64,000 nucleotides of DNA from Alphaproteobacteria bacterium (GTDB taxonomy: Bacteria; Pseudomonadota; Alphaproteobacteria; Bin95), in the NCBI GenBank assembly GCA_965205265.1, contig CBDBGH010000003.1, forward strand, positions 3,936,001 to 4,000,000, read 5' to 3'. Shown in pieces: positions 1-64,000 of this stretch (position 1 is its first letter; every line of letters begins with the position of its first letter). The notes below the pieces were generated by a model that saw nothing but the letters and a program-made list of their open reading frames with translations, made no database searches and had not been told where the DNA came from. The position numbers and the translations under genes are program-made.

Positions 1-1284
1 GTCGCGCAGATTGGTGATGACGCCGGTGAGCCCGTCCCATCGTGCGGCCTCGGCGATCTTCTCCGGGTTCACCGTGAGCCGTGCGTCGCCCTCGACGGCG
101 ATGAAGCGCTTCGCCCCGTGATTGGAGAGCAGTTCCCTGGGATTGTCGCTGCGGGCCAGCCTGTCGAGCAGGCGTTCCACCTGATGGCGGCGCTCGTGCG
201 CGTCCTTGCGTGCGCGCTGGGGGCAGAAGACGACGATCAGGCGACGGCCCTTGTACTCCCACTCGCCGACCCGGCGGTCCTGTGAGCCCTCCAGCGGGGC
301 ATAGGTCCCGGGGTCGAGAACCTGCCCCAGCAGCGCGAGCGGCAGCTTGCGCAGCCGCGCGCCGACGACATACTCGCCGCCGATGGCGTCCATGGCGTCG
401 AGGTTGTCGGCGCTCAGCATGCCCCGGTCGGCCACGCATACCGTGCGCTCCACCTGGTGGCGGCGCTGCATGTCCTGCAGGACCGGGACCATGCTGTGTC
501 CCTCGTAGGTGGCGCCGGGGAAGACCTCGTAGCTGATCGGCAGCCCTTCGCGCGTCACCATCAGCGCCAGCAGAACCTGCGAGTCCTTGTGTTTGCCGTC
601 CTTGCTGAAGCCGTGCTGGCGAAGCTCGTCCTCGGCGGCCGTCTCGAAGTAGAGCGTGGTGCAATCGAAGAAGAGGATCGCGACCGGCTCCGGCAGCAGC
701 GACCGGCTCGCCTCGCCGACGCGCGTGCGCAGTCGCTCGATCACCGTCGCGTCGAGCTGATCCATCATCCGGTAGACCTTCTCGAGCGGAAGACTCACGC
801 CGAAGTCCTCCTCGAGCCGGCGCACGCTGCCCCGCTTGCTGTCGGGGTTGGCTACCCGCGCCATCACCACATGGAACAGCGCGTCATGGGAGGCCCGGTA
901 GCGCGAGCGCGGCAGCAGCGCGTCGAGGCCCAGCAGCCGGTAGATCTCGCCATAGACCTCGTGGATGCCTGTGATCAGGCGCTGCTCCTCTTCAAGCTGC
1001 TTGAGGTCGACCGGGAGTTCCTCCTTGCCGTCCCCCCGGCGGCCGACACGGATCGCCTGCTCAGCGATCTTCTCGGGCGCAAACAATGCCGGCTGACGCT
1101 CGTCCTCCAGCTTCGCCTTGACGTACTCGCCGAGCTGCCTCAGGCGCTCGAGCTCGTCCTCGTCCATGGCCACGCCGACATGGCGGACGATGCGCTGTCG
1201 GACCTTGCCGCCGTCGCGCACGGCCTCGACGATCTGGACCGAGCGTCGCGGGCTGTTGGGGGAGGTCTTGATGCGCACGAACAT
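1..1284 (-). CDS. IS1634-family (IS4-like) DDE transposase, truncated by the window edge
   Basis: Not in the ORF track (no stop in the window). Manual minus-strand translation from ATG 1284: MFVRIKTSPNSPRRSVQIVEAVRDGGKVRQRIVRHVG...FFDCTTLYFE...GFSKDGK...VADRGM...WDGLTGVITN, typical IS1634 motifs. Confidence 0.9.
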   Translation of the reverse strand, partial: MFVRIKTSPNSPRRSVQIVEAVRDGGKVRQRIVRHVGVAMDEDELERLRQLGEYVKAKLEDERQPALFAPEKIAEQAIRVGRRGDGKEELPVDLKQLEEEQRLITGIHEVYGEIYRLLGLDALLPRSRYRASHDALFHVVMARVANPDSKRGSVRRLEEDFGVSLPLEKVYRMMDQLDATVIERLRTRVGEASRSLLPEPVAILFFDCTTLYFETAAEDELRQHGFSKDGKHKDSQVLLALMVTREGLPISYEVFPGATYEGHSMVPVLQDMQRRHQVERTVCVADRGMLSADNLDAMDAIGGEYVVGARLRKLPLALLGQVLDPGTYAPLEGSQDRRVGEWEYKGRRLIVVFCPQRARKDAHERRHQVERLLDRLARSDNPRELLSNHGAKRFIAVEGDARLTVNPEKIAEAARWDGLTGVITNLRD

Positions 1285-1441
1285 GGGGGGAGTGTAGCGC
1301 GTGGCGGAGGCATTGACAGTCTCAAAGATTTACTAGGCACTACAACGCAGCTTGACCGCACCGCAACTGCCAACTCATTGGCTTTACTGAAAACTCCAGA
1401 CGCGAGATCGGTCAGAAGTCAGCCCAACCGTCGAAGTCAGG
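1..1441 (-). mobile_element. IS1634-like insertion sequence, one end visible
   Basis: Transposase plus a lower-GC leader. Probable terminus CCTGACTTCGAC (minus strand) ending at 1441. The other end is outside the window, so TIR and TSD cannot be verified. Confidence 0.6.
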
Positions 1442-1474
1442 AGTGGCCTCGACTTCGAACTCATGTCTTCTTCT

Positions 1475-1562
1475 CGTCATGCCCGGACTTGTTCCGGGCA
1501 TCCAAGCGGCCGCTCGGTGAAGGTGGTTGAGAGAGATGCCCGGAACAAGTCCGGGCATGACG
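1475..1562. repeat. CGTC-type REP doublet (inverted pair)
   Basis: CGTCATGCCCGGACTTGTTCCGGGCATC at 1475 and its reverse complement GATGCCCGGAACAAGTCCGGGCATGACG at 1535-1562. The same unit recurs near 17.4, 20.9 and 33.2 kb. Confidence 0.85.
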
Positions 1563-1689
1563 AACGGGGGCCATCGGGGCGACGGGCGTCGAAGCCGGGA
1601 CGACCCCCGCTTTCAGCGAGGGCAGGCGGTTGGGGCGCGGCGGGCGGCCGCTCTTGTCCATCGCATCCGGCCTGTCGCCGGCGCTGCGG

Positions 1690-2091
1690 TCAGCCCGCCT
1701 CCGCCGCCCTCGGGTCGTCCACATGCAGGTGCTCGGTCGGCTGCGGGGTCGCGGTCATCACCTTGACCCCGTCTTCCGAGGTGAAGCGGTGCCAGCAGCC
1801 CTGCGGCACCACCAGGAGGGCGCCGGCGGTGAGCCGGTGCGACTCGATCTCGTCGTCCACGATGATGTCGAAGCGGGTCGAGCCTTCGAGAATCTGCACG
1901 ATCTCGTCGCCCTTGAGGTGCCGCTCCCAGCCGCTGGAGCCGCTGAAATGCGCGGCGAACAACCCGCCGTCGCGGAAGTCGGCGAGCTTCCGGAAGGAAG
2001 CCTGCGCCTCCGCTTCCGTGGTGTGGGCGCCGCGCCCTTCCAGCAGGACCAGATCGTCCAGGTCACGGCGAAGGTCGAGCGGTTCGATCAT
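1690..2091 (-). CDS. Cupin-domain protein
   Basis: WERHxxGDE and VVPQGCWHRF cupin motifs. Confidence 0.85.
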   Translation of the reverse strand: MIEPLDLRRDLDDLVLLEGRGAHTTEAEAQASFRKLADFRDGGLFAAHFSGSSGWERHLKGDEIVQILEGSTRFDIIVDDEIESHRLTAGALLVVPQGCWHRFTSEDGVKVMTATPQPTEHLHVDDPRAAEAG

Positions 2092-2113
2092 GGATAACTC
2101 CGGTATGGCGCCG

Positions 2114-2752
2114 TCACACCGGCGTGTCGCCGCAAATGGTGACGCGGTGCATGATGCGGGTTTCGCCGGGATAGTCGTCGAGCGCGTAATGCTGGGTGCA
2201 GCGGTTGTCCCAGAAGGCGACGGACCCCTCCTCCCAGCGGAAGCGGCACTGGAATTCGGGCTTGATCGAGTGACTGCGCAGCCAGTCGAGCAGCGGCTCG
2301 CTCTCCGCGTCCGTCAACCCGTCGAAATGCTGGCAGTGGCCGCCGACATAGAGCGCCTTGCGGCCCGTTTCCGGGTGGGTGCGCACCACCGGATGCGAGG
2401 AGGTGGTCTGCACATTGCCGGGGTCCTTGACCTGCATGGAGGTGCGCCCCGCATACATCTCCTTGCGCGTCTTGCCGCCCGCGCTCTTGAACCGGTCGCC
2501 GACGGAGATCGCGCGGAGCCCGGCCAGCGCCTCCTTGAGGCCGTCCGAGAGCGTCTCATAGGCGAGATACTGGTTGGTGAACAGCGTGTCGCCGCCCCTG
2601 GACGGCACCTGCTTGGCGTAGAGGATGGTGCCCATGGCGGGCTGGGGCGAGAACATCTGGTCCGAATGCCAGGCGCCGCCGAAATTCTTCGTATCCGCCG
2701 GCGTCTTCTTGATTTCGAGAAGCTCCGGATGGTCGTCCATGCCCTTCATGAA
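2114..2752 (-). pseudogene. TauD/TfdA-family dioxygenase, 3' part (interrupted by the IS1595 element)
   Basis: WHSD, HPVVRTHPETG and WDNRCTQH motifs. Joins in frame with 6999-7222 after removing the element and one TSD copy (...HPF-MK-GMDD...). Confidence 0.92.
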
Positions 2753-2782
2753 GGGGATTATGTAGGAAAGTGCCGAGACGGG

Positions 2783-3055
2783 CTACTCGTCGGCCGCCTC
2801 TAGCTGCGTCGCCGACTGCGGGTTCCACGGCAAGACAACACCAAGGCGGAGATCAAGCCGCTCTATGGTCGTTGGTGCCAGCGGGTCATCGGCCCGAATG
2901 GCGGATTCGTAGATGTGCATCGAGCTTTCGGGGCGCGATACGAACATGTATTCGCCCCACTCATTCTCGCCGAATTCAACGCGGAAACCTTCGTCCCGCA
3001 GCCAGTCGGCATACTGGCGGTTGACCGGGAAATCCGGGAAGGGGAATGCGGGCAC
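2783..3055 (-). CDS. Small hypothetical protein, possibly HicA-like toxin
   Basis: GTG start just after the upstream gene's TAA. 90 aa with a helix(WLRDEGF)-beta-beta-beta-helix(LAPTTIERLDLRLG) pattern. The fold is inferred. Confidence 0.5.
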   Translation of the reverse strand: MPAFPFPDFPVNRQYADWLRDEGFRVEFGENEWGEYMFVSRPESSMHIYESAIRADDPLAPTTIERLDLRLGVVLPWNPQSATQLEAADE

Positions 3056-3057
3056 CG

Positions 3058-3369
3058 TTACGCCGCCAGCGTCTGTTCCGCCACGCCGTGCCTGTCGTAT
3101 ATAGTGCCGCGCACCACATCTGGAGGACCAGACTTCCACAACTCAAAGAACCGGGCCGGCGCGCGCATGATCCCTTGGAAGGCGAAGCTGCTGTGTTCTC
3201 GGGAATGGTCGAGTTCGGCCCGGTAGGCGCATTTCAGGCCATTCTCGGCTTCCTCTCTCGTCCGGCCCTGTGCGCCGATGAAGTGCTCCAGACAGATTGC
3301 GACCCACGCGCCTTCCTCGCTAAAGAGCACATAGCGCAGTTCATTGGCCCGGTGCATCTCTCCGGTCAT
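3058..3369 (-). CDS. HicB-like (RNase H-like fold) protein
   Basis: EEGAWVAICLEHFIGAQGRTREEA motif. GGGAG RBS before ATG 3369. Confidence 0.65.
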   Translation of the reverse strand: MTGEMHRANELRYVLFSEEGAWVAICLEHFIGAQGRTREEAENGLKCAYRAELDHSREHSSFAFQGIMRAPARFFELWKSGPPDVVRGTIYDRHGVAEQTLAA

Positions 3370-3440
3370 AGACTGTCTCCCATTGCAGTGGGGACATACT
3401 AATTCCGGGCGAAAAAAGTGCCAATCCCGGAATTTCGCGT

Positions 3441-3468
3441 TTGACATACTTTGGCACTTACCTATATT
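3441..3468 (+). promoter_or_regulatory. Putative sigma70 promoter for the transposase-MTase-REase operon
   Basis: TTGACA-16 nt-TATATT in an AT-rich patch, 27 bp upstream of the transposase ATG. Confidence 0.6.
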
Positions 3469-3495
3469 TGAATGTGAAAGCAGGGAGCTACGGGA

Positions 3496-4482
3496 ATGGC
3501 GAAGAAAAAAGCGGCAGGCAAGGCGCACCGGACGGGGATCAGCATGGTGGAGCTATTCCGCCGCTGGCCGGACGACGCGGCGGCCGAGGCGCGGTTCATT
3601 GAGCGCCGCTGGCCTGACGGTATTCACTGTCCGCATTGCGGAAGCTGCAATGTGCAGACCGGCGCGAAGCACAAGACCATGCCCTACCGCTGCCGGGAGA
3701 AGGAATGCGCCAAGCGGTTTTCCGCGAAGACCGGGACCGTCATGGAAGGTTCAAAGCTGGGCTTCCAAGTCTGGATGATTGCGACCTATCTGCTTTCGAC
3801 AAACCTCAAATCGGTATCGTCCATGAAGCTGCACCGGGACTTGAAGATCAATCAGCGCAGCGCGTGGTTCCTTGCGCACCGGCTGCGGGTTGCCCTGTCG
3901 GAGCGCGAAGGGCCGTTCGAGGGACCGCTGGAGGCGGACGAGGCGTATTTCGGCGGCCGCCGGTCCAACATGTCCAAGAGCAAGCGCAAAGAGCTTGCCG
4001 GGCGCGGCACAGTGGGGAAAACCGCCGTGGTCGGAGTGAAGGACCGCGCGACAAATCGTGTCGCAGCGAAGGTTGTCCCTTCCACCGACGGCCCGACTCT
4101 GCAATTTTTCGTCCGAGTCCATGCCGGGGAGGACGCCGTGATCTACACGGACGAGCATGGGGCATATGCTGGGCTCGGCGCGGAGTTCAAGCACGAAGCC
4201 GTCAATCATAGCGCGGGCGAGTATGTGCGCGGCATGGCGCACACGCAGGGCATCGAGTCCTTCTGGTCGATGCTGAAGCGGGCGCACAAGGGAACCTTCC
4301 ACAAGTTTTCGCCCAAGCATCTTGATCGGTATGTCGGCGAGTTCTCCGGCAGACACAATGTCCGGGACGCTGACACCATCGACATCATGGCGACCTTCGC
4401 CGCCGGGGCCGTTGGCAAGCGCCTTCGCTACCGGGACTTGATCGCCGACAACGGGTTGCCGTCCGGGGCGCGCAGCGCATGA
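3496..4482 (+). CDS. IS1595-family transposase
   Basis: Zn ribbon CPHCGS...YRCREKECAKRFS, plus EADEAYFGG, YTDEH, VNHS and TQGIESFWS motifs. Confidence 0.95.
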   Translation: MAKKKAAGKAHRTGISMVELFRRWPDDAAAEARFIERRWPDGIHCPHCGSCNVQTGAKHKTMPYRCREKECAKRFSAKTGTVMEGSKLGFQVWMIATYLLSTNLKSVSSMKLHRDLKINQRSAWFLAHRLRVALSEREGPFEGPLEADEAYFGGRRSNMSKSKRKELAGRGTVGKTAVVGVKDRATNRVAAKVVPSTDGPTLQFFVRVHAGEDAVIYTDEHGAYAGLGAEFKHEAVNHSAGEYVRGMAHTQGIESFWSMLKRAHKGTFHKFSPKHLDRYVGEFSGRHNVRDADTIDIMATFAAGAVGKRLRYRDLIADNGLPSGARSA

Positions 4483-5876
4483 CGACGCAAGCCGTCTCTC
4501 CGCACGGTGGTCCCGTCAGAGAGCGACAGGCACTGGCGGCGCGCTTCGCACCTCGCTTGGCCACGAACGAACTCTACTGCCGTCGGATTGTTTCATACCA
4601 AGGGAATCGCAAGGCACCGGGCTTGCGCTGGATGAAATACAAGGAAGGCTTTTCCAGCGAGCTTGTGACTGACTTGATCCAGCAAGAGCGGCCGACCGCC
4701 GTTCTGGACCCCTTCGCCGGGATTTGCACAACGCCACTGGTCGCTGCCGGGCAAGGAATCGAGGCGACGGGCATTGAGATCATGCCGGTAGGGGTTTCGG
4801 CTGGCACGGCTATCGCCGAAGCTGCGAACGGGCTTTCGCAATCCGATTTCGACAGGCACTCCGCCGCGCTCTTGCAGGCGACCAGGGCAAGGGGCAGGGC
4901 AGCCAGCTTCGCATTCCCGCATGTGCGGATAACCGAGGGCGCATTCGCCGACAAGACAGAGCGGGAGATCGCCGCCGCCCGCCGGTTCCTTTCGCGCATG
5001 GAAGATGACGGCTTGCGGACACTGTTGGATTTCGCCTGCATGTCGGTTTTGGAGGAAGCCAGCTATACGCGGAAGGACGGCCAATATCTACGATGGGACC
5101 GCCGCGCCCCGCGACAGTTGCGATCCTCGTTCGACATAGGGCCTATAGCTGGTTTCAGCGACGCTCTGGAACGGCGGATAGGCGAGATCGCAGCCGACAT
5201 TCCGGCGCTCAAAAAGCAGTTCGGGCAAGGGTATCCAACCCTATTGACTGGCTCATGTCTTGAACTGCTTAGGACCATCCCGGACGGCGCGTTCGACATG
5301 GTGGTGACCTCGCCACCCTACGCGAACCGTTATGACTACACGCGGACCTACGCGCTGGAACTCGCATGGATGGGCTTCGACCAAGCAGGCTTTTCAGCTC
5401 TCCGCCAGCGGATGCTCTCGGCCACGGTGGAGAACAAGGCCAAGACGGAAACGCTCGCCGCGATTTATGGGGACAACCGGGCCACCTTGGAGCGCGCCGC
5501 TCGCCTGTATGAGGCACAGGGGGCCGTGCATGAGGTTCTGGGCATTCTGCGGAAGCGGCAAGGCGAGTTGAGCAACCGGAACGTCCTGACCCTGATCGAA
5601 CAGTATTTCTTCGAGATGGCCGTGGTCATAGCCGAGTTCGGGCGCATCGTGCGCCCCGGCGGGTCGGTCTTCATGGTCAATGACAATGTTCAATATCACG
5701 GCGAGGAACTACCAGTGGACTTCATTCTAGCCGACTTCGCCGAAGGCGCGGGGTTCCGTTGCGATCAGATATGGAAGCTCGCAAGAGGCAAGGGCAATTC
5801 GAGCCAGCAGATGGCGCGGTTCGGGCGGCGCGAACTGCGGAAATGTGTCTATAGGTGGGTTCGTTCCTATGACTGA
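4479..5876 (+). CDS. Site-specific DNA amino-methyltransferase (likely N4-cytosine)
   Basis: SAM-binding LDPFAG motif precedes the catalytic TSPPY motif. ATGA-coupled to the transposase stop. Confidence 0.9.
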   Translation: MTTQAVSPHGGPVRERQALAARFAPRLATNELYCRRIVSYQGNRKAPGLRWMKYKEGFSSELVTDLIQQERPTAVLDPFAGICTTPLVAAGQGIEATGIEIMPVGVSAGTAIAEAANGLSQSDFDRHSAALLQATRARGRAASFAFPHVRITEGAFADKTEREIAAARRFLSRMEDDGLRTLLDFACMSVLEEASYTRKDGQYLRWDRRAPRQLRSSFDIGPIAGFSDALERRIGEIAADIPALKKQFGQGYPTLLTGSCLELLRTIPDGAFDMVVTSPPYANRYDYTRTYALELAWMGFDQAGFSALRQRMLSATVENKAKTETLAAIYGDNRATLERAARLYEAQGAVHEVLGILRKRQGELSNRNVLTLIEQYFFEMAVVIAEFGRIVRPGGSVFMVNDNVQYHGEELPVDFILADFAEGAGFRCDQIWKLARGKGNSSQQMARFGRRELRKCVYRWVRSYD

Positions 5877-6777
5877 CGACGCTCTCCGGTCCCGCCTCTT
5901 TTCCGACATTTTGAGACAGCGAAAAGACCGGGCGCAGCGCCGGCTCATTGACACATTCGGCGCAGAACTCGACTTCTGCCCACTCGACGAACTGATGATA
6001 AGCGGCGCGGCCTGGGATCATGTGCAATCGCTCGGCATTGAGCCGAAGGTGGTCTTCGCGCATCCCGACTTGCTGCGGGCGCACCCGACGACCTCGCTCT
6101 ACTATCGCGGGTTGGCGCTGCTTTCCCGCAAGCGGGTTGGCCAAGCAGCCGCGTCAGTGACGAATTGGGAGGACGGGACGCGCTCCACGCCGATTCGAGA
6201 GGGCACGGCCCGCAAGGTCGCTTGCCTCTACAACACCATGATCTCATCGATCATCGAAGGTTCGTCGGATTGGACTTTGGAGAACGGCTACCGGAACATC
6301 GTCGCCACAATGGGCATTTCCATCGACGGAATGTTCCGTAATCAGATAGGCGATGCGGCGGAGGCATTGGTCAAAAGCCGGCTCGTGGAATGGCTGAAGG
6401 CGAAGGACGTCCTTCCGCCGGACAGCCCAGAACATGGCCGGTATCTGCTACCCGGCGACACGCTCATGAATTTCGGCTCGGAGCCAGACATTGAGTTCAT
6501 CCGGAACGACCGGCTTATCGCGACGATTGAGGTAAAGGGCGGCCGCGACCCGGCCGGCGCTCTTGAACGGCTCGGTGCCATGACGAAGAGCTTTGCCGAG
6601 ACGCCGCCGGGCTGTGTCAATTTCCTTGTCGCTGGCGTTATCACGACAGAGATGCGGACGCGCCTCGAAGCCATTGGCAGCGTCAAGGTCTATGAACTGG
6701 ACGACATTGCCCAAGATGGTGCGCTCTGGAACGACTTCACGAATGAGGTCTTCCACCATGCCGTCCGCGTAATCTGA
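5869..6777 (+). CDS. Type II restriction endonuclease, XcyI-like family
   Basis: PD-(D/E)xK core SEPDIEF...IEVKGGRDPAGALER. Overlaps the MTase stop. The family call is from remembered motifs; specificity is not established. Confidence 0.75.
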   Translation: MTDDALRSRLFSDILRQRKDRAQRRLIDTFGAELDFCPLDELMISGAAWDHVQSLGIEPKVVFAHPDLLRAHPTTSLYYRGLALLSRKRVGQAAASVTNWEDGTRSTPIREGTARKVACLYNTMISSIIEGSSDWTLENGYRNIVATMGISIDGMFRNQIGDAAEALVKSRLVEWLKAKDVLPPDSPEHGRYLLPGDTLMNFGSEPDIEFIRNDRLIATIEVKGGRDPAGALERLGAMTKSFAETPPGCVNFLVAGVITTEMRTRLEAIGSVKVYELDDIAQDGALWNDFTNEVFHHAVRVI

Positions 6778-6790
6778 CAGGGAGGAAGCC

Positions 6791-6967
6791 ATGACGAAGG
6801 CCAAGCCGGAGCCGCGCGAGGTCCATATCGTGCATCACGACTACCAGCCGAGCAAGGCGCAGTTGGAGGCCGACGCGCGGGTTGAGGCGAGTTTCGAGGA
6901 AGCCGTTGACGCGCTCACGCAGCCAGTCCGCATCCGCAATGTCATCCGGCCGGGGCGCGCTCGCTGA
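6791..6967 (+). CDS. 58-aa hypothetical protein at the right end of the IS
   Basis: GGAGG RBS and ATG, MTKAKPEPREVHIVHHDYQPSKAQLEAD...; stops 7 bp before the TIR. Below the ORF-track cutoff. Confidence 0.6.
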   Translation: MTKAKPEPREVHIVHHDYQPSKAQLEADARVEASFEEAVDALTQPVRIRNVIRPGRAR

Positions 6968-6998
6968 GCGGCCTTCGGCACTCTTCTACATAATCCCC

Positions 6999-7222
6999 TT
7001 CATGAAGGGGTGCAGGTGGATGTCCCCCCAGCGCCGCGCGAAGGCGAGCTGCTGTTCGGGTGTCATGTCCTGCTCGCGGAAGAAGATCACCAGGTTCTCG
7101 TGCAGCGCGCGCCGGATTTCCGCGAAGGTCTCGTCATCGACATTCGCCAGATCGACCCCGCCCACCTCGGCGCCGAGCGCGCCGGCGACGGGCTTCACCT
7201 CGATGCGCTGGAAACCGGACAT
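6999..7222 (-). pseudogene. TauD-family dioxygenase, 5' part
   Basis: MSGFQRIEVKPVAGALGAEVGGVDL...FFREQDMTPEQQLAFARRWG, the standard TauD N-terminus, cut at the TSD. Confidence 0.92.
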
Positions 7223-7325
7223 GGAGCCTCTCCTTCCCATGATGACGGCGCGAGCCTATATCGATTTCCGGCCGGGGTCCAAACCCGCCGCGCTGCCGCC
7301 CCGCCTCCGAGGGAGACCGTTCCCC

Positions 7326-7781
7326 ATGCTGACGCCCGAAATGACGGCGCTCATCCGCGACAACACGCTGGCGCTGGTGGCGACGGTGACGCCGGAAGGC
7401 GAACCCGCGGTTTCGCCCAAGGCGACGGTCGTGGTGCTGGACCCGGCGCGGCTCGCCTTCTCAGACCTGCGCTCTCCCGGCACGAGGCGCAACCTTGCCG
7501 CCAATCCGGCCTGCGAGCTTGCCTTCGTCGATGTGTTCCGGCGCAAGGCGGTCCGCGTGCGCGGCCGCGGCTCCTGCCATGCGCGCGGCGCGCCGGAGTT
7601 CGACGCGCTCCTGCCCCGCTTCACCGAATGGCCGGACCTGCAGCCCCGCATGCACGGCATCTTCGATATCGCCGTCACCGCGGCCGAGATGGTGGTGTCG
7701 CCCGCCTACGACACGGGCGCCGACGAGGCGGAGCTTGCCGCCGGGTGGCTCGCCCGCTACCGCAAGCTCATCGAAGGCTGA
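7326..7781 (+). CDS. Pyridoxamine 5'-phosphate oxidase-like FMN-binding protein
   Basis: LVATVTPEGEPAVSPK...SPGTRRNLAANP split-barrel motifs. Confidence 0.85.
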   Translation: MLTPEMTALIRDNTLALVATVTPEGEPAVSPKATVVVLDPARLAFSDLRSPGTRRNLAANPACELAFVDVFRRKAVRVRGRGSCHARGAPEFDALLPRFTEWPDLQPRMHGIFDIAVTAAEMVVSPAYDTGADEAELAAGWLARYRKLIEG

Positions 7782-7798
7782 ACGCCCGCCCGCCGCCC

Positions 7799-8566
7799 TC
7801 AGCCCCCGGCCTCGATTTCAGCCAGCAGCTTCGCGGCGCGTCCGTCGATAATGCGCTGATAGGCGTTCTTCGCCGGCTGCGCCATGGCCTGCCGGAGCAA
7901 CTCCCGGGCGCGGTCCATGTCGCCGTCCAGCATGCGCAGCGCGCGGGCATATTCGTAGAGCGGCGCTTTCTCGCCGGGCGCGGCCTCGAGCACGCGGCCG
8001 AACAGTTCATGGACCGACTCCTCGCGGGCGCCGTAAGTGATCCGGCCCAGGAAGGAGCCCGCGACCTCCACGACGCGGGCGTGCCAGATGGCGAGGCCCG
8101 TCATCGCCTTCACGGAAGCGGGTTTCAACTCCAGCGCGCGTTTCAGCGAATCGCGGATCTTCGTCCCGTAGCCCCGGTCGCTGGCTTCGGACGTGCTCAG
8201 CGTCTGTCCATGGCGGCCCATGACGCGCGCCGCCGCAATATGCGCATAGGCCCGGTCCGGCGCTGCCTGAACCGCGCGCGCCGCCAGCGCGAGCGCCCTC
8301 TCGAACAGCGCGGGCCGGTCCTGCTCCGCCGCGAGATAGAATGCCTGCAGGGCCAAAGATTCCGCCGCGAAGGCAAGGCCCTCCGGCCTGCCGGTTTCCT
8401 CCGCCATGTCGGCGGCTTCGAGGAACCGGCCTTCGGACCATGCCGCCCGCGCGGCGTCCAGCGGTCCGGCCGCCGCCGGGACCGCCGTCAGCGCCGCCAG
8501 CAATGCGGCCGCCAGGACGATGCGAAACCGGGATGAGGGCAGCGGAACGATGTGTCGAGCGGGCAT
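7799..8566 (-). CDS. Exported TPR-like helical protein (start uncertain)
   Basis: Signal peptide ending PAAA, followed by ALALAARA/LKRALELKP-type helical repeats. Confidence 0.65.
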   Translation of the reverse strand: MPARHIVPLPSSRFRIVLAAALLAALTAVPAAAGPLDAARAAWSEGRFLEAADMAEETGRPEGLAFAAESLALQAFYLAAEQDRPALFERALALAARAVQAAPDRAYAHIAAARVMGRHGQTLSTSEASDRGYGTKIRDSLKRALELKPASVKAMTGLAIWHARVVEVAGSFLGRITYGAREESVHELFGRVLEAAPGEKAPLYEYARALRMLDGDMDRARELLRQAMAQPAKNAYQRIIDGRAAKLLAEIEAGG

Positions 8567-8700
8567 GGCGGGGAAACTATACAACGCGGACAGGCGGGGA
8601 GAAGACCGATTTTCACTCCGCCCCGCCGCCGTGCCGGGGCAGGAGCGGGCAGGTCGTCCGGCTGGACTTTCGTCCTCCGCGTTATAGAATTGCCGGCGCC

Positions 8701-9105
8701 ATGGATGCCAAGGATTCCGACATCGGAACGCGGCTGCGCCGGGCCGGGCTGCGGCCGACGCGGCAGCGGCTCGGGCTGGCGCGGCTCCTGTTCGCCGGGC
8801 CCGACCGCCATGTCCGCGCCGAGGAGCTGAGCCGGGAGGCGCGCGAGGCCGGCGTCCGCGTCTCCCTGGCCACGGTTTACAACACGCTGCACCAGTTCGT
8901 GGATGCCGGGCTGCTGCGCCGGGTGGATGTGGAGCCGGGCCGCGCCTGCTTCGACACCAACCTCTCCCGCCACCACCATTTCTACGACACCGGCACGAAC
9001 GAGCTGATCGACTTCGACGCCGAAGATGTCGGCATTACCGGCCTGCCCGAAGCGCCGGGCGGCAAGACGGTGGAGCGCATCGACCTGGTGGTGCGGATCC
9101 GCTGA
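8701..9105 (+). CDS. irr: Fur-family iron response regulator (Irr-like)
   Basis: GLRPTRQR, SLATVYNTLHQF and the FDTNxxxHHHF motif diagnostic of Irr. Confidence 0.85.
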   Translation: MDAKDSDIGTRLRRAGLRPTRQRLGLARLLFAGPDRHVRAEELSREAREAGVRVSLATVYNTLHQFVDAGLLRRVDVEPGRACFDTNLSRHHHFYDTGTNELIDFDAEDVGITGLPEAPGGKTVERIDLVVRIR

Positions 9106-9120
9106 CCCGAAATGTCCCAA

Positions 9121-11460
<2,340 letters not shown>

Positions 11461-11467
11461 GACCGGC

Positions 11468-11504
11468 GGGGACATCCGGCCCGCGCGGCCGGCCGGATGT
11501 CCCC
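11468..11504. terminator. GC hairpin after katG (terminator or mRNA-stabilising stem)
   Basis: 14-bp perfect stem GGGGACATCCGGCC / GGCCGGATGTCCCC. No U-tract. Confidence 0.45.
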
Positions 11505-11538
11505 CGCAAATCCTTCCGTCCCGGGAAGGTCCGAGCCC

Positions 11539-12888
11539 ATGCGCGATGGCAGCCCCGATCCCCCGGCGCGCCGTCCGCTGGCATGGGACGCGCCGGGGTT
11601 CGACGACCCCGAGGCCATCGACGCCGAGCTCCGGCGGGTGTTCGGCATCTGCCATGGCTGCCGGCGCTGCTCCGGCCTTTGCGACGCCTTCCCGCGCCTC
11701 TTCGCCCTGATCGACAAGGCCCCGTCGAGCGGGCTCGACACGGTCGATCCGGCGGATTTCAAGGCGGTTGCGGACGCCTGCACGCTCTGCGACATGTGCT
11801 TCAGGACCGAATGCCCCTATGTGCCGCCGCACCCCCTGGAGGTGGATTTCCCGCACCTGATGCTGCGCCACCGGGCGGCGGAATTCCGGCGCGGCGCGCG
11901 GCGCTTCGAGGACCGCGAGATCGCCGCGACCGACCGCAACGGCCGCGCGGGCGGCATGGCGGCGCCGCTCGCCAACTGGGCGCTGGACACCGCGAACGAG
12001 CCCCTGCGCACGCTGATCGAAGGGCTCACGGGCGTCCACCGCGAGGCCGCGCTGCCGCGCTTCCACCATGAGAGCCTCGAGCACCGCGCCATGGCGGGCA
12101 GTCCGGCGCTCAACGAGGCCGCCCCCGCCTTCGGGCGCAGGGCCGCGCTCTACGCCACCTGCCTCGGCAATTACAACGAGCCGGAAACCGGGCTCGCCGC
12201 CCGCGCCGTGCTGGCGCGGAACGGCGTCGAGACGCATGTCGTCCATCCCGGCTGCTGCGGCATGCCGCAACTGGAGCTGGGCGATATTGAGACGGCAGCC
12301 CGGCGGGCCGGGCGGATCGCCCCGGAATTGCTGGCGCTCGCCGACGCCGGCTACGACATCGTGGCGCTGATGCCCTCCTGCGCGCTCATGCTGAAGTCCG
12401 AATGGCCGCTGCTGCTGCCCGGCAATGAGGACGCGGCGCGGCTGGCGCGCACGGTGTTCGATCTCAGCGAATATGTGGTGGACATCGCCCGGCGCGAGGG
12501 GCTGGCGGCGGGGCTGAAGCCGCTTGACGGGCCGGTCGCCGTCCATATCGCCTGCCATGCCCGCGCGCAGAATATAGGCCGCAAGGCGGCGGAGCTGCTG
12601 GCGCTCATTCCCGGCGCGGAAGTCGAGGCGATCGAGAGCTGCTCCGGCCATGGCGGCTTCCGGGGGTGCCTCAAGGACAATTTCGAGACCGCGCTCCGTC
12701 TCGGCCGCCCGGTGGCCCGGCAGGCGCTGGAGGCGGGCGGCCCTGTGGTCTCCGAATGCCCGCTTGCCGCCCTGCATATTACGCAGGGCATGGGGCGCCT
12801 CGATCCGGACGCGCCGCCCAGGCGGGTCGGGCACCCGATCCGGCTTCTCGCCCGCGCCTACGGCTTCGAGGAAGACGCCGCACCTTGA
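11539..12888 (+). CDS. Fe-S oxidoreductase, GlpC/heterodisulfide-reductase-related (CCG domains)
   Basis: CHGCRRC...C, CTLCDMC...CPY, CCGMP and SECPLA motifs. Confidence 0.88.
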   Translation: MRDGSPDPPARRPLAWDAPGFDDPEAIDAELRRVFGICHGCRRCSGLCDAFPRLFALIDKAPSSGLDTVDPADFKAVADACTLCDMCFRTECPYVPPHPLEVDFPHLMLRHRAAEFRRGARRFEDREIAATDRNGRAGGMAAPLANWALDTANEPLRTLIEGLTGVHREAALPRFHHESLEHRAMAGSPALNEAAPAFGRRAALYATCLGNYNEPETGLAARAVLARNGVETHVVHPGCCGMPQLELGDIETAARRAGRIAPELLALADAGYDIVALMPSCALMLKSEWPLLLPGNEDAARLARTVFDLSEYVVDIARREGLAAGLKPLDGPVAVHIACHARAQNIGRKAAELLALIPGAEVEAIESCSGHGGFRGCLKDNFETALRLGRPVARQALEAGGPVVSECPLAALHITQGMGRLDPDAPPRRVGHPIRLLARAYGFEEDAAP

Positions 12889-13541
12889 TCGCCGACCTCT
12901 TCAAAGCCTTTGCGCAACTTTCCGACCGGCGCTTCCGCCGCGTGGTGCTGTTTTCCTGCCTGCTGGCCGCGCTGCTGCTGGCCGCGCTCGCGGCAGGCGC
13001 CGGCTGGGCGCTTGGCGGGCTAACCGGCATCGGCTGGCTCGACGTCGCGGCGGGGCTTGCCGGAGGCGCAGCGGCGCTGGCAGCGGGCACCATGCTCTTC
13101 CCGGCGGCGGCGGCGGCCTTGCAGGGCCTGTTCCTGGAGCGCGCCGCGAGCGCGGTCGAGGCCCGCCATTACCCGGGTCTCGGGACGCCCAGGGCGCAGG
13201 GCTGGGGCGAGACGCTCCGCCAGACCGCCTACTTCGCCGGCGCCGCGCTCGGCATCAACCTCCTGCTGCTGCCGGTCTGGCTGTTCGTGCCGCCCCTGGG
13301 GCTCCTGCTGTTCTGGCTGGCGAATGGCTGGCTCTGCGGGCGTGAGTATTTCGAGGCGGCCGCGCTCCGCCGGCTCGAACCGGAGGCCGCCCGCGCGCTC
13401 CGCCGCCGCCACCGCTTCCGCGTGTGGCTCGCAGGCGTCGCCATCGCCTGGCTGATGACCCTGCCGCTCGCCAACCTCGCCGCGCCCGCCATCGGCACGG
13501 CCTTCATGCTGCACCGCTTCGAGCGCCTGCGGAGGCTGTGA
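12885..13541 (+). CDS. EI24/CysZ-like membrane protein
   Basis: TTG start overlapping the upstream stop. Hydrophobic helices, VEARHYP and NGWLCGREYFE motifs. Confidence 0.8.
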   Translation: MIADLFKAFAQLSDRRFRRVVLFSCLLAALLLAALAAGAGWALGGLTGIGWLDVAAGLAGGAAALAAGTMLFPAAAAALQGLFLERAASAVEARHYPGLGTPRAQGWGETLRQTAYFAGAALGINLLLLPVWLFVPPLGLLLFWLANGWLCGREYFEAAALRRLEPEAARALRRRHRFRVWLAGVAIAWLMTLPLANLAAPAIGTAFMLHRFERLRRL

Positions 13542-13559
13542 GCGGCGCCCGCGCGCCGT

Positions 13560-15074
13560 TCAGGTCACGCGGCTTCGCACATGGCCCGGCATGTCTCCGA
13601 CGACGATATGCCCTCCGTCACCATCCTCGTGCCAGCAATAGTAGATGCGCAGGCACCGCGCCGGGTCGCGGGTATTGCCGCCGCTCTTGATATGCCAGTC
13701 GGCCCGCAACCGCTTCCCCTGCCAGTCGAACTCGAACGAATCGCCGCCGCTCCTGTCGTTGCGGACGCCGGAACCGGCCGGGACCGGGCCCTGCAGGCTG
13801 TTCCCCGTCCCCTCCAGCCGCGCCTGGCGGTAGTCGCCGGCCAGCCACGCCAGGCATTGCGCTGCAAGCCCGACATCCTCGTAACGCGCCTTCTTGATCG
13901 AACCGAAGGCGCGCGGCGACAGGGCAAGACGACCGTCCAGTTGCGTCTCGCACCAATGGGCGAACTCGCCCCAGGACGCGGGCAGCGGCGGGTCGGCGGT
14001 CCCGGCCGGGGCTCCCGTGTCCTCTTCCATCGCGCTGCCAGCCGCCGGGGGGGCGTCCCGCTTCTCTCCGGTTCGCCCTGCGGCCCGGGCCTTTCGGCGC
14101 TTTCCGGCCTCCGGACCCGGACGCTCCGGAGGCTCGCCCGCCTCGACCGCCGCCGAGGCCGCGGCCATCCGGGCAAGCAGCGTCTCCACTGAGGCAAGCT
14201 GGCGGTTCCTTTCCGCTTCGAGTTCCGCCAGGGCCTCCGCCTCCCTCGCGATCGCCGACCAGGGTGCGCCGTCGGCCCTCTGCCGTTCGAACTCCTTCTC
14301 CTTCGCCGCCAGCCCTATTTCCGCCTCGGCCAGCGCATCGACCGGCGTGTGGGCTTCTTGCGCGATTTCGGCCAGCGCCGCCAATTGCGCGGCTTCGAGC
14401 GTGTCGAGGCGCTCCAGCACCTCAGCGGCGCGGCCCAGGTCGGAAAGAGCCTCGAGCAGGATCCGTATATCGACGCGGCTTCGCTCCAGTTCCGCAGCCT
14501 GTTTCCGGACTTCGCTGCCGGCCTCCAAAAGCGCCTCGGCGGCGGCCTCTATCCGCTCGACCGCGTCCGGCGTCGGGCGGTCCAGCTCGTCCAGAAGGCT
14601 GCGCAGTTCCGCGCCGGCCGATTTCCATCGTTCTTCGGCAAGCGGCGCCTGGCGGGCCTTTGCCTCTCTTTCGACCCGCCGCATGGCCGCGATGATGTCG
14701 CGCAGATCGCGCTCGGCGGTGGCGTCGCCGAACAGGTCGACAGGCGCGTCGAGTATGTCGTCATAAGAGAACAATTCGGGAATCTTCTGGACCAGCCACC
14801 GGCTCGCGCGATAGGTGAAAGCCTTTTCCCTGTCCTTCTTCTTTTTCGACCCGAGAAACCTTCGGTCGAGCCCCGCTGTGAATTCGCCGTCGCGCCGGAA
14901 TTTGTGCAGCAGCGCCTGGTAAAACAGTTCGTCGTCGTTCCTTTGCGCCTCCGCGATCCCGGTTCCGGCCAACAGGTCCCAATGCTCGCGCCTGAGCGAC
15001 GCCGCAACCGGGAACACCTGTTTCAGGATTTTCCAGGTCAGCCCGCCCTGAACGATAGTCTCGCTGTCCGGCAT
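13560..15074 (-). CDS. Hypothetical coiled-coil protein with a possible RelE-like C-terminal domain
   Basis: 504-aa ORF with GGAGG RBS. Central Glu/Ala coiled coil; C-terminal HIKSGG..DP..CLRIYY.W..IVVG..PGH. Confidence 0.7.
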   Translation of the reverse strand: MPDSETIVQGGLTWKILKQVFPVAASLRREHWDLLAGTGIAEAQRNDDELFYQALLHKFRRDGEFTAGLDRRFLGSKKKKDREKAFTYRASRWLVQKIPELFSYDDILDAPVDLFGDATAERDLRDIIAAMRRVEREAKARQAPLAEERWKSAGAELRSLLDELDRPTPDAVERIEAAAEALLEAGSEVRKQAAELERSRVDIRILLEALSDLGRAAEVLERLDTLEAAQLAALAEIAQEAHTPVDALAEAEIGLAAKEKEFERQRADGAPWSAIAREAEALAELEAERNRQLASVETLLARMAAASAAVEAGEPPERPGPEAGKRRKARAAGRTGEKRDAPPAAGSAMEEDTGAPAGTADPPLPASWGEFAHWCETQLDGRLALSPRAFGSIKKARYEDVGLAAQCLAWLAGDYRQARLEGTGNSLQGPVPAGSGVRNDRSGGDSFEFDWQGKRLRADWHIKSGGNTRDPARCLRIYYCWHEDGDGGHIVVGDMPGHVRSRVT

Positions 15075-15109
15075 GAAAAGCGGCTCCTCCCCTTCGCCCG
15101 GCCCGCCCC

Positions 15110-16186
15110 TCAGATATGCCGGACATTCTCCGGGGCGGGGGCGATTTCCCTGCGTTCGACGCGCTTCACCACCTCGACGATGGCGCGGTTGGCGGGGGTG
15201 TCGAGGCCGAGGCGGACCGCATAGTCCACCACGAGCCCGTTGATGAAGTCGATCTCCGTGCGCCGGCCCTTCCGGATGTCCTGGCCCATGGAGGGGCGGT
15301 CGGTGGCCGAGCGGCCCTGCGCATTGCGCTCCAGCACCGCCTCGATCTCGGTCATCGCCTCGTTGCTGCCTTCCGCCGCTTCCGCGACGCGCTGCGGGTC
15401 CATGCCGTAGAGCTTTTCCAGCGTAAAGCCGTGCGCAAGCCCGGTGCGGATCGCCTCGCCGGCGATGCGGATGGCGAGGCGGCGGGTATAGTCGAGCCGG
15501 TCCGCCTCAACGCCGCCGAGGCCGGTCGCCGCCGACATCGGGTTGCGCATGGAGTTGACGACCAGCTTCGACCAGCGCTCGCCCCAAAGGTTGGAGGTGG
15601 CTTTCGCGCTGTCCACATGGCCCAGCATTTCCGCGACGAGCCGCGCGCGTTCCGTGATCCGGCCGTGCGGCTCGCCCACGCGGAAAACGGTGTGCCTCTC
15701 CCCGCCGAGCTGCACATTGCGGCGCACCTCGCCGGGCGCGTGCAGATCGACCGAGATCGCACTCGCGATCGAGCCCAGGGTCTTGCCCCAGCCGACGACG
15801 CCGGCGATCCGCTCCTCGTTGATGCCGTTCTGGAGCGAGACGACGAAGCCGTCCGGCGCCAGATATTGCCGGATCATCTCCGTCGCCCAGACCGTGTCGT
15901 AGGACTTGGCGCAGACGAACGCGATATCGACCGGGCGCTCGCGCGAGAGCCGCTCCAGTTCGGTGACGTGCCAGGCCTCGACCGGCTGGGTGAAGCACTC
16001 GGCTTCCGTCATGCCGGTGAGCTTCAGCCCGTCGCGGCGCATGGCGTCCACATGCTCCGGCCAGAAATCGACCAGGATCGGCGCGTAGCCGGCCCTGGTC
16101 AGGTGCCCGCCGACATGGGAGCCGACGGCTCCGGCGGAGACGATCGCGATCTTCGGCCCGCCTTCGGGCGCGGTCTTGCTGTTCAT
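15110..16186 (-). CDS. Ketopantoate reductase (ApbA/PanE) family protein
   Basis: AGAVG Rossmann motif, KSYDT, SLQNG, WSKLVVN, SMGQD...GRRTEID..NG. Confidence 0.9.
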   Translation of the reverse strand: MNSKTAPEGGPKIAIVSAGAVGSHVGGHLTRAGYAPILVDFWPEHVDAMRRDGLKLTGMTEAECFTQPVEAWHVTELERLSRERPVDIAFVCAKSYDTVWATEMIRQYLAPDGFVVSLQNGINEERIAGVVGWGKTLGSIASAISVDLHAPGEVRRNVQLGGERHTVFRVGEPHGRITERARLVAEMLGHVDSAKATSNLWGERWSKLVVNSMRNPMSAATGLGGVEADRLDYTRRLAIRIAGEAIRTGLAHGFTLEKLYGMDPQRVAEAAEGSNEAMTEIEAVLERNAQGRSATDRPSMGQDIRKGRRTEIDFINGLVVDYAVRLGLDTPANRAIVEVVKRVERREIAPAPENVRHI

Positions 16187-16218
16187 GGAAACTCCGGAAG
16201 GTCTCGGGGGAACAGGCC

Positions 16219-17076
16219 TCAGGAGGGCCGGTCGCCCTCTATGGTGCAGCGGTGCATGTGGCGGCGGTAGCCGTGATAGTCGTTGAGCGCGAAATGGTGC
16301 GTGCAGCGGTTGTCCCAGAGCGCGACCGAGCCCGGCTCCCAGCGGAACCGGCAGGTGAACTCCGGCCGCGCGATATGCTCGCAGAGCCAGTCGATCCAGG
16401 GCCGGCTTTCGGCCTCGGTCCAGCCCTCGAAGCGCACCGTGTGGGCGCGGTTGAGGTAGAGCGCCTTCTCGCCGGTGTCGGGGTGGGTGCGGACCACCGG
16501 ATGCCAGGCTTCCAGCGTCTCCTCCTTGTCGAGGCCGATTGCGGTCATCGCGCCCTTGAATTTGACGAATTGGCCGGCCCGCCCGGCCTCCGCATAGCGG
16601 ATTTTCGCGCTGGAGAGGCCCCGCAACCCGGCAAGCGCCGCCTTCATGCCGTCCGAGAGCGCGTCATAGGCGAGCTTGGTGTTGGCGAACAGCGTGTCGC
16701 CGCCATGCGGCGGCGTCTCGACGGCGTAGAGCAGGGTGCCGAGCGGCGGCCTCTCCAGATAGGTGGTGTCGGAATGCCAGAGGCCGCCGAAATTGAAGGT
16801 CTCGTCCGGCTCCTTGATAACCGGGATCACCTCCGGGCATTCCTCCAGCCCGGCGACGAAGGGATAGCGGTTGCAGGGGCCGAAGCGCGCGGCGAAATCG
16901 CGCTGCCCGGACGGCGTCAGCTTCTGGCCGCGGAAGAAGATCACCCGGTGTTCGAGGAAGGCGCGGTGGATTTCCGAGAAGACGCTGTTGCCCAGCGGCC
17001 CCGCAAGGTCCACGCCCCCGATTTCGGCCCCGAGCGCGCCTGCAACCGGCGCAACCTCGATTTCGCGATAGTCCAT
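16219..17076 (-). CDS. TauD/TfdA-family dioxygenase (intact paralogue)
   Basis: GALGAEI, WHSDTTY, HPVVRTHP, WDNRCTHH. Confidence 0.93.
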   Translation of the reverse strand: MDYREIEVAPVAGALGAEIGGVDLAGPLGNSVFSEIHRAFLEHRVIFFRGQKLTPSGQRDFAARFGPCNRYPFVAGLEECPEVIPVIKEPDETFNFGGLWHSDTTYLERPPLGTLLYAVETPPHGGDTLFANTKLAYDALSDGMKAALAGLRGLSSAKIRYAEAGRAGQFVKFKGAMTAIGLDKEETLEAWHPVVRTHPDTGEKALYLNRAHTVRFEGWTEAESRPWIDWLCEHIARPEFTCRFRWEPGSVALWDNRCTHHFALNDYHGYRRHMHRCTIEGDRPS

Positions 17077-17102
17077 CGCCTCCCCCCGTCCCGTCGGGAA
17101 GC

Positions 17103-17177
17103 TGGAGCGGGCGATGGGGATCGAACCCACGGCACTCGGCTTGGGAAGCCGATGCTCTACCACTGAGCTACGCCCGC
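17103..17177 (-). tRNA. tRNA-Gly(CCC)
   Basis: GCGGGCGTAGCTCAGTGGTAGAGCATCGGCTTCCCAAGCCGAGTGCCGTGGGTTCGATCCCCATCGCCCGCTCCA: cloverleaf, CCC anticodon, encoded CCA. TTGACA-16-CAGAAT upstream (17216-17189). Confidence 0.97.
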
Positions 17178-17430
17178 TTCCGCTTGTCATTCTGCCCCGC
17201 CCGCTCCGCCTGTCAACCGCGCGGCGGCCGGCCGACGCCGGTGACATGTCATGTTCTGTCATGAGGCGCCTGAGCCTCCCTGGCGCTGTGTCATGAAATG
17301 TCATGTTCTGCATGTGTGTGATGCATGTTCCATGAACCGTTCGAGCATAGCGCTCGGCTCATCGACCTCTTTCCCGCCTGCCCTCACCGGCGCCCCGGAC
17401 GCCCGCAGAGCCTCCCCCGGCCACTCGTCC

Positions 17431-17652
17431 CGTCATGCCCGGACTTGTTCCATTGCTGTCCGGTTTAGCCATTGGGCGAGGCTGAACGGGAGTCTGCCGG
17501 GGGTTTCGGGGGCGCGCGGCGTCCCCGGTCGGCCTCCTGTCCGTCATGCCCGAACGCCCCCCTTCGACAGGCTCAGGGCAGGCTCTTTCGTCATACCCGG
17601 ACTTGTTCCGGGCATGACGATATGGGGGCGGCCATGACGACTTGGGGACCGG
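17431..17652. repeat. Composite REP cluster
   Basis: REP half-site + ATTGCTGTCCGGTTTAGCCATTGGG module + CCTTCGACAGGCTCAGGGCAGGC module + REP. Close match to 32872-33030 and to the tail near 33255-33316. Confidence 0.85.
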
Positions 17653-17656
17653 GACA

Positions 17657-18253
17657 CTACCGCCCGCCGGCGCTCCCGCCTCCTTCTGCGGCCTCCCTTG
17701 CGGCGAGTTCTGCGGCCTCGCGGCGTTCCTGGCGGGCGAGCCAGTCGTAGAACGCGGGCGTGGTCAGCTTGCCCACATACTGGCGCTCACCGAAGTTGTA
17801 GTAGTCCTCGCTGCCGTCGTAACTGTCCTCGTCCGGCACCAGCGGCCCGAAGCGACGCTCCTGCTCCGCATGCCAGGCCCGGAACTCCGGCGTCTGCTGG
17901 CTGCCGACATAGACCTCGTCGAAATAGTGGTATTCGTCCTCGCTGCCGTCATAGCCGGTCTCGGGCTCCGGCTCCGGAACCCAGTCGTCGAGGTCGTCCG
18001 CCGGCTCTTCGGCAGGCAGAGGCTCCGGCTCGGGCATGCGGGCGGCGGCCCAGTCGAGGAGGTTGAGGAGCTGGCGCAGATGGGAGAGCGCGGCGCGCCC
18101 GGCGCGATGGCGTTCGGCCGAGGCACGGTTGTCCTCCGGCGGCGGCGCTGCGCCCATGTCCTGGGCATAAGCTTCGGCAAGGGCTGCGGCGGCCGGGGCC
18201 AGCTTTTCGGCCAGCATCGCCGCCAGTTCGGGGCGGGGGTCGGGTGCGGTCAT
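17657..18253 (-). CDS. Hypothetical acidic protein with two ~35-aa internal repeats
   Basis: [44 protein letters not shown] vs YDGSEDYYNFGERQYVGKLTTPAFYDWLARQERR. Confidence 0.7.
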   Translation of the reverse strand: MTAPDPRPELAAMLAEKLAPAAAALAEAYAQDMGAAPPPEDNRASAERHRAGRAALSHLRQLLNLLDWAAARMPEPEPLPAEEPADDLDDWVPEPEPETGYDGSEDEYHYFDEVYVGSQQTPEFRAWHAEQERRFGPLVPDEDSYDGSEDYYNFGERQYVGKLTTPAFYDWLARQERREAAELAAREAAEGGGSAGGR

Positions 18254-18597
18254 CGTCTCTCCTCCTTCGACGGGGAGCGTGTCCCTGTTTCGCGCGTCTC
18301 CCGCGCGGGCGCCTGTGCCGGCGCGGGCGGGCGTTACGCAGCGGCGCGGTTCGCGCGCCTGATTGCGCGCGCGAGGCGGCGGGCGCACCTCTCCCGTCGG
18401 CTTCTCGGGTGTTTTCAGAAACGGCGCTGCGCAGCACCCGGGGAGGCGGCTCCGGAAACCGCTTCCCTGGGGACCATCATACCACACTCCGCCAGATGTC
18501 AAGTCTCAAACCAGAACTATTTCATGAAACGCGAACGAATTTCCATCGCCGGCCGGTCGCCGGCCCGGCCCTCACCGTTCCGGACCCGCGCCGGCCT

Positions 18598-19431
18598 TCA
18601 GTGGATGCCCTGCATTTCCGGGATGAATTCCGAGGCGCGCCAGAAGCGGTCGAGGCTGTCGGCATGGACCGCTTCGGCGGCCTCCCCGCCGCCCGGCCCG
18701 GGGCGCGGCTCCGGGTCGAAATGGCCCCAGCGGTCCCGGCCGCGCACCAGGGAAGCCGAGAGCCGGACGGGCGTTACATGGCGGACATGGGCCGGGATAT
18801 AGCTGATGCCGATGCCGATGCGCCGCCGGGTCGAGCGGTTGGGGCCGGAACTGTGCATGACCATGGTGTGATGGAAGGAGACCTCGCCCGGCGCGAACTC
18901 CAGAGGGACGGCGCTGTCCTCGTCCACGCCGCGCTCGACGGTCTGGCCGCGCGACAGCATGAGCGTCTCGTCGTCATGGTCGCGGTGCTGCACCTGGCCG
19001 TCGCGGTGGGAGCCCGGCAGGAAGCGCAGGCACCCCATCTCCCTGGTCGATTCGGTCAGCGCCACCCAGGCGGTCACCTGTTCCAGCGGTTCGAGGCCGA
19101 AATAGGTCCCGTCCTGGTGCCAGGGCACGAAGGACCCGCTGCCGCCTTCCTTGATCCAGACGGTCGTGTGGAACACCAGGATGTCGGGGCCGATGAGGGC
19201 CTCCACCATGTCCAGCAACCCCGGATGGCGCACAAGCTCCGCCGCCCAGGGAAACAGCAGGTAAGGCTTGGTCCTGCTCGCCGCCTGGCGCCGGGAGGGT
19301 TTCCGTCCCGCCTCCACGCAGGACCGTTCGCAGGCCTCGCGGTAGCGGTCCGTTTCAGGAGCCGTCAGCAGGGGCCTCGGACGGATGAAGCCATTGTCGC
19401 GGTAATGGTCGAGGTCGCCCGGGGTCATCAT
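18598..19431 (-). CDS. Phytanoyl-CoA dioxygenase (PhyH) family protein
   Basis: VPWHQDGTYFG, TAWVAL, GCLRFLPGSH, HSSGPNRS...R. Confidence 0.92.
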   Translation of the reverse strand: MMTPGDLDHYRDNGFIRPRPLLTAPETDRYREACERSCVEAGRKPSRRQAASRTKPYLLFPWAAELVRHPGLLDMVEALIGPDILVFHTTVWIKEGGSGSFVPWHQDGTYFGLEPLEQVTAWVALTESTREMGCLRFLPGSHRDGQVQHRDHDDETLMLSRGQTVERGVDEDSAVPLEFAPGEVSFHHTMVMHSSGPNRSTRRRIGIGISYIPAHVRHVTPVRLSASLVRGRDRWGHFDPEPRPGPGGGEAAEAVHADSLDRFWRASEFIPEMQGIH

Positions 19432-19502
19432 GGCTGCAGCCTCTCCCTCATCCGGATGCCCTTCCCGGCGCAGCGGACGACGGGGTCGCGCAGGCGGCGC
19501 TC
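19428..19502 (-). repeat. Decayed duplicate of the last 75 bp of pdxH
   Basis: Ungapped alignment to 20185-20259, 55/75 identical by manual count. Still reads ...RERLQP*. Confidence 0.85.
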
Positions 19503-19506
19503 CCTG

Positions 19507-19761
19507 TCAGGCCGCCGCGACGCCTGTTTCGCGCCGGGTCCGGTCGCCGCGCCCGGCCAACAGGCCCGAGACCGAAATGTCCTCGTCGAGCGCTTCCCAA
19601 TGAATGCCGCCGGCGGTGAGTTCATACTGTTGCAGGGCGTCGGCCGGCGCGCCGCAAAGCCGGGGAAACCAGGCGAGCGGCACGCCGAGCACCCGGCCGT
19701 CGGAGAGCGACACCCACATGGAGTCCCCGTCGAAGGACACGCGTTCAGCCGAAATGGTCAT
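19507..19761 (-). CDS. DUF2442-family antitoxin
   Basis: LSDGRVLGVPLAWFPRL...GIHWEALDEDISV. Confidence 0.9.
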   Translation of the reverse strand: MTISAERVSFDGDSMWVSLSDGRVLGVPLAWFPRLCGAPADALQQYELTAGGIHWEALDEDISVSGLLAGRGDRTRRETGVAAA

Positions 19762-19987
19762 TCCATGCCTTCCGGATCGATCCCGCCCTGTCTGACGCCA
19801 AGCCGGTCAGGACCCGCAACTCGCGCGCATTGAAACCGCGACTTTCCACCACACGAACCGTCGGTTCAAGCATAATCTTCGCGGAGGAGGACCCTTTCCG
19901 CACATGGACATGCACAGGCTCCCGCGGCGAGCCTTCATTGGAGTAAAAGAAGAACTTATTCCCGTCTATACGAAATACAGTCGGCGC
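19745..19987 (-). pseudogene. DUF4160-family toxin lacking a start codon
   Basis: Manual translation (A)PTVFRIDGNKFFFYSNEGSPREPVHVHVRKG...AWNDHFG*. The first codon is GCG, with an in-frame TAA two codons upstream. Confidence 0.8.
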
Positions 19988-20184
19988 GGATTACCCCGAT
20001 TGCTTCATATATCCCGCAGGATTCGCCGTGTTCGCGACTTTCATCTCAACCTTCATATGTCTGAATGAATTTCGAACGATACCGTTGTATCGAATGCCGG
20101 AAACCGCGCGCAATCGTGAGTTTCAAGAGCGCAGCGCTCTTGCCGCCGGAAGACCGGGCGGCCGGAACGCAACGCGCCGGGCGG

Positions 20185-20808
20185 TCACGGTTGCAGCCTC
20201 TCCCTCGTCCACGCCCCCCCTTCGGCGCGGCACACGATTCGGTCGTGCAGGCGGTGCTCTCCCCGCCGCCAGAACTCGATGCGCGAGGGCCGGAGCCGGA
20301 AGCCGCCCCAGAAGACCGGCCGCGGGATGTCGGCCCCGCCGAACCGCGCCTCCATCTCCGCAACGCGCGCCTCGAGCGCCGGCCGGTCCGCCACAGGCTC
20401 CGACTGGCGGGACGCCCAGGCGCCGATCCGGCTGCCGCGCTCACGGCTTTCGAAATAGGCGTCGGAGACCGCGTCCTCGACGCGCGCAACCCGTCCCTCC
20501 ACCCGCAATTGGCGGTCCAGAACGCGCCAGTGGAAGGTCAGCGCCGCCAGCGGCCGGGCGGCAAGCTCGCGGCCCTTGCGGCTTTCGTAGTTGGTGTAGA
20601 AGACCAGCCCTTGCGCCTCGACCGCCTTCACCAGCACGATGCGGCAGGACGGCATGCCGTCCGCGCCCACCGTGGCGAGCGCGGCGGCGTTGGCGTCCAC
20701 CGGCTCGCAGGCTTCGGCTTCCTCGATCCAGCGCCGGACGGCGCGCACCGGGTCGCGCCCGATTTCATCCTCTTCCGCGTCCAGGGCAATCGCTTTTGGA
20801 TTTGTCAT
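20185..20808 (-). CDS. pdxH: Pyridoxamine 5'-phosphate oxidase
   Basis: FYTNYESRKG, RQLRVEG, SRIGAWASRQS, WGGFR, RLHDR, RLQP. Confidence 0.95.
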   Translation of the reverse strand: MTNPKAIALDAEEDEIGRDPVRAVRRWIEEAEACEPVDANAAALATVGADGMPSCRIVLVKAVEAQGLVFYTNYESRKGRELAARPLAALTFHWRVLDRQLRVEGRVARVEDAVSDAYFESRERGSRIGAWASRQSEPVADRPALEARVAEMEARFGGADIPRPVFWGGFRLRPSRIEFWRRGEHRLHDRIVCRAEGGAWTRERLQP

Positions 20809-20821
20809 GCGTGAACACCCC

Positions 20822-20955
20822 CGTCATGCCCGAACGCCCCCTTCGACAAGCTCAGGGCAGGCTCCTCCGTCATACCCGGACTTGATCCGGGTATCTCTCT
20901 CCACCGCTTCCGCCGAACGGCCGCATGGATACCCGGAACAAGTCCGGGTATGACG
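20822..20955. repeat. Composite REP cluster
   Basis: CCTTCGACAAGCTCAGGGCAGGC module followed by an inverted CGTCATACCCGGACTTG(A)TCCGGGTATC pair. Confidence 0.85.
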
Positions 20956-21197
20956 GGAAGGGGATATGACCGGAAGAGCGTCGGGGCTTCGATTCGACCG
21001 GCGCCCTCGAAACCCGGTTGAATCCCGGTCACGCGCCCTGCTCGCAAATCTTCAAAGCGATTACCCTGCTTCCGCGTCTTGCATCCCTTGACGAACCGCC
21101 CCAAGAGCACCTTATTGGAGAGTGGATATCCACAATAGGCCGGCCCGCTGCCGAGGCAAGCGCGCGGTTCCGGCCGGAACCAAGGGGCGGTTTTCCG

Positions 21198-21674
21198 ATG
21201 AAACAAGCACTCGCCGTTGCGGCAGCCGTCTTCCTGCTGGCCGCCTGCGGCCCCGATCAGGGCCCCAAGCAGACCCTCGGCACCATTATCGGCGGCGTCG
21301 GCGGCGCCGTGCTCGGCAATGAGGTCGGCAAGGGCCGCGGGCGCAAGGTGGCGATCGCCGCCGGCACGCTGCTCGGCGCCATGCTCGGCAGCCGGCTCGG
21401 CCGCCAGCTGGACGAAGCCGACCGCATTGTGGCCGCGGAGACCACGCAGGGCGCGCTGGAACGCGGGCGCACCGGCGACCGGTCGGAATGGGAGAATCCG
21501 GACAGCGGCAATTCGGGCTGGGTCGTGCCGACGCGCACCTGGCAGGAGGATTCCGGCCGGTATTGCCGCGAGTACCAGACCGGCATCGTCGTCGGCGGCG
21601 AGGAGCAGACCGCCTACGGCACGGCCTGCCGCCAGCCGGACGGCAGCTGGAAAATCGTCCAGCCCGCGGCCTGA
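21198..21674 (+). CDS. 17-kDa surface antigen-like lipoprotein (glycine zipper)
   Basis: Lipobox LLAAC, glycine zipper, WENPDSGNSG, CREY, YGTACRQPDGSW. Confidence 0.92.
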   Translation: MKQALAVAAAVFLLAACGPDQGPKQTLGTIIGGVGGAVLGNEVGKGRGRKVAIAAGTLLGAMLGSRLGRQLDEADRIVAAETTQGALERGRTGDRSEWENPDSGNSGWVVPTRTWQEDSGRYCREYQTGIVVGGEEQTAYGTACRQPDGSWKIVQPAA

Positions 21675-22531
21675 TGCGCGACCCCTATGCGGCGCTCGGT
21701 TGCCCGCGCGACGCCGACGCCGGAACGCTGAAGCGCGCTTACCGGCGTATCGTCAAGGAGAACCACCCGGACCGCAATCCGGGCGACGCGAACGCCGAGG
21801 CGCGTTTCAAGGAAGCCGCCTCCGCATGGGACCTGCTGGGCGACCCGGACAAACGCGCCCGCTTCGACCGGGGCGAGATCGACGCCGAGGGCCGCGAGCG
21901 CGCGCCATTCGGCGGGTTCGGCAATTTCGGCACACAGGGCGGGTTCGACCCCGGAGACCTGTTCGGCGACATCTTCTCCGGCTTCCGCAACCGCCCCAGG
22001 CGCGGCGCCGACATGCGCTACCGGGTCGCGGTGCCGTTCATCGACGCGGCCAAAGGCGGCACGGTGCGGCTCACCCTGAAATCCGGGCGGAGCATCGCGC
22101 TCAAGGTGCCGCCCGCCACGGAGGACGGCGCGCGGCTCAGGCTTGCCGGGCGCGGCGAACCCGGCCCGTCCGGCGGGCCGCCCGGCGATGCGGAGGTCGA
22201 GATTTCGGTCGAGCCGCATCCCTGGTTCCGGCGCGAAGGCCGCACCGTCCTGGTCGATCTGCCGGTCTCGCTCGCCGAGGCCGTCCGGGGCGGCAGGGTG
22301 CGCGCGCCGACGCTGGACGGCCCGGTGACGGTGCGGATCGCGCCGATGACGAGCTCAGGCGCGCGGCTGAGACTGAAGGGCAAGGGCGTGCCCGACCCCG
22401 AGGGCGGCCCGCGCGGCGACCAGATCCTGCGCGTGATGATCCAGCTCCCGCGCGACCCCGACCCGGCGCTTGCCGAGGCGGCCGAGGACCGCGCGGACGC
22501 GGACCCCCGCGTCGAAGCCGGGATGGCCTGA
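21674..22531 (+). CDS. DnaJ-class chaperone (CbpA-like)
   Basis: J domain with HPD, short G/F region, DnaJ C-terminal domain, no Zn fingers. Confidence 0.92.
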   Translation: MRDPYAALGCPRDADAGTLKRAYRRIVKENHPDRNPGDANAEARFKEAASAWDLLGDPDKRARFDRGEIDAEGRERAPFGGFGNFGTQGGFDPGDLFGDIFSGFRNRPRRGADMRYRVAVPFIDAAKGGTVRLTLKSGRSIALKVPPATEDGARLRLAGRGEPGPSGGPPGDAEVEISVEPHPWFRREGRTVLVDLPVSLAEAVRGGRVRAPTLDGPVTVRIAPMTSSGARLRLKGKGVPDPEGGPRGDQILRVMIQLPRDPDPALAEAAEDRADADPRVEAGMA

Positions 22532-22546
22532 CGCGGGAACGCCGGC

Positions 22547-23962
22547 TCAGTCGTCGTCCACCTCCGGCATCAGCACGAACTCCGGATAGGCCTCGATGCC
22601 GAGCTCGGCGGCGTCCTGGCCGAGTTCCTCGACCGTCTCGGACACGCGCGCGCCCATCGTGTATTTGAGGCCGAGCCAGATGAGCAGCGAGGCGCCGAAG
22701 ACGAAGGCGCCGACGGCCAGCACGCCGGTGAGCTGGACCAGCACGTCGCCGCCCGCGGCGATGCAGACCGCCATCGTGCCCCAGATGCCGGCGAAGAGAT
22801 GCGCCGGGACCGCGCCCACCACATCGTCGATCCTGAGCACCTCTAGGAATTTCAGGCCCGCGGTGGTGACCGCGCCGCCGACCAGGCCGATGACGACCGC
22901 CCAGTAATGCTCGACGATGTCCGGCCCGGCGGTGATCGCGACCAGGCCGCCGATGGCGCCGTTCAGGCCCGCCAGCAGGTCGATGCGCCCGAACAGCGGC
23001 CGCGCCAGCGCCAGCGCGGCCAGCACGCCGGCGGCAGCCGCAAGGTTGGTGTTGGCGAGGATGTTGGCGAGCGCGACCGCGTCCGCCGCGCCGCCCAGCG
23101 CCAGCTGCGAGCCGCCGTTGAAGCCGAACCAGCCGAGCCAGAGGATGAAGACGCCGAGCGTGACGGCCGGCACGTTGGAGGGCGGCGTTGCCCTCGGGGA
23201 GCCGTCGGCGCGGAACTTGTGCTTACGGGGCCCGACGATCACCGCGCCGGCGAGCGCCGCCCAGCCGCCGGTGGAGTGGACGATGGTGGAGCCGGCGAAG
23301 TCCTGGAAGCCCAGCGCCGAGAGCCAGCCGCCGCCCCAGGTCCAGGCGCCGACGATGGGATAGACGATGGCGGTCAGGATGGCGATGAAGACGAAGAACG
23401 AGGGGAGCTTGACGCGCTCGGCCAGCGTGCCGGAGACGATGGAGGCCGTCGTCGCCACGAACACCATCTGGAAGAACCAGTCGGACATGACGGCATAGCC
23501 GTTGCCGACCACGGCCTCGGCCGCGCCGGCATCGCCGCCGAGGAGCGCGATCTCGTCGGCGCTCGTGCCGTAGAGGAAGGTGAAGGTCCCGATCCAGCCG
23601 CCCTCTTCCACGCCGACATACATGAGGTTGTAGCCGAGGAAGTAGAAGGTGAGCCCGGCGATGGAATAGAGGCCGATATTCTTCAGGCAGATGACCGAGG
23701 CGTTCTTGGTGCGCACCGAGCCCGATTCGAGCATGGTGAAGCCGGCGCACATCCACATGACGAGCGCGCCCCAGACGAGGAAGGCGAAGCTGTCGAGGAC
23801 GAATTTCGTCTCCCCCTCGACGGCCGCCCCGGCGGCGTCGGGGTACAGCAGGAAAAGCGACGCCGTCAGGACGGCGAGGACCGCCGCAATCCGGGGCGCG
23901 GGTGAAACAGCGGACAGCCTTTCTTGCGGGCGAAAACCGGCTCTTTCCTTTGCATGCTTCAT
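22547..23962 (-). CDS. amt: Ammonium transporter
   Basis: GFTMLESG, FFQMVF, DFAGSTIVH, WFGFNGGS, IDDVVGA. Start chosen by the GGGAGG RBS. Confidence 0.95.
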   Translation of the reverse strand: MKHAKERAGFRPQERLSAVSPAPRIAAVLAVLTASLFLLYPDAAGAAVEGETKFVLDSFAFLVWGALVMWMCAGFTMLESGSVRTKNASVICLKNIGLYSIAGLTFYFLGYNLMYVGVEEGGWIGTFTFLYGTSADEIALLGGDAGAAEAVVGNGYAVMSDWFFQMVFVATTASIVSGTLAERVKLPSFFVFIAILTAIVYPIVGAWTWGGGWLSALGFQDFAGSTIVHSTGGWAALAGAVIVGPRKHKFRADGSPRATPPSNVPAVTLGVFILWLGWFGFNGGSQLALGGAADAVALANILANTNLAAAAGVLAALALARPLFGRIDLLAGLNGAIGGLVAITAGPDIVEHYWAVVIGLVGGAVTTAGLKFLEVLRIDDVVGAVPAHLFAGIWGTMAVCIAAGGDVLVQLTGVLAVGAFVFGASLLIWLGLKYTMGARVSETVEELGQDAAELGIEAYPEFVLMPEVDDD

Positions 23963-24056
23963 GATTCCTCCCAGAGCGGCGGTCCCTGCGGACCGCGACG
24001 CCATCGTTCCGCGGGAAATGCAAGAGCGGGCGCATTATACCCGATTCGCATGCCGC

Positions 24057-24476
24057 CTAACCCGTCCGTTTCCTGCGCGGCCGGCCTCCTTTCGCGCCGT
24101 TCGTGCGGGACGCGGCGGCTTTGGCGGGCGTTGTGGTGCGACCGGCCCTGCGCGCCCACTCCTTCGCCATCCAGTCCCGCGTGCCGAACACGCCGGCGAC
24201 CAGGGCGGGGACATAAAGGTCGGCGTCGAGCGCGGGCCAGTGCAGGTTGAAGCCCGCGCCGTCGACCGCGACGCCGGACAACGCCTCATCGTCCGCGCCC
24301 TGCAACTCCTGGGCCAGCTCCGCGGGAAAGATGTAGGTACAGCCATTCGCGAGTTCGACCGCTACGCGGCCCGTTTCGCGGTCGTAGCGCGCTGCAACGG
24401 CCCGGGGCTCGGACTTCATCATCTCGCGGCCGCGCGCTTCGGCGGCCTCGAACCCGGAGTCAGTCAGATCGACCAT
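24057..24476 (-). CDS. DUF2442-family antitoxin (extended form)
   Basis: LHWPALDADLYVPAL; tail AKAAASRTNGAKGGRPR. Confidence 0.88.
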   Translation of the reverse strand: MVDLTDSGFEAAEARGREMMKSEPRAVAARYDRETGRVAVELANGCTYIFPAELAQELQGADDEALSGVAVDGAGFNLHWPALDADLYVPALVAGVFGTRDWMAKEWARRAGRTTTPAKAAASRTNGAKGGRPRRKRTG

Positions 24477-24708
24477 GAATACGCTCCCATTCCCGCATGA
24501 GCCGGTTCCGGTGCTCTGTCACCTCCGCAAGCAGGCGCCGCATATCCGACTTCTTGATGCCGATGACATCCACAACTTCCGGGCGACCGTCCGACCCAAG
24601 CAGATCGACCTTCGCCCGCCCCGCCCCGACGATATGAACATGCGCCGGCTCGTGGTCCTGGGTGTAGATGACGACCCGGAAGCCGTGAGCACGGTGAACG
24701 ACGACCAT
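24460..24708 (-). CDS. DUF4160-family toxin
   Basis: GFRVVIYTQDHEPAHVH...WERIHG. Overlaps the DUF2442 gene. Confidence 0.88.
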   Translation of the reverse strand: MVVVHRAHGFRVVIYTQDHEPAHVHIVGAGRAKVDLLGSDGRPEVVDVIGIKKSDMRRLLAEVTEHRNRLMREWERIHGRSD

Positions 24709-24870
24709 AAATCACTATAACCCATCCGTTGGGTTTTTGCAGGCGGTCGGTCACGCATATATTTGCACGGAACGGAGGTCAAGCAGGACGCCCGATCGCT
24801 TTCATCTCCCCTTCTTCGGAATCGGTTCCCGGCAGGCTATGGTGTTGCGGCAGTCGAGGCGGAGGCGGCG

Positions 24871-25914
24871 ATGACGGAGCGGGCGGCGTTCTACGAGGAG
24901 ATCGGAGCGCGCAACCTGGCGCCGCTCTGGGAGGTCATGGCCGGGCTGATCACGCCCGAGCCCGCCAGCGCCTGCCGGCCCGCGCTCTGGCGCTGGGACG
25001 AGGTGCGCGGCCCGGTCATGGAATCGGGCGCCGTCATCAGCGCGGCGGAGGCCGAGCGGCGCGTGCTGGTGCTGGAGAATCCGGGGCTCAGGGGCACCTC
25101 GCGCATCACCACCTCGCTCTATGCCGGCTTGCAGCTCGTTCTGCCCGGCGAGGTCGCGCCCGCCCACCGCCACAGCCAGTCGGCGCTGCGCTTCGTGGTG
25201 GAGGGCGAAGGCGCCTACACCGCGGTCGAGGGCGAGCGCACCACCATGGCGGAGGGCGATTTCGTCATCACCCCGCACTGGACCTGGCACGACCACGGCA
25301 ACGACTCCGACCGGGCGATGATCTGGCTCGACGGGCTGGACATCCCGATGGTGCAGTTGTTCGACGCCTCCTTCGCCGAACGGCTCGGCGACGACCGCCA
25401 GCCGCTCTCGCGGCCGGAGGGCGACAGCCTCGCCCGCTACGGCCAGGGGCTGCTGCCGGTGGACCACGAGCCGGGCTCGCCGGCCTCGCCGGTGTTCAAC
25501 TATCCCTATGCCCGCTCGCGCGAGGCGCTGGAGGCCATGCGCCGGCGCGAGGCCTGGGACCCCTGCCACGGGCTGAAGCTGCGCTACGCCAACCCGGTGG
25601 ACGGCGGCTACGCCATGCCCACCATCGCCGCGCATCTGCAGCTGCTGCCTGCCGGCTTCGAGACGGCAAGCTATCGCGCGACGGACGCGGCGGTGTTCGC
25701 GGTCGTGGAAGGCCGCGGCGAGACGCGCATCGGCGATGAGGCGGTGTTCGCCTGGGGGCCGCGCGACATTTTCGTGGCGCCGAGCTGGCACGGCGTGAGG
25801 CACAGCGCCGCCGAAGACGCCGTGCTGTTCAGCTTCTCGGACCGCGTCGTGCAGGAAAAGCTCGGCCTCTGGCGCGAAGACCGCGGCAACGCCCGGACGG
25901 GGGACGCAGGATGA
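24871..25914 (+). CDS. gtdA: Gentisate 1,2-dioxygenase
   Basis: AERRVLVLENPG, APAHRHSQSALRF, WHDHGN, WLDGLDIP, SFSDRVVQEKLG. Confidence 0.92.
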   Translation: MTERAAFYEEIGARNLAPLWEVMAGLITPEPASACRPALWRWDEVRGPVMESGAVISAAEAERRVLVLENPGLRGTSRITTSLYAGLQLVLPGEVAPAHRHSQSALRFVVEGEGAYTAVEGERTTMAEGDFVITPHWTWHDHGNDSDRAMIWLDGLDIPMVQLFDASFAERLGDDRQPLSRPEGDSLARYGQGLLPVDHEPGSPASPVFNYPYARSREALEAMRRREAWDPCHGLKLRYANPVDGGYAMPTIAAHLQLLPAGFETASYRATDAAVFAVVEGRGETRIGDEAVFAWGPRDIFVAPSWHGVRHSAAEDAVLFSFSDRVVQEKLGLWREDRGNARTGDAG

Positions 25915-26795
25915 CCGGACTCGACACGGGCCTGACGGCCTGGCGGATGACGAGCAACCACAACCGGATGATCGCACTGCAGGCCGACCGCTCGCCGGCG
26001 CGCGACGGGCCGGTCGAGATCGCCTATTTCGGCAGCTCGGCCTTCCGGATCGCCTCGCCGAAGGGGGTCACCGTCATGGTCGATCCCTGGCGCAACCACC
26101 CCTCGCGCCGCTGGGACTGGTATTTCCGCGACTTCCCGGTGACGGCAGTGGATATCGGCGCGTCCACCCATGCGCATTTCGACCATGACGCGCTGCACCG
26201 GCTGGATGCGCATGTGCTGCTCGACAGGCCGATCGGCCGCTACGAGTTCGCCGATGTCGCCATTCGCGGCATTGCCGACAAGCACGCCACGGACTCGAGC
26301 CAGGCGCTCTACGACTTCAAGAAGATCCACCGGGCCTTCGGCGGCGCGGACATCGAGCCGCCGGACAATCCGCGCTCCTGGGACAACTGCCTCATCACGG
26401 TCGAGACCGGGGGGCTGCGCATCCTCCACTGGGGCGACAACCGCCACAACCCGCCGCCGGAGGTCTGGGAGGCGCTCGGGCGGATCGACATCGCGCTGCT
26501 GCCCGTGGACGGCTCGCAGCACGTCATGGGCTTCGCTATGGTGGAGCACATCATCGACACGCTCCGGCCCCGCGTCGTCATCCCGCACCACTACTACATC
26601 TGGGACGTGGTGCAGCGGCAGAGCACGCTGCAACCGGCCGACGCCTGGGTGGACGCGCGCGCCGGCGCGGAAAAGCTCGACGGCCCGAGCCGCGCTTACA
26701 CGGCGGCGGACATTCGCGGCCTCGACCGGGCGGTCCATTTCTTCGGCGACCATGTGGCCTTCGACCGGGAGGCCTGGCACCGCGACAGCGGCTGA
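25911..26795 (+). CDS. Metallo-beta-lactamase-fold hydrolase
   Basis: STHAHFDH, HWGD, IPHHY. Confidence 0.85.
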   Translation: MTGLDTGLTAWRMTSNHNRMIALQADRSPARDGPVEIAYFGSSAFRIASPKGVTVMVDPWRNHPSRRWDWYFRDFPVTAVDIGASTHAHFDHDALHRLDAHVLLDRPIGRYEFADVAIRGIADKHATDSSQALYDFKKIHRAFGGADIEPPDNPRSWDNCLITVETGGLRILHWGDNRHNPPPEVWEALGRIDIALLPVDGSQHVMGFAMVEHIIDTLRPRVVIPHHYYIWDVVQRQSTLQPADAWVDARAGAEKLDGPSRAYTAADIRGLDRAVHFFGDHVAFDREAWHRDSG

Positions 26796-26797
26796 GG

Positions 26798-27190
26798 CTA
26801 TTCCGGACCGCCCTGCCCCGGCGGCAGGCGCCTGTCCTTCTCCGCGCGATCCTCCAGCGCGCCGGCCAGATCGTCCTCCGCGCGTTCGAGCCGGTCCTGC
26901 ATCCGGTCCTGCCGCTCCTCGATCCGGTCCATACGGCTGTCGATCCGCTCGATGCTGCGGTCGAGCTTGTCCTCCATCCGCTCCAGGCTTTGCGCCATGC
27001 GGTCCACGCTCTCCCCCATCCGGTCCACGCTTTCGCTCAGCCGGTCCACGCCCTCGCCGATGCGGTCGATGCCCTCGCCCAGACGGTCCATGGAGCGGCG
27101 CATATAGGAGCGCAGCCAAAAGACCCCCGCGGCGATGACGGCGAGCGCGAGCCAGGGCGCCAGTTCGGTGAGGAGGGAGGACACGGACAT
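26798..27190 (-). CDS. Small membrane-anchored protein with heptad repeats
   Basis: One TM helix, then MDRLGEG-IDRIGEG-VDRLSES-VDRMGES-VDRMAQS repeats. Confidence 0.75.
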   Translation of the reverse strand: MSVSSLLTELAPWLALAVIAAGVFWLRSYMRRSMDRLGEGIDRIGEGVDRLSESVDRMGESVDRMAQSLERMEDKLDRSIERIDSRMDRIEERQDRMQDRLERAEDDLAGALEDRAEKDRRLPPGQGGPE

Positions 27191-27206
27191 GGGCGGCAGG
27201 CTCCCG

Positions 27207-27974
27207 TCAGATCGGCGGCACGCCCAGCAGGTCGAGCAGCCGGCGGACCTCATTGCGGGCCGCGACATGGCTCATGGAGAGCGACCGTTCGATGCCGGGC
27301 TGGCGCAGGTCCATCAGCCCGAGCCCGTCCGGGAACATCTCGCGGAAGATCGTGCGCTCGCCGAAGCCGGGCGCGATGTCGAACGCGAAGCGCCCGGCGA
27401 GGTCCCGCAGAAGGCCGCGGACTTCGCGCGTATTGTGCGAATCGACCTGGCGCACCCGGTTCAGCATCACGATCCAGTCGAGCGCCTTGCGGCCGGAGCT
27501 GGCGCGCACCATGCGCTGCTTCCAGACCATCTCCGCATAGACGCCCGGACGCGCCGAGGAGCGGGTGCCGGGGTCCAGCCGCCCGATCAGGTCCAGATCG
27601 ACATGGCTGTCGTTCAGCGGCGTGATGAGCACATCCGCATGGGCATGGGCGCGCTGGGCCGCCGGGTCGGGCCGGCCCGGGGTGTCGACCACCACGGCGT
27701 CGTGGCGCGCGGCGAGCGCCTCCAGCGCCCCGTCCAGCGCCTCCGGCCCGTCGGCGGTCTCGACCTCCGGCTCCGGCAGCGCGGTCCCGGTGCGTTCCGC
27801 ATAGGCGCGGCGGTTCCCGACCTGGCGCGACAGCGTCGCCTGGCGGGGGTCGAGGTCGATGCAGCCGACGGATTTGCCGGCGCGCAGCAGGCCGACGACG
27901 AGATTGAACGCCACCGTGGACTTGCCGGTGCCGCCCTTCTCATTGCCGAGGACATAGATACGAGTTTCGGTCAT
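27207..27974 (-). CDS. mipZ: Division-plane positioning ATPase MipZ
   Basis: GNEKGGTGKST, DLDPRQ, DTPG, TPLNDS, ERTIFREMFPDGL, SMSHVAARNE. Confidence 0.92.
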   Translation of the reverse strand: MTETRIYVLGNEKGGTGKSTVAFNLVVGLLRAGKSVGCIDLDPRQATLSRQVGNRRAYAERTGTALPEPEVETADGPEALDGALEALAARHDAVVVDTPGRPDPAAQRAHAHADVLITPLNDSHVDLDLIGRLDPGTRSSARPGVYAEMVWKQRMVRASSGRKALDWIVMLNRVRQVDSHNTREVRGLLRDLAGRFAFDIAPGFGERTIFREMFPDGLGLMDLRQPGIERSLSMSHVAARNEVRRLLDLLGVPPI

Positions 27975-28031
27975 TTCGGGCCGTTTCATGCTACATGCAG
28001 GCCCATGGCCGCAAGAGCCGGAGGCAAGGAA

Positions 28032-28808
28032 ATGCGGATAGGCATCATCGGAGCCGGCGGGCGCATGGGCGGGCTGCTGGTGGAACTTGTGCGCGCGGCG
28101 GACGACCTGGAGCTCGCCGCGGCCTGCGAAGCGCCGGGCCATCCGGCCATCGGGCGCGACCTCGGCGGCGGCATCGCCATAGGGGACGACGCGGCGGCGG
28201 TGTTCGAGGCGGCCGAGGCGGCGATCGAATTCACCCTGCCCGGCCCGACCGTCGAGCATGCCGCGATGGCGGCCGCGGCCGGCACGCGCCATGTCATCGG
28301 CACCACCGGCCTCGATGCCGGGCAGGAGGCCGCGCTCGCGAAGGCGGCGGAGGCCCTGCCCATCGTCTATGCGCCCAATATGAGCGTGACCGTGAACGCG
28401 CTGTTCGCAACCGTCGAGCGCATGGCGGGCTTGCTTGGCGAGGAATACGACATCGAAATCTTCGAGATCCACCACAAGCACAAGGTGGATGCGCCCTCGG
28501 GCACGGCGGTCGGCCTCGGCCGGGCGGCGGCGGCGGGGCGCGGCGCCGATCTGGACGGGATCGCGCAATGGAGCCGCGAGGGCCACACCGGTGCGCGGCG
28601 CGCGGGCGATATCGGCTTCGCCACCCTGCGCGGCGGCAATGTGGTGGGCGAGCACACGGTCATGTTCGTCGCCGAGGGCGAGCGGCTCGAATTCACCCAT
28701 CGCTGCATGGACCGCTCGCTGTTCGCGCGCGGCGCGTTGCGCGCGGTGCGCTGGTCGGCGGGCAAGCCGCCCGGCCTCTACTCCATGCGCGACATTCTGG
28801 GCCTCTGA
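28032..28808 (+). CDS. dapB: 4-hydroxy-tetrahydrodipicolinate reductase
   Basis: GAGGRMG, GTTG, EIHHKHKVDAPSGTA, RGGNVVGEH. Confidence 0.96.
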   Translation: MRIGIIGAGGRMGGLLVELVRAADDLELAAACEAPGHPAIGRDLGGGIAIGDDAAAVFEAAEAAIEFTLPGPTVEHAAMAAAAGTRHVIGTTGLDAGQEAALAKAAEALPIVYAPNMSVTVNALFATVERMAGLLGEEYDIEIFEIHHKHKVDAPSGTAVGLGRAAAAGRGADLDGIAQWSREGHTGARRAGDIGFATLRGGNVVGEHTVMFVAEGERLEFTHRCMDRSLFARGALRAVRWSAGKPPGLYSMRDILGL

Positions 28809-28838
28809 TCCGGGAGGACCGCGGCAACCGGCACAGAC

Positions 28839-31800
28839 ATGGCGGGCAGGACGAGCAGACGCAGACGGGACATCAACACCTGGCCGGGCTTCGTGGACGC
28901 GCTGGCGAGCCTGCTGATGGTCGTCGTCTTCCTGGTCATGGTCTTCGTTCTGGCGCAGTTCTTCCTGAACGAGGCGCTCTCCGGGCGCGACGAGGCGCTG
29001 TCACGGCTGAACCGCGAGCTTGCCGAGCTCGCCGAGATGCTGGCGCTCGAGCAGACGACCAGCGCCGGCCTGCGCAACGACCTCGAGGCGCTGACGGCGG
29101 AGCTGCGCATCGTCACCGAGGCGCGCGACGACTATGCGGGCCGGCTGGAGACGATGACGGCCGAAGCCGAGCAGGCCGCCGGCACCGTCCTGCTGCTGCG
29201 CGAAGACTTCGCGCGGCTGACGGACAGCGCGGCCGCCGACCGGGACAGGCTGCAGGTCCAGGAAAGCGAAATCGAGCGCCTGGAGCGCAACCTGATTGCG
29301 CTCCAGCGCAGCCGGGATGCGCTGGAGGCGGCGCTTTCCGACTCGCGCCAGCAGAAGAGCGACGCCGACAAGGCGCTCGAAGAAGCACGCCGCCTGCTCG
29401 CCGCCAATCTCGAACGGCTCGCCGCGCGCGAGCGGGAGGCCGACGCCCTCAGCGCCCGGATCGAGGCGGTGCAGCAGGAATCCGCCAGCCGCGCCGAGGA
29501 GGTCGCGCGCCTCGACGCCGCGCTGCTGGCGAGCCGGGAGGAGACCGCCGCGCAGGCGGAGAAGCTGGCGGAGCTCAACCGGATGATGCGCGGCCTCCTG
29601 GCGGCGCGCGCGGCGCTGGAGGAAGACCTGGCCGCGCTCAGGACCGAGGGCGATGCGCAGGCTGCCGAGGCGGAACGGCTCAGGGCCGCGCTGGGCGAGG
29701 CCCGCCGCGCGCTCGCCCAGGCGAATGACGAGGCGGCGCGGCTGAAAACGGCGCTGGCGGAGAAGACGGAGACGGCGGCCGCCGACATCGCCGCGCTGGA
29801 GAAGGCGCTGGCGGCGGCGGAAATCGAAATCGGCCGCCTCACTGGCCGGCTGGCGGACTCCGAAGCGGGAGAGGCCGCAGGCCGGGAGGAAATCGCCCGG
29901 CTTGAGGCGGCGCGCGCCGAAGAGGCCGATGCGGCGAAATCCGACATCGCCGGGCTGGAGCGCGCGCTGGCGGCGGCGGAAGCGGAAATCGACCGCCTCG
30001 CTAGACAGCTGAAGGAGACCGAGGCGGGCCGGCTTGCCGAGGCGGATGCCGCGCGCGCGGAGATGGCGGCGGCCGAGGACAAAATCGCGCGCCTTTCCCG
30101 GCAATTGGCGGAAACCGAAGCCGACCGGAACGCCGGGCGGGAAGAGATTGCGCAACTGGAAACGGCGCGCGCCGGAGAGGCCCGGGCGGCGCAGGCGCGG
30201 ATCGCGGCTCTGGAACGGGCGCTGGCCGGCGCGCAGGACGAGATCGGGCGGCTGGCGGCGCGCCTTGCCGATATCGAGGGCCGGCGGCTCGCGGCACGGG
30301 ACGAAATCGCCCGGCTGGAGACCGCGCGGGCCGGAGAGGCGGAGGCGGCGCGCGCCCGGATTGCGAGCCTGGAACAGGCGCTGGCCGGAGCGCTGGCGAA
30401 AATCGACCGCCTTGGCGCGGCGCTCGCCGAAACCGAGGGCCGGCGGCTCGCGGCGCGGGACGAAATCGGCAGGCTGGAAGCCGCCCGGACCGCGGAGGCG
30501 GAGACCGCGCGCTCGGACATCGCGGCGCTGGAACGGACGCTGGAGGAGGAACGGAAGAACGCGGCCTCCCTTTCGGCCCGCCTCGCCGATACGGAAAGCC
30601 GGCGGGCCGCCGCCGTGGACGAAATCGCCAGGCTCAGGCAGGCGCTCGATGAGACTTCGGAAACGGCGGCATCGTTGCGACAGTCGCTGGCCGAAGCGAG
30701 GTCGGAAGCGGCGTCCCTCTCCGCGCAGCTCGGCGACACGGAGACCCGGCGCGCCGCAGGCGAGGACGAAATCGCCAGGCTCAGGCAGGCGCTGGAGGTG
30801 GAAACCGGGACGGCAGCCTCGCTGGAGCGGTCGCTCGCCGAAGCGAGGACGGAGGCCTCCTCTCTCTCCGCCCGGCTCGGCGACACGGAAACCCGCAGAG
30901 TTGCGGCGGAAGAAGAGATCGTCCGGCTCAGGCAGGCGCTTGAAGAGAAGTCGGAAGCGGCGGCGGTGCTGGAACGGGCGCTTGCGGCGGCCGAGGCAAG
31001 GGCGGAGGGCCTTGCCGGGCGCCTTGCCGAAGCGGAGGCCGGGCTGGCCGCCGGCGAACGGGAGATCGCAGGCCTGAAGCGGACGCGCGCCGAGGAGGCG
31101 GAAACCGCCCGCAGCAGTATCGCCGATCTGGAAGGCGCACTGGCGGCCGCGAAGGAGGAGATCGACTCCCTAGCAAGCCGGCTTGTCGATATGGAGATCG
31201 CCCGCCTTGCCCGGCAGCAGCGGATCGAGGCGCTGGCCGAAGCGCTTGCCGAGGCCGAGGCGAAGGCCGTCGCGCTTGCCGAAAGCCTGGAGAAAGCCGA
31301 GGCGGACCGGGCGGCCGGGCGGGAAGAAATCAGGCGGCTGGAGTCGGATACCGCCCGGTTCGAGGAAACGGCGAACCGGCAGCTTGCAGCGCTGCAGAAG
31401 GCGCTCGCGGAAGCGAGGGCGGAGGCCGCCGCCCGCGCCCGGCTGCTTGAAAGCGCCGAAGCCGAACGCGATGCGCAGGCGGCCGAAGCCGTGAGGCTCC
31501 GGGAAGCGCTGGCGGCGGCGGAAGGGAATGCGGCGTCGCTTGCGGAGCGGCTGGCGGCCGCGGAACGCGAGCGGGACGCGCAGCGCAATGAAGCCGCCCG
31601 GCTGGAGGCGGCGCTTGCCGAAGCGACCGCGAAACGGGAGGCGGACCAACGTGTCGGGGAAGGCAGGCTGGAGGACGCGCTCGCCAACGCCGCGCGGCTC
31701 CGCCAGCAGCTCGACCTCGTGCGCAAGCGCCTCGCCGAAGCGCGCGAGGAACTGCAATTGCGGCGCGGCGTTGCGCAGGGCGGCGAGTTTGGCGCGCCCC

Positions 31801-32726
31801 AGTCCGTATCGGCAGCCCTGTACGAAGTGGCGCAAACCCGCCTGGCGCAGCTCTCGGCTGAAAACACGCGTCTTCGGGACCAGCTGGCCGATCTCGACGC
31901 CATCGGGCGGGACAGCGAGGACCACATTGCCGCGCTGCGCCGGCAGATCGACGAGCAGATCGGGGAAATCGAGCGGCTGGAGGCGCTGCGCCGGGCGCTC
32001 GAGGCGGCGCGGGAGAAGATCGAAGCGGAGAAGGCCGAACAGGTCGACCGCCTGGCGTATCTGAGGACGCAGGCCGAGAAGGCGGAGGCCGAATCGCGGC
32101 TGGCGAAGGCCCAGGTCGCCCGGCTGGCCGCCAATATCCGGGCGCTCAAGGAGCAGGTGAAGCGGCTCAACGCGGCGCTGGAGGCTTCGGAGGCGAAGGC
32201 GGAGGGAGCCGAGACGCTGGTTCTGGACGCGCGGCTCAACAGCGCGCTCGTGCGCAAGATCGACGAGATGCGCCGCTTCCGCTCGGAGTTCGTCGGCAAG
32301 CTGCGCGAGGCACTGGCGGGCCAGCAATTGGTGCGGACCGAGGACGACCGCTTCTACCTGCCGGCCGAGGTGCTGTTCCTGAGCGGCTCCGCGGACCTCG
32401 ACGGGCGCGGAAAGGAGCGCGTGCGCCGCATCGGCAAGGCCCTGACCGACGTCGCGGGCAGGATCCCCGAAGATCTCGACTGGGTGCTGCGCGTGGACGG
32501 CCACACGGACCGGCAACGGCTTCGCGACAGGTCCCGCTACAAGACCAATTGGGAACTGTCGGTCGCGCGGGCGATTGCCGTGGTCAAGCTGCTGGTCGAG
32601 GCCGACGTGCCCGCCGAGCGGCTGGCCGCCACCGGCTTCGGCGAATTCCATCCGCTCGATCCGGCCGATACCAGGGACGCCTACCGGCGCAACCGGCGCA
32701 TCGAGTTTTCGCTCACCCGGAAGTGA
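28839..32726 (+). CDS. MotB/OmpA-family peptidoglycan-binding protein with a very long coiled coil (1295 aa)
   Basis: N-terminal WPGFVDAL TM segment. C-terminal VDGHTD...NWELSVARA...GFGEFHP...NRRIE. About 1050 aa of repeats between them. Confidence 0.9.
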   Translation: MAGRTSRRRRDINTWPGFVDALASLLMVVVFLVMVFVLAQFFLNEALSGRDEALSRLNRELAELAEMLALEQTTSAGLRNDLEALTAELRIVTEARDDYAGRLETMTAEAEQAAGTVLLLREDFARLTDSAAADRDRLQVQESEIERLERNLIALQRSRDALEAALSDSRQQKSDADKALEEARRLLAANLERLAAREREADALSARIEAVQQESASRAEEVARLDAALLASREETAAQAEKLAELNRMMRGLLAARAALEEDLAALRTEGDAQAAEAERLRAALGEARRALAQANDEAARLKTALAEKTETAAADIAALEKALAAAEIEIGRLTGRLADSEAGEAAGREEIARLEAARAEEADAAKSDIAGLERALAAAEAEIDRLARQLKETEAGRLAEADAARAEMAAAEDKIARLSRQLAETEADRNAGREEIAQLETARAGEARAAQARIAALERALAGAQDEIGRLAARLADIEGRRLAARDEIARLETARAGEAEAARARIASLEQALAGALAKIDRLGAALAETEGRRLAARDEIGRLEAARTAEAETARSDIAALERTLEEERKNAASLSARLADTESRRAAAVDEIARLRQALDETSETAASLRQSLAEARSEAASLSAQLGDTETRRAAGEDEIARLRQALEVETGTAASLERSLAEARTEASSLSARLGDTETRRVAAEEEIVRLRQALEEKSEAAAVLERALAAAEARAEGLAGRLAEAEAGLAAGEREIAGLKRTRAEEAETARSSIADLEGALAAAKEEIDSLASRLVDMEIARLARQQRIEALAEALAEAEAKAVALAESLEKAEADRAAGREEIRRLESDTARFEETANRQLAALQKALAEARAEAAARARLLESAEAERDAQAAEAVRLREALAAAEGNAASLAERLAAAERERDAQRNEAARLEAALAEATAKREADQRVGEGRLEDALANAARLRQQLDLVRKRLAEAREELQLRRGVAQGGEFGAPQSVSAALYEVAQTRLAQLSAENTRLRDQLADLDAIGRDSEDHIAALRRQIDEQIGEIERLEALRRALEAAREKIEAEKAEQVDRLAYLRTQAEKAEAESRLAKAQVARLAANIRALKEQVKRLNAALEASEAKAEGAETLVLDARLNSALVRKIDEMRRFRSEFVGKLREALAGQQLVRTEDDRFYLPAEVLFLSGSADLDGRGKERVRRIGKALTDVAGRIPEDLDWVLRVDGHTDRQRLRDRSRYKTNWELSVARAIAVVKLLVEADVPAERLAATGFGEFHPLDPADTRDAYRRNRRIEFSLTRK

Positions 32727-32871
32727 CGCCGGCGGTCTGCGGACCGGAGCCGATGACGGGGCCGCACCCACCGTCGCCCCGGCCCCCATTCGTCGCCCCC
32801 GCGAAGGCGGGAGCCCATCCCCGATTCCCGATGCCGCCGCAGCTGGTGGAGAGGAGGCCGGACCCTCTTCC

Positions 32872-33316
32872 CGTCATGCCCGGACTTGTTCCATTGCTGT
32901 CCGGTTCAGCCATTGGGTGAGGCTGAACGGGGGTCCGCCGGGGGTTTCGGGGGCGCGCGGCGTCTGCGATCCGCCCCTTGCCCGTGAGGCTCGAACGCCC
33001 CCCTTCGGCAGGCTCAGGGCAGGCTCTTTCGTCATGCCCGGACTTGTTCCACGGCTGTCCGGTTTAGCCATCGGGGGGAGCCGAACGGGGTGTCGGGAGC
33101 GCACCGCGTCTGCGATCCGCCCCTTGCCCGTGAGGCCCCAACGCCCTCCTTCGACAAGCTCAGGACAGGCTTCTCCGTCATACCCGGACTTGTTCCGGGT
33201 ATCCACACGGCCGCCCGGCTGAGCCGCTTGAGAGAGATACCCGGAACAAGTCCGGGTATGACGATATGGGGCGGGTATGACGATGTGAGGGTCGGGCATG
33301 ACGACTTGGGGACCGG
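32872..33316. repeat. Largest composite REP array: two tandem ~150-bp units plus an inverted REP pair
   Basis: Units start near 32872 and 33030 with CGTCATGCCCGGACTTGTTCCA..GCTGTCCGGTT.AGCCAT and both contain CGTCTGCGATCCGCCCCTTGCCCGTGAGGC. REP pair at 33176-33263. Confidence 0.88.
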
Positions 33317-33345
33317 GCTGCCGGTCCTCGACGCGGCCGCTGGCG

Positions 33346-34224
33346 TCAGGCCGCCGACCGGCGCAATTTCGTGCGCACGCCCAGCATATGGCAGACCGCC
33401 CGGGTGAGCTCCGGCCGGTTGAGGGTGTAGAAATGGAGGCTTTCCACGCCTTCGGCCTCCAGGCGCCGGCACTGCTCGACCGCGACCGTGGCCGCGACCA
33501 TGCGCCGGGTCTCCGGGTCGTCGTCGAGGCCCTCGAACTGGGCGCCGAGCCAGGCCGGCACCTGCGTTCCGCAAAGCGCGGCGAACCGTTTCGCCTGGGT
33601 GAAATTGCCGATCGGCAGGATGCCCGGAACGATTTCGCAATCGATCCCGGCCTTGCCGCACCTGTCCCGGAACCGGAGAAAACGGTCGGTCTCGAAGAAG
33701 AACTGCGTGATCGCGCGCGCCGCTCCGGCGTCCAGCTTGCGCTTCAGATAGTCGATTTCGAACGCCGGGCCCGGCGCATCGGGATGGCCCTCCGGATAGG
33801 CGGAGACGCTGATTTCGAAATCGTGCAGGCGGCGCAGGCCGGCGACGAGGTCCAGAGCATAGGCATAACCGCCGGGATGCGGCCTGTAGCGCTCGCCGAT
33901 GCCGGACGGCGGGTCGCCGCGCAGAGCCACGATATGGCGCAGGCCCGCCTGCCAGTAGGCGCGGGCCGCCTCGTCGATCTCTTCCCGCGATGCGCCGGCG
34001 CATGTCAGATGCACGGCCACGGCGAGCCCCGTTTCGCGGGCGATGCGGGCCGCGACGGCCGCCGTGCGCCCGCGCGCGCTTTCTCCCGCCCCGCCTCCGG
34101 CCCCGCAGGTGACCGACACGAAACGGGGCCCGAGCGGCGCCAGGCCATCCAGTGCGCGCCTGAGGCCGCCCTCCCCCGCCGCCGTCTTGGGCGGAAAGAA
34201 CTCGAAGGAAACGGCGAGCGTCAC
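33346..34224 (-). CDS. metF: Methylenetetrahydrofolate reductase
   Basis: VSFEFFPPK, HLTC, ALRGD, AYPEGHP, ITQFFF, HFYTLN. Confidence 0.96.
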   Translation of the reverse strand: MTLAVSFEFFPPKTAAGEGGLRRALDGLAPLGPRFVSVTCGAGGGAGESARGRTAAVAARIARETGLAVAVHLTCAGASREEIDEAARAYWQAGLRHIVALRGDPPSGIGERYRPHPGGYAYALDLVAGLRRLHDFEISVSAYPEGHPDAPGPAFEIDYLKRKLDAGAARAITQFFFETDRFLRFRDRCGKAGIDCEIVPGILPIGNFTQAKRFAALCGTQVPAWLGAQFEGLDDDPETRRMVAATVAVEQCRRLEAEGVESLHFYTLNRPELTRAVCHMLGVRTKLRRSAA

Positions 34225-34411
34225 AGGACGGCCTCCGGGCGGCGCCCGGCGGTCGGCGGAAGGGGAATGGCGGCGGGCTGCAGCATGATGCCGGCCACTT
34301 ATAGGGGCGCCCGCCCGCCCTGTCACCTTTGGCCGCATGCCGCGTGTTTTTGCGGTTCCGGAGTTGTATGCTACCCACTCGCGGGACACGCCCGGAGAGT
34401 GCGAAACGCAG

Positions 34412-35311
34412 ATGCGAGAAGGGTTCGAGAGCAGACCCCGCACATCCTGCCCTCCGGTCGCCAGCGGGCGCCCCGCTGCCGCGGGCCGGTTGCCGGGCGT
34501 TGCGGCGGCTTTTTTCCTGGTTTTTCTCCTCGCCGTCGCCGCGCCGCTGCCTTCGAGCGCCGGCGAGGAACCGGAGGATGTTTCCTACGGCGACCCGCTG
34601 GAGCCGCTGAACCGGATCGTCTTCGCCGTCAACGAGATGCTCGACACGATCGTCCTGCGCCCCGCCGCCTTCGTGTATGGCAAGGTCGCGCCCGCCCCGG
34701 TGAAGCGCGGCGTCCGCAATGTGATCCGCCACCTGTCGCTCCCGTTCACATTCGTCAACGACGTCGCCCAGGGCGAATGGGAGCGCTCCGGCGACACCGC
34801 CCAGCGCTTCGTCCTCAACACCATGATCGGCTTCGTCGGCCTCATCGATGTCGCCGAAGACCACGGCCTGCCCCACCGCAGCACCGACTTCGGAAGCACG
34901 CTGGCGTCATGGGGCGTCGGCGAAGGGCCGTATCTGGTGTTGCCGCTCGCGGGCCCCTCCAATCTCCGGGACGGCGCCGGCCTTGTCGTTCAGAGCGTTG
35001 CAGACCCGGTCGATATCGCGTTTCGCAAGGCCGACCTCGACCATATGCCGCTGGTGCGCGCGGGCGTGGCGACGATCGATTTCCGGCACCGCAACCTGGA
35101 TACGCTGGACGATTTCAAGGCGAACGCGCTCGACTACTACGCCTTCATCCGCACGCTTTACCGCCAGCGCCGGGCCTTCGAGACCGATGGCGGACAGGAG
35201 ATGTATCTCCGCGGCAAGCAGGACGGCGAGGACGAGGAATATGCCTATCCGCCGCCGCGGCCCGACTTCAGCCGCGGCGCGCCGCCCGTCGAGACCCGGC
35301 CGGCCCAGTGA
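34412..35311 (+). CDS. mlaA: VacJ/MlaA family protein (start uncertain)
   Basis: DPLEPLNR, RFVLNT, DFGSTLASWGVGEGPYLVLP..GPSNLRD. Confidence 0.9.
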   Translation: MREGFESRPRTSCPPVASGRPAAAGRLPGVAAAFFLVFLLAVAAPLPSSAGEEPEDVSYGDPLEPLNRIVFAVNEMLDTIVLRPAAFVYGKVAPAPVKRGVRNVIRHLSLPFTFVNDVAQGEWERSGDTAQRFVLNTMIGFVGLIDVAEDHGLPHRSTDFGSTLASWGVGEGPYLVLPLAGPSNLRDGAGLVVQSVADPVDIAFRKADLDHMPLVRAGVATIDFRHRNLDTLDDFKANALDYYAFIRTLYRQRRAFETDGGQEMYLRGKQDGEDEEYAYPPPRPDFSRGAPPVETRPAQ

Positions 35312-35328
35312 AACCGGGAGCTTCCGTC

Positions 35329-35919
35329 ATGCGTCCGTCGCGCCTCGCCGTAATCCTGCCCTTCCTTCTGCTTGTCGTTGCCGGTCCGGCAAGGGCGGAT
35401 GAAGGCGCTGGCGGCTTTATCCGGGAGCTTGCAGCCAATGTGCTTCCGCAACTGACCGACCCTACGACGCCGGTTGACGAGCGCCGCGCCCGCTTCCGCG
35501 AGGTCCTGAGCCGGGATTTCGATCTGGACAAGATCGGCAAGCTGGTGCTGGGGCGGCATTGGCGCCGGGCCAAGCCCGCGCAACGGGCGGATTTCAGGGG
35601 GCTGCTGGAAAACTACCTGTCCGGCCTTTACACGAACCGCTTCGAGGACCTGGCGGGCTTGCAGATCAGGGTGGACGGGGTCCGCGACTTCGAGGGCTGG
35701 TCCATGGTCTATACGACGGCGACGCGCCCCGAGGGCAAGCCGCCCGTCCTGTTGGACTGGCGGGTGGACCTCAAAAACGGTGGCTATGCAATCACCGACC
35801 TGGTGATCGAAGGCGTGAGCATGGTCATCGCCCAGCGCGAGGAGTTCTCCGCAATCGTGCTCGAATCCGGCGGCCTCGACGGACTGCTGCTCAGGCTCCG
35901 CGCAAGAATCGCGGGCTAG
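35329..35919 (+). CDS. mlaC: MlaC/Ttg2D phospholipid-binding protein
   Basis: Signal peptide, VLGRHWR, ITDLVIEGVSMVIAQREEF. Confidence 0.9.
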   Translation: MRPSRLAVILPFLLLVVAGPARADEGAGGFIRELAANVLPQLTDPTTPVDERRARFREVLSRDFDLDKIGKLVLGRHWRRAKPAQRADFRGLLENYLSGLYTNRFEDLAGLQIRVDGVRDFEGWSMVYTTATRPEGKPPVLLDWRVDLKNGGYAITDLVIEGVSMVIAQREEFSAIVLESGGLDGLLLRLRARIAG

Positions 35920-36094
35920 CCCGCATTTCTCACGAAGGTCGCGGCCTGCGCGGCGCTGTGGGTCGCGCCCAGGCGTCCGCCCGCGGCGTCGCGGGCCTCA
36001 ACCGTAGTCGCTGCTACGCTTTTCGGCCCACTCCTTGCGGAGCGGACGCCTGGACAGCGACGCAGGCCGCGACCTTCGTGAGAAATGCGGGCTA
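35917..36094. mobile_element. 178-bp MITE-like palindromic element
   Basis: Perfect 34-bp terminal inverted repeats (35917-35950 / 36061-36094), nested inner inverted repeats, TA at both ends. Confidence 0.75.
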
Positions 36095-36943
36095 ACGCCT
36101 CAGGCGGTCCAGCAGGTCGTCGAGCTGCTCCAGATTGCGGTAGTGCAGGGTGAGGCTGCCGCCTTCGCCTCTTTGCGTCAGCGACACTCTGAGGCCGAGC
36201 GAGTCGGCGAGTTCGCCCTCCAGCGCCAGCGCGTCCTCATCCCTCGCCGCCGCCGGCCTGCCGCGCCCGCTCTGCCGTTCGCGGACGAGGCGCTCGACGC
36301 GGCGCACGCTCAGCCCGTCCGCGGCGATCCGGTGCGACAGGGCGACGGGGTCCGGGTCGGCGAGCAGGGCGCGGGCATGGCCGGCGGACAGCGAGCCGTC
36401 ATCGACAAGATTGCGCACAGGCTCCGGCAGCGAAAGCAGTCTGAGCGTGTTGGCGATATGCGGCCGGCTGCGGCCCACCACGGTCGAGAGCCGTTCCTGC
36501 GTGCAGCCGAATTCCTCCAGAAGCCGCCTGTAGCCCTCGGCTTCCTCGATGGGCGAGAGGGCGTTGCGCTGGATGTTCTCGGCGAGCGCCGCCTCCATCG
36601 CGGTCCGGTCGTCGAGCTCGCGGACCGAGACCGGCACCTCCGCGAGCCCGGCGCGGGTGGCAGCCAGCCAGCGCCGTTCGCCGGCGACGATCTCGTAATG
36701 GCCGGGCTTCTTCGCCTGCGGCCGCACCAGGATCGGCTGCAGGACGCCCTGTTCGCGGATCGACTGCGCAAGCGCATCCAGCGCCTCCTCGCCGAACTGC
36801 CGCCGGGGCTGGAAGCGGCCGGGCGCCAGCCGGTCGACCGGGACCGCGCGGGCGCCGGCCGGCGGATCCCGGTCCGGGACCGGGGTGTCCGGGATCAGCG
36901 TCGAAAGGCCGCCGCCGAGACGGGCCGGTCTGTCGCTGCTCAT
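36092..36943 (-). CDS. parB: Chromosome partitioning protein ParB
   Basis: LGGGL, QPRRQF, GVLQPILVR, AGERRW, ENIQR, HTH SRPHIANTLRLL. Confidence 0.96.
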   Translation of the reverse strand: MSSDRPARLGGGLSTLIPDTPVPDRDPPAGARAVPVDRLAPGRFQPRRQFGEEALDALAQSIREQGVLQPILVRPQAKKPGHYEIVAGERRWLAATRAGLAEVPVSVRELDDRTAMEAALAENIQRNALSPIEEAEGYRRLLEEFGCTQERLSTVVGRSRPHIANTLRLLSLPEPVRNLVDDGSLSAGHARALLADPDPVALSHRIAADGLSVRRVERLVRERQSGRGRPAAARDEDALALEGELADSLGLRVSLTQRGEGGSLTLHYRNLEQLDDLLDRLRR

Positions 36944-37731
36944 GGGGCGCCCTCCTCCCGGCGCAGGAACTCGCCCGCGAAGCGGATATAGGCCTGCGAG
37001 CCGCTGGCCCTCATATCGTAAACGATGACGGGCTTGCCGTGCGAGGGCGCTTCCGACACGCGCACATTGCGCGGGATGACGGTGTCGTAAACCAGGCGGC
37101 CGAACTCGGCGTGGCCGCGCACATCGGCCTCGACCTCGGCGGAGAGGCGGTTGCGGCGGTCGGACATGGTGAGCAGGATGCCCGCCCAGGTGAGGCTCGG
37201 ATTGAGCGCGGCGCGCACCGCCTCGACGGTCCGCCTGAGCAGGACGAGGCCCTCGAGCGCCAGGAACTCGGTCTGGAGCGGCACCAGCACGCGGCGGGCG
37301 GCGGTCAGCGCGTTGACGGTGAGCAGGCCGAGCGAGGGCGGGCAGTCGATCAACACATAGTCGTAGCGCCCGGCAGCGCCTCCAAGGGCGTCGCACAGCC
37401 TCGTCTCCCGCAGAGGCGTGTCCGCCAGCTCGATTTCCGCGCCGAACAACTGCGCCGTGGACGGCACGAGGTCGAAACCGGCGAGCCCCGTCGCCATGGC
37501 GGCATCGTCGAGGCGGGCGCCCGCCAGCATGAGATCCCACGCGCCGAGCCGCCGCCGGTCCGGGGCGATGCCGAGGCCCGTGCTGGCATTGCCCTGGGGG
37601 TCGAGGTCCACCACCAGCGCCCGGCGGCCGGTCGCCGCGAGCGCCGTGGCGAGATTGACGGCGGTGGTCGTCTTGGCGACGCCGCCCTTCTGGTTGACGA
37701 CGGCGTGGATGCGCGCGCCGTCAGGCGGCAT
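36940..37731 (-). CDS. parA: Chromosome partitioning ATPase ParA
   Basis: NQKGGVAKTTT, DLDPQGNAS, DCPPSLG, IPRNVRVSEAPSHG. Confidence 0.96.
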   Translation of the reverse strand: MPPDGARIHAVVNQKGGVAKTTTAVNLATALAATGRRALVVDLDPQGNASTGLGIAPDRRRLGAWDLMLAGARLDDAAMATGLAGFDLVPSTAQLFGAEIELADTPLRETRLCDALGGAAGRYDYVLIDCPPSLGLLTVNALTAARRVLVPLQTEFLALEGLVLLRRTVEAVRAALNPSLTWAGILLTMSDRRNRLSAEVEADVRGHAEFGRLVYDTVIPRNVRVSEAPSHGKPVIVYDMRASGSQAYIRFAGEFLRREEGAP

Positions 37732-38312
37732 GGGAGACGTCCCGGAGCTCGAGGACCACGCCCTCCGGCGCGCTCAGGCTCGCATGGCGGCGCACCCCGA
37801 TCCGCCAGCGGGCGCGGGCGGCCTCGATCTCTTCCTCGGCGCGCGCGCCCTTGAGGAAAAGGCAGACGCCGCCCGGGGCCAGAAGCGGCAGCGCCAGACC
37901 GAGCAGCCGGTCGAGCGGCGCGCAGGCCCGCGCAGCGACGACATCGGCCTCGAGCGCAAGGCTCTCGGCGCGGGCGTTATGCACCGCGGCCGGGGCCTCT
38001 GTCGCGCGCACCGCCTCGGCGAGGAAGGCCGCCTTGCGCGCATCGCTCTCGATGAGATCGACCGGCCCGCCGCGCATTATCGCAAGCACAAGGCCCGGAA
38101 AGCCCGCGCCCGAGCCGAGGTCCGCCAGCCGCGCGCCGGCGGGGACGAGGGGCGAAAGCTGGGCGCTGTCCAGAACATGCCGGCGCCAGGGGTCCGCGAG
38201 GGTGGCCGCGCCGACCAGATTGATGCGCTTCTGCCAGCGGGCCAGCAATGCCAGGTGCCGGGCGAGCCGGTCCGATGTTTCACGTGAAACACCGGTCATG
38301 CGCGCGAAGTCC

Positions 38313-38335
<23 letters not shown>
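37721..38335 (-). CDS. rsmG: 16S rRNA m7G527 methyltransferase
   Basis: [24 protein letters not shown]. Confidence 0.95.
38276..38291. promoter_or_regulatory. parS site (within rsmG)
   Basis: Perfect palindrome TGTTTCACGTGAAACA. Confidence 0.95.
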
Positions 38336-40151
<1,816 letters not shown>

Positions 40152-40212
40152 GCCCCGGTCCAATAGGCCCAAGCGCGGCGCGGGGCAAGCCCGGCGCGCT
40201 TCTCCGGCACCG

Positions 40213-40228
40213 TGTTTCACGTGAAACG
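40213..40228. promoter_or_regulatory. parS site upstream of mnmG
   Basis: TGTTTCACGTGAAACG (15/16 match to consensus). Confidence 0.92.
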
Positions 40229-40247
40229 CTCGCGTTTCAGCCGGCCC

Positions 40248-40943
40248 TCAAGCTACCGCCAGCACCAGCAGGACCGCCAGTTCCGTCACCTGCTGGACAG
40301 CGCCGAGGGTGTCGCCGGTGTGGCCGCCGAAGCGCCGGGCCGTCCACCATGCGGCGGCGAAGGCTGCGAGCGCGGCCGCCGGGACCGCCGGCCAGCCGAG
40401 TGCGATGCCGATGCCGGCCGCCAGCAGGAGCGGGGCGAGGGCGGAGGTCGGGCCGGCTTCGGCTGCGAGGCCGTCGCTGCGGGCCGGCGGCGTCCAGGCC
40501 ATCGCGCCCGCCACAGCGCCGCGCGAGAGCGCATGCGCCGCCAGCGCCGCGACCGGCCCCGCCGCCGCCAGCGCCAGCGCCCGCATCGGCACCGTCAGCG
40601 CCAACGCCAGCGCGCCGAAGGCGCCGGCGCGGGAATCCCGCATGGCGTCCAGCGCGCGGCGCCGGCCGCGGACGCCGAGGCCGTCCGCCGTGTCGGCCAG
40701 GCCGTCCTCATGCAGCCCGCCCGTGACCGCGATGCCGGCGCCGACGGCGAGGAATCCCGCCAATTCGGCCGGCAGGCCGGCCTCCCGCGCCGCCAGGAAG
40801 ACAAGCGCCACGCAGCCGCCCACGGCCAGCCCCGCCAGCGGGAAGCACCAGGCCGCCTCGCCGAGCGGCCGCGGCTCCAGCCGGCCGGCGGGCAGCACAG
40901 TCAGGAACTGGAAGGCCAGCCGCATGTCGTCGAGGGCGCGCAT
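40248..40943 (-). CDS. cobS: Adenosylcobinamide-GDP ribazoletransferase
   Basis: FLTVLP, TGGLHEDGLADTADG, MRDSR, GGHTGDTLGA. Confidence 0.93.
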   Translation of the reverse strand: MRALDDMRLAFQFLTVLPAGRLEPRPLGEAAWCFPLAGLAVGGCVALVFLAAREAGLPAELAGFLAVGAGIAVTGGLHEDGLADTADGLGVRGRRRALDAMRDSRAGAFGALALALTVPMRALALAAAGPVAALAAHALSRGAVAGAMAWTPPARSDGLAAEAGPTSALAPLLLAAGIGIALGWPAVPAAALAAFAAAWWTARRFGGHTGDTLGAVQQVTELAVLLVLAVA

Positions 40944-40979
40944 GGACTTCCCCGGGCGAATCCGCGATAGACCGCCAGC

Positions 40980-42071
40980 ATGTCCGAAACCGATCCTGCT
41001 GTCTCGCACGACGAGACCAACGCGGCTGCCTCGCCCAACGAGACTGCACCTGTCGTCTCGCTGGCCGAGATCGCCGAAACGCTCGCGCACCTGCCCGGCC
41101 CCGACGAGGCGGCGCGGGAGGCGGCGCGCGCGCGGGACGCGCTGTTGACCAAACCGCCGGGGGCGCTCGGGCGGCTGGAGGAACTGGCCGAGTGGCTCGC
41201 CGCATGGCAGGGCCGCCATCCGCCGCGCCTGGAGCGCGCGCGCGTCGCGGTCTTCGCCGGCAATCACGGCGTCGCCCGGCGCGGCGTCTCGGCCTGGCCG
41301 GCTTCGGTGACGGCGGAAATGGTGCAGAACTTCATCGCCGGCGGCGCGGCGGTGAACGCCATTTGCGGCGCGCTGGATGCCGAACTCCGGGTCTATGAGC
41401 TCTCGCTGGAGACGCCGACGGCGGATTTCACAGAAGCACCCGCCATGACGGACGAGGAATGCGCGCGCGCCATCGCCTACGGCATGATGGCCGTCGAGCC
41501 CGGCCTCGATGCGCTCGCGATCGGCGAGATGGGCATCGCCAACACCGCCTCGGCCGCCGCCATCGCGCATGCGCTGCACGGGGGCCGGGCGGAGGACTGG
41601 ACCGGGCCCGGCACCGGCGTTTCCGGCGCGCGCCTCGAAGCGAAGATCGAAACCGTGCGCCTGGGCGCGGCCCGGCATGGCGGCCGGCCGCCGCTGGAGG
41701 TGCTGCGCCGGCTCGGCGGCTTCGAGACCGCCGCCATGTTCGGCGCGCTGGCGGCGGCGCGCATGGGGCGCGTGCCGGTGCTGCTGGACGGCTACGGCGC
41801 CGCGGCCGCGGCGGCCGTGCTGCATGCGCTCGACCCGACCGGCCTCGACCATTGCCAGGCCGGCCATCTCTCCGCCGAGCCCGCCCATGCGCGGCTGCTG
41901 GCGCTCTGGGGCAAGGCGCCGCTGCTGGACCTCGGCATGCGCCTCGGGGAAGGCTCCGGCGCGGCCCTCGCGCTCGCGCTGCTCAGGGCCGCCGCCCGCT
42001 GCCATGCGGAAATGGCCACCTTCGAGGGCGCCGGCGTCTCCGGCCCGGAAACCCGCCCGGCGGGCCGGTAG
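40980..42071 (+). CDS. cobT: Nicotinate-nucleotide-dimethylbenzimidazole phosphoribosyltransferase
   Basis: LTKPPGALGRLE, GEMGIANT, GPGTG, MRLGEGSGA, MATF. Confidence 0.95.
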   Translation: MSETDPAVSHDETNAAASPNETAPVVSLAEIAETLAHLPGPDEAAREAARARDALLTKPPGALGRLEELAEWLAAWQGRHPPRLERARVAVFAGNHGVARRGVSAWPASVTAEMVQNFIAGGAAVNAICGALDAELRVYELSLETPTADFTEAPAMTDEECARAIAYGMMAVEPGLDALAIGEMGIANTASAAAIAHALHGGRAEDWTGPGTGVSGARLEAKIETVRLGAARHGGRPPLEVLRRLGGFETAAMFGALAAARMGRVPVLLDGYGAAAAAAVLHALDPTGLDHCQAGHLSAEPAHARLLALWGKAPLLDLGMRLGEGSGAALALALLRAAARCHAEMATFEGAGVSGPETRPAGR

Positions 42072-42083
42072 CCGGGCAGGGCC

Positions 42084-42641
42084 CTACAGCACCGGCGCGC
42101 CGAACAAGGCGGCGTGGAAATATGCCAGGAGGCCGGCGGCGACGAGCCCCGCGGCCAGGGCCGCCGCATCCATCGCGAGGCGCGGCGGCTTGTCGGCGGG
42201 GGGCCGCTTGCCGCGCGCCACCGCGCTTGCCGCCGCCACAAGGGAGAATCCTGAAAGGCCCCCGAAGAGCAGGAGCGAGCGCAGGTCTCCGTTCGCCGCC
42301 AGATGGGCGAGCGCCCAGAGAAGGAGCCCGAGAAGCATGGGGTGCCGGACGACGGATCGGATGTGCGTCGGCATATTGGCCGCGGCGAACAGCACGAGCG
42401 CCGCCGGCACAACCAGCATCGCCGCATGCCGCCCCCAGTCCGGAGGCGAATAGACCGGCTCGAACGGCGCCGCCGCATAGCCCCAGACGATCATCGCCAG
42501 GCCTGCGAAGGCGAGGGCCGAGAACACCCCGCGATACGGCTTTTCGCCCATGCCGGCGACAAGGCCGGCGCGAAGGGGAGCAACGCTCGGAATCATGTGC
42601 AGGGCGATGAAGAGCGCGAGGCCAGCAATGAGAAGGGTCAT
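42084..42641 (-). CDS. NnrU-family membrane protein
   Basis: RHPMLLG..LWALAHLAANGD motif. Confidence 0.88.
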   Translation of the reverse strand: MTLLIAGLALFIALHMIPSVAPLRAGLVAGMGEKPYRGVFSALAFAGLAMIVWGYAAAPFEPVYSPPDWGRHAAMLVVPAALVLFAAANMPTHIRSVVRHPMLLGLLLWALAHLAANGDLRSLLLFGGLSGFSLVAAASAVARGKRPPADKPPRLAMDAAALAAGLVAAGLLAYFHAALFGAPVL

Positions 42642-42687
42642 GGCGGGTCCTTTCCGGTTTCGACGTCGGGGAAATCCGCCCGGCGCG

Positions 42688-43014
42688 TCAGGTAACGATG
42701 CCGAGGAACAGCGCGAGCGCACGGTTCACGGCGCGCATGGCGTCCTCCTCCAGACGGCCGAACGGTTGGCCCAGTTTACCGGTCCGTACCGTTGTGGCCT
42801 TGTCGGCCATAATGAAGTACCGTGTTCGCAGACCGTTGGCGGGAGACGGTTCGACCGCAACCCGGAACAACGGCATCTCCGCCTCGGTCGATGTCACCAG
42901 CAGAACCGTTACGGTGGCCGTTTCCCGGAACCGGTCCGACTGCACCACGAGAGCGGGGCGCGGCTTACCGAATTCTCCCGGCGCGACAACGGTTACAAGG
43001 TCGCCGCGCGTCAC
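42688..43014 (-). CDS. PemK/MazF-family toxin
   Basis: RGDLVTV..PGEFGKPRPALVVQSD...NGL...MADK. Confidence 0.92.
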   Translation of the reverse strand: MTRGDLVTVVAPGEFGKPRPALVVQSDRFRETATVTVLLVTSTEAEMPLFRVAVEPSPANGLRTRYFIMADKATTVRTGKLGQPFGRLEEDAMRAVNRALALFLGIVT

Positions 43015-43229
43015 TCCGGATCGCCCAGGTCTTCCAGAACGGCGTCCAGAAAGCCCATAAGTTCGGGGTCGTTCCGGTCCGCCGCCACCGCCAGCGCCGC
43101 TTGCCGGCGGCATTCCTCCTCGAAGCCCGGCCGCCGGCTGTCGGGGACCCAGATCTGGACGGGACGGAGCCCCTGCGCCCGCAATACTTCCCTTCGCTTG
43201 CGGACACGTTCGGCGTTCGATGAAGGCAT
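43011..43229 (-). CDS. MazE-like (DUF3018) antitoxin
   Basis: RVRKRRE.LRAQGLRPVQIWVPD.R.PGF..ECRRQ. GTGA-coupled to the toxin. Confidence 0.9.
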   Translation of the reverse strand: MPSSNAERVRKRREVLRAQGLRPVQIWVPDSRRPGFEEECRRQAALAVAADRNDPELMGFLDAVLEDLGDPE

Positions 43230-43246
43230 GATTCACCCCGGCCCGT

Positions 43247-43260
43247 TGTTACATGTAACA
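43247..43260. promoter_or_regulatory. Probable TA autoregulatory operator
   Basis: Perfect 14-bp palindrome TGTTACATGTAACA between a minus-strand TTGACC (43285-43280) and the antitoxin ATG. Confidence 0.7.
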
Positions 43261-43300
43261 TGAAGCCGATAGTCGGAGCGGTCAAGTCTCAAGAAGCCGC

Positions 43301-43852
43301 TCAGCCGCCCCGGCCCGCGACATGCTCCTGCAGGCGGGGCATGATTTCCACGAAATTGCAGGGGCGGAAACGGTAGTCGAGCTGCCAGTGAAGGATGTCG
43401 TCCCAGGCGTCCCTGCAGGCGCCGGTGGAGCCGGGCAGGGCGAACAGGTAAGTGCCGCCGGCCGTGCCGGCCGTGGCGCGGGACTGGATGGTCGAGGCGC
43501 CGATCTTCTGGAAGCTCTGCCAGCGGAACAGCTCGCCGAAGCCGTCTATGCGCTTCTCATAGACGCCCTCGAAGGCTTCGGGCGTAACGTCCCGCCCGGT
43601 AAGTCCCGTGCCGCCGGTCGCAATCACGCAGTCGATTTCGGGATCGTCGATCCAGCGCCGCAGGGCCGCCCGGATGGCGTCGATCTCGTCGCGGACGATG
43701 GCGCGGTCCGCGAGTATGTGCCCGTCGCGCTCCAGCCGCCCGGCCAGCGTGTCGCCCGAGCGGTCGTCGGCCGGGCTGCGCGTGTCCGAAACGGTGAGCA
43801 CGGCGATGCGCACGGGAATGAAAGGGCGGCTCTCGTCTATCGTTCCGGGCAT
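43301..43852 (-). CDS. moaB: Molybdenum cofactor biosynthesis protein B
   Basis: [36 protein letters not shown]. Confidence 0.95.
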
Positions 43853-43882
43853 TGCGGGGGGTGCTTTCCGGGCGAAGGCGCG

Positions 43883-45601
43883 TCACGCATTCGGCGGGCT
43901 GCCGCTCGCGTCCGCCTGACGGATATCGAGGGACTTATAGAGCGGCGCCTCGCCGGTCGCCAGCGCGGCCAGGCTCGGCCGCTTCTGGCCCAGCCTGGCC
44001 CGATAGGCCCAGATATTCGTGAGCACATGCTCGACGAAAACCCGGGTCTCCTTGGCGGGCAGGCTCTCGATGAACAGAAGCCGGTCGTTCAGATGCCGCA
44101 CGGTCGCATTCCAGCGGCGCAGCCTGCCGGCGCCGGCATTGTAGGCGATGGCGAGATTGAGGAGGTCGCCCGACACCTCGTCCTTTTCCAGCAGCATGCT
44201 GAGATAGTTGCGCCCGAGCGTCAGGTTGAGTTCGGGCTCCAGAAGGCGCTTGAGCTTCCTGCCGGCGAAGCGCTCGCCGCCGGACACGGCATTCGCCGTC
44301 GATGGCATGAGCTGCATCAGCCCGCGCGCCCCGGCCTTGCTGGAGGCGCGGGTGTCGAAGGCGCTCTCGCGGCGCATGAAGCCCAGCAGCAGCGCCCGGT
44401 CCAGGCCGTAGCCGCCTTCCGGTTCCCAGGGCGCCAGCGGGTAGAGCGCGAGGTCGCGGGGCGCGTCGCCGCGGCCGAGCAGGCGGCGCCCGGCCAGCAG
44501 CGCCGCGCGCGGCAGGCGGGCGAATATGGACGCGGCGAGCAGGGCGCGCGTCGTGTCGGAATCGGCATCGGCGAGGGCGCGGCGCATTTCGGCCTCCGCC
44601 TCTACCGTGCGCCCCACCTCGGCCAGGGCCAGCGCGCGGACCGCCGCCGGTTCCGCGTGAATCCGCAGGCGGTCCGCATCGTCGAGCGGCGGCGGCTCGA
44701 AATTCAGCCCATGCGGCAGGCCCAGCATTTCGCGGGCCAGCATGCCGTAGAAGGTGCGCTTGTGGCGCGCCGCCTCCCGGAGCCATAGTTCGGCCTCCTC
44801 GGACCGCTCGATCCGGCGCAGCATCCTGGCCGCCCAGAACGCCCCGGCGGACGCGTTCCAGGGCGAGGCCGCGGGAGACCGCGCATGGGCCGCGAAATGC
44901 CGCGCGGCGCCCGCATGCCAACCGAGCCTGAGCGCCGCCAGCCCGGCGACCCAGTGGAGCAGCGAAACCCGGCCCTGCGCGAGCTCCGCGCGCCTCGAGG
45001 CGAGGCTGTAGGCTTCCGCATCCTTGCCGAGAAGGTAGTAGAAGAAGGCGATATCGGCGCGCAGCTTGTCGGCGTAGTCCTGCCCGAGCGCGCGATGCAC
45101 GGCCGCGTCGCGGAACAGGTTTCGCGCAAGATCGGGCCGCTCGTCCTTCAGATGCTGCTCGATGATCCGGGCATAGATCCGGCCGACGGCCGTCGGCGGT
45201 TTCCGCAGGGGCGCAGCGAGGAACACCGGCGTCGGCTTGCGCACGGGCGGATGCTTCTCCGGCGGCGGCGGCAGCGCGCCCGGCGGCCGGCGCTTGAGCG
45301 CCAGGCGCGATATGTCCTGCGCGCCCGGATGGTCGCCATAGGCCTCCAGCCAGGACCGCAATTCCTCGTAGGGCGTTACATAGTCGCGCGAGACGGCGTA
45401 GCGCCGGTAAAGGACGTGGCCCATCAGCAGCGGGTTGTCCACCTCCTTCGCCAGCGCGTCCGATTCCTCCCAGAGGTTCTCTGCCTCCAGCTGGAAAAGG
45501 CGCTGGTAGCGCTCCGTATCGGCCGGCGACAGGATCCGGAGTTCGGCGGCCCCGGCGGCGCCGCTCCAGGCCGTCAGCATGGCGAGCGCAAGGACCCTCA
45601 C
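43883..45601 (-). CDS. Soluble lytic transglycosylase (SLT domain)
   Basis: RRESAF, GARGLMQLMPSTA, AYNAG, ETRVFV. GTG start coupled to the upstream gene. Confidence 0.92.
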   Translation of the reverse strand: MRVLALAMLTAWSGAAGAAELRILSPADTERYQRLFQLEAENLWEESDALAKEVDNPLLMGHVLYRRYAVSRDYVTPYEELRSWLEAYGDHPGAQDISRLALKRRPPGALPPPPEKHPPVRKPTPVFLAAPLRKPPTAVGRIYARIIEQHLKDERPDLARNLFRDAAVHRALGQDYADKLRADIAFFYYLLGKDAEAYSLASRRAELAQGRVSLLHWVAGLAALRLGWHAGAARHFAAHARSPAASPWNASAGAFWAARMLRRIERSEEAELWLREAARHKRTFYGMLAREMLGLPHGLNFEPPPLDDADRLRIHAEPAAVRALALAEVGRTVEAEAEMRRALADADSDTTRALLAASIFARLPRAALLAGRRLLGRGDAPRDLALYPLAPWEPEGGYGLDRALLLGFMRRESAFDTRASSKAGARGLMQLMPSTANAVSGGERFAGRKLKRLLEPELNLTLGRNYLSMLLEKDEVSGDLLNLAIAYNAGAGRLRRWNATVRHLNDRLLFIESLPAKETRVFVEHVLTNIWAYRARLGQKRPSLAALATGEAPLYKSLDIRQADASGSPPNA

Positions 45602-46371
45602 GGGGCGCCGGTCTCCAGCCGGGCCTTCACGGCCAGCAGGTCCCGCCAGGATTCGCGCTTGCGCGCCGGCGAACGCAGCAGGAAAGCCGGGTGGAAGGTC
45701 GGCATGACATCGATCGGCCCGTCCGGCGTCGCAAAAGCCTGCCAGCGCCCGCGCAGGCGCATGATGCCCTCCGTAGTGCCGAGCAGCGTCTTGGCGGCCG
45801 CGCCGCCGGCCAGCATCAGCACTCTCGGCGCCACCAGCGCAATCTGCCGGTCCACGAACGGACGGCAGGCTTCCACCTCCTCCGCCGAAGGCGTGCGGTT
45901 GCCCGGGGGGCGCCAATAGACGGTGTTGGCGATATAGACCTCCTCGCGGGCGAGCCCGATCGCGGCCAGCATCCGCTCCAGAAGCCGCCCGCTGGGACCG
46001 ACGAAGGGGCGGCCCTGGCGGTCCTCATCGGCGCCCGGCGCCTCGCCGACGATCATCAGGCCGGCCCCGGCGGGCCCTTCGCCGAACACGGTGTTGATGG
46101 CCGTCTTCTTCAGCGCGCAGCCGTCGAAGGCGAGCAGGCGCTCGCGGAGCGCATCCAGGTCGCCGTCCGCCGCCATATCCTGCACCGCGGGCGCCGCTGC
46201 CGCCGGGCGCGGGCGCGACGGTGCCGCCCCGGTAGCGGGGGGCGGGGAGGCCGGCGCCTTGCTTGCCGGGGGCGGGGCGAACCGGTCGAACGGCTCGAAG
46301 CCGACAACCTCGTCCACGCCCGCCTCCAATTGCCACTCCAGCGCCGCGAACAAGGGTTCCCGTTCGGTCAT
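45598..46371 (-). CDS. Uracil-DNA glycosylase family 4
   Basis: GEAPGADED.QGRPFVG, RPPGNRTP, HPAFLLR. Confidence 0.93.
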   Translation of the reverse strand: MTEREPLFAALEWQLEAGVDEVVGFEPFDRFAPPPASKAPASPPPATGAAPSRPRPAAAAPAVQDMAADGDLDALRERLLAFDGCALKKTAINTVFGEGPAGAGLMIVGEAPGADEDRQGRPFVGPSGRLLERMLAAIGLAREEVYIANTVYWRPPGNRTPSAEEVEACRPFVDRQIALVAPRVLMLAGGAAAKTLLGTTEGIMRLRGRWQAFATPDGPIDVMPTFHPAFLLRSPARKRESWRDLLAVKARLETGAP

Positions 46372-46431
46372 GGCGCAGCCTGAATGTCCAGACTATGTTA
46401 GCGCAAAATGCGCCGGATGGAGAAGGCGGAC

Positions 46432-48075
46432 ATGGAACGCGAGAGCATGGAGTTCGATGTCGTCATCGTCGGCGGCGGCCCGGCGGGGCTGGCTGCCGCG
46501 ATACGCCTGAAACAGCTTGCGGCCGAGGCCGGCTCCGAGATTGCCGTCTGCCTGATCGAGAAAGGCTCCGAGATCGGCGCCCATATCCTCTCGGGCGCCG
46601 TTCTCGATCCGCGCGCGCTCAACGAATTGCTGCCCGACTGGCAGGAGCTCGGCGCGCCCCTGGACACGCCGGTCAGGGAGGACCGGTTCTTTCTGCTCGG
46701 CGAGAAACGTGCCTTCCGGGTGCCGGGCCCGCTCCTGCCGCCGACATTGCGCAACCACGGCAACCATATCGTCAGCCTCGGCAATGTCTGTCGCTGGATG
46801 GCCGAACAGGCCGAGGCGCTCGAGGTGGAAATCTATCCCGGTTTCGCCGCCGCCGAAGTGCTTTACCGCGAGGACGGGTCGGTGGCCGGCGTGGCGACGG
46901 GCGACATGGGCATCGGGCGCGACGGCGATCCCAGGGCGACGCCTGAGCCCGGCATAGAGCTGCGCGCCAGATACACGATGTTCGCCGAGGGCTGCCGGGG
47001 CTCGCTCGGCAAGCAGCTCATGGACCGCTTCGACCTCCGGCGGGACTGCCAGCCGCAGACCTACGGCATCGGCATCAAGGAGCTGTGGGACGTCGATCCG
47101 GCGGTCCACGAACCGGGGCTGGTGGTCCATACCGCCGGCTGGCCGATGGACGGGCGCACCTATGGCGGGTCCTTCCTCTACCATCTGGCGGGCGGGCAGG
47201 TGGCGGTCGGCTTCGTCATCGCTCTCGATTACCGCAATCCCTGGCTCAGCCCCTTCGACGAGTTCCAGCGCTACAAGACCCACCCGAAAATCCGCCCCTT
47301 CTTCGAAGGCGGGCAGCGCGTCGCCTATGGCGCCCGCGCCGTGAACGAAGGCGGGATACAGGCGCTGCCGAAGCTCGTGTTTCCCGGCGGCGCGCTGATC
47401 GGCTGCGAGGCGGGGTTCCTCAATGTGCCGCGCATCAAGGGCAGCCACGGCGCCATGAAGACCGGCATGCTGGCCGCCGAGGCAGCCTTCCGGCGTCTGT
47501 CGGAGGGTTCGGAAGGGGGCGACGAACTCACGGCCTATCCGGAGGCCTTCCGCGCGTCCTGGCTGCATGACGAACTCCACCGGGCGCGCAATGTCCGCCC
47601 CGGTTTCCGCTGGGGCCTTGCGGCCGGGATGCTCCATGCGGGCTTCGACCAGATGCTGCTGCGCGGCCGGGCGCCATGGACGCTGCGCCATCACAGCACG
47701 GACCATGCCGCCACCGGCCGCCGGGACGACCACGAGCCGATCGAATACCCGAAGCCGGACGGGGTGGTGTCCTTCGACAAGCCGTCCTCGGTCTATCTTT
47801 CCGGCACCAACCACGAAGAGGACCAGCCGGTCCATCTGGTGCTGAAGGATGCGGAGATCCCCATCCGGGTCAATCTCGCCGAATTCGATGCGCCCGAGCA
47901 GCGCTACTGCCCGGCCGGGGTTTACGAGATCGTTGAGGACGGCGGCGGCCCGCGCCTCCAGATCAATGCGCAGAACTGCGTCCACTGCAAGACCTGCGAC
48001 ATCAAGGACCCGACCCAGAACATCGTCTGGACAGTGCCGGAAGGCGGCGGCGGACCCAACTATCCGAACATGTGA
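46432..48075 (+). CDS. Electron transfer flavoprotein-ubiquinone oxidoreductase
   Basis: [43 protein letters not shown]. Confidence 0.96.
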
Positions 48076-48084
48076 GGGCGGGCG

Positions 48085-49668
48085 ATGCGCGCCTTTCTTC
48101 TGGCACTTGCGCTCCTGTTCTCGGCCGCCTGCCGTCCGCAGGCTGCGCCGGCCCTGACGGACTGGCTGGCCGCGGGCTATGCGGAGCAGCAATTCGACCT
48201 CGCCGCAGCCATCGATTTCTACCGGCGCGCGCTCGAAGCGGACCCGGGCAATTTCAAGGTGCAGGGCCGCCTGCTGCGGATGAGAATCGCGGCCGGCGAT
48301 GCCGGGGCGAGCCTGGCTCTTGCGCGGCGGATGAACGAATCCCTCCCGGCCCGCGGGCTCGGCAGAGAGGCGGCGCTGGCTAGCGCGCTTATGGCACTGC
48401 GCCTCGCAGTGGACGACATAGGCCGGGAAGACTGGCCGGCAGCGGCCGCGCGGCTCGAAGGACCGGCGGGCAAAGCTGTACCGGAGGTGCTCAAACTGCT
48501 TTCCCTTGCCTGGCTGCGCCATGCAGCGGGCGATGCGTCCGGCTCGGAAGACGCGCTTTCGAGGACCGGGAAGCTCCGCGGGGTTTCGGGCTGGGAGACT
48601 CTGCACCGCGCCCTGCTCCTGCATGCAGCAGGCCGGACGGAAGAGGCGCGCGACGTATTCGAGCGCATCCGCCGGTCGGGCGTCGGGCTGCAATTGCTGC
48701 GCTACCGCCGCGCGGGCGGGCCGTTCCTTACCGGGGACGCCGACGACGCCGGCTTCCTGGCCTCGACGCCGTCCGAGGGCATCGCTCTGGCGCTTTACGG
48801 CATAGCCGAACGGCTGCATCGACGCCGTGTCGCCCTGGCCCTGATCTATGCCCGGCTCGCGGCGATGCTCGAACCGGACCGCCATGCCGCCCCGGTGCTG
48901 GCCGGGGACGTTCTCGCGGACCGGGGCAGGCACGACGAAGCCGCAGCGGCCTATCGGTCGGTGCCCGCCGGCTCGGCCTGGCGGCTCGCGGCGCGGGCGG
49001 GCCTGGCGAGGGCCTATGCCTCCCGGGACCGTCTCGACGAGGCGGTCGCGCTTCTGGAAGCGGAGGCCGCGGCCCGCCCGGACGACCCCTTCGCGCTCGG
49101 CGAGCTCGGCCGCCTGCTGCGCCGCGAGGAGCGGTTCAAGGACGCCGTCGGTGCCTATGACCGTGCGATCGCCCGGATCGAGGGACAGGCCGGTTTTGCG
49201 CATTGGCGGCTTTATTACGGGCGCGGGATCGCGCTTGAGCGCACCGGCCGCTGGGAGCTTGCGGAGCGCGACCTCCTGAAGGCGCTGGAATTCGCGCCCG
49301 ACGACGCCTATGTGCTGAACTATCTCGGCTATTCCTGGATCGATCGCGGCGAGCATTACGACCGGGCCGAAGAGATGGTCGCCAAGGCCGTCGGCCTCCG
49401 GCCGCGGGACGGTTATATCGCGGACAGTCTGGGCTGGGTCTATTTCCGTACAGGGCGCTACCGCAGGGCCGTCGAGGAATTGGAGCGCGCCGCGGCGCTG
49501 GAGCCGCTGGACCCGGTGGTGAACGAACATCTGGGCGATGCCTACTGGAAGACGGGGCGCCGCGTCGAAGCCCGGTTCCAGTGGCGCCGCGCGCTGGAGT
49601 TCGACCCGGAGCCCGAGCGCGTCGACGGGCTGCGCCGGCGGCTCGACTGCGGACTCGACTGCGGCTGA
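48085..49668 (+). CDS. Tetratricopeptide repeat protein
   Basis: VLNYLGYSW, DSLGWVYF, EHLGDAYW..GR..EARFQW. Usual ETF-QO/TPR/ispE synteny. Confidence 0.9.
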   Translation: MRAFLLALALLFSAACRPQAAPALTDWLAAGYAEQQFDLAAAIDFYRRALEADPGNFKVQGRLLRMRIAAGDAGASLALARRMNESLPARGLGREAALASALMALRLAVDDIGREDWPAAAARLEGPAGKAVPEVLKLLSLAWLRHAAGDASGSEDALSRTGKLRGVSGWETLHRALLLHAAGRTEEARDVFERIRRSGVGLQLLRYRRAGGPFLTGDADDAGFLASTPSEGIALALYGIAERLHRRRVALALIYARLAAMLEPDRHAAPVLAGDVLADRGRHDEAAAAYRSVPAGSAWRLAARAGLARAYASRDRLDEAVALLEAEAAARPDDPFALGELGRLLRREERFKDAVGAYDRAIARIEGQAGFAHWRLYYGRGIALERTGRWELAERDLLKALEFAPDDAYVLNYLGYSWIDRGEHYDRAEEMVAKAVGLRPRDGYIADSLGWVYFRTGRYRRAVEELERAAALEPLDPVVNEHLGDAYWKTGRRVEARFQWRRALEFDPEPERVDGLRRRLDCGLDCG

Positions 49669-49673
49669 CCCCG

Positions 49674-50468
49674 ATGCTGCGCGAGCCGGCGCCGGCGAAG
49701 GTCAACCTCTATCTGCATATCGTCGGGCGGCGCGCGGACGGGCTGCATCTGCTGGAAAGCCTGGTCGCCTTCGCCGAGCCGGCCGACATGCTTTACGCCG
49801 AACCCGCGGACCGCCTCAGCCTGGAGGTCGCCGGGCCGTTCGCAGGCGCGCTGGCGGGCGAGGCGGACAATCTGGTGCTGCGGGCGGCAAGGGCGCTGGC
49901 GCCGGGGCAGGGCGCCCGGCTGGTGCTGGAGAAGAACCTGCCGGTGGCGGCGGGGCTCGGCGGCGGCTCCGCGGATGCGGCCGCCGCGCTCCGGCTGCTC
50001 TCGCGGCTGTGGGGCGTGGCGGCCGACCTGGAGGCCCTGGCGGCCGGGCTCGGCGCGGACGTGCCGGTCTGCCTCGCCGGGGGCACAACCGGCGTCGCAG
50101 GCATCGGCGAGCGGCTCACACCCCTGCCGGGCTGGCCCGCACCGCCTCTGCTGCTCGCCAATCCGGGCATCGTCCTGCCGACGCCCGGCGTGTTCGGCGC
50201 GCGGCGCGGTCCCTTCCGGGAAAGCCGGCCGTGGCCGGAGACGATGGCGGACCTCGCCGGTTGCGCGAACGACCTGACGGACGCCGCCATATCGCTGGCG
50301 CCGGAGATCGCCGGCACGCTGGCGGCGCTCTCAGCGCTCGACGGCGCGCTGTTCGCCCGCATGTCCGGCAGCGGCGCCACCTGCTTCGCCGCCTTCGCCG
50401 AAAAGGACGCCCGCGACCGGGCGCGCGAGGCGCTCCGCGAGAGCCGCCCGGACTGGTGGATCGCCTGA
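49674..50468 (+). CDS. ispE: 4-diphosphocytidyl-2-C-methyl-D-erythritol kinase
   Basis: APAKVNLYLH, KNLPVAAGLGGGSADAAA, LGADVP, MSGSGATCF. Confidence 0.96.
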   Translation: MLREPAPAKVNLYLHIVGRRADGLHLLESLVAFAEPADMLYAEPADRLSLEVAGPFAGALAGEADNLVLRAARALAPGQGARLVLEKNLPVAAGLGGGSADAAAALRLLSRLWGVAADLEALAAGLGADVPVCLAGGTTGVAGIGERLTPLPGWPAPPLLLANPGIVLPTPGVFGARRGPFRESRPWPETMADLAGCANDLTDAAISLAPEIAGTLAALSALDGALFARMSGSGATCFAAFAEKDARDRAREALRESRPDWWIA

Positions 50469-50474
50469 GCGGGG

Positions 50475-51404
50475 CTACCGGTTCAGGAAATTGAGGGGGA
50501 GGCCGGGGCGGGGCCATTGCGTGGAGACCAGCCGGCCGGACATGGAGAGGGTGACGAAGGCGGTGCGGAGGTCCGGCCCGCCGAAGGCGATGTTGGTGGT
50601 CACCGGGTCCGGCATGGGCACATGCGCCGCCGCGCCGCCGTCCGGCGGGATGACGGTGATGCCGCCATTCTGGATCGTGGCGACGCAGATGCGGCCGTCT
50701 GCCTCGATGGCGAGCGAGTCGAAAAATTGCAGGCCGGGCGCGCCGTGGAGGCAGCGGCCGCGATGGCCGCGCACGGTCCTGCCGCCCGAGCCGGCAATGA
50801 CGCCCGGCGCCTCGAGGTCGAAGGCGATGAGCCGCGCCGTTTCGGTCTCGGCGACATAGACGCGGTCCTCCTCCGGCGAGAGGCCGACGCCGTTCGGCGC
50901 ATGGAGCGGCCAGACGGCCTCGCGGGCCGGCCCGCCGTCCGCCGGCGCGTAGAAAAGCCCGGTCACGTCCCGCACGCGCCCGCGGTCCTTGCCATGATCG
51001 GTGAACCAGAGGCCGCCCGTGCGGTCGAAGACGAGGTCGTTCGGGCCCTTGAGCGGTTCGCCCCCGCAGTCGCGCCAGACGGTCTCGACCGCGCCGGTTT
51101 GCAGGTCGATGCGCTGGATCGATCCACCCTCATAGTCGCGCGCGCAGCCGATCGGGAAGAGCCTACCGTCGCGGTCGAACCACTCCATGCCGCCATTGTT
51201 GCAGACCCAGAGCCTGCCGTCGGGACCGAGCGCGGCGCCGTTGGGGCCGCCGCCGGTCTCCGCAACGACCGACCGCGCGCCGTCCGGCGCGATGCGCGCA
51301 ATGCGCCCGGCCGCGATCTCGCAGACCAGCACATCGCCGCCGGGCAGGACCACCGGCCCCTCGGGAAACCGGAGTCCGCCTGCAATCTCGCTCAGTGCCG
51401 CCAT
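50475..51404 (-). CDS. SMP-30/gluconolactonase family protein
   Basis: FPEGP, GPNG, PNDL, PNGVGLSP, TNIAFGG. Confidence 0.92.
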   Translation of the reverse strand: MAALSEIAGGLRFPEGPVVLPGGDVLVCEIAAGRIARIAPDGARSVVAETGGGPNGAALGPDGRLWVCNNGGMEWFDRDGRLFPIGCARDYEGGSIQRIDLQTGAVETVWRDCGGEPLKGPNDLVFDRTGGLWFTDHGKDRGRVRDVTGLFYAPADGGPAREAVWPLHAPNGVGLSPEEDRVYVAETETARLIAFDLEAPGVIAGSGGRTVRGHRGRCLHGAPGLQFFDSLAIEADGRICVATIQNGGITVIPPDGGAAAHVPMPDPVTTNIAFGGPDLRTAFVTLSMSGRLVSTQWPRPGLPLNFLNR

Positions 51405-51468
51405 GTCGCGCGCGCCCCTCCCCTTCGCTATACTCGCCGGCCGCAACGCGCAAGGAGCGGCCCCACTC

Positions 51469-53541
51469 ATGGACGGAAGCCCGACCATCCATTTCAGCGC
51501 CTGCCCGCACGATTGCCCTTCGACCTGCGCGCTCGAGGTCGAACGCTTCGACGCGCACAGCATCGGCCGCGTCCGGGGCGCCCGCGAAAACGACTACACC
51601 GCCGGCGTGGTCTGCGCAAAGGTCGCGCGCTACGCCGAGCGCATCCACCACCCGGACCGCCTGCTCCATCCGATGGTCCGCACCGGCCCCAAGGGCTCGG
51701 GCAGGTTCGAGCGAATTTCCTGGGACAAGGCGCTCGACCTCTGCGCCGAGAAGTTCCTGGAGGCCGAGGCGAAGCACGGGCCGGAGACCGTCTGGCCCTA
51801 TTATTACGCCGGCACGATGGGCCTGGTGCAGCGCGACGGCATCAACCGCCTCCGCCACGCCAAGCGTTATTCCGGCTTCCACGCCACCATCTGCACCACG
51901 CTCGCCTGGAACGGCTTCATCGCCGGCACCGGCAGGCTCGCCGGCTCCGACCCGCGCGAGATGGCGAAGGCCGACCTGCTCGTGATCTGGGGCACCAACG
52001 CCGCCGCCACCCAGGTGAACGTGATGACGCACGCGGTCCGCGCCCGCAAGGAAAGGGGGGCGCGCATCGTCGTCATCGACGTCTATCGCAACGAGACGGC
52101 GAAGCAGGCCGACCGCTTCCTCTGCGTGCGGCCCGGCACGGACGGCGCGCTCGCCTGCGCGGTCATGCATGTGCTGTTCCGCGACGGCCATGCCGACCGG
52201 GAATACATGGAGGCGATGACCGACGCGCCGGCGGAACTGGAAGCGCATCTGGCGAGCCGCACGCCCGAATGGGCGGAGGCGATCTGCGGCGTGCCGGCCG
52301 CCGAGATCGAGGCGCTGGCCGGCGAAATCGGGCAGACGAAACGCACCTATCTGCGCCTCGGCTACGGCTTTTCGCGCCAGCGCAACGGCGCGGTCAACAT
52401 GCACGCCGCCTCCTGCATCGCGGCGGTGACCGGGGCCTGGAAATACGAGGGCGGCGGCGCCTTCCACAATAACGGCGCGATCTACGGCTGGGACAAGTCG
52501 CTGATCGAGGGGCTGGACATGCGCGACCCGACCGTGCGCCTGCTCGACCAGACGCGCATCGGCCCGGTGCTGACCGGCAATCCCGCCGACCTCCAGGGCG
52601 GCCCGCCGGTGACGGCGATGCTGATCCAGAACACCAACCCGATGATGGTGGCGCCCGAGCACCTGCTCGTGCGCGCCGGCTTCGAGCGCGAGGACCTGTT
52701 TGCCTGCGTGCATGAGCAGTTCATGACCGCGACGGCCGGGATGGCCGACCTGGTGCTGCCGGCCACCATGTTCCTCGAGCATGACGACATCTACCAGGGC
52801 GGCGGGCACAGCTATGTCATCGCCGGGCCGAAGATCGTCGAGCCGCCGGGCGAATGCCGGTCCAACCACGAGGTGACGGCGGCGCTCGCAAAGCGGCTCG
52901 GGGTCGATCATCCGGGCTATGCGATGACCGCCGCCGAGGTGGCCGACGCCACGCTCCGCCGCTCCGGCTATCCGGGCTTCGAGGAGTTGAAGTCCGAACG
53001 CTGGACGGACGCCCAGCCGGACTTCCGCGCGGCGCATTACCTGGACGGCTTCGCCTGGCCGGACGGCAGGTTCCGCTTCAAGCCGGACTGGGGGGCCTTC
53101 GCGCCGCGCGCCCACAATATCGCCGCCGGCATGCCCGGCCTGCCGGACCACTGGGACGCCATCGAGAACGCGACCGAGGACAAGCCGTTCCGCATGGCGA
53201 CCTCGCCGGCGCGCGGCTATCTCAACTCCTCCTTCACCGAGACGCCGACCTCGCAGCAGCGCGAGGGGCGGCCGACGGTGATGATCCATCCCGAGGACGC
53301 CCGGGAGCTCGGCATATCGGACGGCGGGCGCACGCGGGTCGGCAACGACAAGGCGTCGGTCGTCGTCCGCGCCCGGCATTTCGACGGGGTGAGGCGGGGC
53401 GTCGTCGTGGTGGAGAGCATCTGGCCGCATGAGGCGTTCGAGGAGGGGCTCGGCATCAACGCGCTCACCTCCGCCGATGCGGCCCCGCCCGTCGGCGGCG
53501 GCGTGTTCCACGACACGGCGGTCTGGGTGCGCGCCGCCTGA
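51469..53541 (+). CDS. Molybdopterin oxidoreductase family protein
   Basis: CPHDCPSTC...C Fe-S motif, [16 protein letters not shown]. Confidence 0.92.
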
Positions 53542-54641
53542 TGGCCGTTGCGCTCGAAGCGGTCGCGGCCGCGACCGAAGGGCGCTTGCACGGCGACGGA
53601 GGGTTTGCGGTCGAGCGCCTGGTGCATCCCGTCGAGGCGCGCGGGGCCGGCGACCTCATCTTCCTGATGGAGGCGCGCCATGCCGCCATGCTGGCGGAGT
53701 TGCCCGTTCGCGCCGCCGTGCTGCCGCAGGGGTCGGAGCCGCCCGGGGGCGCGCTCGACGCCTGGGTCGAGGTGGAGGCGCCGCGCTATGCGCTGGCCGG
53801 GCTGGTGGCGCTGTTCGAGCCGGGCCCGCATGCGCCGCCGGGGGTGCATCCGACAGCGGATGTCGCCGGGGACGCCGTGCTGGGCGCGGGCGTCTCGCTC
53901 GGGCCGTTCGTCTCGATAGGGCCGGGGGCGGAGATCGGCGCGGGCGCGCGCATCCTTTCGCATGCGTCCATCGGGGCAGGGGCGCGCCTCGGGCCCGACT
54001 GCCTGGTCCATGCCGGCGCGCGTGTCGGCGAAGGCGCGGTGCTGGGCGCGCGGGTGATCCTGCAGGCCGGCGCGGTCATCGGCGCGGACGGTTTCAGCTA
54101 TGTGACGCACGGGCCGGCCTCCTTCGAGGTGGCGCGGCGTTCCGGGGACTATCACGGCGTCGTAAACGAGCGCGTCCGGCGCATCGGCTCGCTCGGCCGG
54201 GTCGAGCTCGGCGATGATGTCGAGGTCGGCGCCAACAGCTGCATAGACCGCTCCAATATCGGGGCGACCCGCATCGGCGCGCGCACCAAGATCGACAATC
54301 TCTGCCAGATCGGCCACAACATCGTCATCGGCGAAGACTGCCTGATTTCCGGCAAGACCGGCATCGCCGGCAGCACGCGGATCGGCGACCGGGTGGTGCT
54401 GGGGGGCGCGGCCATGCTCGCCGACCATATCGAGATCGGCGACGACGCCGTGGTCGGCGGCGCCGCGGCCGTCTGGAAGTCCGTGCCGCCCGGCCAGGTC
54501 TGGGTCGGCTATCCGGCCAGGCCCAAATCCGTTTATCTGGCGGCCCAGGCGCATCTGGCGCGCATGGGCCGCGTCGCCACCCAGCTCCGCCGCCTCGCCG
54601 CTCGCGTGCTCACCCTCGAAGGCGGCTCCGGCCGGGGCTGA
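53541..54641 (+). CDS. lpxD: UDP-3-O-(3-hydroxyacyl)glucosamine N-acyltransferase
   Basis: Hexapeptide repeats, [27 protein letters not shown]. Confidence 0.92.
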
Positions 54642-54878
54642 GAGCGCGGACAGGCGGGGACGTTCGTTTTTGCGGATCGCAGGCCACAGGACCGCCGGCA
54701 GCCTCCCGAAATGCGGCAGGAAGCTCTTGCAGAATGGCTGTTACGATTGCACATAATCGGTACACTGCCCGCTCTCGAGGCGCGTCGCCGAAACCGCGGC
54801 GCGGGAGGAGCGTTGTATGGGACCGTGCAACAGGCCGCCGGCGTCGAAGCCGGGCCTGTCCGGAAGGTATGATCGCCG

Positions 54879-55262
54879 ATGAACGCCGCCCGACATCCCG
54901 AACGGGCGGATAGCTTGCGCGAGCTCGGCGGGGTTGTCGCAGAAGCGCAAGAGGAAGGCTTCCCTCGACCGTCCGAAGAGGCCGTGAAGAATGCGCGCCG
55001 GCTCCTTCGGGCGATGCACAGGATATCGCCGCAGCGTTTCGAGGTTTATCCCACGCCGGACGGAGAGGTTGCGATAGATGCGCCGGGCGGAGCGGGACGG
55101 TCTGTCATTCTGCTGTGCGCTTCGGACGGCGGAGCGCTTTGCCTTGTGAACATGGGCGGCGCGCATCGGCGCGCCCGCTATTCGGACACGACACGGCTGC
55201 CGGACGGGTTCGTCCGGGAGGCGCTGGAGGAATTGGCGCAGCGTGACAAGCGCGCCGCGTGA
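54879..55262 (+). CDS. Hypothetical protein, candidate antitoxin
   Basis: 127 aa, PSEEAVKNARRLL...VYPTPDGEVAI. GTGA-coupled to the next gene. Confidence 0.6.
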   Translation: MNAARHPERADSLRELGGVVAEAQEEGFPRPSEEAVKNARRLLRAMHRISPQRFEVYPTPDGEVAIDAPGGAGRSVILLCASDGGALCLVNMGGAHRRARYSDTTRLPDGFVREALEELAQRDKRAA

Positions 55263-55669
55263 CGGCACCGGACGGGATTGCGCCGGGAGAAAATCTCGGC
55301 AGAGGCGTGTTCTCGCGCAGCCAGGCGCGGCGGGCCGAGCGGGGCCGCGTCCTCCTCAATGCGTTTCTGGAAGCGGAAGGCGAGGCTGAAATCTCGGTCG
55401 ATCGTCTCGACATGGCGCCACCGATGGAAGCGAAGGAGATTGGCGACAGGGTAGCCGCTGGACGGGGCAAGCAATTCTATGGCTGGGCCGTTGTCGTCCT
55501 TGAGGTTGCAGCCGCCAACCAAAGGCAGGCGCTCGCTTCTCCGCAGTTGGACAATCCCTACCACGCGGACATCGTCCTGCCGGATGCTGCGGTCGAGGAC
55601 CGGGACGAGCAGAAACGCCATGCGCAGGAACTCGCGGACGCATCGGCATGGCGCGGTCGGGACGATTGA
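55259..55669 (+). CDS. Hypothetical protein, candidate ADP-ribosyltransferase-like toxin
   Basis: LGRGVF...AF...ISVDR...GWA...SP..DNPYHADI; the R/S/H spacing resembles ART/RES-like folds (inferred). Confidence 0.55.
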   Translation: MTAPDGIAPGENLGRGVFSRSQARRAERGRVLLNAFLEAEGEAEISVDRLDMAPPMEAKEIGDRVAAGRGKQFYGWAVVVLEVAAANQRQALASPQLDNPYHADIVLPDAAVEDRDEQKRHAQELADASAWRGRDD

Positions 55670-55670
55670 A

Positions 55671-55722
55671 CGCAACCCGGCTCCGCCGCCTCGCCGCCCG
55701 CGTCCTCACCCTCGAAGGCGGC
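55671..55722 (+). repeat. Duplicate of the lpxD 3' region
   Basis: 48/52 identical, ungapped, to 54575-54626 (peptide AT[Q/R][14 protein letters not shown]). Confidence 0.92.
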
Positions 55723-55726
55723 CCAT

Positions 55727-55975
55727 TCAGACTCCGCCGACCACCAGCGGATAGTCGAGACGATTCCCGATCGGGACCGCGCCCGTCTCATCGAGGCCCG
55801 GTTGTCCCTGCCGTTCGGACCGGGCTTCCAGAAGTTTCCGGGCGACATCGCGAGCGATTTCCAGCGTCTCGGTCACCGTTCGCCCCTGTGCGACGAGACC
55901 GGGTACCTCCTCAGAGGTCGCCAGCCAGACGCCTTCCGGCTGCCTCTCGATATGCAGCTTTACAATTCGCTCCAT
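55727..55975 (-). CDS. HicB-like/DUF1902 antitoxin, orphan
   Basis: PEGVWLATSEEVPGLVAQGRTVTETLEIARDVA. Confidence 0.85.
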   Translation of the reverse strand: MERIVKLHIERQPEGVWLATSEEVPGLVAQGRTVTETLEIARDVARKLLEARSERQGQPGLDETGAVPIGNRLDYPLVVGGV

Positions 55976-56017
55976 CCGCGACCTCGGCGCAACATAGCTC
56001 CCTCGGGCACCCGGACG

Positions 56018-57247
56018 TCAAGCACGCTCGATGTTGCCGCTGCGGAGCGGAATCCCGAACTCGCGGTGGCAGATTTCGGCGAGCTTCCCCACGCCGTCGC
56101 GGATTTCCTCCACGGTCGGGTTGCCGAAGCAGAGCCGGATGCGCGAGCGGGCGGGCGCGGCGTCGGCGGACCATTCCGGGCCCGGATTGATGGCGATGCC
56201 GGCGGCGGCCGAGGCGGCGGCCAGTTTCATCGCGTCCACCGCCTCCGGAAAGGAAATCCACAGGAAGATGCCGCCCGCCGGCGGCACGAACTCCGCGGCC
56301 GTGCCGAAATGCTCCTCCAGCGCCCCGGTCATGGCGTCGAGCTTCTCCTTGAGCAGCCCCGTCACGCGCTCGACATGGGCGTCGAAGCGGGTCCGGCAGT
56401 ATTCCGCCAGCATCAGCTGTTCGAGCGCGCCGGTGCCGCCGTCGGTCTTGCAGGCGACCATGCGGGCGATGAGGGCGGGTTCGGCCACGATGTATCCGAC
56501 GCGCAGCGCCGGCGCGACGGTCTTCGAGAACGACCCGCAATGGATGACCCGGTTGCCCTCGTCCATCGCCGCGATGGCGGGCGGGCGCTCGCCGGTCCAA
56601 AGCAGGTCGGCATAGCATTCGTCCTCGAAGACGGGCACGCCGTATGCCGCCGAGAGGCGCAGCAGCTCGGCCCGCCTGGCTTCCGGCATGATGCTGCCGC
56701 CGGGGTTCTGGATCGTCGGGATGACATAGATGAATTTCGGCTTCACGCCTTGCGCGGCGAGCGCGGCCAGCTTTTCGCCGAGCAGGTCCATGCGCATGCC
56801 GCCGCCGTCCAGCGGAATGCCCACCGGCCTGGCGCCGAGCTTGCGCAGGCGGGCGAGCGCGCTGCCGTAGCTGAACTGCTCGACCAGGACCGTGTCGCCG
56901 GGGCGAAGGAAGAGCTCGTTGACGAGGTCCAGCCCCTGGTTCGAGCCCGAGGTGATGAGGACATTGTCGGGCGAGACCGAGAGGCCGCTGCGTTTGCGGA
57001 GCTTGGCGGCCACGAATTCCCGCAGCGGCCGGTAGCCGAGCGGCCCGCTGTCCAGCCCGTAGGTCGCCAGCGTCGTTCCCTCCCGGCGGAGCGCCGAGGC
57101 GGTTGCGGCGATCATGTCCTCGACCGGCATGCTCGCCGCATCGACATTGCCGCCGATGAAATTATAGGGCGCGAACCCGTTCCAGCGCGGGGCCGGCGGC
57201 GGCAGGCCGGGCGCGAGCAGGGCGTCGTAATCGATGGCGGCGGGCAA
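56018..57247 (-). CDS. PLP-dependent aminotransferase class I/II (MocR-like catalytic domain)
   Basis: ITSGSNQGL, PTIQNP, EDECY, GSFSKTVAPALRVG. TTG start with AGGAG RBS. Confidence 0.9.
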   Translation of the reverse strand: MPAAIDYDALLAPGLPPPAPRWNGFAPYNFIGGNVDAASMPVEDMIAATASALRREGTTLATYGLDSGPLGYRPLREFVAAKLRKRSGLSVSPDNVLITSGSNQGLDLVNELFLRPGDTVLVEQFSYGSALARLRKLGARPVGIPLDGGGMRMDLLGEKLAALAAQGVKPKFIYVIPTIQNPGGSIMPEARRAELLRLSAAYGVPVFEDECYADLLWTGERPPAIAAMDEGNRVIHCGSFSKTVAPALRVGYIVAEPALIARMVACKTDGGTGALEQLMLAEYCRTRFDAHVERVTGLLKEKLDAMTGALEEHFGTAAEFVPPAGGIFLWISFPEAVDAMKLAAASAAAGIAINPGPEWSADAAPARSRIRLCFGNPTVEEIRDGVGKLAEICHREFGIPLRSGNIERA

Positions 57248-57282
57248 GGGGCGGCTCCTTCGTTCGTTCGGATCGGGGCCGG

Positions 57283-57975
57283 CTATTCCGGCGAGACGTG
57301 GCGGTGGAGGACCGCGAGGTCGGCGATCCGCGCATCCCCGCCCTTGATGGTCACCCCGTGGTTCCTCAGCTGGGCCAGCGCCCGCGAAAAGGTTTCCGGC
57401 TTCATGCCGAGCCGGTTGGCGATCAGTTTCTTGTCGTAGGGCAGCCGCACATCGACGGCGCTGCCATAGGGCCTCGACGGGGAACAGAAATGCAGCAGGA
57501 ACGCCCCGACGCGCTGCGACGAGGTCTGGCTGCTGGCCGTCTCGATCCTTGTCACGAGGCGCTTCAGGTTGACCGCGAGCGAGGCGAACGTCCTCAGGAC
57601 CATGTCGGGGTCCTCGCGCAGGCGGTCGATATATTCGACGACCGGCACCGCCAGAAGCCGCCCGCCCTCGACCATCTCGGCGGAAACCGGGTAGCCGTCG
57701 GGCATGCAGATGGCGCCCTCGGCAAAGGATTCGCCGGGCCCGAACACCTCGATGATGACCTCCGAGCCGTCCGGACGCAGGCGGTAGAGCTTCACCCAGC
57801 CGGACAGCACGCCGAAAAAGTGGGTGACCGGGTCCCCCTGCTCGAAGATCGTGGTCCGTTTCGAATAAGCCAGGACTTCCGCGTCCTTGACCACCGAGCG
57901 GAGCGCGTCCGCCGCCAGCCCCCGAAACATGGGGAGCTGATGGACCATCTCCAGGTCGTCGCCGCCTACGGCCAT
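57283..57975 (-). CDS. Crp/Fnr-family regulator (DNR/NnrR-like, lacks FNR cysteine cluster)
   Basis: cNMP domain GWVKLYR...PGESFAE; HTH IANRLGMKPETFSR. Divergent from nosR. Confidence 0.9.
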   Translation of the reverse strand: MAVGGDDLEMVHQLPMFRGLAADALRSVVKDAEVLAYSKRTTIFEQGDPVTHFFGVLSGWVKLYRLRPDGSEVIIEVFGPGESFAEGAICMPDGYPVSAEMVEGGRLLAVPVVEYIDRLREDPDMVLRTFASLAVNLKRLVTRIETASSQTSSQRVGAFLLHFCSPSRPYGSAVDVRLPYDKKLIANRLGMKPETFSRALAQLRNHGVTIKGGDARIADLAVLHRHVSPE

Positions 57976-58058
57976 CGCTTCTCCGCCTCGGCTCCATGCC
58001 GGCCCGGCCGGAACGCCGCAGGGTTACAACGCCATGGACCGTCCCGCAAGGAACCCGG

Positions 58059-58072
58059 TTGACCGGCGTCAA
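58059..58072. promoter_or_regulatory. FNR/DNR-type box upstream of nosR
   Basis: Palindrome TTGAC-CGGC-GTCAA, 55 bp before the nosR start. Confidence 0.8.
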
Positions 58073-58127
58073 GGAGCGAACGGGCCGAATTCGCTAGGGT
58101 CCCGCCCACAGCACGGAGGAACATCCG

Positions 58128-60308
58128 GTGTCCCGCGGCTCGATCGTCGGCCTGTTCCTGTGGCTATCGGCTCTGCCGATTGCCGCATGGGGGTCCGAAT
58201 TGCCGCGCTTTCTGGGCGGGCTCGCACCGGAGGCGCTCGTCCCCGGGGCGACCGGCTTCGGGCCGGTCCGCAGCGACCTCCCCGTCGCCCCGGTCCTGAA
58301 AGGCGGCGAAACCGCAGGCTGGGCCTTCCTCACATCGGATTTCGTCGGCACCACCGGTTATTCCGGCAAGCCGATCCATGTCGTCGCGGCGATGTCGCCC
58401 GATGCGGTGCTGACCGGGGTCAGGCTCGTCGAGCATTCCGAGCCCATCGTGCTGATCGGCATACCCGACGCGAAAATGCGGCGGCTGACCGAGTCCTATG
58501 CCGGCATCGACCTGAAACTCGAGGCGGCTGAAGGCGGCTCGGCGCACGATCTCGACATCATCTCGGGCGCGACCGTGACGGTGATGGTGATCGATGACTC
58601 GGTCATCCGGGCCGGCCTCAAGGTGGCGCGGGCGCTCGGTCTCGGCGGCCTCGCGCCGGAGGCCGCCGCCGGCCCCGTCCGCGAGGTGGACCGGGCGAAA
58701 CGGGAAGTGCTCGACTGGACCGTGCTCGCCGGGGACGGCTCGGTGCGCGCGCTCTCGCTCGATGTCTCCCAGGTCAATGCGGCCTTCGAGGCGACGGGCG
58801 ACCCCAAGGCCATCGCCCGCCCGGAACGGGGCGCGCCGGAAGAGACCTTCATCGACCTGCGCGCGGCGCTTGCCAGCGTGCCGTCCATCGGGCTCAGCCT
58901 GCTCGGCGAGGCGGAATACGCCAATCTCTCCCGATGGATCGGCGAGGACGGCCACGCCCTCCTGGTCGCGGGCCGCGGGCGCTACTCCTTCAAGGGCTCG
59001 GGCTATGTGCGCGGCGGCATCTTCGACCGCATCCAGCTCATCCAGGGCGACCGGTCGATCCGCTTCTTCGACCGCGACCACAGGCGGCTCGGCGACATCG
59101 CTGCCGACGGCGCCCCTTCCTTCACCGAGCTGGACCTCTTCCGGATTCCCGCGGATGCGGCGTTCGAGCCGGGCGAGCCGTGGCGGCTGCAGCTACTGGT
59201 GCAGCGCGCCGTGGGGGCCGTGGACAAGCGGTTCCTGACCTTCGACCTCGGCTACCGCCTGCCGGAGCGCTACCTGCTGCCGCCCGTCCTCGCGGCGGAG
59301 GCGGAAGCCGGCGAGGCGGAGGCCAAGGCGGCGCTCTGGCAGCGGGTCTGGCACGACCGCCGGTTCGAGATCGCCGGGCTCGCCGTCATGCTCGCGCTGC
59401 TGACCGCAATCTTCTTCTTCCAGCGCCAGGTGACGAGGAACGCCCGGCTCTATTTCTGGCTGCGCATGGGCTTCCTCACGGCCACGCTCTTCTTCCTCGG
59501 CTGGTACGCCAGCGCCCAGCTTTCGGTCGTGAACCTGATGGCGCTGTTCGGCAGCCTGCGCACGGGCTTCGCCTGGGATGCGTTCCTGCTCGACCCGCTG
59601 GTCTTCATCCTCTGGTTCTCCGTGGCGGCGGCGCTGATCTTCTGGGGGCGGGGCGCCTATTGCGGCTGGCTCTGTCCTTTCGGCGCGCTGCAGGAGCTCA
59701 CCAACAAGATCGCGCGCGCGCTCCGCGTGCCGCAATGGGAGCTTCCCTGGGGCCTGCATGAGCGGCTCTGGCCGGTGAAATATGTGCTGTTCCTCGGCCT
59801 GTTCGGCATCTCGCTCGCCTCGATTCCGCTCGCCGAGACCTTCGCCGAGGTCGAGCCGTTCAAGACCGCCATCGTGTTGAAATTCGCCCGCGAATGGCCG
59901 TTCGTGCTGTTCGCGGTTTCGCTGCTGGCCGCCGGGCTCTTCGTCGAGCGTTTCTTCTGCCGCTATCTCTGCCCGCTCGGCGCCGCGCTTGCGATTCCGG
60001 CGCGGATCCGCATGTTCGCCTGGCTCAGGCGCTACCACGAGTGCGGCCATCCCTGCCAGCTCTGCGCCAACGAATGCCCCGTCCAGGCCATCCACCCGAC
60101 GGGCGAGATCAACCCGAACGAATGCGTGAACTGCCTGCACTGCCAGGTGCTCTACCAGTCCACGGCCAAATGCCCGGTCTGCATCAAGCGGCAGCGGAGC
60201 CGGGAACGCCTCGCCCGCAGCGCCGGCGCGCTCAGCGCCGCGCTCGCCCGGGCGCCCAACGCACCCACATCCCGGAAGGAGGGGAGTCATGACCGACAAG
60301 GCGAATAA
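58128..60308 (+). CDS. nosR: NosR/NirI FMN- and Fe-S-binding membrane protein
   Basis: [35 protein letters not shown]-terminal ferredoxin motifs. Confidence 0.96.
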
Positions 60309-62193
60309 ACTCCGCGTCACCCGGCGCGGCCTCATGCGGGCGACCGCAGGCGGAGCGGTCGCCGCGGCGGCGACGGCCGCGGCCGGCGTCGCGGGCCCGG
60401 GGCGTGCGCAGGCCGCCGCGGGCAGCCACGCGCTCGCGCCCGGCCAGCTCGACGACTATTACGGCTTCTGGTCGTCCGGCCAGACGGGCGAGTTGCGCAT
60501 CCTGGGCGTCCCGTCCATGCGCGAGCTTATGCGCGTGCCCGTCTTCAACCGCTGCTCGGCGTCGGGCTGGGGCCAGACCAATGAGAGCCTCAAGGTGCTG
60601 ACCGAGGGTCTCACGCCGGAAACGAAGGCGTTCCTGGCCGCCAGCGGCCGCGTCACCTACGACAATGGCGACCTCCACCACCCGCATATGTCGTTCACCG
60701 ACGGTACCTATGACGGCCGCTACCTCTTCATGAACGACAAGGCGAACACCCGGGTCGCGCGGGTGCGCTGCGACATCATGAAGTGCGACAAGATCATCGA
60801 GATCCCGAACGCAGCGGACATCCACGGCCTGCGCCCGCAGAAATACCCCCGCACCGGCTATGTCTTCGCCAATGGCGAGCATGAGACGCCGCTCGTCAAT
60901 GACGGCAGCATCCTCGACAGCCCGGAAGACTACGTCAACATCTTCACCGCCATAGACGGCGACACGATGACCGTCGCCTGGCAGGTGATCGTCTCCGGCA
61001 ATCTCGACAATTGCGACGCCGACTACCAGGGCAAATACGCCTTCTCCACCAGCTACAACTCCGAGATGGGGATGACGCTGGCCGAAATGACCGAGAGCGA
61101 GACCGACCACTGCGTCATCTTCGACATCGAGGCCATCGAGGCGGGCGTGGCGGCCGGCGACGGGCAGATGCTGAACGGCGTGCGCGTGCTCGACGGGCGC
61201 AAGGGCTCGAAATACACGCGCTATGTGCCGATCCCGAACAGCCCGCATGGCTGCAACACCGCCCCGGACAAGCGCCATGTCGTCATCAATGGCAAGCTCT
61301 CGCCCACGGTCTCGGTGATCGACGTAACGAAGGTGGATGCGCTCTTCTCCGAGAATGCCGATCCGCGCTCCTGCATCGTCGCGGAGCCGCAGCTCGGCCT
61401 GGGGCCGCTCCACACCGCCTTCGACGGCAAGGGCGGCGCCTTCACCACGCTCTTCCTCGACAGCCAGATCGTGAAATGGGACCTCGAGAAGGCCATCCGC
61501 GCCTATGCCGGCGAGGACGTGGACCCGATCGTCTCCAAGGTCGATGTCCACTACCAGCCGGGGCACAACCACAGCACCATGGGCGAGACGGCCGAGGCGG
61601 ACGGCAAATGGCTCGTTTCGATGAACAAGTTCTCCAAGGACCGCTTCATCAATGTCGGGCCGCTGAAGCCCGAGAACGAGCAGCTCATCGACATTTCGTC
61701 CGACGAGATGAAGGTGCTCCATGACGGGCCGACCTTCGCCGAGCCGCATGACTGCATCATCGTGCGCCGCGACATCGTGAACCCGAAGACCATATGGGAC
61801 CGGGACGACCCGATGTTCGAGGACGCCGTCAGGCAGGCGGCGGCGGACGGCGTCGATCTGGAGGACGGCGCCGAGGAGCCGATCCGCGACGGCAACAAGG
61901 TGCGCGTCTACATGTATTCGGTCGCGCCCGAGTTCTCGATGGAAAAGTTCACCGTTCGGCAGGGCGACGAGGTCACGATCTACATCACCAATCTCGACGA
62001 TGTGGACGATGTGACCCACGGCTTCTGCCTGTCGAACTACGGCATCGCCTTCGAGATTGCACCGCAGGCGACGGCCTCGGTCACCTTCACCGCCGACCGT
62101 CCGGGCGTCCACTGGTTCTACTGCCAGTGGTTCTGCCATGCGCTCCACATGGAGATGCGCGGGCGGATGTTCGTCGAGCCGAGAGCCGCATGA
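60289..62193 (+). CDS. nosZ: Nitrous-oxide reductase, clade I (Tat-exported)
   Basis: TRRGLM Tat signal, DLHHPH, GPLH, HYQPGH, EPHD, CuA motif [12 protein letters not shown]. Confidence 0.98.
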
Positions 62194-63452
62194 TGCTCCG
62201 CGCCGGGCTCGCACTGGCACTTCTGGCTTCGCCCGCGATGGCGGCGGAGCGCGAGGTGCCCGCGCGGCCCGGCGCGCTGGCCGCCGCCATCGAAGCCGCG
62301 GAGGCGGGGGAGGTGCTCCTGCTGGCTCCCGGCGTCCATGAGGGCGGCGTGCAGATCGAACGCCCGCTCGCGCTGCGGGGCCGGGCCGGCGCCACCGTCG
62401 TCGGTCCCGGAACCGGCAGCGTCATTTCGGTGCTCGCGCCCGATGTCGAGATCGGCGGGCTGGAGATACGCGGGTCCGGCTCCTCGCACGAGACCATCGA
62501 CTCCGGCATCAGGCTCGGCCGCAAGGCCGCCCGCGCCCTGGTCCGGGGCAACCGGCTCCTGGGCAATCTCTACGGTGTGGACATCCACGGCGCGCGCAAC
62601 GCCCGCGTCGCCGGCAATGTCATCGAGGGCCGCCGGGACCATCGCATGAACGCCCGCGGCAACGGCGTCTATGTCTGGAATGCGCCCGGCGCGGTCGTGG
62701 AGGGCAACGACATCCGCTGGGGCCGGGACGGCATCTTCGTCAATACTTCGAAGAAGAACACCTTCCGGAACAACCGTTTCCGCGACCTGCGCTTCGCGGT
62801 CCACTACATGTACGCCCACAGCAGCACGGTCGAAGGCAACCTCTCCATCGGCAACGACCTCGGCTATGCGATCATGTATTCCAAGCGCGTGAAGGTGCTC
62901 GGCAACGCCTCCGTCGGCGACGCCGAGCACGGCATCATGCTGAACTACGCCAACAGCTCGGAGGTCCGCGGCAATCTCGTGCTGAACGGGGCCAATCGCT
63001 GCGCCTTCATCTACAACGCGCACAAGAACCGGATCGAGGACAACCGGTTCGAGGGCTGCGCCATCGGCATCCACTTCACCGCAGGCTCCGAGCGCAACGC
63101 GATCTCCGGCAATGCCTTCATCGCCAACCGCACGCAGGTGAAATATGCCGGCACCCGGTGGATGGACTGGTCGGAGGAGGGCCGCGGCAACCACTGGTCC
63201 GATTTCGCCGCCTTCGACCTCGACGGCGACGGCATCGCCGACGCCCCCTACCGCCCGAACGATGCGATGGACCATGTGCTCTGGCGCCAGCCGGCCGCGA
63301 AATGGCTGCTCGGCGCGCCGGCGGTGCAGCTCGTGCGCTGGGCGCAGGCGGCTTTCCCCGCGCTTCTGCCGGGCGGCGTCATCGACAGCCACCCGCTGAT
63401 GCGGCCGGTCGAGGTCCGGCTTCCGGACTGGGGGGAGGGCGGCGATGGATAG
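62190..63452 (+). CDS. nosD: Nitrous oxide reductase maturation protein
   Basis: [32 protein letters not shown]. Confidence 0.95.
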
Positions 63453-64000
63453 CGCGCTCTCGGTCTCGGCCGTCTCCAAGGCCTTTGGGCCCCACCGCGT
63501 TCTGCGGGAGGTGTCGCTGGAGGTCCGCGCCGGCGAGCGGGTGGCGCTGCTCGGCCATAACGGCGCCGGCAAGACGACGCTGATGAAGCTCGCGCTCGGG
63601 CTCGTTCCGGCGGATAGCGGGTCGATCTCGGTCGGGGGCGCGGCCGCGGGAAGCGCCGCCGCGCGCGAGGCGGCGGCCTATCTGCCGGAAGCGCTCGCCT
63701 TTCATCCGGCGCTGACCGGGCGCGAGCAATTGGACCTGTTCGCGCGCCTCGCCGGCGTTTCGCGGGCGGCGATTCCGGGCCTGCTCGGCCGCGTCGGCCT
63801 CGGGAACGCCGCCGACCGGCGCATCGGCGCCTGGTCCAAGGGCATGCGCCAGCGGCTCGGCCTCGCCCAGGTGCTGCTCGGCCGCCCGGCGCTGGCCCTG
63901 CTGGACGAGCCGACAAGCGGCCTCGACCCGGTTTCGCGCCACGAGCTCTACGCGATTATCGACGATATGGCCGGGCAGGGGACCGCCGTCCTGGTCGCAA
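63445..64000 (+). CDS. nosF: ABC transporter ATPase NosF, truncated by the window edge
   Basis: GHNGAGKTT, SKGMRQR, LDEPTSGLDP; follows nosD. Confidence 0.9.
   Translation, partial: MDSALSVSAVSKAFGPHRVLREVSLEVRAGERVALLGHNGAGKTTLMKLALGLVPADSGSISVGGAAAGSAAAREAAAYLPEALAFHPALTGREQLDLFARLAGVSRAAIPGLLGRVGLGNAADRRIGAWSKGMRQRLGLAQVLLGRPALALLDEPTSGLDPVSRHELYAIIDDMAGQGTAVLVA

Follow-up and report, generated by a model that had tools for sequence, protein, structure and literature searches.

By what means chromosomal toxin–antitoxin and defence cassettes move when they encode no recombinase themselves has long been an open question. Integrative elements typically bring a substitute 3' end for the gene that they target and leave behind direct repeats of tens of bases. 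A second signature, insertion with long target duplication, was reportedly described for restriction–modification genes by Nobusato et al. of the Kobayashi group in 2000, and we know of no mechanism that has been established for it since then. The Helicobacter pylori precedent for restriction–modification genes that an earlier note on this DNA had invoked is real, and passages of a later study extend it to restriction–modification complexes from many phyla and propose that the units amplify and are released through their repeats (Furuta, Abe and Kobayashi 2010; PMC2853133). Long direct repeats also flank some insertion sequences; IS1549 and IS1634 make variable repeats of 8–514 bp, for which the relevant passages propose no model (PMC2266710). 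Here we report a two-gene cassette at the 3' end of lpxD whose layout is the one known from restriction–modification genes as insertion with long target duplication. The layout recurs in the same genome, mostly with toxin–antitoxin pairs as cargo. The genome makes the question testable, since it combines many independent cases with close relatives that have empty sites and with natural samples that hold both alleles.

The lpxD locus and its alleles in relatives

The window, by which we mean the whole stretch of 64,000 nucleotides that was analysed, contains the following features around the cassette:

53541..54641, plus strand: lpxD (UDP-3-O-acylglucosamine N-acyltransferase), intact; NF002060, 297 bits (cut-off 207), and TIGR01853, 268 bits (cut-off 242.5)
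54575..54626, plus strand: repeat copy 1, within lpxD, ending 15 nt before the stop codon
54642..54878, plus strand: spacer of 237 nt, the first part of the inserted DNA
54879..55262, plus strand: ORF1, 127 aa, putative antitoxin or partner of ORF2
55259..55669, plus strand: ORF2, 136 aa, putative toxin, its start overlapping the ORF1 stop (GTGA)
55671..55722, plus strand: repeat copy 2, here called the relic: an lpxD 3' end from which the final 15 nt and the stop codon are missing
55724..55726, minus strand: leftover start codon of hicA, of which only six codons and a stop remain in the window
55727..55975, minus strand: hicB-like antitoxin gene (DUF1902; PF08972, E=2e-5), its toxin partner gone

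The two repeat copies are identical at 48 of 52 positions and lie 1096 nt apart from start to start. The 1.5-kb flanks upstream and downstream match each other directly in BLAST with E=5e-16, and the best inverted match between them spans only 12 nt. The ORF2 stop occupies 55667–55669 and a single base, 55670, separates it from repeat copy 2, as the earlier note had described. Its account of a spacer of about 240 bp followed by two coupled ORFs with no integrase, transposase or terminal inverted repeat likewise agrees with our searches: Pfam and NCBIfam revealed no recombinase or integrase domain between the repeats, no inverted repeat was found at the ends of the insert, and neither the lpxD nor the pdxH insert ends resemble the 16-bp terminal repeat of IS1634-family elements. 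The duplication of the lpxD 3' end that the note had claimed holds for the repeat and for the intact host gene and needs refinement at the tip, because the repeat stops 15 nt short of the stop codon.

The insert amounts to 1044 nt and ends 1 nt past a stop codon. Across the gene, lpxD is 82–94% identical to its orthologues in the genus. The relative G014 has the same 15 nt and TGA at the end of the gene; the new DNA therefore begins directly after the lpxD stop and not within the gene, and homology to G014 ceases at this TGA. None of the 16 other genomes of the genus contains a homologue of the 237-nt spacer. Where ORF2 and the relic meet, microhomology does not exceed 1 nt. A promoter candidate picked by eye in the spacer was dropped, a consensus scan of 54560–55800 having given no sigma-70-like promoter. 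The 52-mer has just two full-length copies in the genome of 5,699,834 bases (the next best match covers 27 nt), which rules out a chance or dispersed repeat. Contigs of X18, an independent assembly of a run from another study, are letter-identical over 54871–55589 and 55614–56400, bridging ORF2, the relic and hicB, and this disposes of the concern that the repeat is an assembly artefact.

Among 13 oriented loci, two copies of the 52-mer occur only in the genome studied here (G000) and all 12 relatives have one. The empty-site alleles that the earlier note had called for exist at lpxD in four relatives. In G014 and G016 the gene, with its single 52-mer, is followed by about 25 nt and then by hicA–hicB; in G005 and G007 an aminotransferase gene comes directly after lpxD. 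In G009, G011 and G012 other DNA of 1.5–2.5 kb lies between lpxD and hicB, and the lpxD–hicB interval is variable within the genus. A 75-aa HicA gene (PF07927) is present at the site in G014, G016, G009 and G012, and the hicB-like gene of the window is 98% identical to G014 at the DNA level over 253 nt. The junction between relic and hicA falls in an imperfect 8-nt microhomology. Read against these alleles, the right end of the insert is not a clean duplication boundary; in the alignment the relic runs straight into the start codon of a hicA gene that has been deleted. At lpxD this cassette is found in no other genus genome and no donor is known.

Both the cassette allele and the hicA-type allele are represented by contigs in two sponge-metagenome runs, and a diverged strain in run X2 carries a 9-nt deletion at 55688, within repeat copy 2. 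A joint of 54641 to 55708 in run X1 was considered as an excision product and rejected, as it corresponds to the hicA-type allele. Among the contigs of four runs, which cannot show rare forms, no circle or excision junction was seen.

The cassette gene pair

ORF1 and ORF2 match no family in Pfam or NCBIfam, and Pfam, NCBIfam and PADLOC detect no restriction or methylase domain in the cassette. ORF1 has one weak PADLOC match, PDC-M32A (E=0.016, 12 bits), which is not a mobility gene; ORF2 has none, and the Protein Atlas returned only clusters labelled 'hypothetical' for it. Homologues number 511 for ORF1 (E≤1e-3) and 367 for ORF2, one of the latter (P0002, on a contig of 211 kb) being 93% identical, and the ORF1 homologue stands upstream of the ORF2 homologue in all 43 other loci (32/32 plus 11/11 fetched loci). 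The pair retains 55–75% protein identity over at least eight phyla, mostly in sponge- and coral-associated bacteria. Judged by this conservation, the cassette is a member of a conserved, unannotated two-gene family.

The AF2 models of both proteins are of high confidence (pLDDT 91.8 for ORF1 and 91.7 for ORF2). Foldseek found no PDB match for ORF1 and no match for ORF2 at E≤0.001. In the wide search with VIA-align, where a best Z of 7–8 is typical even without a true relative, the top structural neighbours of ORF2 were Tse2 (Z 7.0, rmsd 3.2, 108 aligned) and KptA (Z 6.9, rmsd 3.9, 94 aligned). Of the 50 matches listed, about 40 are proteins that we take to be ART-fold or NAD-using toxins, some of them by title. 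ORF2 looks like a putative toxin with a modest ADP-ribosyltransferase-like fold, and the invariant residues of its family include R15, S46, D48, R49, N99 and D104, with H102 nearly invariant.

Modelling predicts that ORF1 and ORF2 bind each other. The score of the modelled pair is 0.89 against 0.17 for the best control. Of 157 solved complexes 116 attain this mark, as do 2 of 215 mismatched pairs; agreement between the runs extends to at least 93% of contacts, and the partner pLDDT is 90. Two small co-directional, coupled genes that are kept as a pair make the cassette putatively toxin–antitoxin-like, and the earlier note's description of it as such gains support in silico from the ART-like fold neighbours and the predicted binding. 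An unnamed two-gene family with a putative small ART-fold toxin is in this way brought to light.

Recurrence of the layout and polarity of the repeats

A second example lies within the window at pdxH, where the earlier note had seen the same layout:

20185..20808, minus strand: pdxH, intact; PF01243 and PF10590
19507..19963, minus strand: the whole pdxH cargo, a two-gene pair
19745-19963, minus strand: DUF4160 gene of the cargo; PF13711, E=8e-15
19507-19761, minus strand: DUF2442 gene of the cargo; PF10387, E=2e-21
19416..19502, minus strand: relic of the pdxH 3' end, still joined to the phyH start (phyH 18598-19431)

The duplication here takes in some 90 nt of pdxH together with some 25 nt of phyH. 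In six genus genomes this pdxH/phyH segment of about 115 nt occurs once, with the pdxH stop overlapping the phyH start (ATGA), and these provide the empty alleles of the second site. Beyond lpxD and pdxH, the repeat-flanked layout is found at five or more further genes of this genome. Overall at least seven host genes are targeted by repeats that differ in sequence and in length (41–273 nt). The recurrence that had been anticipated is borne out, a toxin–antitoxin pair being the cargo in 5 of the 8 clear cases. Cargo kinds comprise the unnamed ART-fold pair, DUF4160/DUF2442, Phd/VapC and MNT/HepT-like pairs, and the single genes LysE and acyltransferase. At L120, in an MNT gene, the 5' end of the gene is duplicated rather than the 3' end. 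At pheT the relic adjoins a segment whose chromosomal position is different in every other genome of the genus; the site was set aside as an insertion because it may be a rearrangement breakpoint, and G014 shares the relic.

Across genomes, 3 of 41 loci of the cassette family have flanking repeats, namely lpxD and loci in two unrelated metagenome-assembled genomes (MAGs) in which the repeats are also two-copy; the other 38 have none. No conserved cassette-end sequence, attC-like site or inverted repeat was detected across 33 loci. L051, from a gammaproteobacterial MAG, was discarded as a single event, as its repeat belongs to a methyltransferase 3' fragment with at least four partial copies over 11 kb of defence island. 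Among the papers listed by a literature search, titles and the opening parts of abstracts yielded no report of a repeat-flanked layout for toxin–antitoxin cassettes, which is no proof of its being unpublished.

Mosaics of native and foreign sequence were observed at two other loci. At L134 a 173-nt duplication of the end of a hexapeptide-transferase gene surrounds an MNT/HepT-like pair, and the 173 nt occur once in the closest relative, G014, and in most other genus genomes. Where the two copies differ, a site is coded I if the intact copy equals G014 and R if the relic does; the 17 differing sites read, 5' to 3', IIIIIIIIIIIRRRRRI (Fisher p=0.001); 11 I are followed by 5 R. The relic with the 60 nt downstream matches G014 at 59/60, and the junction between cargo and gene fragment is common to G010 (61/69). 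In these copies a native and a foreign allele form complementary mosaics, which point to a single homologous crossover; they indicate homologous recombination with DNA in which the gene tip was already present, not a staggered cut of the target. The same polarity is seen in an unrelated Spirochaetia MAG with the same cassette family, where mismatches were counted against the consensus of five relatives along a BNR-type gene: over the last 50 columns the intact copy has 14 and the relic 5, over the other 440 columns 32 and 98, respectively.

The four differences in the lpxD repeat, of which three are synonymous for lpxD, come in the order I I R R and have the expected polarity, with only four sites and with G014 (94% identical) as an imperfect stand-in for the pre-insertion allele. 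Among the differences listed, no X2 contig shows a change at 54602 or 54608, so that the bases called incoming may also occur in cassette-free strains. The test was uninformative or messy at pdxH, at the enoyl-CoA hydratase gene, at pheT and at the GNAT gene. At pdxH the two informative tip sites are accounted for by selection on the phyH start codon; the enoyl-CoA hydratase gene (Phd/VapC pair) represents an old event common to five species whose C-terminal tails vary naturally; and at the GNAT gene (LysE cargo) the relic tip matches neither allele type.

Possible routes of entry and comparison with known systems

The earlier note had the insertion catalysed in trans or driven by break repair, which our data do not support; the complementary mosaics of native and foreign sequence favour homologous recombination with DNA that bears the gene tip. 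We give a probability of roughly 0.5 to the reading that the cassette entered by homologous recombination with DNA carrying its own copy of the lpxD end. A unit of about 1.03 kb (spacer, ORF1 and ORF2) would have arrived downstream of lpxD on a molecule that also carried the last 67 nt or so of lpxD, and one RecA-type, Campbell-like crossover in the short lpxD homology would have inserted the whole molecule, which would accordingly have been either a circle or a linear fragment whose ends lay inside the homology. The product would be an intact lpxD that joins the native body to the incoming tip, then the cassette, then a displaced relic with the incoming start and the native tip. A later microhomology deletion may have removed the last 15 nt and the stop of the relic, the 25-nt intergenic stretch and nearly all of hicA, orphaning hicB. 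No recombinase of the cassette's own would be needed. We infer that this crossover route, indicated at L134, applies to lpxD, too; a circular intermediate, a vehicle of transfer from cell to cell and an origin of the first repeat-flanked unit are presumed along with it. Crossover within 20–70 nt of homology is inefficient. The crossover model covers the spread of such units, not the formation of the first one with a gene-tip copy.

Another possible route, clearly less probable, is insertion de novo that generated a genuine long target duplication. A break with a long stagger would have been filled and ligated around a captured fragment, or a microhomology-mediated template switch would have let replication copy the cassette and return 52–67 nt upstream of its exit point. 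Some such event must have made the first unit, and the pdxH duplication can be read as one contiguous target of about 115 nt straddling the pdxH/phyH boundary. That repeat length differs by locus (41–273 nt) suits this account, the 5'-end case at L120 fits selection keeping any duplication that leaves genes whole, and both changes in the selected lpxD copy are synonymous. Its prediction, however, is that both copies derive from the same native sequence and differ by later mutations only, and the complementary mosaics at L134 (p=0.001) and in G054 are unexpected from duplication in situ followed by decay. It also sits poorly with the microhomology of at most 1 nt at the ORF2/relic junction and with a cargo–fragment junction at L134 that is common to two species while the closest relative is empty. 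Native/foreign polarity along a repeat is a simple sequence test between homologous crossover and staggered cut, and genomes from long-read metagenomes are now numerous enough for its wide use.

A duplicating enzyme may be at hand in the genome, which contains about 58 IS1634-family copies with flanking target duplications of 35–578 bp. A 1914-bp element accounts for 40–44 copies with direct duplications of 97–100% identity (one pair 74%); it is assigned to the IS1634 family by its transposase (NF033559, 341 bits, cut-off 100), its terminal inverted repeats (16 bp, perfect) and its long, variable direct repeats. Such a transposase acting in trans, or the same host process, might make long duplications around non-IS cargo, for instance by capturing foreign DNA at a target that the transposase had cut with a long stagger. 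The cargo duplications (41–273 nt) fall within the length range of those around the IS copies, and the family is multicopy in G000, G054 and G055, the three well-assembled genomes with repeat-flanked cassettes; of the 5 well-assembled cassette genomes that lack repeats only 1 has it, as does 1 of the 14 control genomes. Co-occurrence in 3/3 against 1/5 gives, however, a one-sided p of about 0.07, the fragmented assemblies G053 and G014 have no such element, the insert ends at lpxD and pdxH lack similarity to the IS terminal repeat, and the mosaics indicate homologous recombination. The same insertion signature is moreover reported for restriction–modification genes in many species in passages of PMC2853133. 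A link of the cassette to the IS1634-family copies is unproven, and we regard this route as improbable. Still further down the scale, and very improbable indeed, the repeats would be attL and attR of a decayed integrase-driven islet at the lpxD 3' end that later lost its integrase and most of the element. The geometry of complementary mosaics would be the same and the lpxD–hicB region is variable in the genus (1.5–2.5 kb of other DNA in G009, G011 and G012). Against this, the insert is only 1.04 kb long, ends 1 nt after a stop codon and contains no integrase domain, with lpxD and hicB as its flanking genes; the targets comprise seven or more different host genes with unlike repeats, and the cassette ends have no conserved sequence across 33 loci.

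Taking up homologous crossover again, a repeat-flanked cassette might, in principle, be looped out and pass into any relative sharing the conserved gene end. A rather unlikely generalisation is that conserved gene 3' tips serve as portable homology arms, by which small addiction cassettes or single genes, moving between bacteria as units with a copy of such a tip, integrate through one RecA crossover and loop out again. This would amount to a mobile element that has no recombinase and for which every conserved gene tip can serve as attachment site. At its boldest, this reading would have the first gene-tip unit made by the long-stagger target cleavage of IS1634-family transposases, which abound in precisely those genomes where the layout occurs, an origin that would also account for their unexplained long target duplications.

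In comparison with DarT–DarG, ParT–ParS, MbcT–MbcA and Xre–RES, the cassette shares two small coupled genes with an upstream product predicted to bind the downstream one and ART-fold nearest neighbours of the downstream protein; it differs in having no sequence-family match, with Z of only 3–7, and an ORF1 without a known antitoxin fold. The likeness to IS1634 and IS1549 lies in long direct duplications of variable length, whereas the cassette has no transposase gene or terminal inverted repeats, and its repeats are diverged (92%) compared to the 97–100% around the IS copies (one pair 74%). Integrative islands at the 3' ends of tRNA or protein genes have the same geometry of native body with incoming tip, cargo and displaced relic with the native tip; the cassette differs by the lack of an integrase and of a fixed core site and by its many unrelated targets, and the crossover seems to use general homology.

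The closest resemblance is to insertion with long target duplication. Direct repeats of more than 30 bp, genome-unique, enclose a small insert without a mobility gene in both, the sequence aligns as a single copy in a genome with an empty site, and the cargo is of the addiction type in both, as far as the passages of PMC2853133 describe it. Furuta et al. (2010) combined a repeat above 30 bp, a single copy at the empty site and a length below 20 kb without a mobility gene with a cargo of restriction enzyme and methyltransferase; the lpxD cassette has the first three features and not the cargo. The complementary-mosaic evidence presented here is absent from the passages of PMC2853133, the cargo here consists mostly of type II/IV-like toxin–antitoxin pairs and not of restriction–modification genes, and the host, an alphaproteobacterium of high GC content, is one with sequence that turns up repeatedly in sponge-metagenome runs. 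The repeats described in those passages measure 46–423 bp against 41–273 nt here, and some of them overlap the 3' end of a host gene, just as they do at lpxD (PMC2853133).

The lpxD insert and its empty sites

The 3′ end of lpxD is present twice, at 54575–54626 and 55671–55722 (48 of 52 bases identical, spacing 1096), and the two copies enclose a two-gene cassette; the coordinates and the identity that the earlier note had put forward both hold. The locus is laid out as follows.

53541–54641: lpxD, holding copy 1 (NF002060, 297 bits, cut-off 207; TIGR01853, 268 bits, cut-off 242.5)
lpxD tail beyond copy 1 (last 15 nt and stop codon): lies between the repeat copies
237 nt between the lpxD stop and ORF1: spacer
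54879–55262: ORF1, 127 aa
55259–55669: ORF2, 136 aa, coupled to ORF1 via a GTGA overlap
55671–55722: copy 2, the relic, beginning one base past the ORF2 stop

Comparison of the 1.5 kb 5′ of ORF1 with the 1.5 kb 3′ of ORF2 recovers the direct repeat at E=5e-16; in inverted orientation these flanks match over no more than 12 nt, and the ends of the insert carry no inverted repeat. ORF, family and repeat searches thus bear out the claim that only a spacer and two coupled ORFs, free of inverted repeats, lie between the copies. Genome-wide (5.70 Mb, three contigs, the window being C3:3936001-4000000) the full 52 nt occurs twice only, the next best match being 27 nt. Contigs from another study's sequencing run match letter for letter over ORF1, and over the stretch from ORF2 through the relic to hicB, and the structure, for which an assembly artefact had been considered, is therefore not the product of a single assembly.

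The lpxD region was searched against the 16 other species of the genus. Fifteen gave a full-length lpxD match (82–94% identity; that of G002 is partial and at a contig end), and spacer- or ORF1-like DNA was found in none of the 16; the junction of ORF1 and ORF2 is weakly matched over 62 nt (77%, E=3e-4) on a separate contig of the closest relative, G014. No donor with the cassette beside lpxD was found among these genomes, and in 13 oriented loci tested (12 relatives and the window's own genome, G000) a second lpxD end occurs in G000 only.

Table. DNA following lpxD in other genomes of the genus
G014 (94% over lpxD) and G016: 25–30 nt, a convergent hicA toxin gene (75 aa, PF07927), a hicB-like gene (DUF1902)
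G009 and G012: 1.5–2.0 kb of other DNA, then hicA
G011: hicA shortened to 24 codons
G005 and G007: an aminotransferase gene directly

The empty sites that the earlier note had proposed looking for thus exist: a single lpxD end is followed by hicA–hicB (G014, G016) or by the aminotransferase gene (G005, G007). The DNA 3′ of lpxD varies across the genus. G000 and G014 are homologous through the lpxD stop codon, where the homology ends, and again from the hicA start codon, beyond which 253 nt through hicB are 98% identical; the insert therefore stands in place of the short intergenic DNA and the hicA body. The relic joins the hicA start codon within an imperfect 8-nt microhomology. Six hicA codons are left in G000, and its hicB-like gene (55727–55975), which has no hicA partner, is an orphan antitoxin gene; hicA is whole in four relatives within the genus. 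Contigs of two sponge-metagenome runs each provide a diverged cassette allele, one of them with a 9-nt deletion in the relic, together with a hicA-type allele, and the site is therefore polymorphic in nature. Among contigs from four runs no circle or excision junction appeared; contigs would miss rare forms of either.

A conserved family with toxin–antitoxin features

Neither ORF matches Pfam or NCBIfam; ORF2 has no PADLOC match, and ORF1 a single weak one (PDC-M32A, E=0.016, 12 bits). Homologues at E≤1e-3 number 511 for ORF1 and 367 for ORF2, typically at 55–75% identity; none contains a Pfam domain, and names, where given, are only 'hypothetical'. ORF1 lies directly 5′ of ORF2 at 32 of 32 loci from species-representative genomes and at 11 of 11 from metagenome contigs. 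As labelled in the records, the family spans Alpha- and Gammaproteobacteria, Nitrospirales, Chloroflexota, Latescibacterota, Acidobacteriota, Spirochaetia and Gemmatimonadota-like MAGs, and the runs containing the window's sequence are mostly labelled sponge metagenome. Within the window's own taxonomic family a close copy is present in one of 37 genomes (G000), so that the cassette is a horizontal arrival; a 40%-identical paralogue is found elsewhere in two. Organisation varies: a Dehalococcoidia MAG has three ORF1–ORF2 pairs in tandem (L056:1576-4390), locus L039 has the order ORF1–ORF2–ORF1, and some ORF1 homologues of about 220 aa carry a conserved N-terminal extension of about 95 aa or a doubled domain. 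One gammaproteobacterial copy (L094, G053 C52:12000-30000), whose ORF2 is without its N-terminal half, resides in a defence island with GmrSD, a NERD-helicase, an IrrE-like peptidase and at least four partial copies of a methyltransferase 3′ fragment.

AlphaFold models of ORF1 and ORF2 reach pLDDT values of 91.8 and 91.7, and Foldseek returned no match at E≤0.001 for either. A structure search independent of Foldseek, run with ORF2 over 48,161 representative chains, ranked Tse2 first (Z 7.0, rmsd 3.2, 108 aligned), in a range, Z 7–8, that a best match can also reach without true kinship, followed by KptA at a modest Z of 6.9 and then by Tpt1, Rhs ART toxins, Tne2, scabin, diphtheria toxin, DarT, ParT, MbcT and RES. 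Judging in part by their titles, we take about 40 of the 50 listed neighbours to have the ADP-ribosyltransferase (ART) fold. The modelled ORF1–ORF2 complex scores 0.89 versus 0.17 for the best control (116 of 157 solved complexes scored that high, as did 2 of 215 mismatched pairs), with at least 93% contact agreement between runs and a partner pLDDT of 90. On these models the pair is probably a toxin–antitoxin module with a putative ART-fold toxin, and the analysis reveals a new conserved toxin–antitoxin-like family.

Repeat-flanked inserts elsewhere

Comparison of G000 with itself in 14-kb windows (pairs of 35–320 nt, at least 76% identical, 300–3300 nt apart) yielded 59 direct-repeat pairs not due to insertion sequences (IS). 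Around these, 38 regions were fetched and their ORFs scanned. Eight are clear cases, lpxD and pdxH included, and the cargo of five is a toxin–antitoxin pair. The case of an AbiEii/AbiEi pair flanked by a 41-nt repeat is doubtful, and the rest are tandem paralogues, IS elements or unclear. The chance of a random 790-nt segment of G000 falling between such a pair is about 0.8%. We rate repeat-flanked insertion as a genuine, recurring feature of this genome with a probability above 0.9. The claim that host gene termini are duplicated stands for 3′ ends at most of the clear cases; at the MNT gene it is the 5′ end.

Table. Clear cases in G000 other than lpxD and pdxH
Enoyl-CoA hydratase gene, 3′ end: 221 nt; Phd/YefM and PIN (VapC)
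Hexapeptide-transferase gene, 3′ end: 173 nt; nucleotidyltransferase (MNT) and a weak HepT-like ORF
GNAT gene, 3′ end: 102 nt; LysE transporter
Glycosyltransferase gene, 3′ end: 54 nt; one small membrane-type ORF
MNT gene, 5′ end: 65 nt; second DUF4160/DUF2442 pair
pheT, 3′ end: 273 nt; an acyltransferase

The pheT case (L127, G000 C3:2885800-2887900) may be a rearrangement breakpoint with duplication and not an insertion: its relic (273 nt, 94.5%), which G014 seems to have as well, borders a conserved segment that every other genus genome with both has far from pheT.

The same layout had also been claimed for pdxH (20185–20808, minus strand), and it is found there. An AT-richer spacer, a DUF4160 gene and a DUF2442 gene are followed, 2–4 nt past the last cargo stop, by an 87-nt relic still fused to the start of phyH. 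Six genus genomes have the pdxH/phyH segment once, the pdxH stop overlapping the phyH start; five share the cassette and its junction, and two hold other inserts.

Across the ORF1–ORF2 family, 41 loci were compared (32 genome, 8 metagenome and the window, three further metagenome loci being dropped as duplicates). Strong direct flank matches occur at three (77, 108 and 140 bits; next best 35.6) and flanking repeats are absent at the other 38; the best inverted flank match is 30.1 bits. Besides lpxD, the cases come from a Spirochaetia MAG (L062) and from a gammaproteobacterial one (L051), the repeat being two-copy in each genome. In L062 one copy forms the 3′ end of a BNR-type gene that is intact (658 aa), the other has degenerated to a relic some 475 nt long, and relatives show the empty arrangement. 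In L051 the repeat lies within a methyltransferase 3′ fragment found in several partial copies across a defence island, from which single events could not be separated.

Other repeats were seen in passing. CRISPR-like arrays (repeats of about 36 nt, period about 66 or 72, by k-mer scan) lie at G000 C3:3788371-3790112, 5123375-5123873, 5446938-5449943 and 3410319-3412250, and a 572-nt tandem duplication (99.8% identity) within an adenosine deaminase gene at C3:20554-21702 may be real or an assembly error. In the window, a REP-like dispersed family of 58 nt (88–91% identical, with an internal hairpin-like stretch) occupies 17558–17615, 20837–20894, 32999–33056 and 33145–33202, and 29600–31650 is internally repetitive (units of 147, 159 and 255 nt, 60–75% identity), resembling a coiled-coil repeat protein gene.

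Mechanism and relation to known insertions

Two models make different predictions for the repeat copies. Where a staggered break or template switch duplicates the target, the copies begin identical, and the relic should decay at random with the intact copy conserved; a single crossover with incoming DNA already bearing a copy of the gene tip should leave complementary mosaics, the intact copy native before the crossover and foreign after it, and the relic the reverse. The hexapeptide-transferase locus offers the cleanest test, because G014 and most other genus genomes hold its 173 nt once. The copies in G000 differ at 17 sites; reading 5′ to 3′, the intact copy agrees with G014 at the first 11 (positions 5–49), the relic at the next five (72–145) and the intact copy again at the last (154), a polarity with Fisher p=0.001. 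G014 agrees at 59/60 with the relic and the 60 nt that follow; the cargo-side junction of the relic shares 61 of 69 aligned bases with that of G010, a more distant species which has that cargo at this gene too. L062 shows the same polarity: against the consensus of five relatives, mismatches in the 50 columns beside the stop codon are 14 (intact) versus 5 (relic), and in the other 440 columns 32 versus 98. These mosaics speak against target duplication, in favour of which stands pdxH, where the duplicated target of about 115 nt straddles the gene boundary and has the appearance of a true duplication of a single contiguous site. At pdxH, enoyl-CoA hydratase, pheT and GNAT the mosaic comparison either failed or gave an ambiguous pattern. 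In each mosaic case both switches of polarity fall within one short interval, which a single reciprocal crossover explains automatically; the incoming molecule would then be circular, or linear and cut within the homology. The favoured reading is therefore that a unit of 'cassette plus gene tip' enters by homologous, Campbell-type integration through one crossover inside the gene-tip homology, and that at lpxD a later microhomology deletion took the relic tail and hicA. The four lpxD differences (three synonymous) agree with G014 in the intact copy twice and then in the relic twice, a sequence pattern weakly consistent with a crossover, G014 being an imperfect proxy for the pre-insertion allele. 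Contigs of run X2 have no change at 54602 or 54608 among the differences listed, so that the 'incoming' bases may also occur in cassette-free strains. For lpxD itself we consider the odds of a homologous crossover to be even.

A mechanistic link to an IS1634-family element is a minority reading. A 1914-bp element with 16-bp perfect terminal inverted repeats and an IS1634-family transposase (NF033559, 341 bits, cut-off 100; 66 matches in G000) sits between direct duplications of 35–578 bp at 44 sites genome-wide by k-mer scan, or 40 by BLAST, the duplications being 97–100% identical save one pair at 74%. One copy ends at window 1440; by arithmetic, its 112-nt duplication lies at 1442–1553 and just upstream of the window. 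IS1634 and IS1549 are given as the two elements known for long variable duplications (8–514 bp), for which no model had been put forward (PMC2266710). The family is present in all three well-assembled genomes with repeat-flanked cassettes (G000; G054, 12 matches; G055, 17 matches) versus one of five without repeats, which is suggestive and not significant (one-sided p ~0.07); it occurs in 9 of 17 genomes of the genus and 1 of 14 controls. Against the link, the cassette ends have no similarity to the IS ends. Four further pairs (G000 C3:689886, 2221673, 3851381 and 4216584; 94–376 nt, 99–100% identity, 4707–4729 nt apart), at least two with partial IS1634-type transposase matches inside, may derive from the element in a longer or composite form.

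Insertion with long target duplication was reportedly first described by Kobayashi's group for restriction-modification genes in Helicobacter pylori. This precedent, invoked in the earlier note, is real, and the same signature was later found in many phyla; the later paper describes genome-unique repeats of 46–423 bp, some overlapping a host gene 3′ end, no mobility gene and a suggested life cycle using the repeats (PMC2853133). The lpxD insert shares every structural feature set out there, but its cargo is not a restriction-modification system. A search of the open-access literature found, among the titles and abstract starts listed, no report of this layout around toxin–antitoxin cassettes. 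The lpxD insert is thus of a known kind, but it carries a different class of cargo and adds sequence evidence on mechanism.
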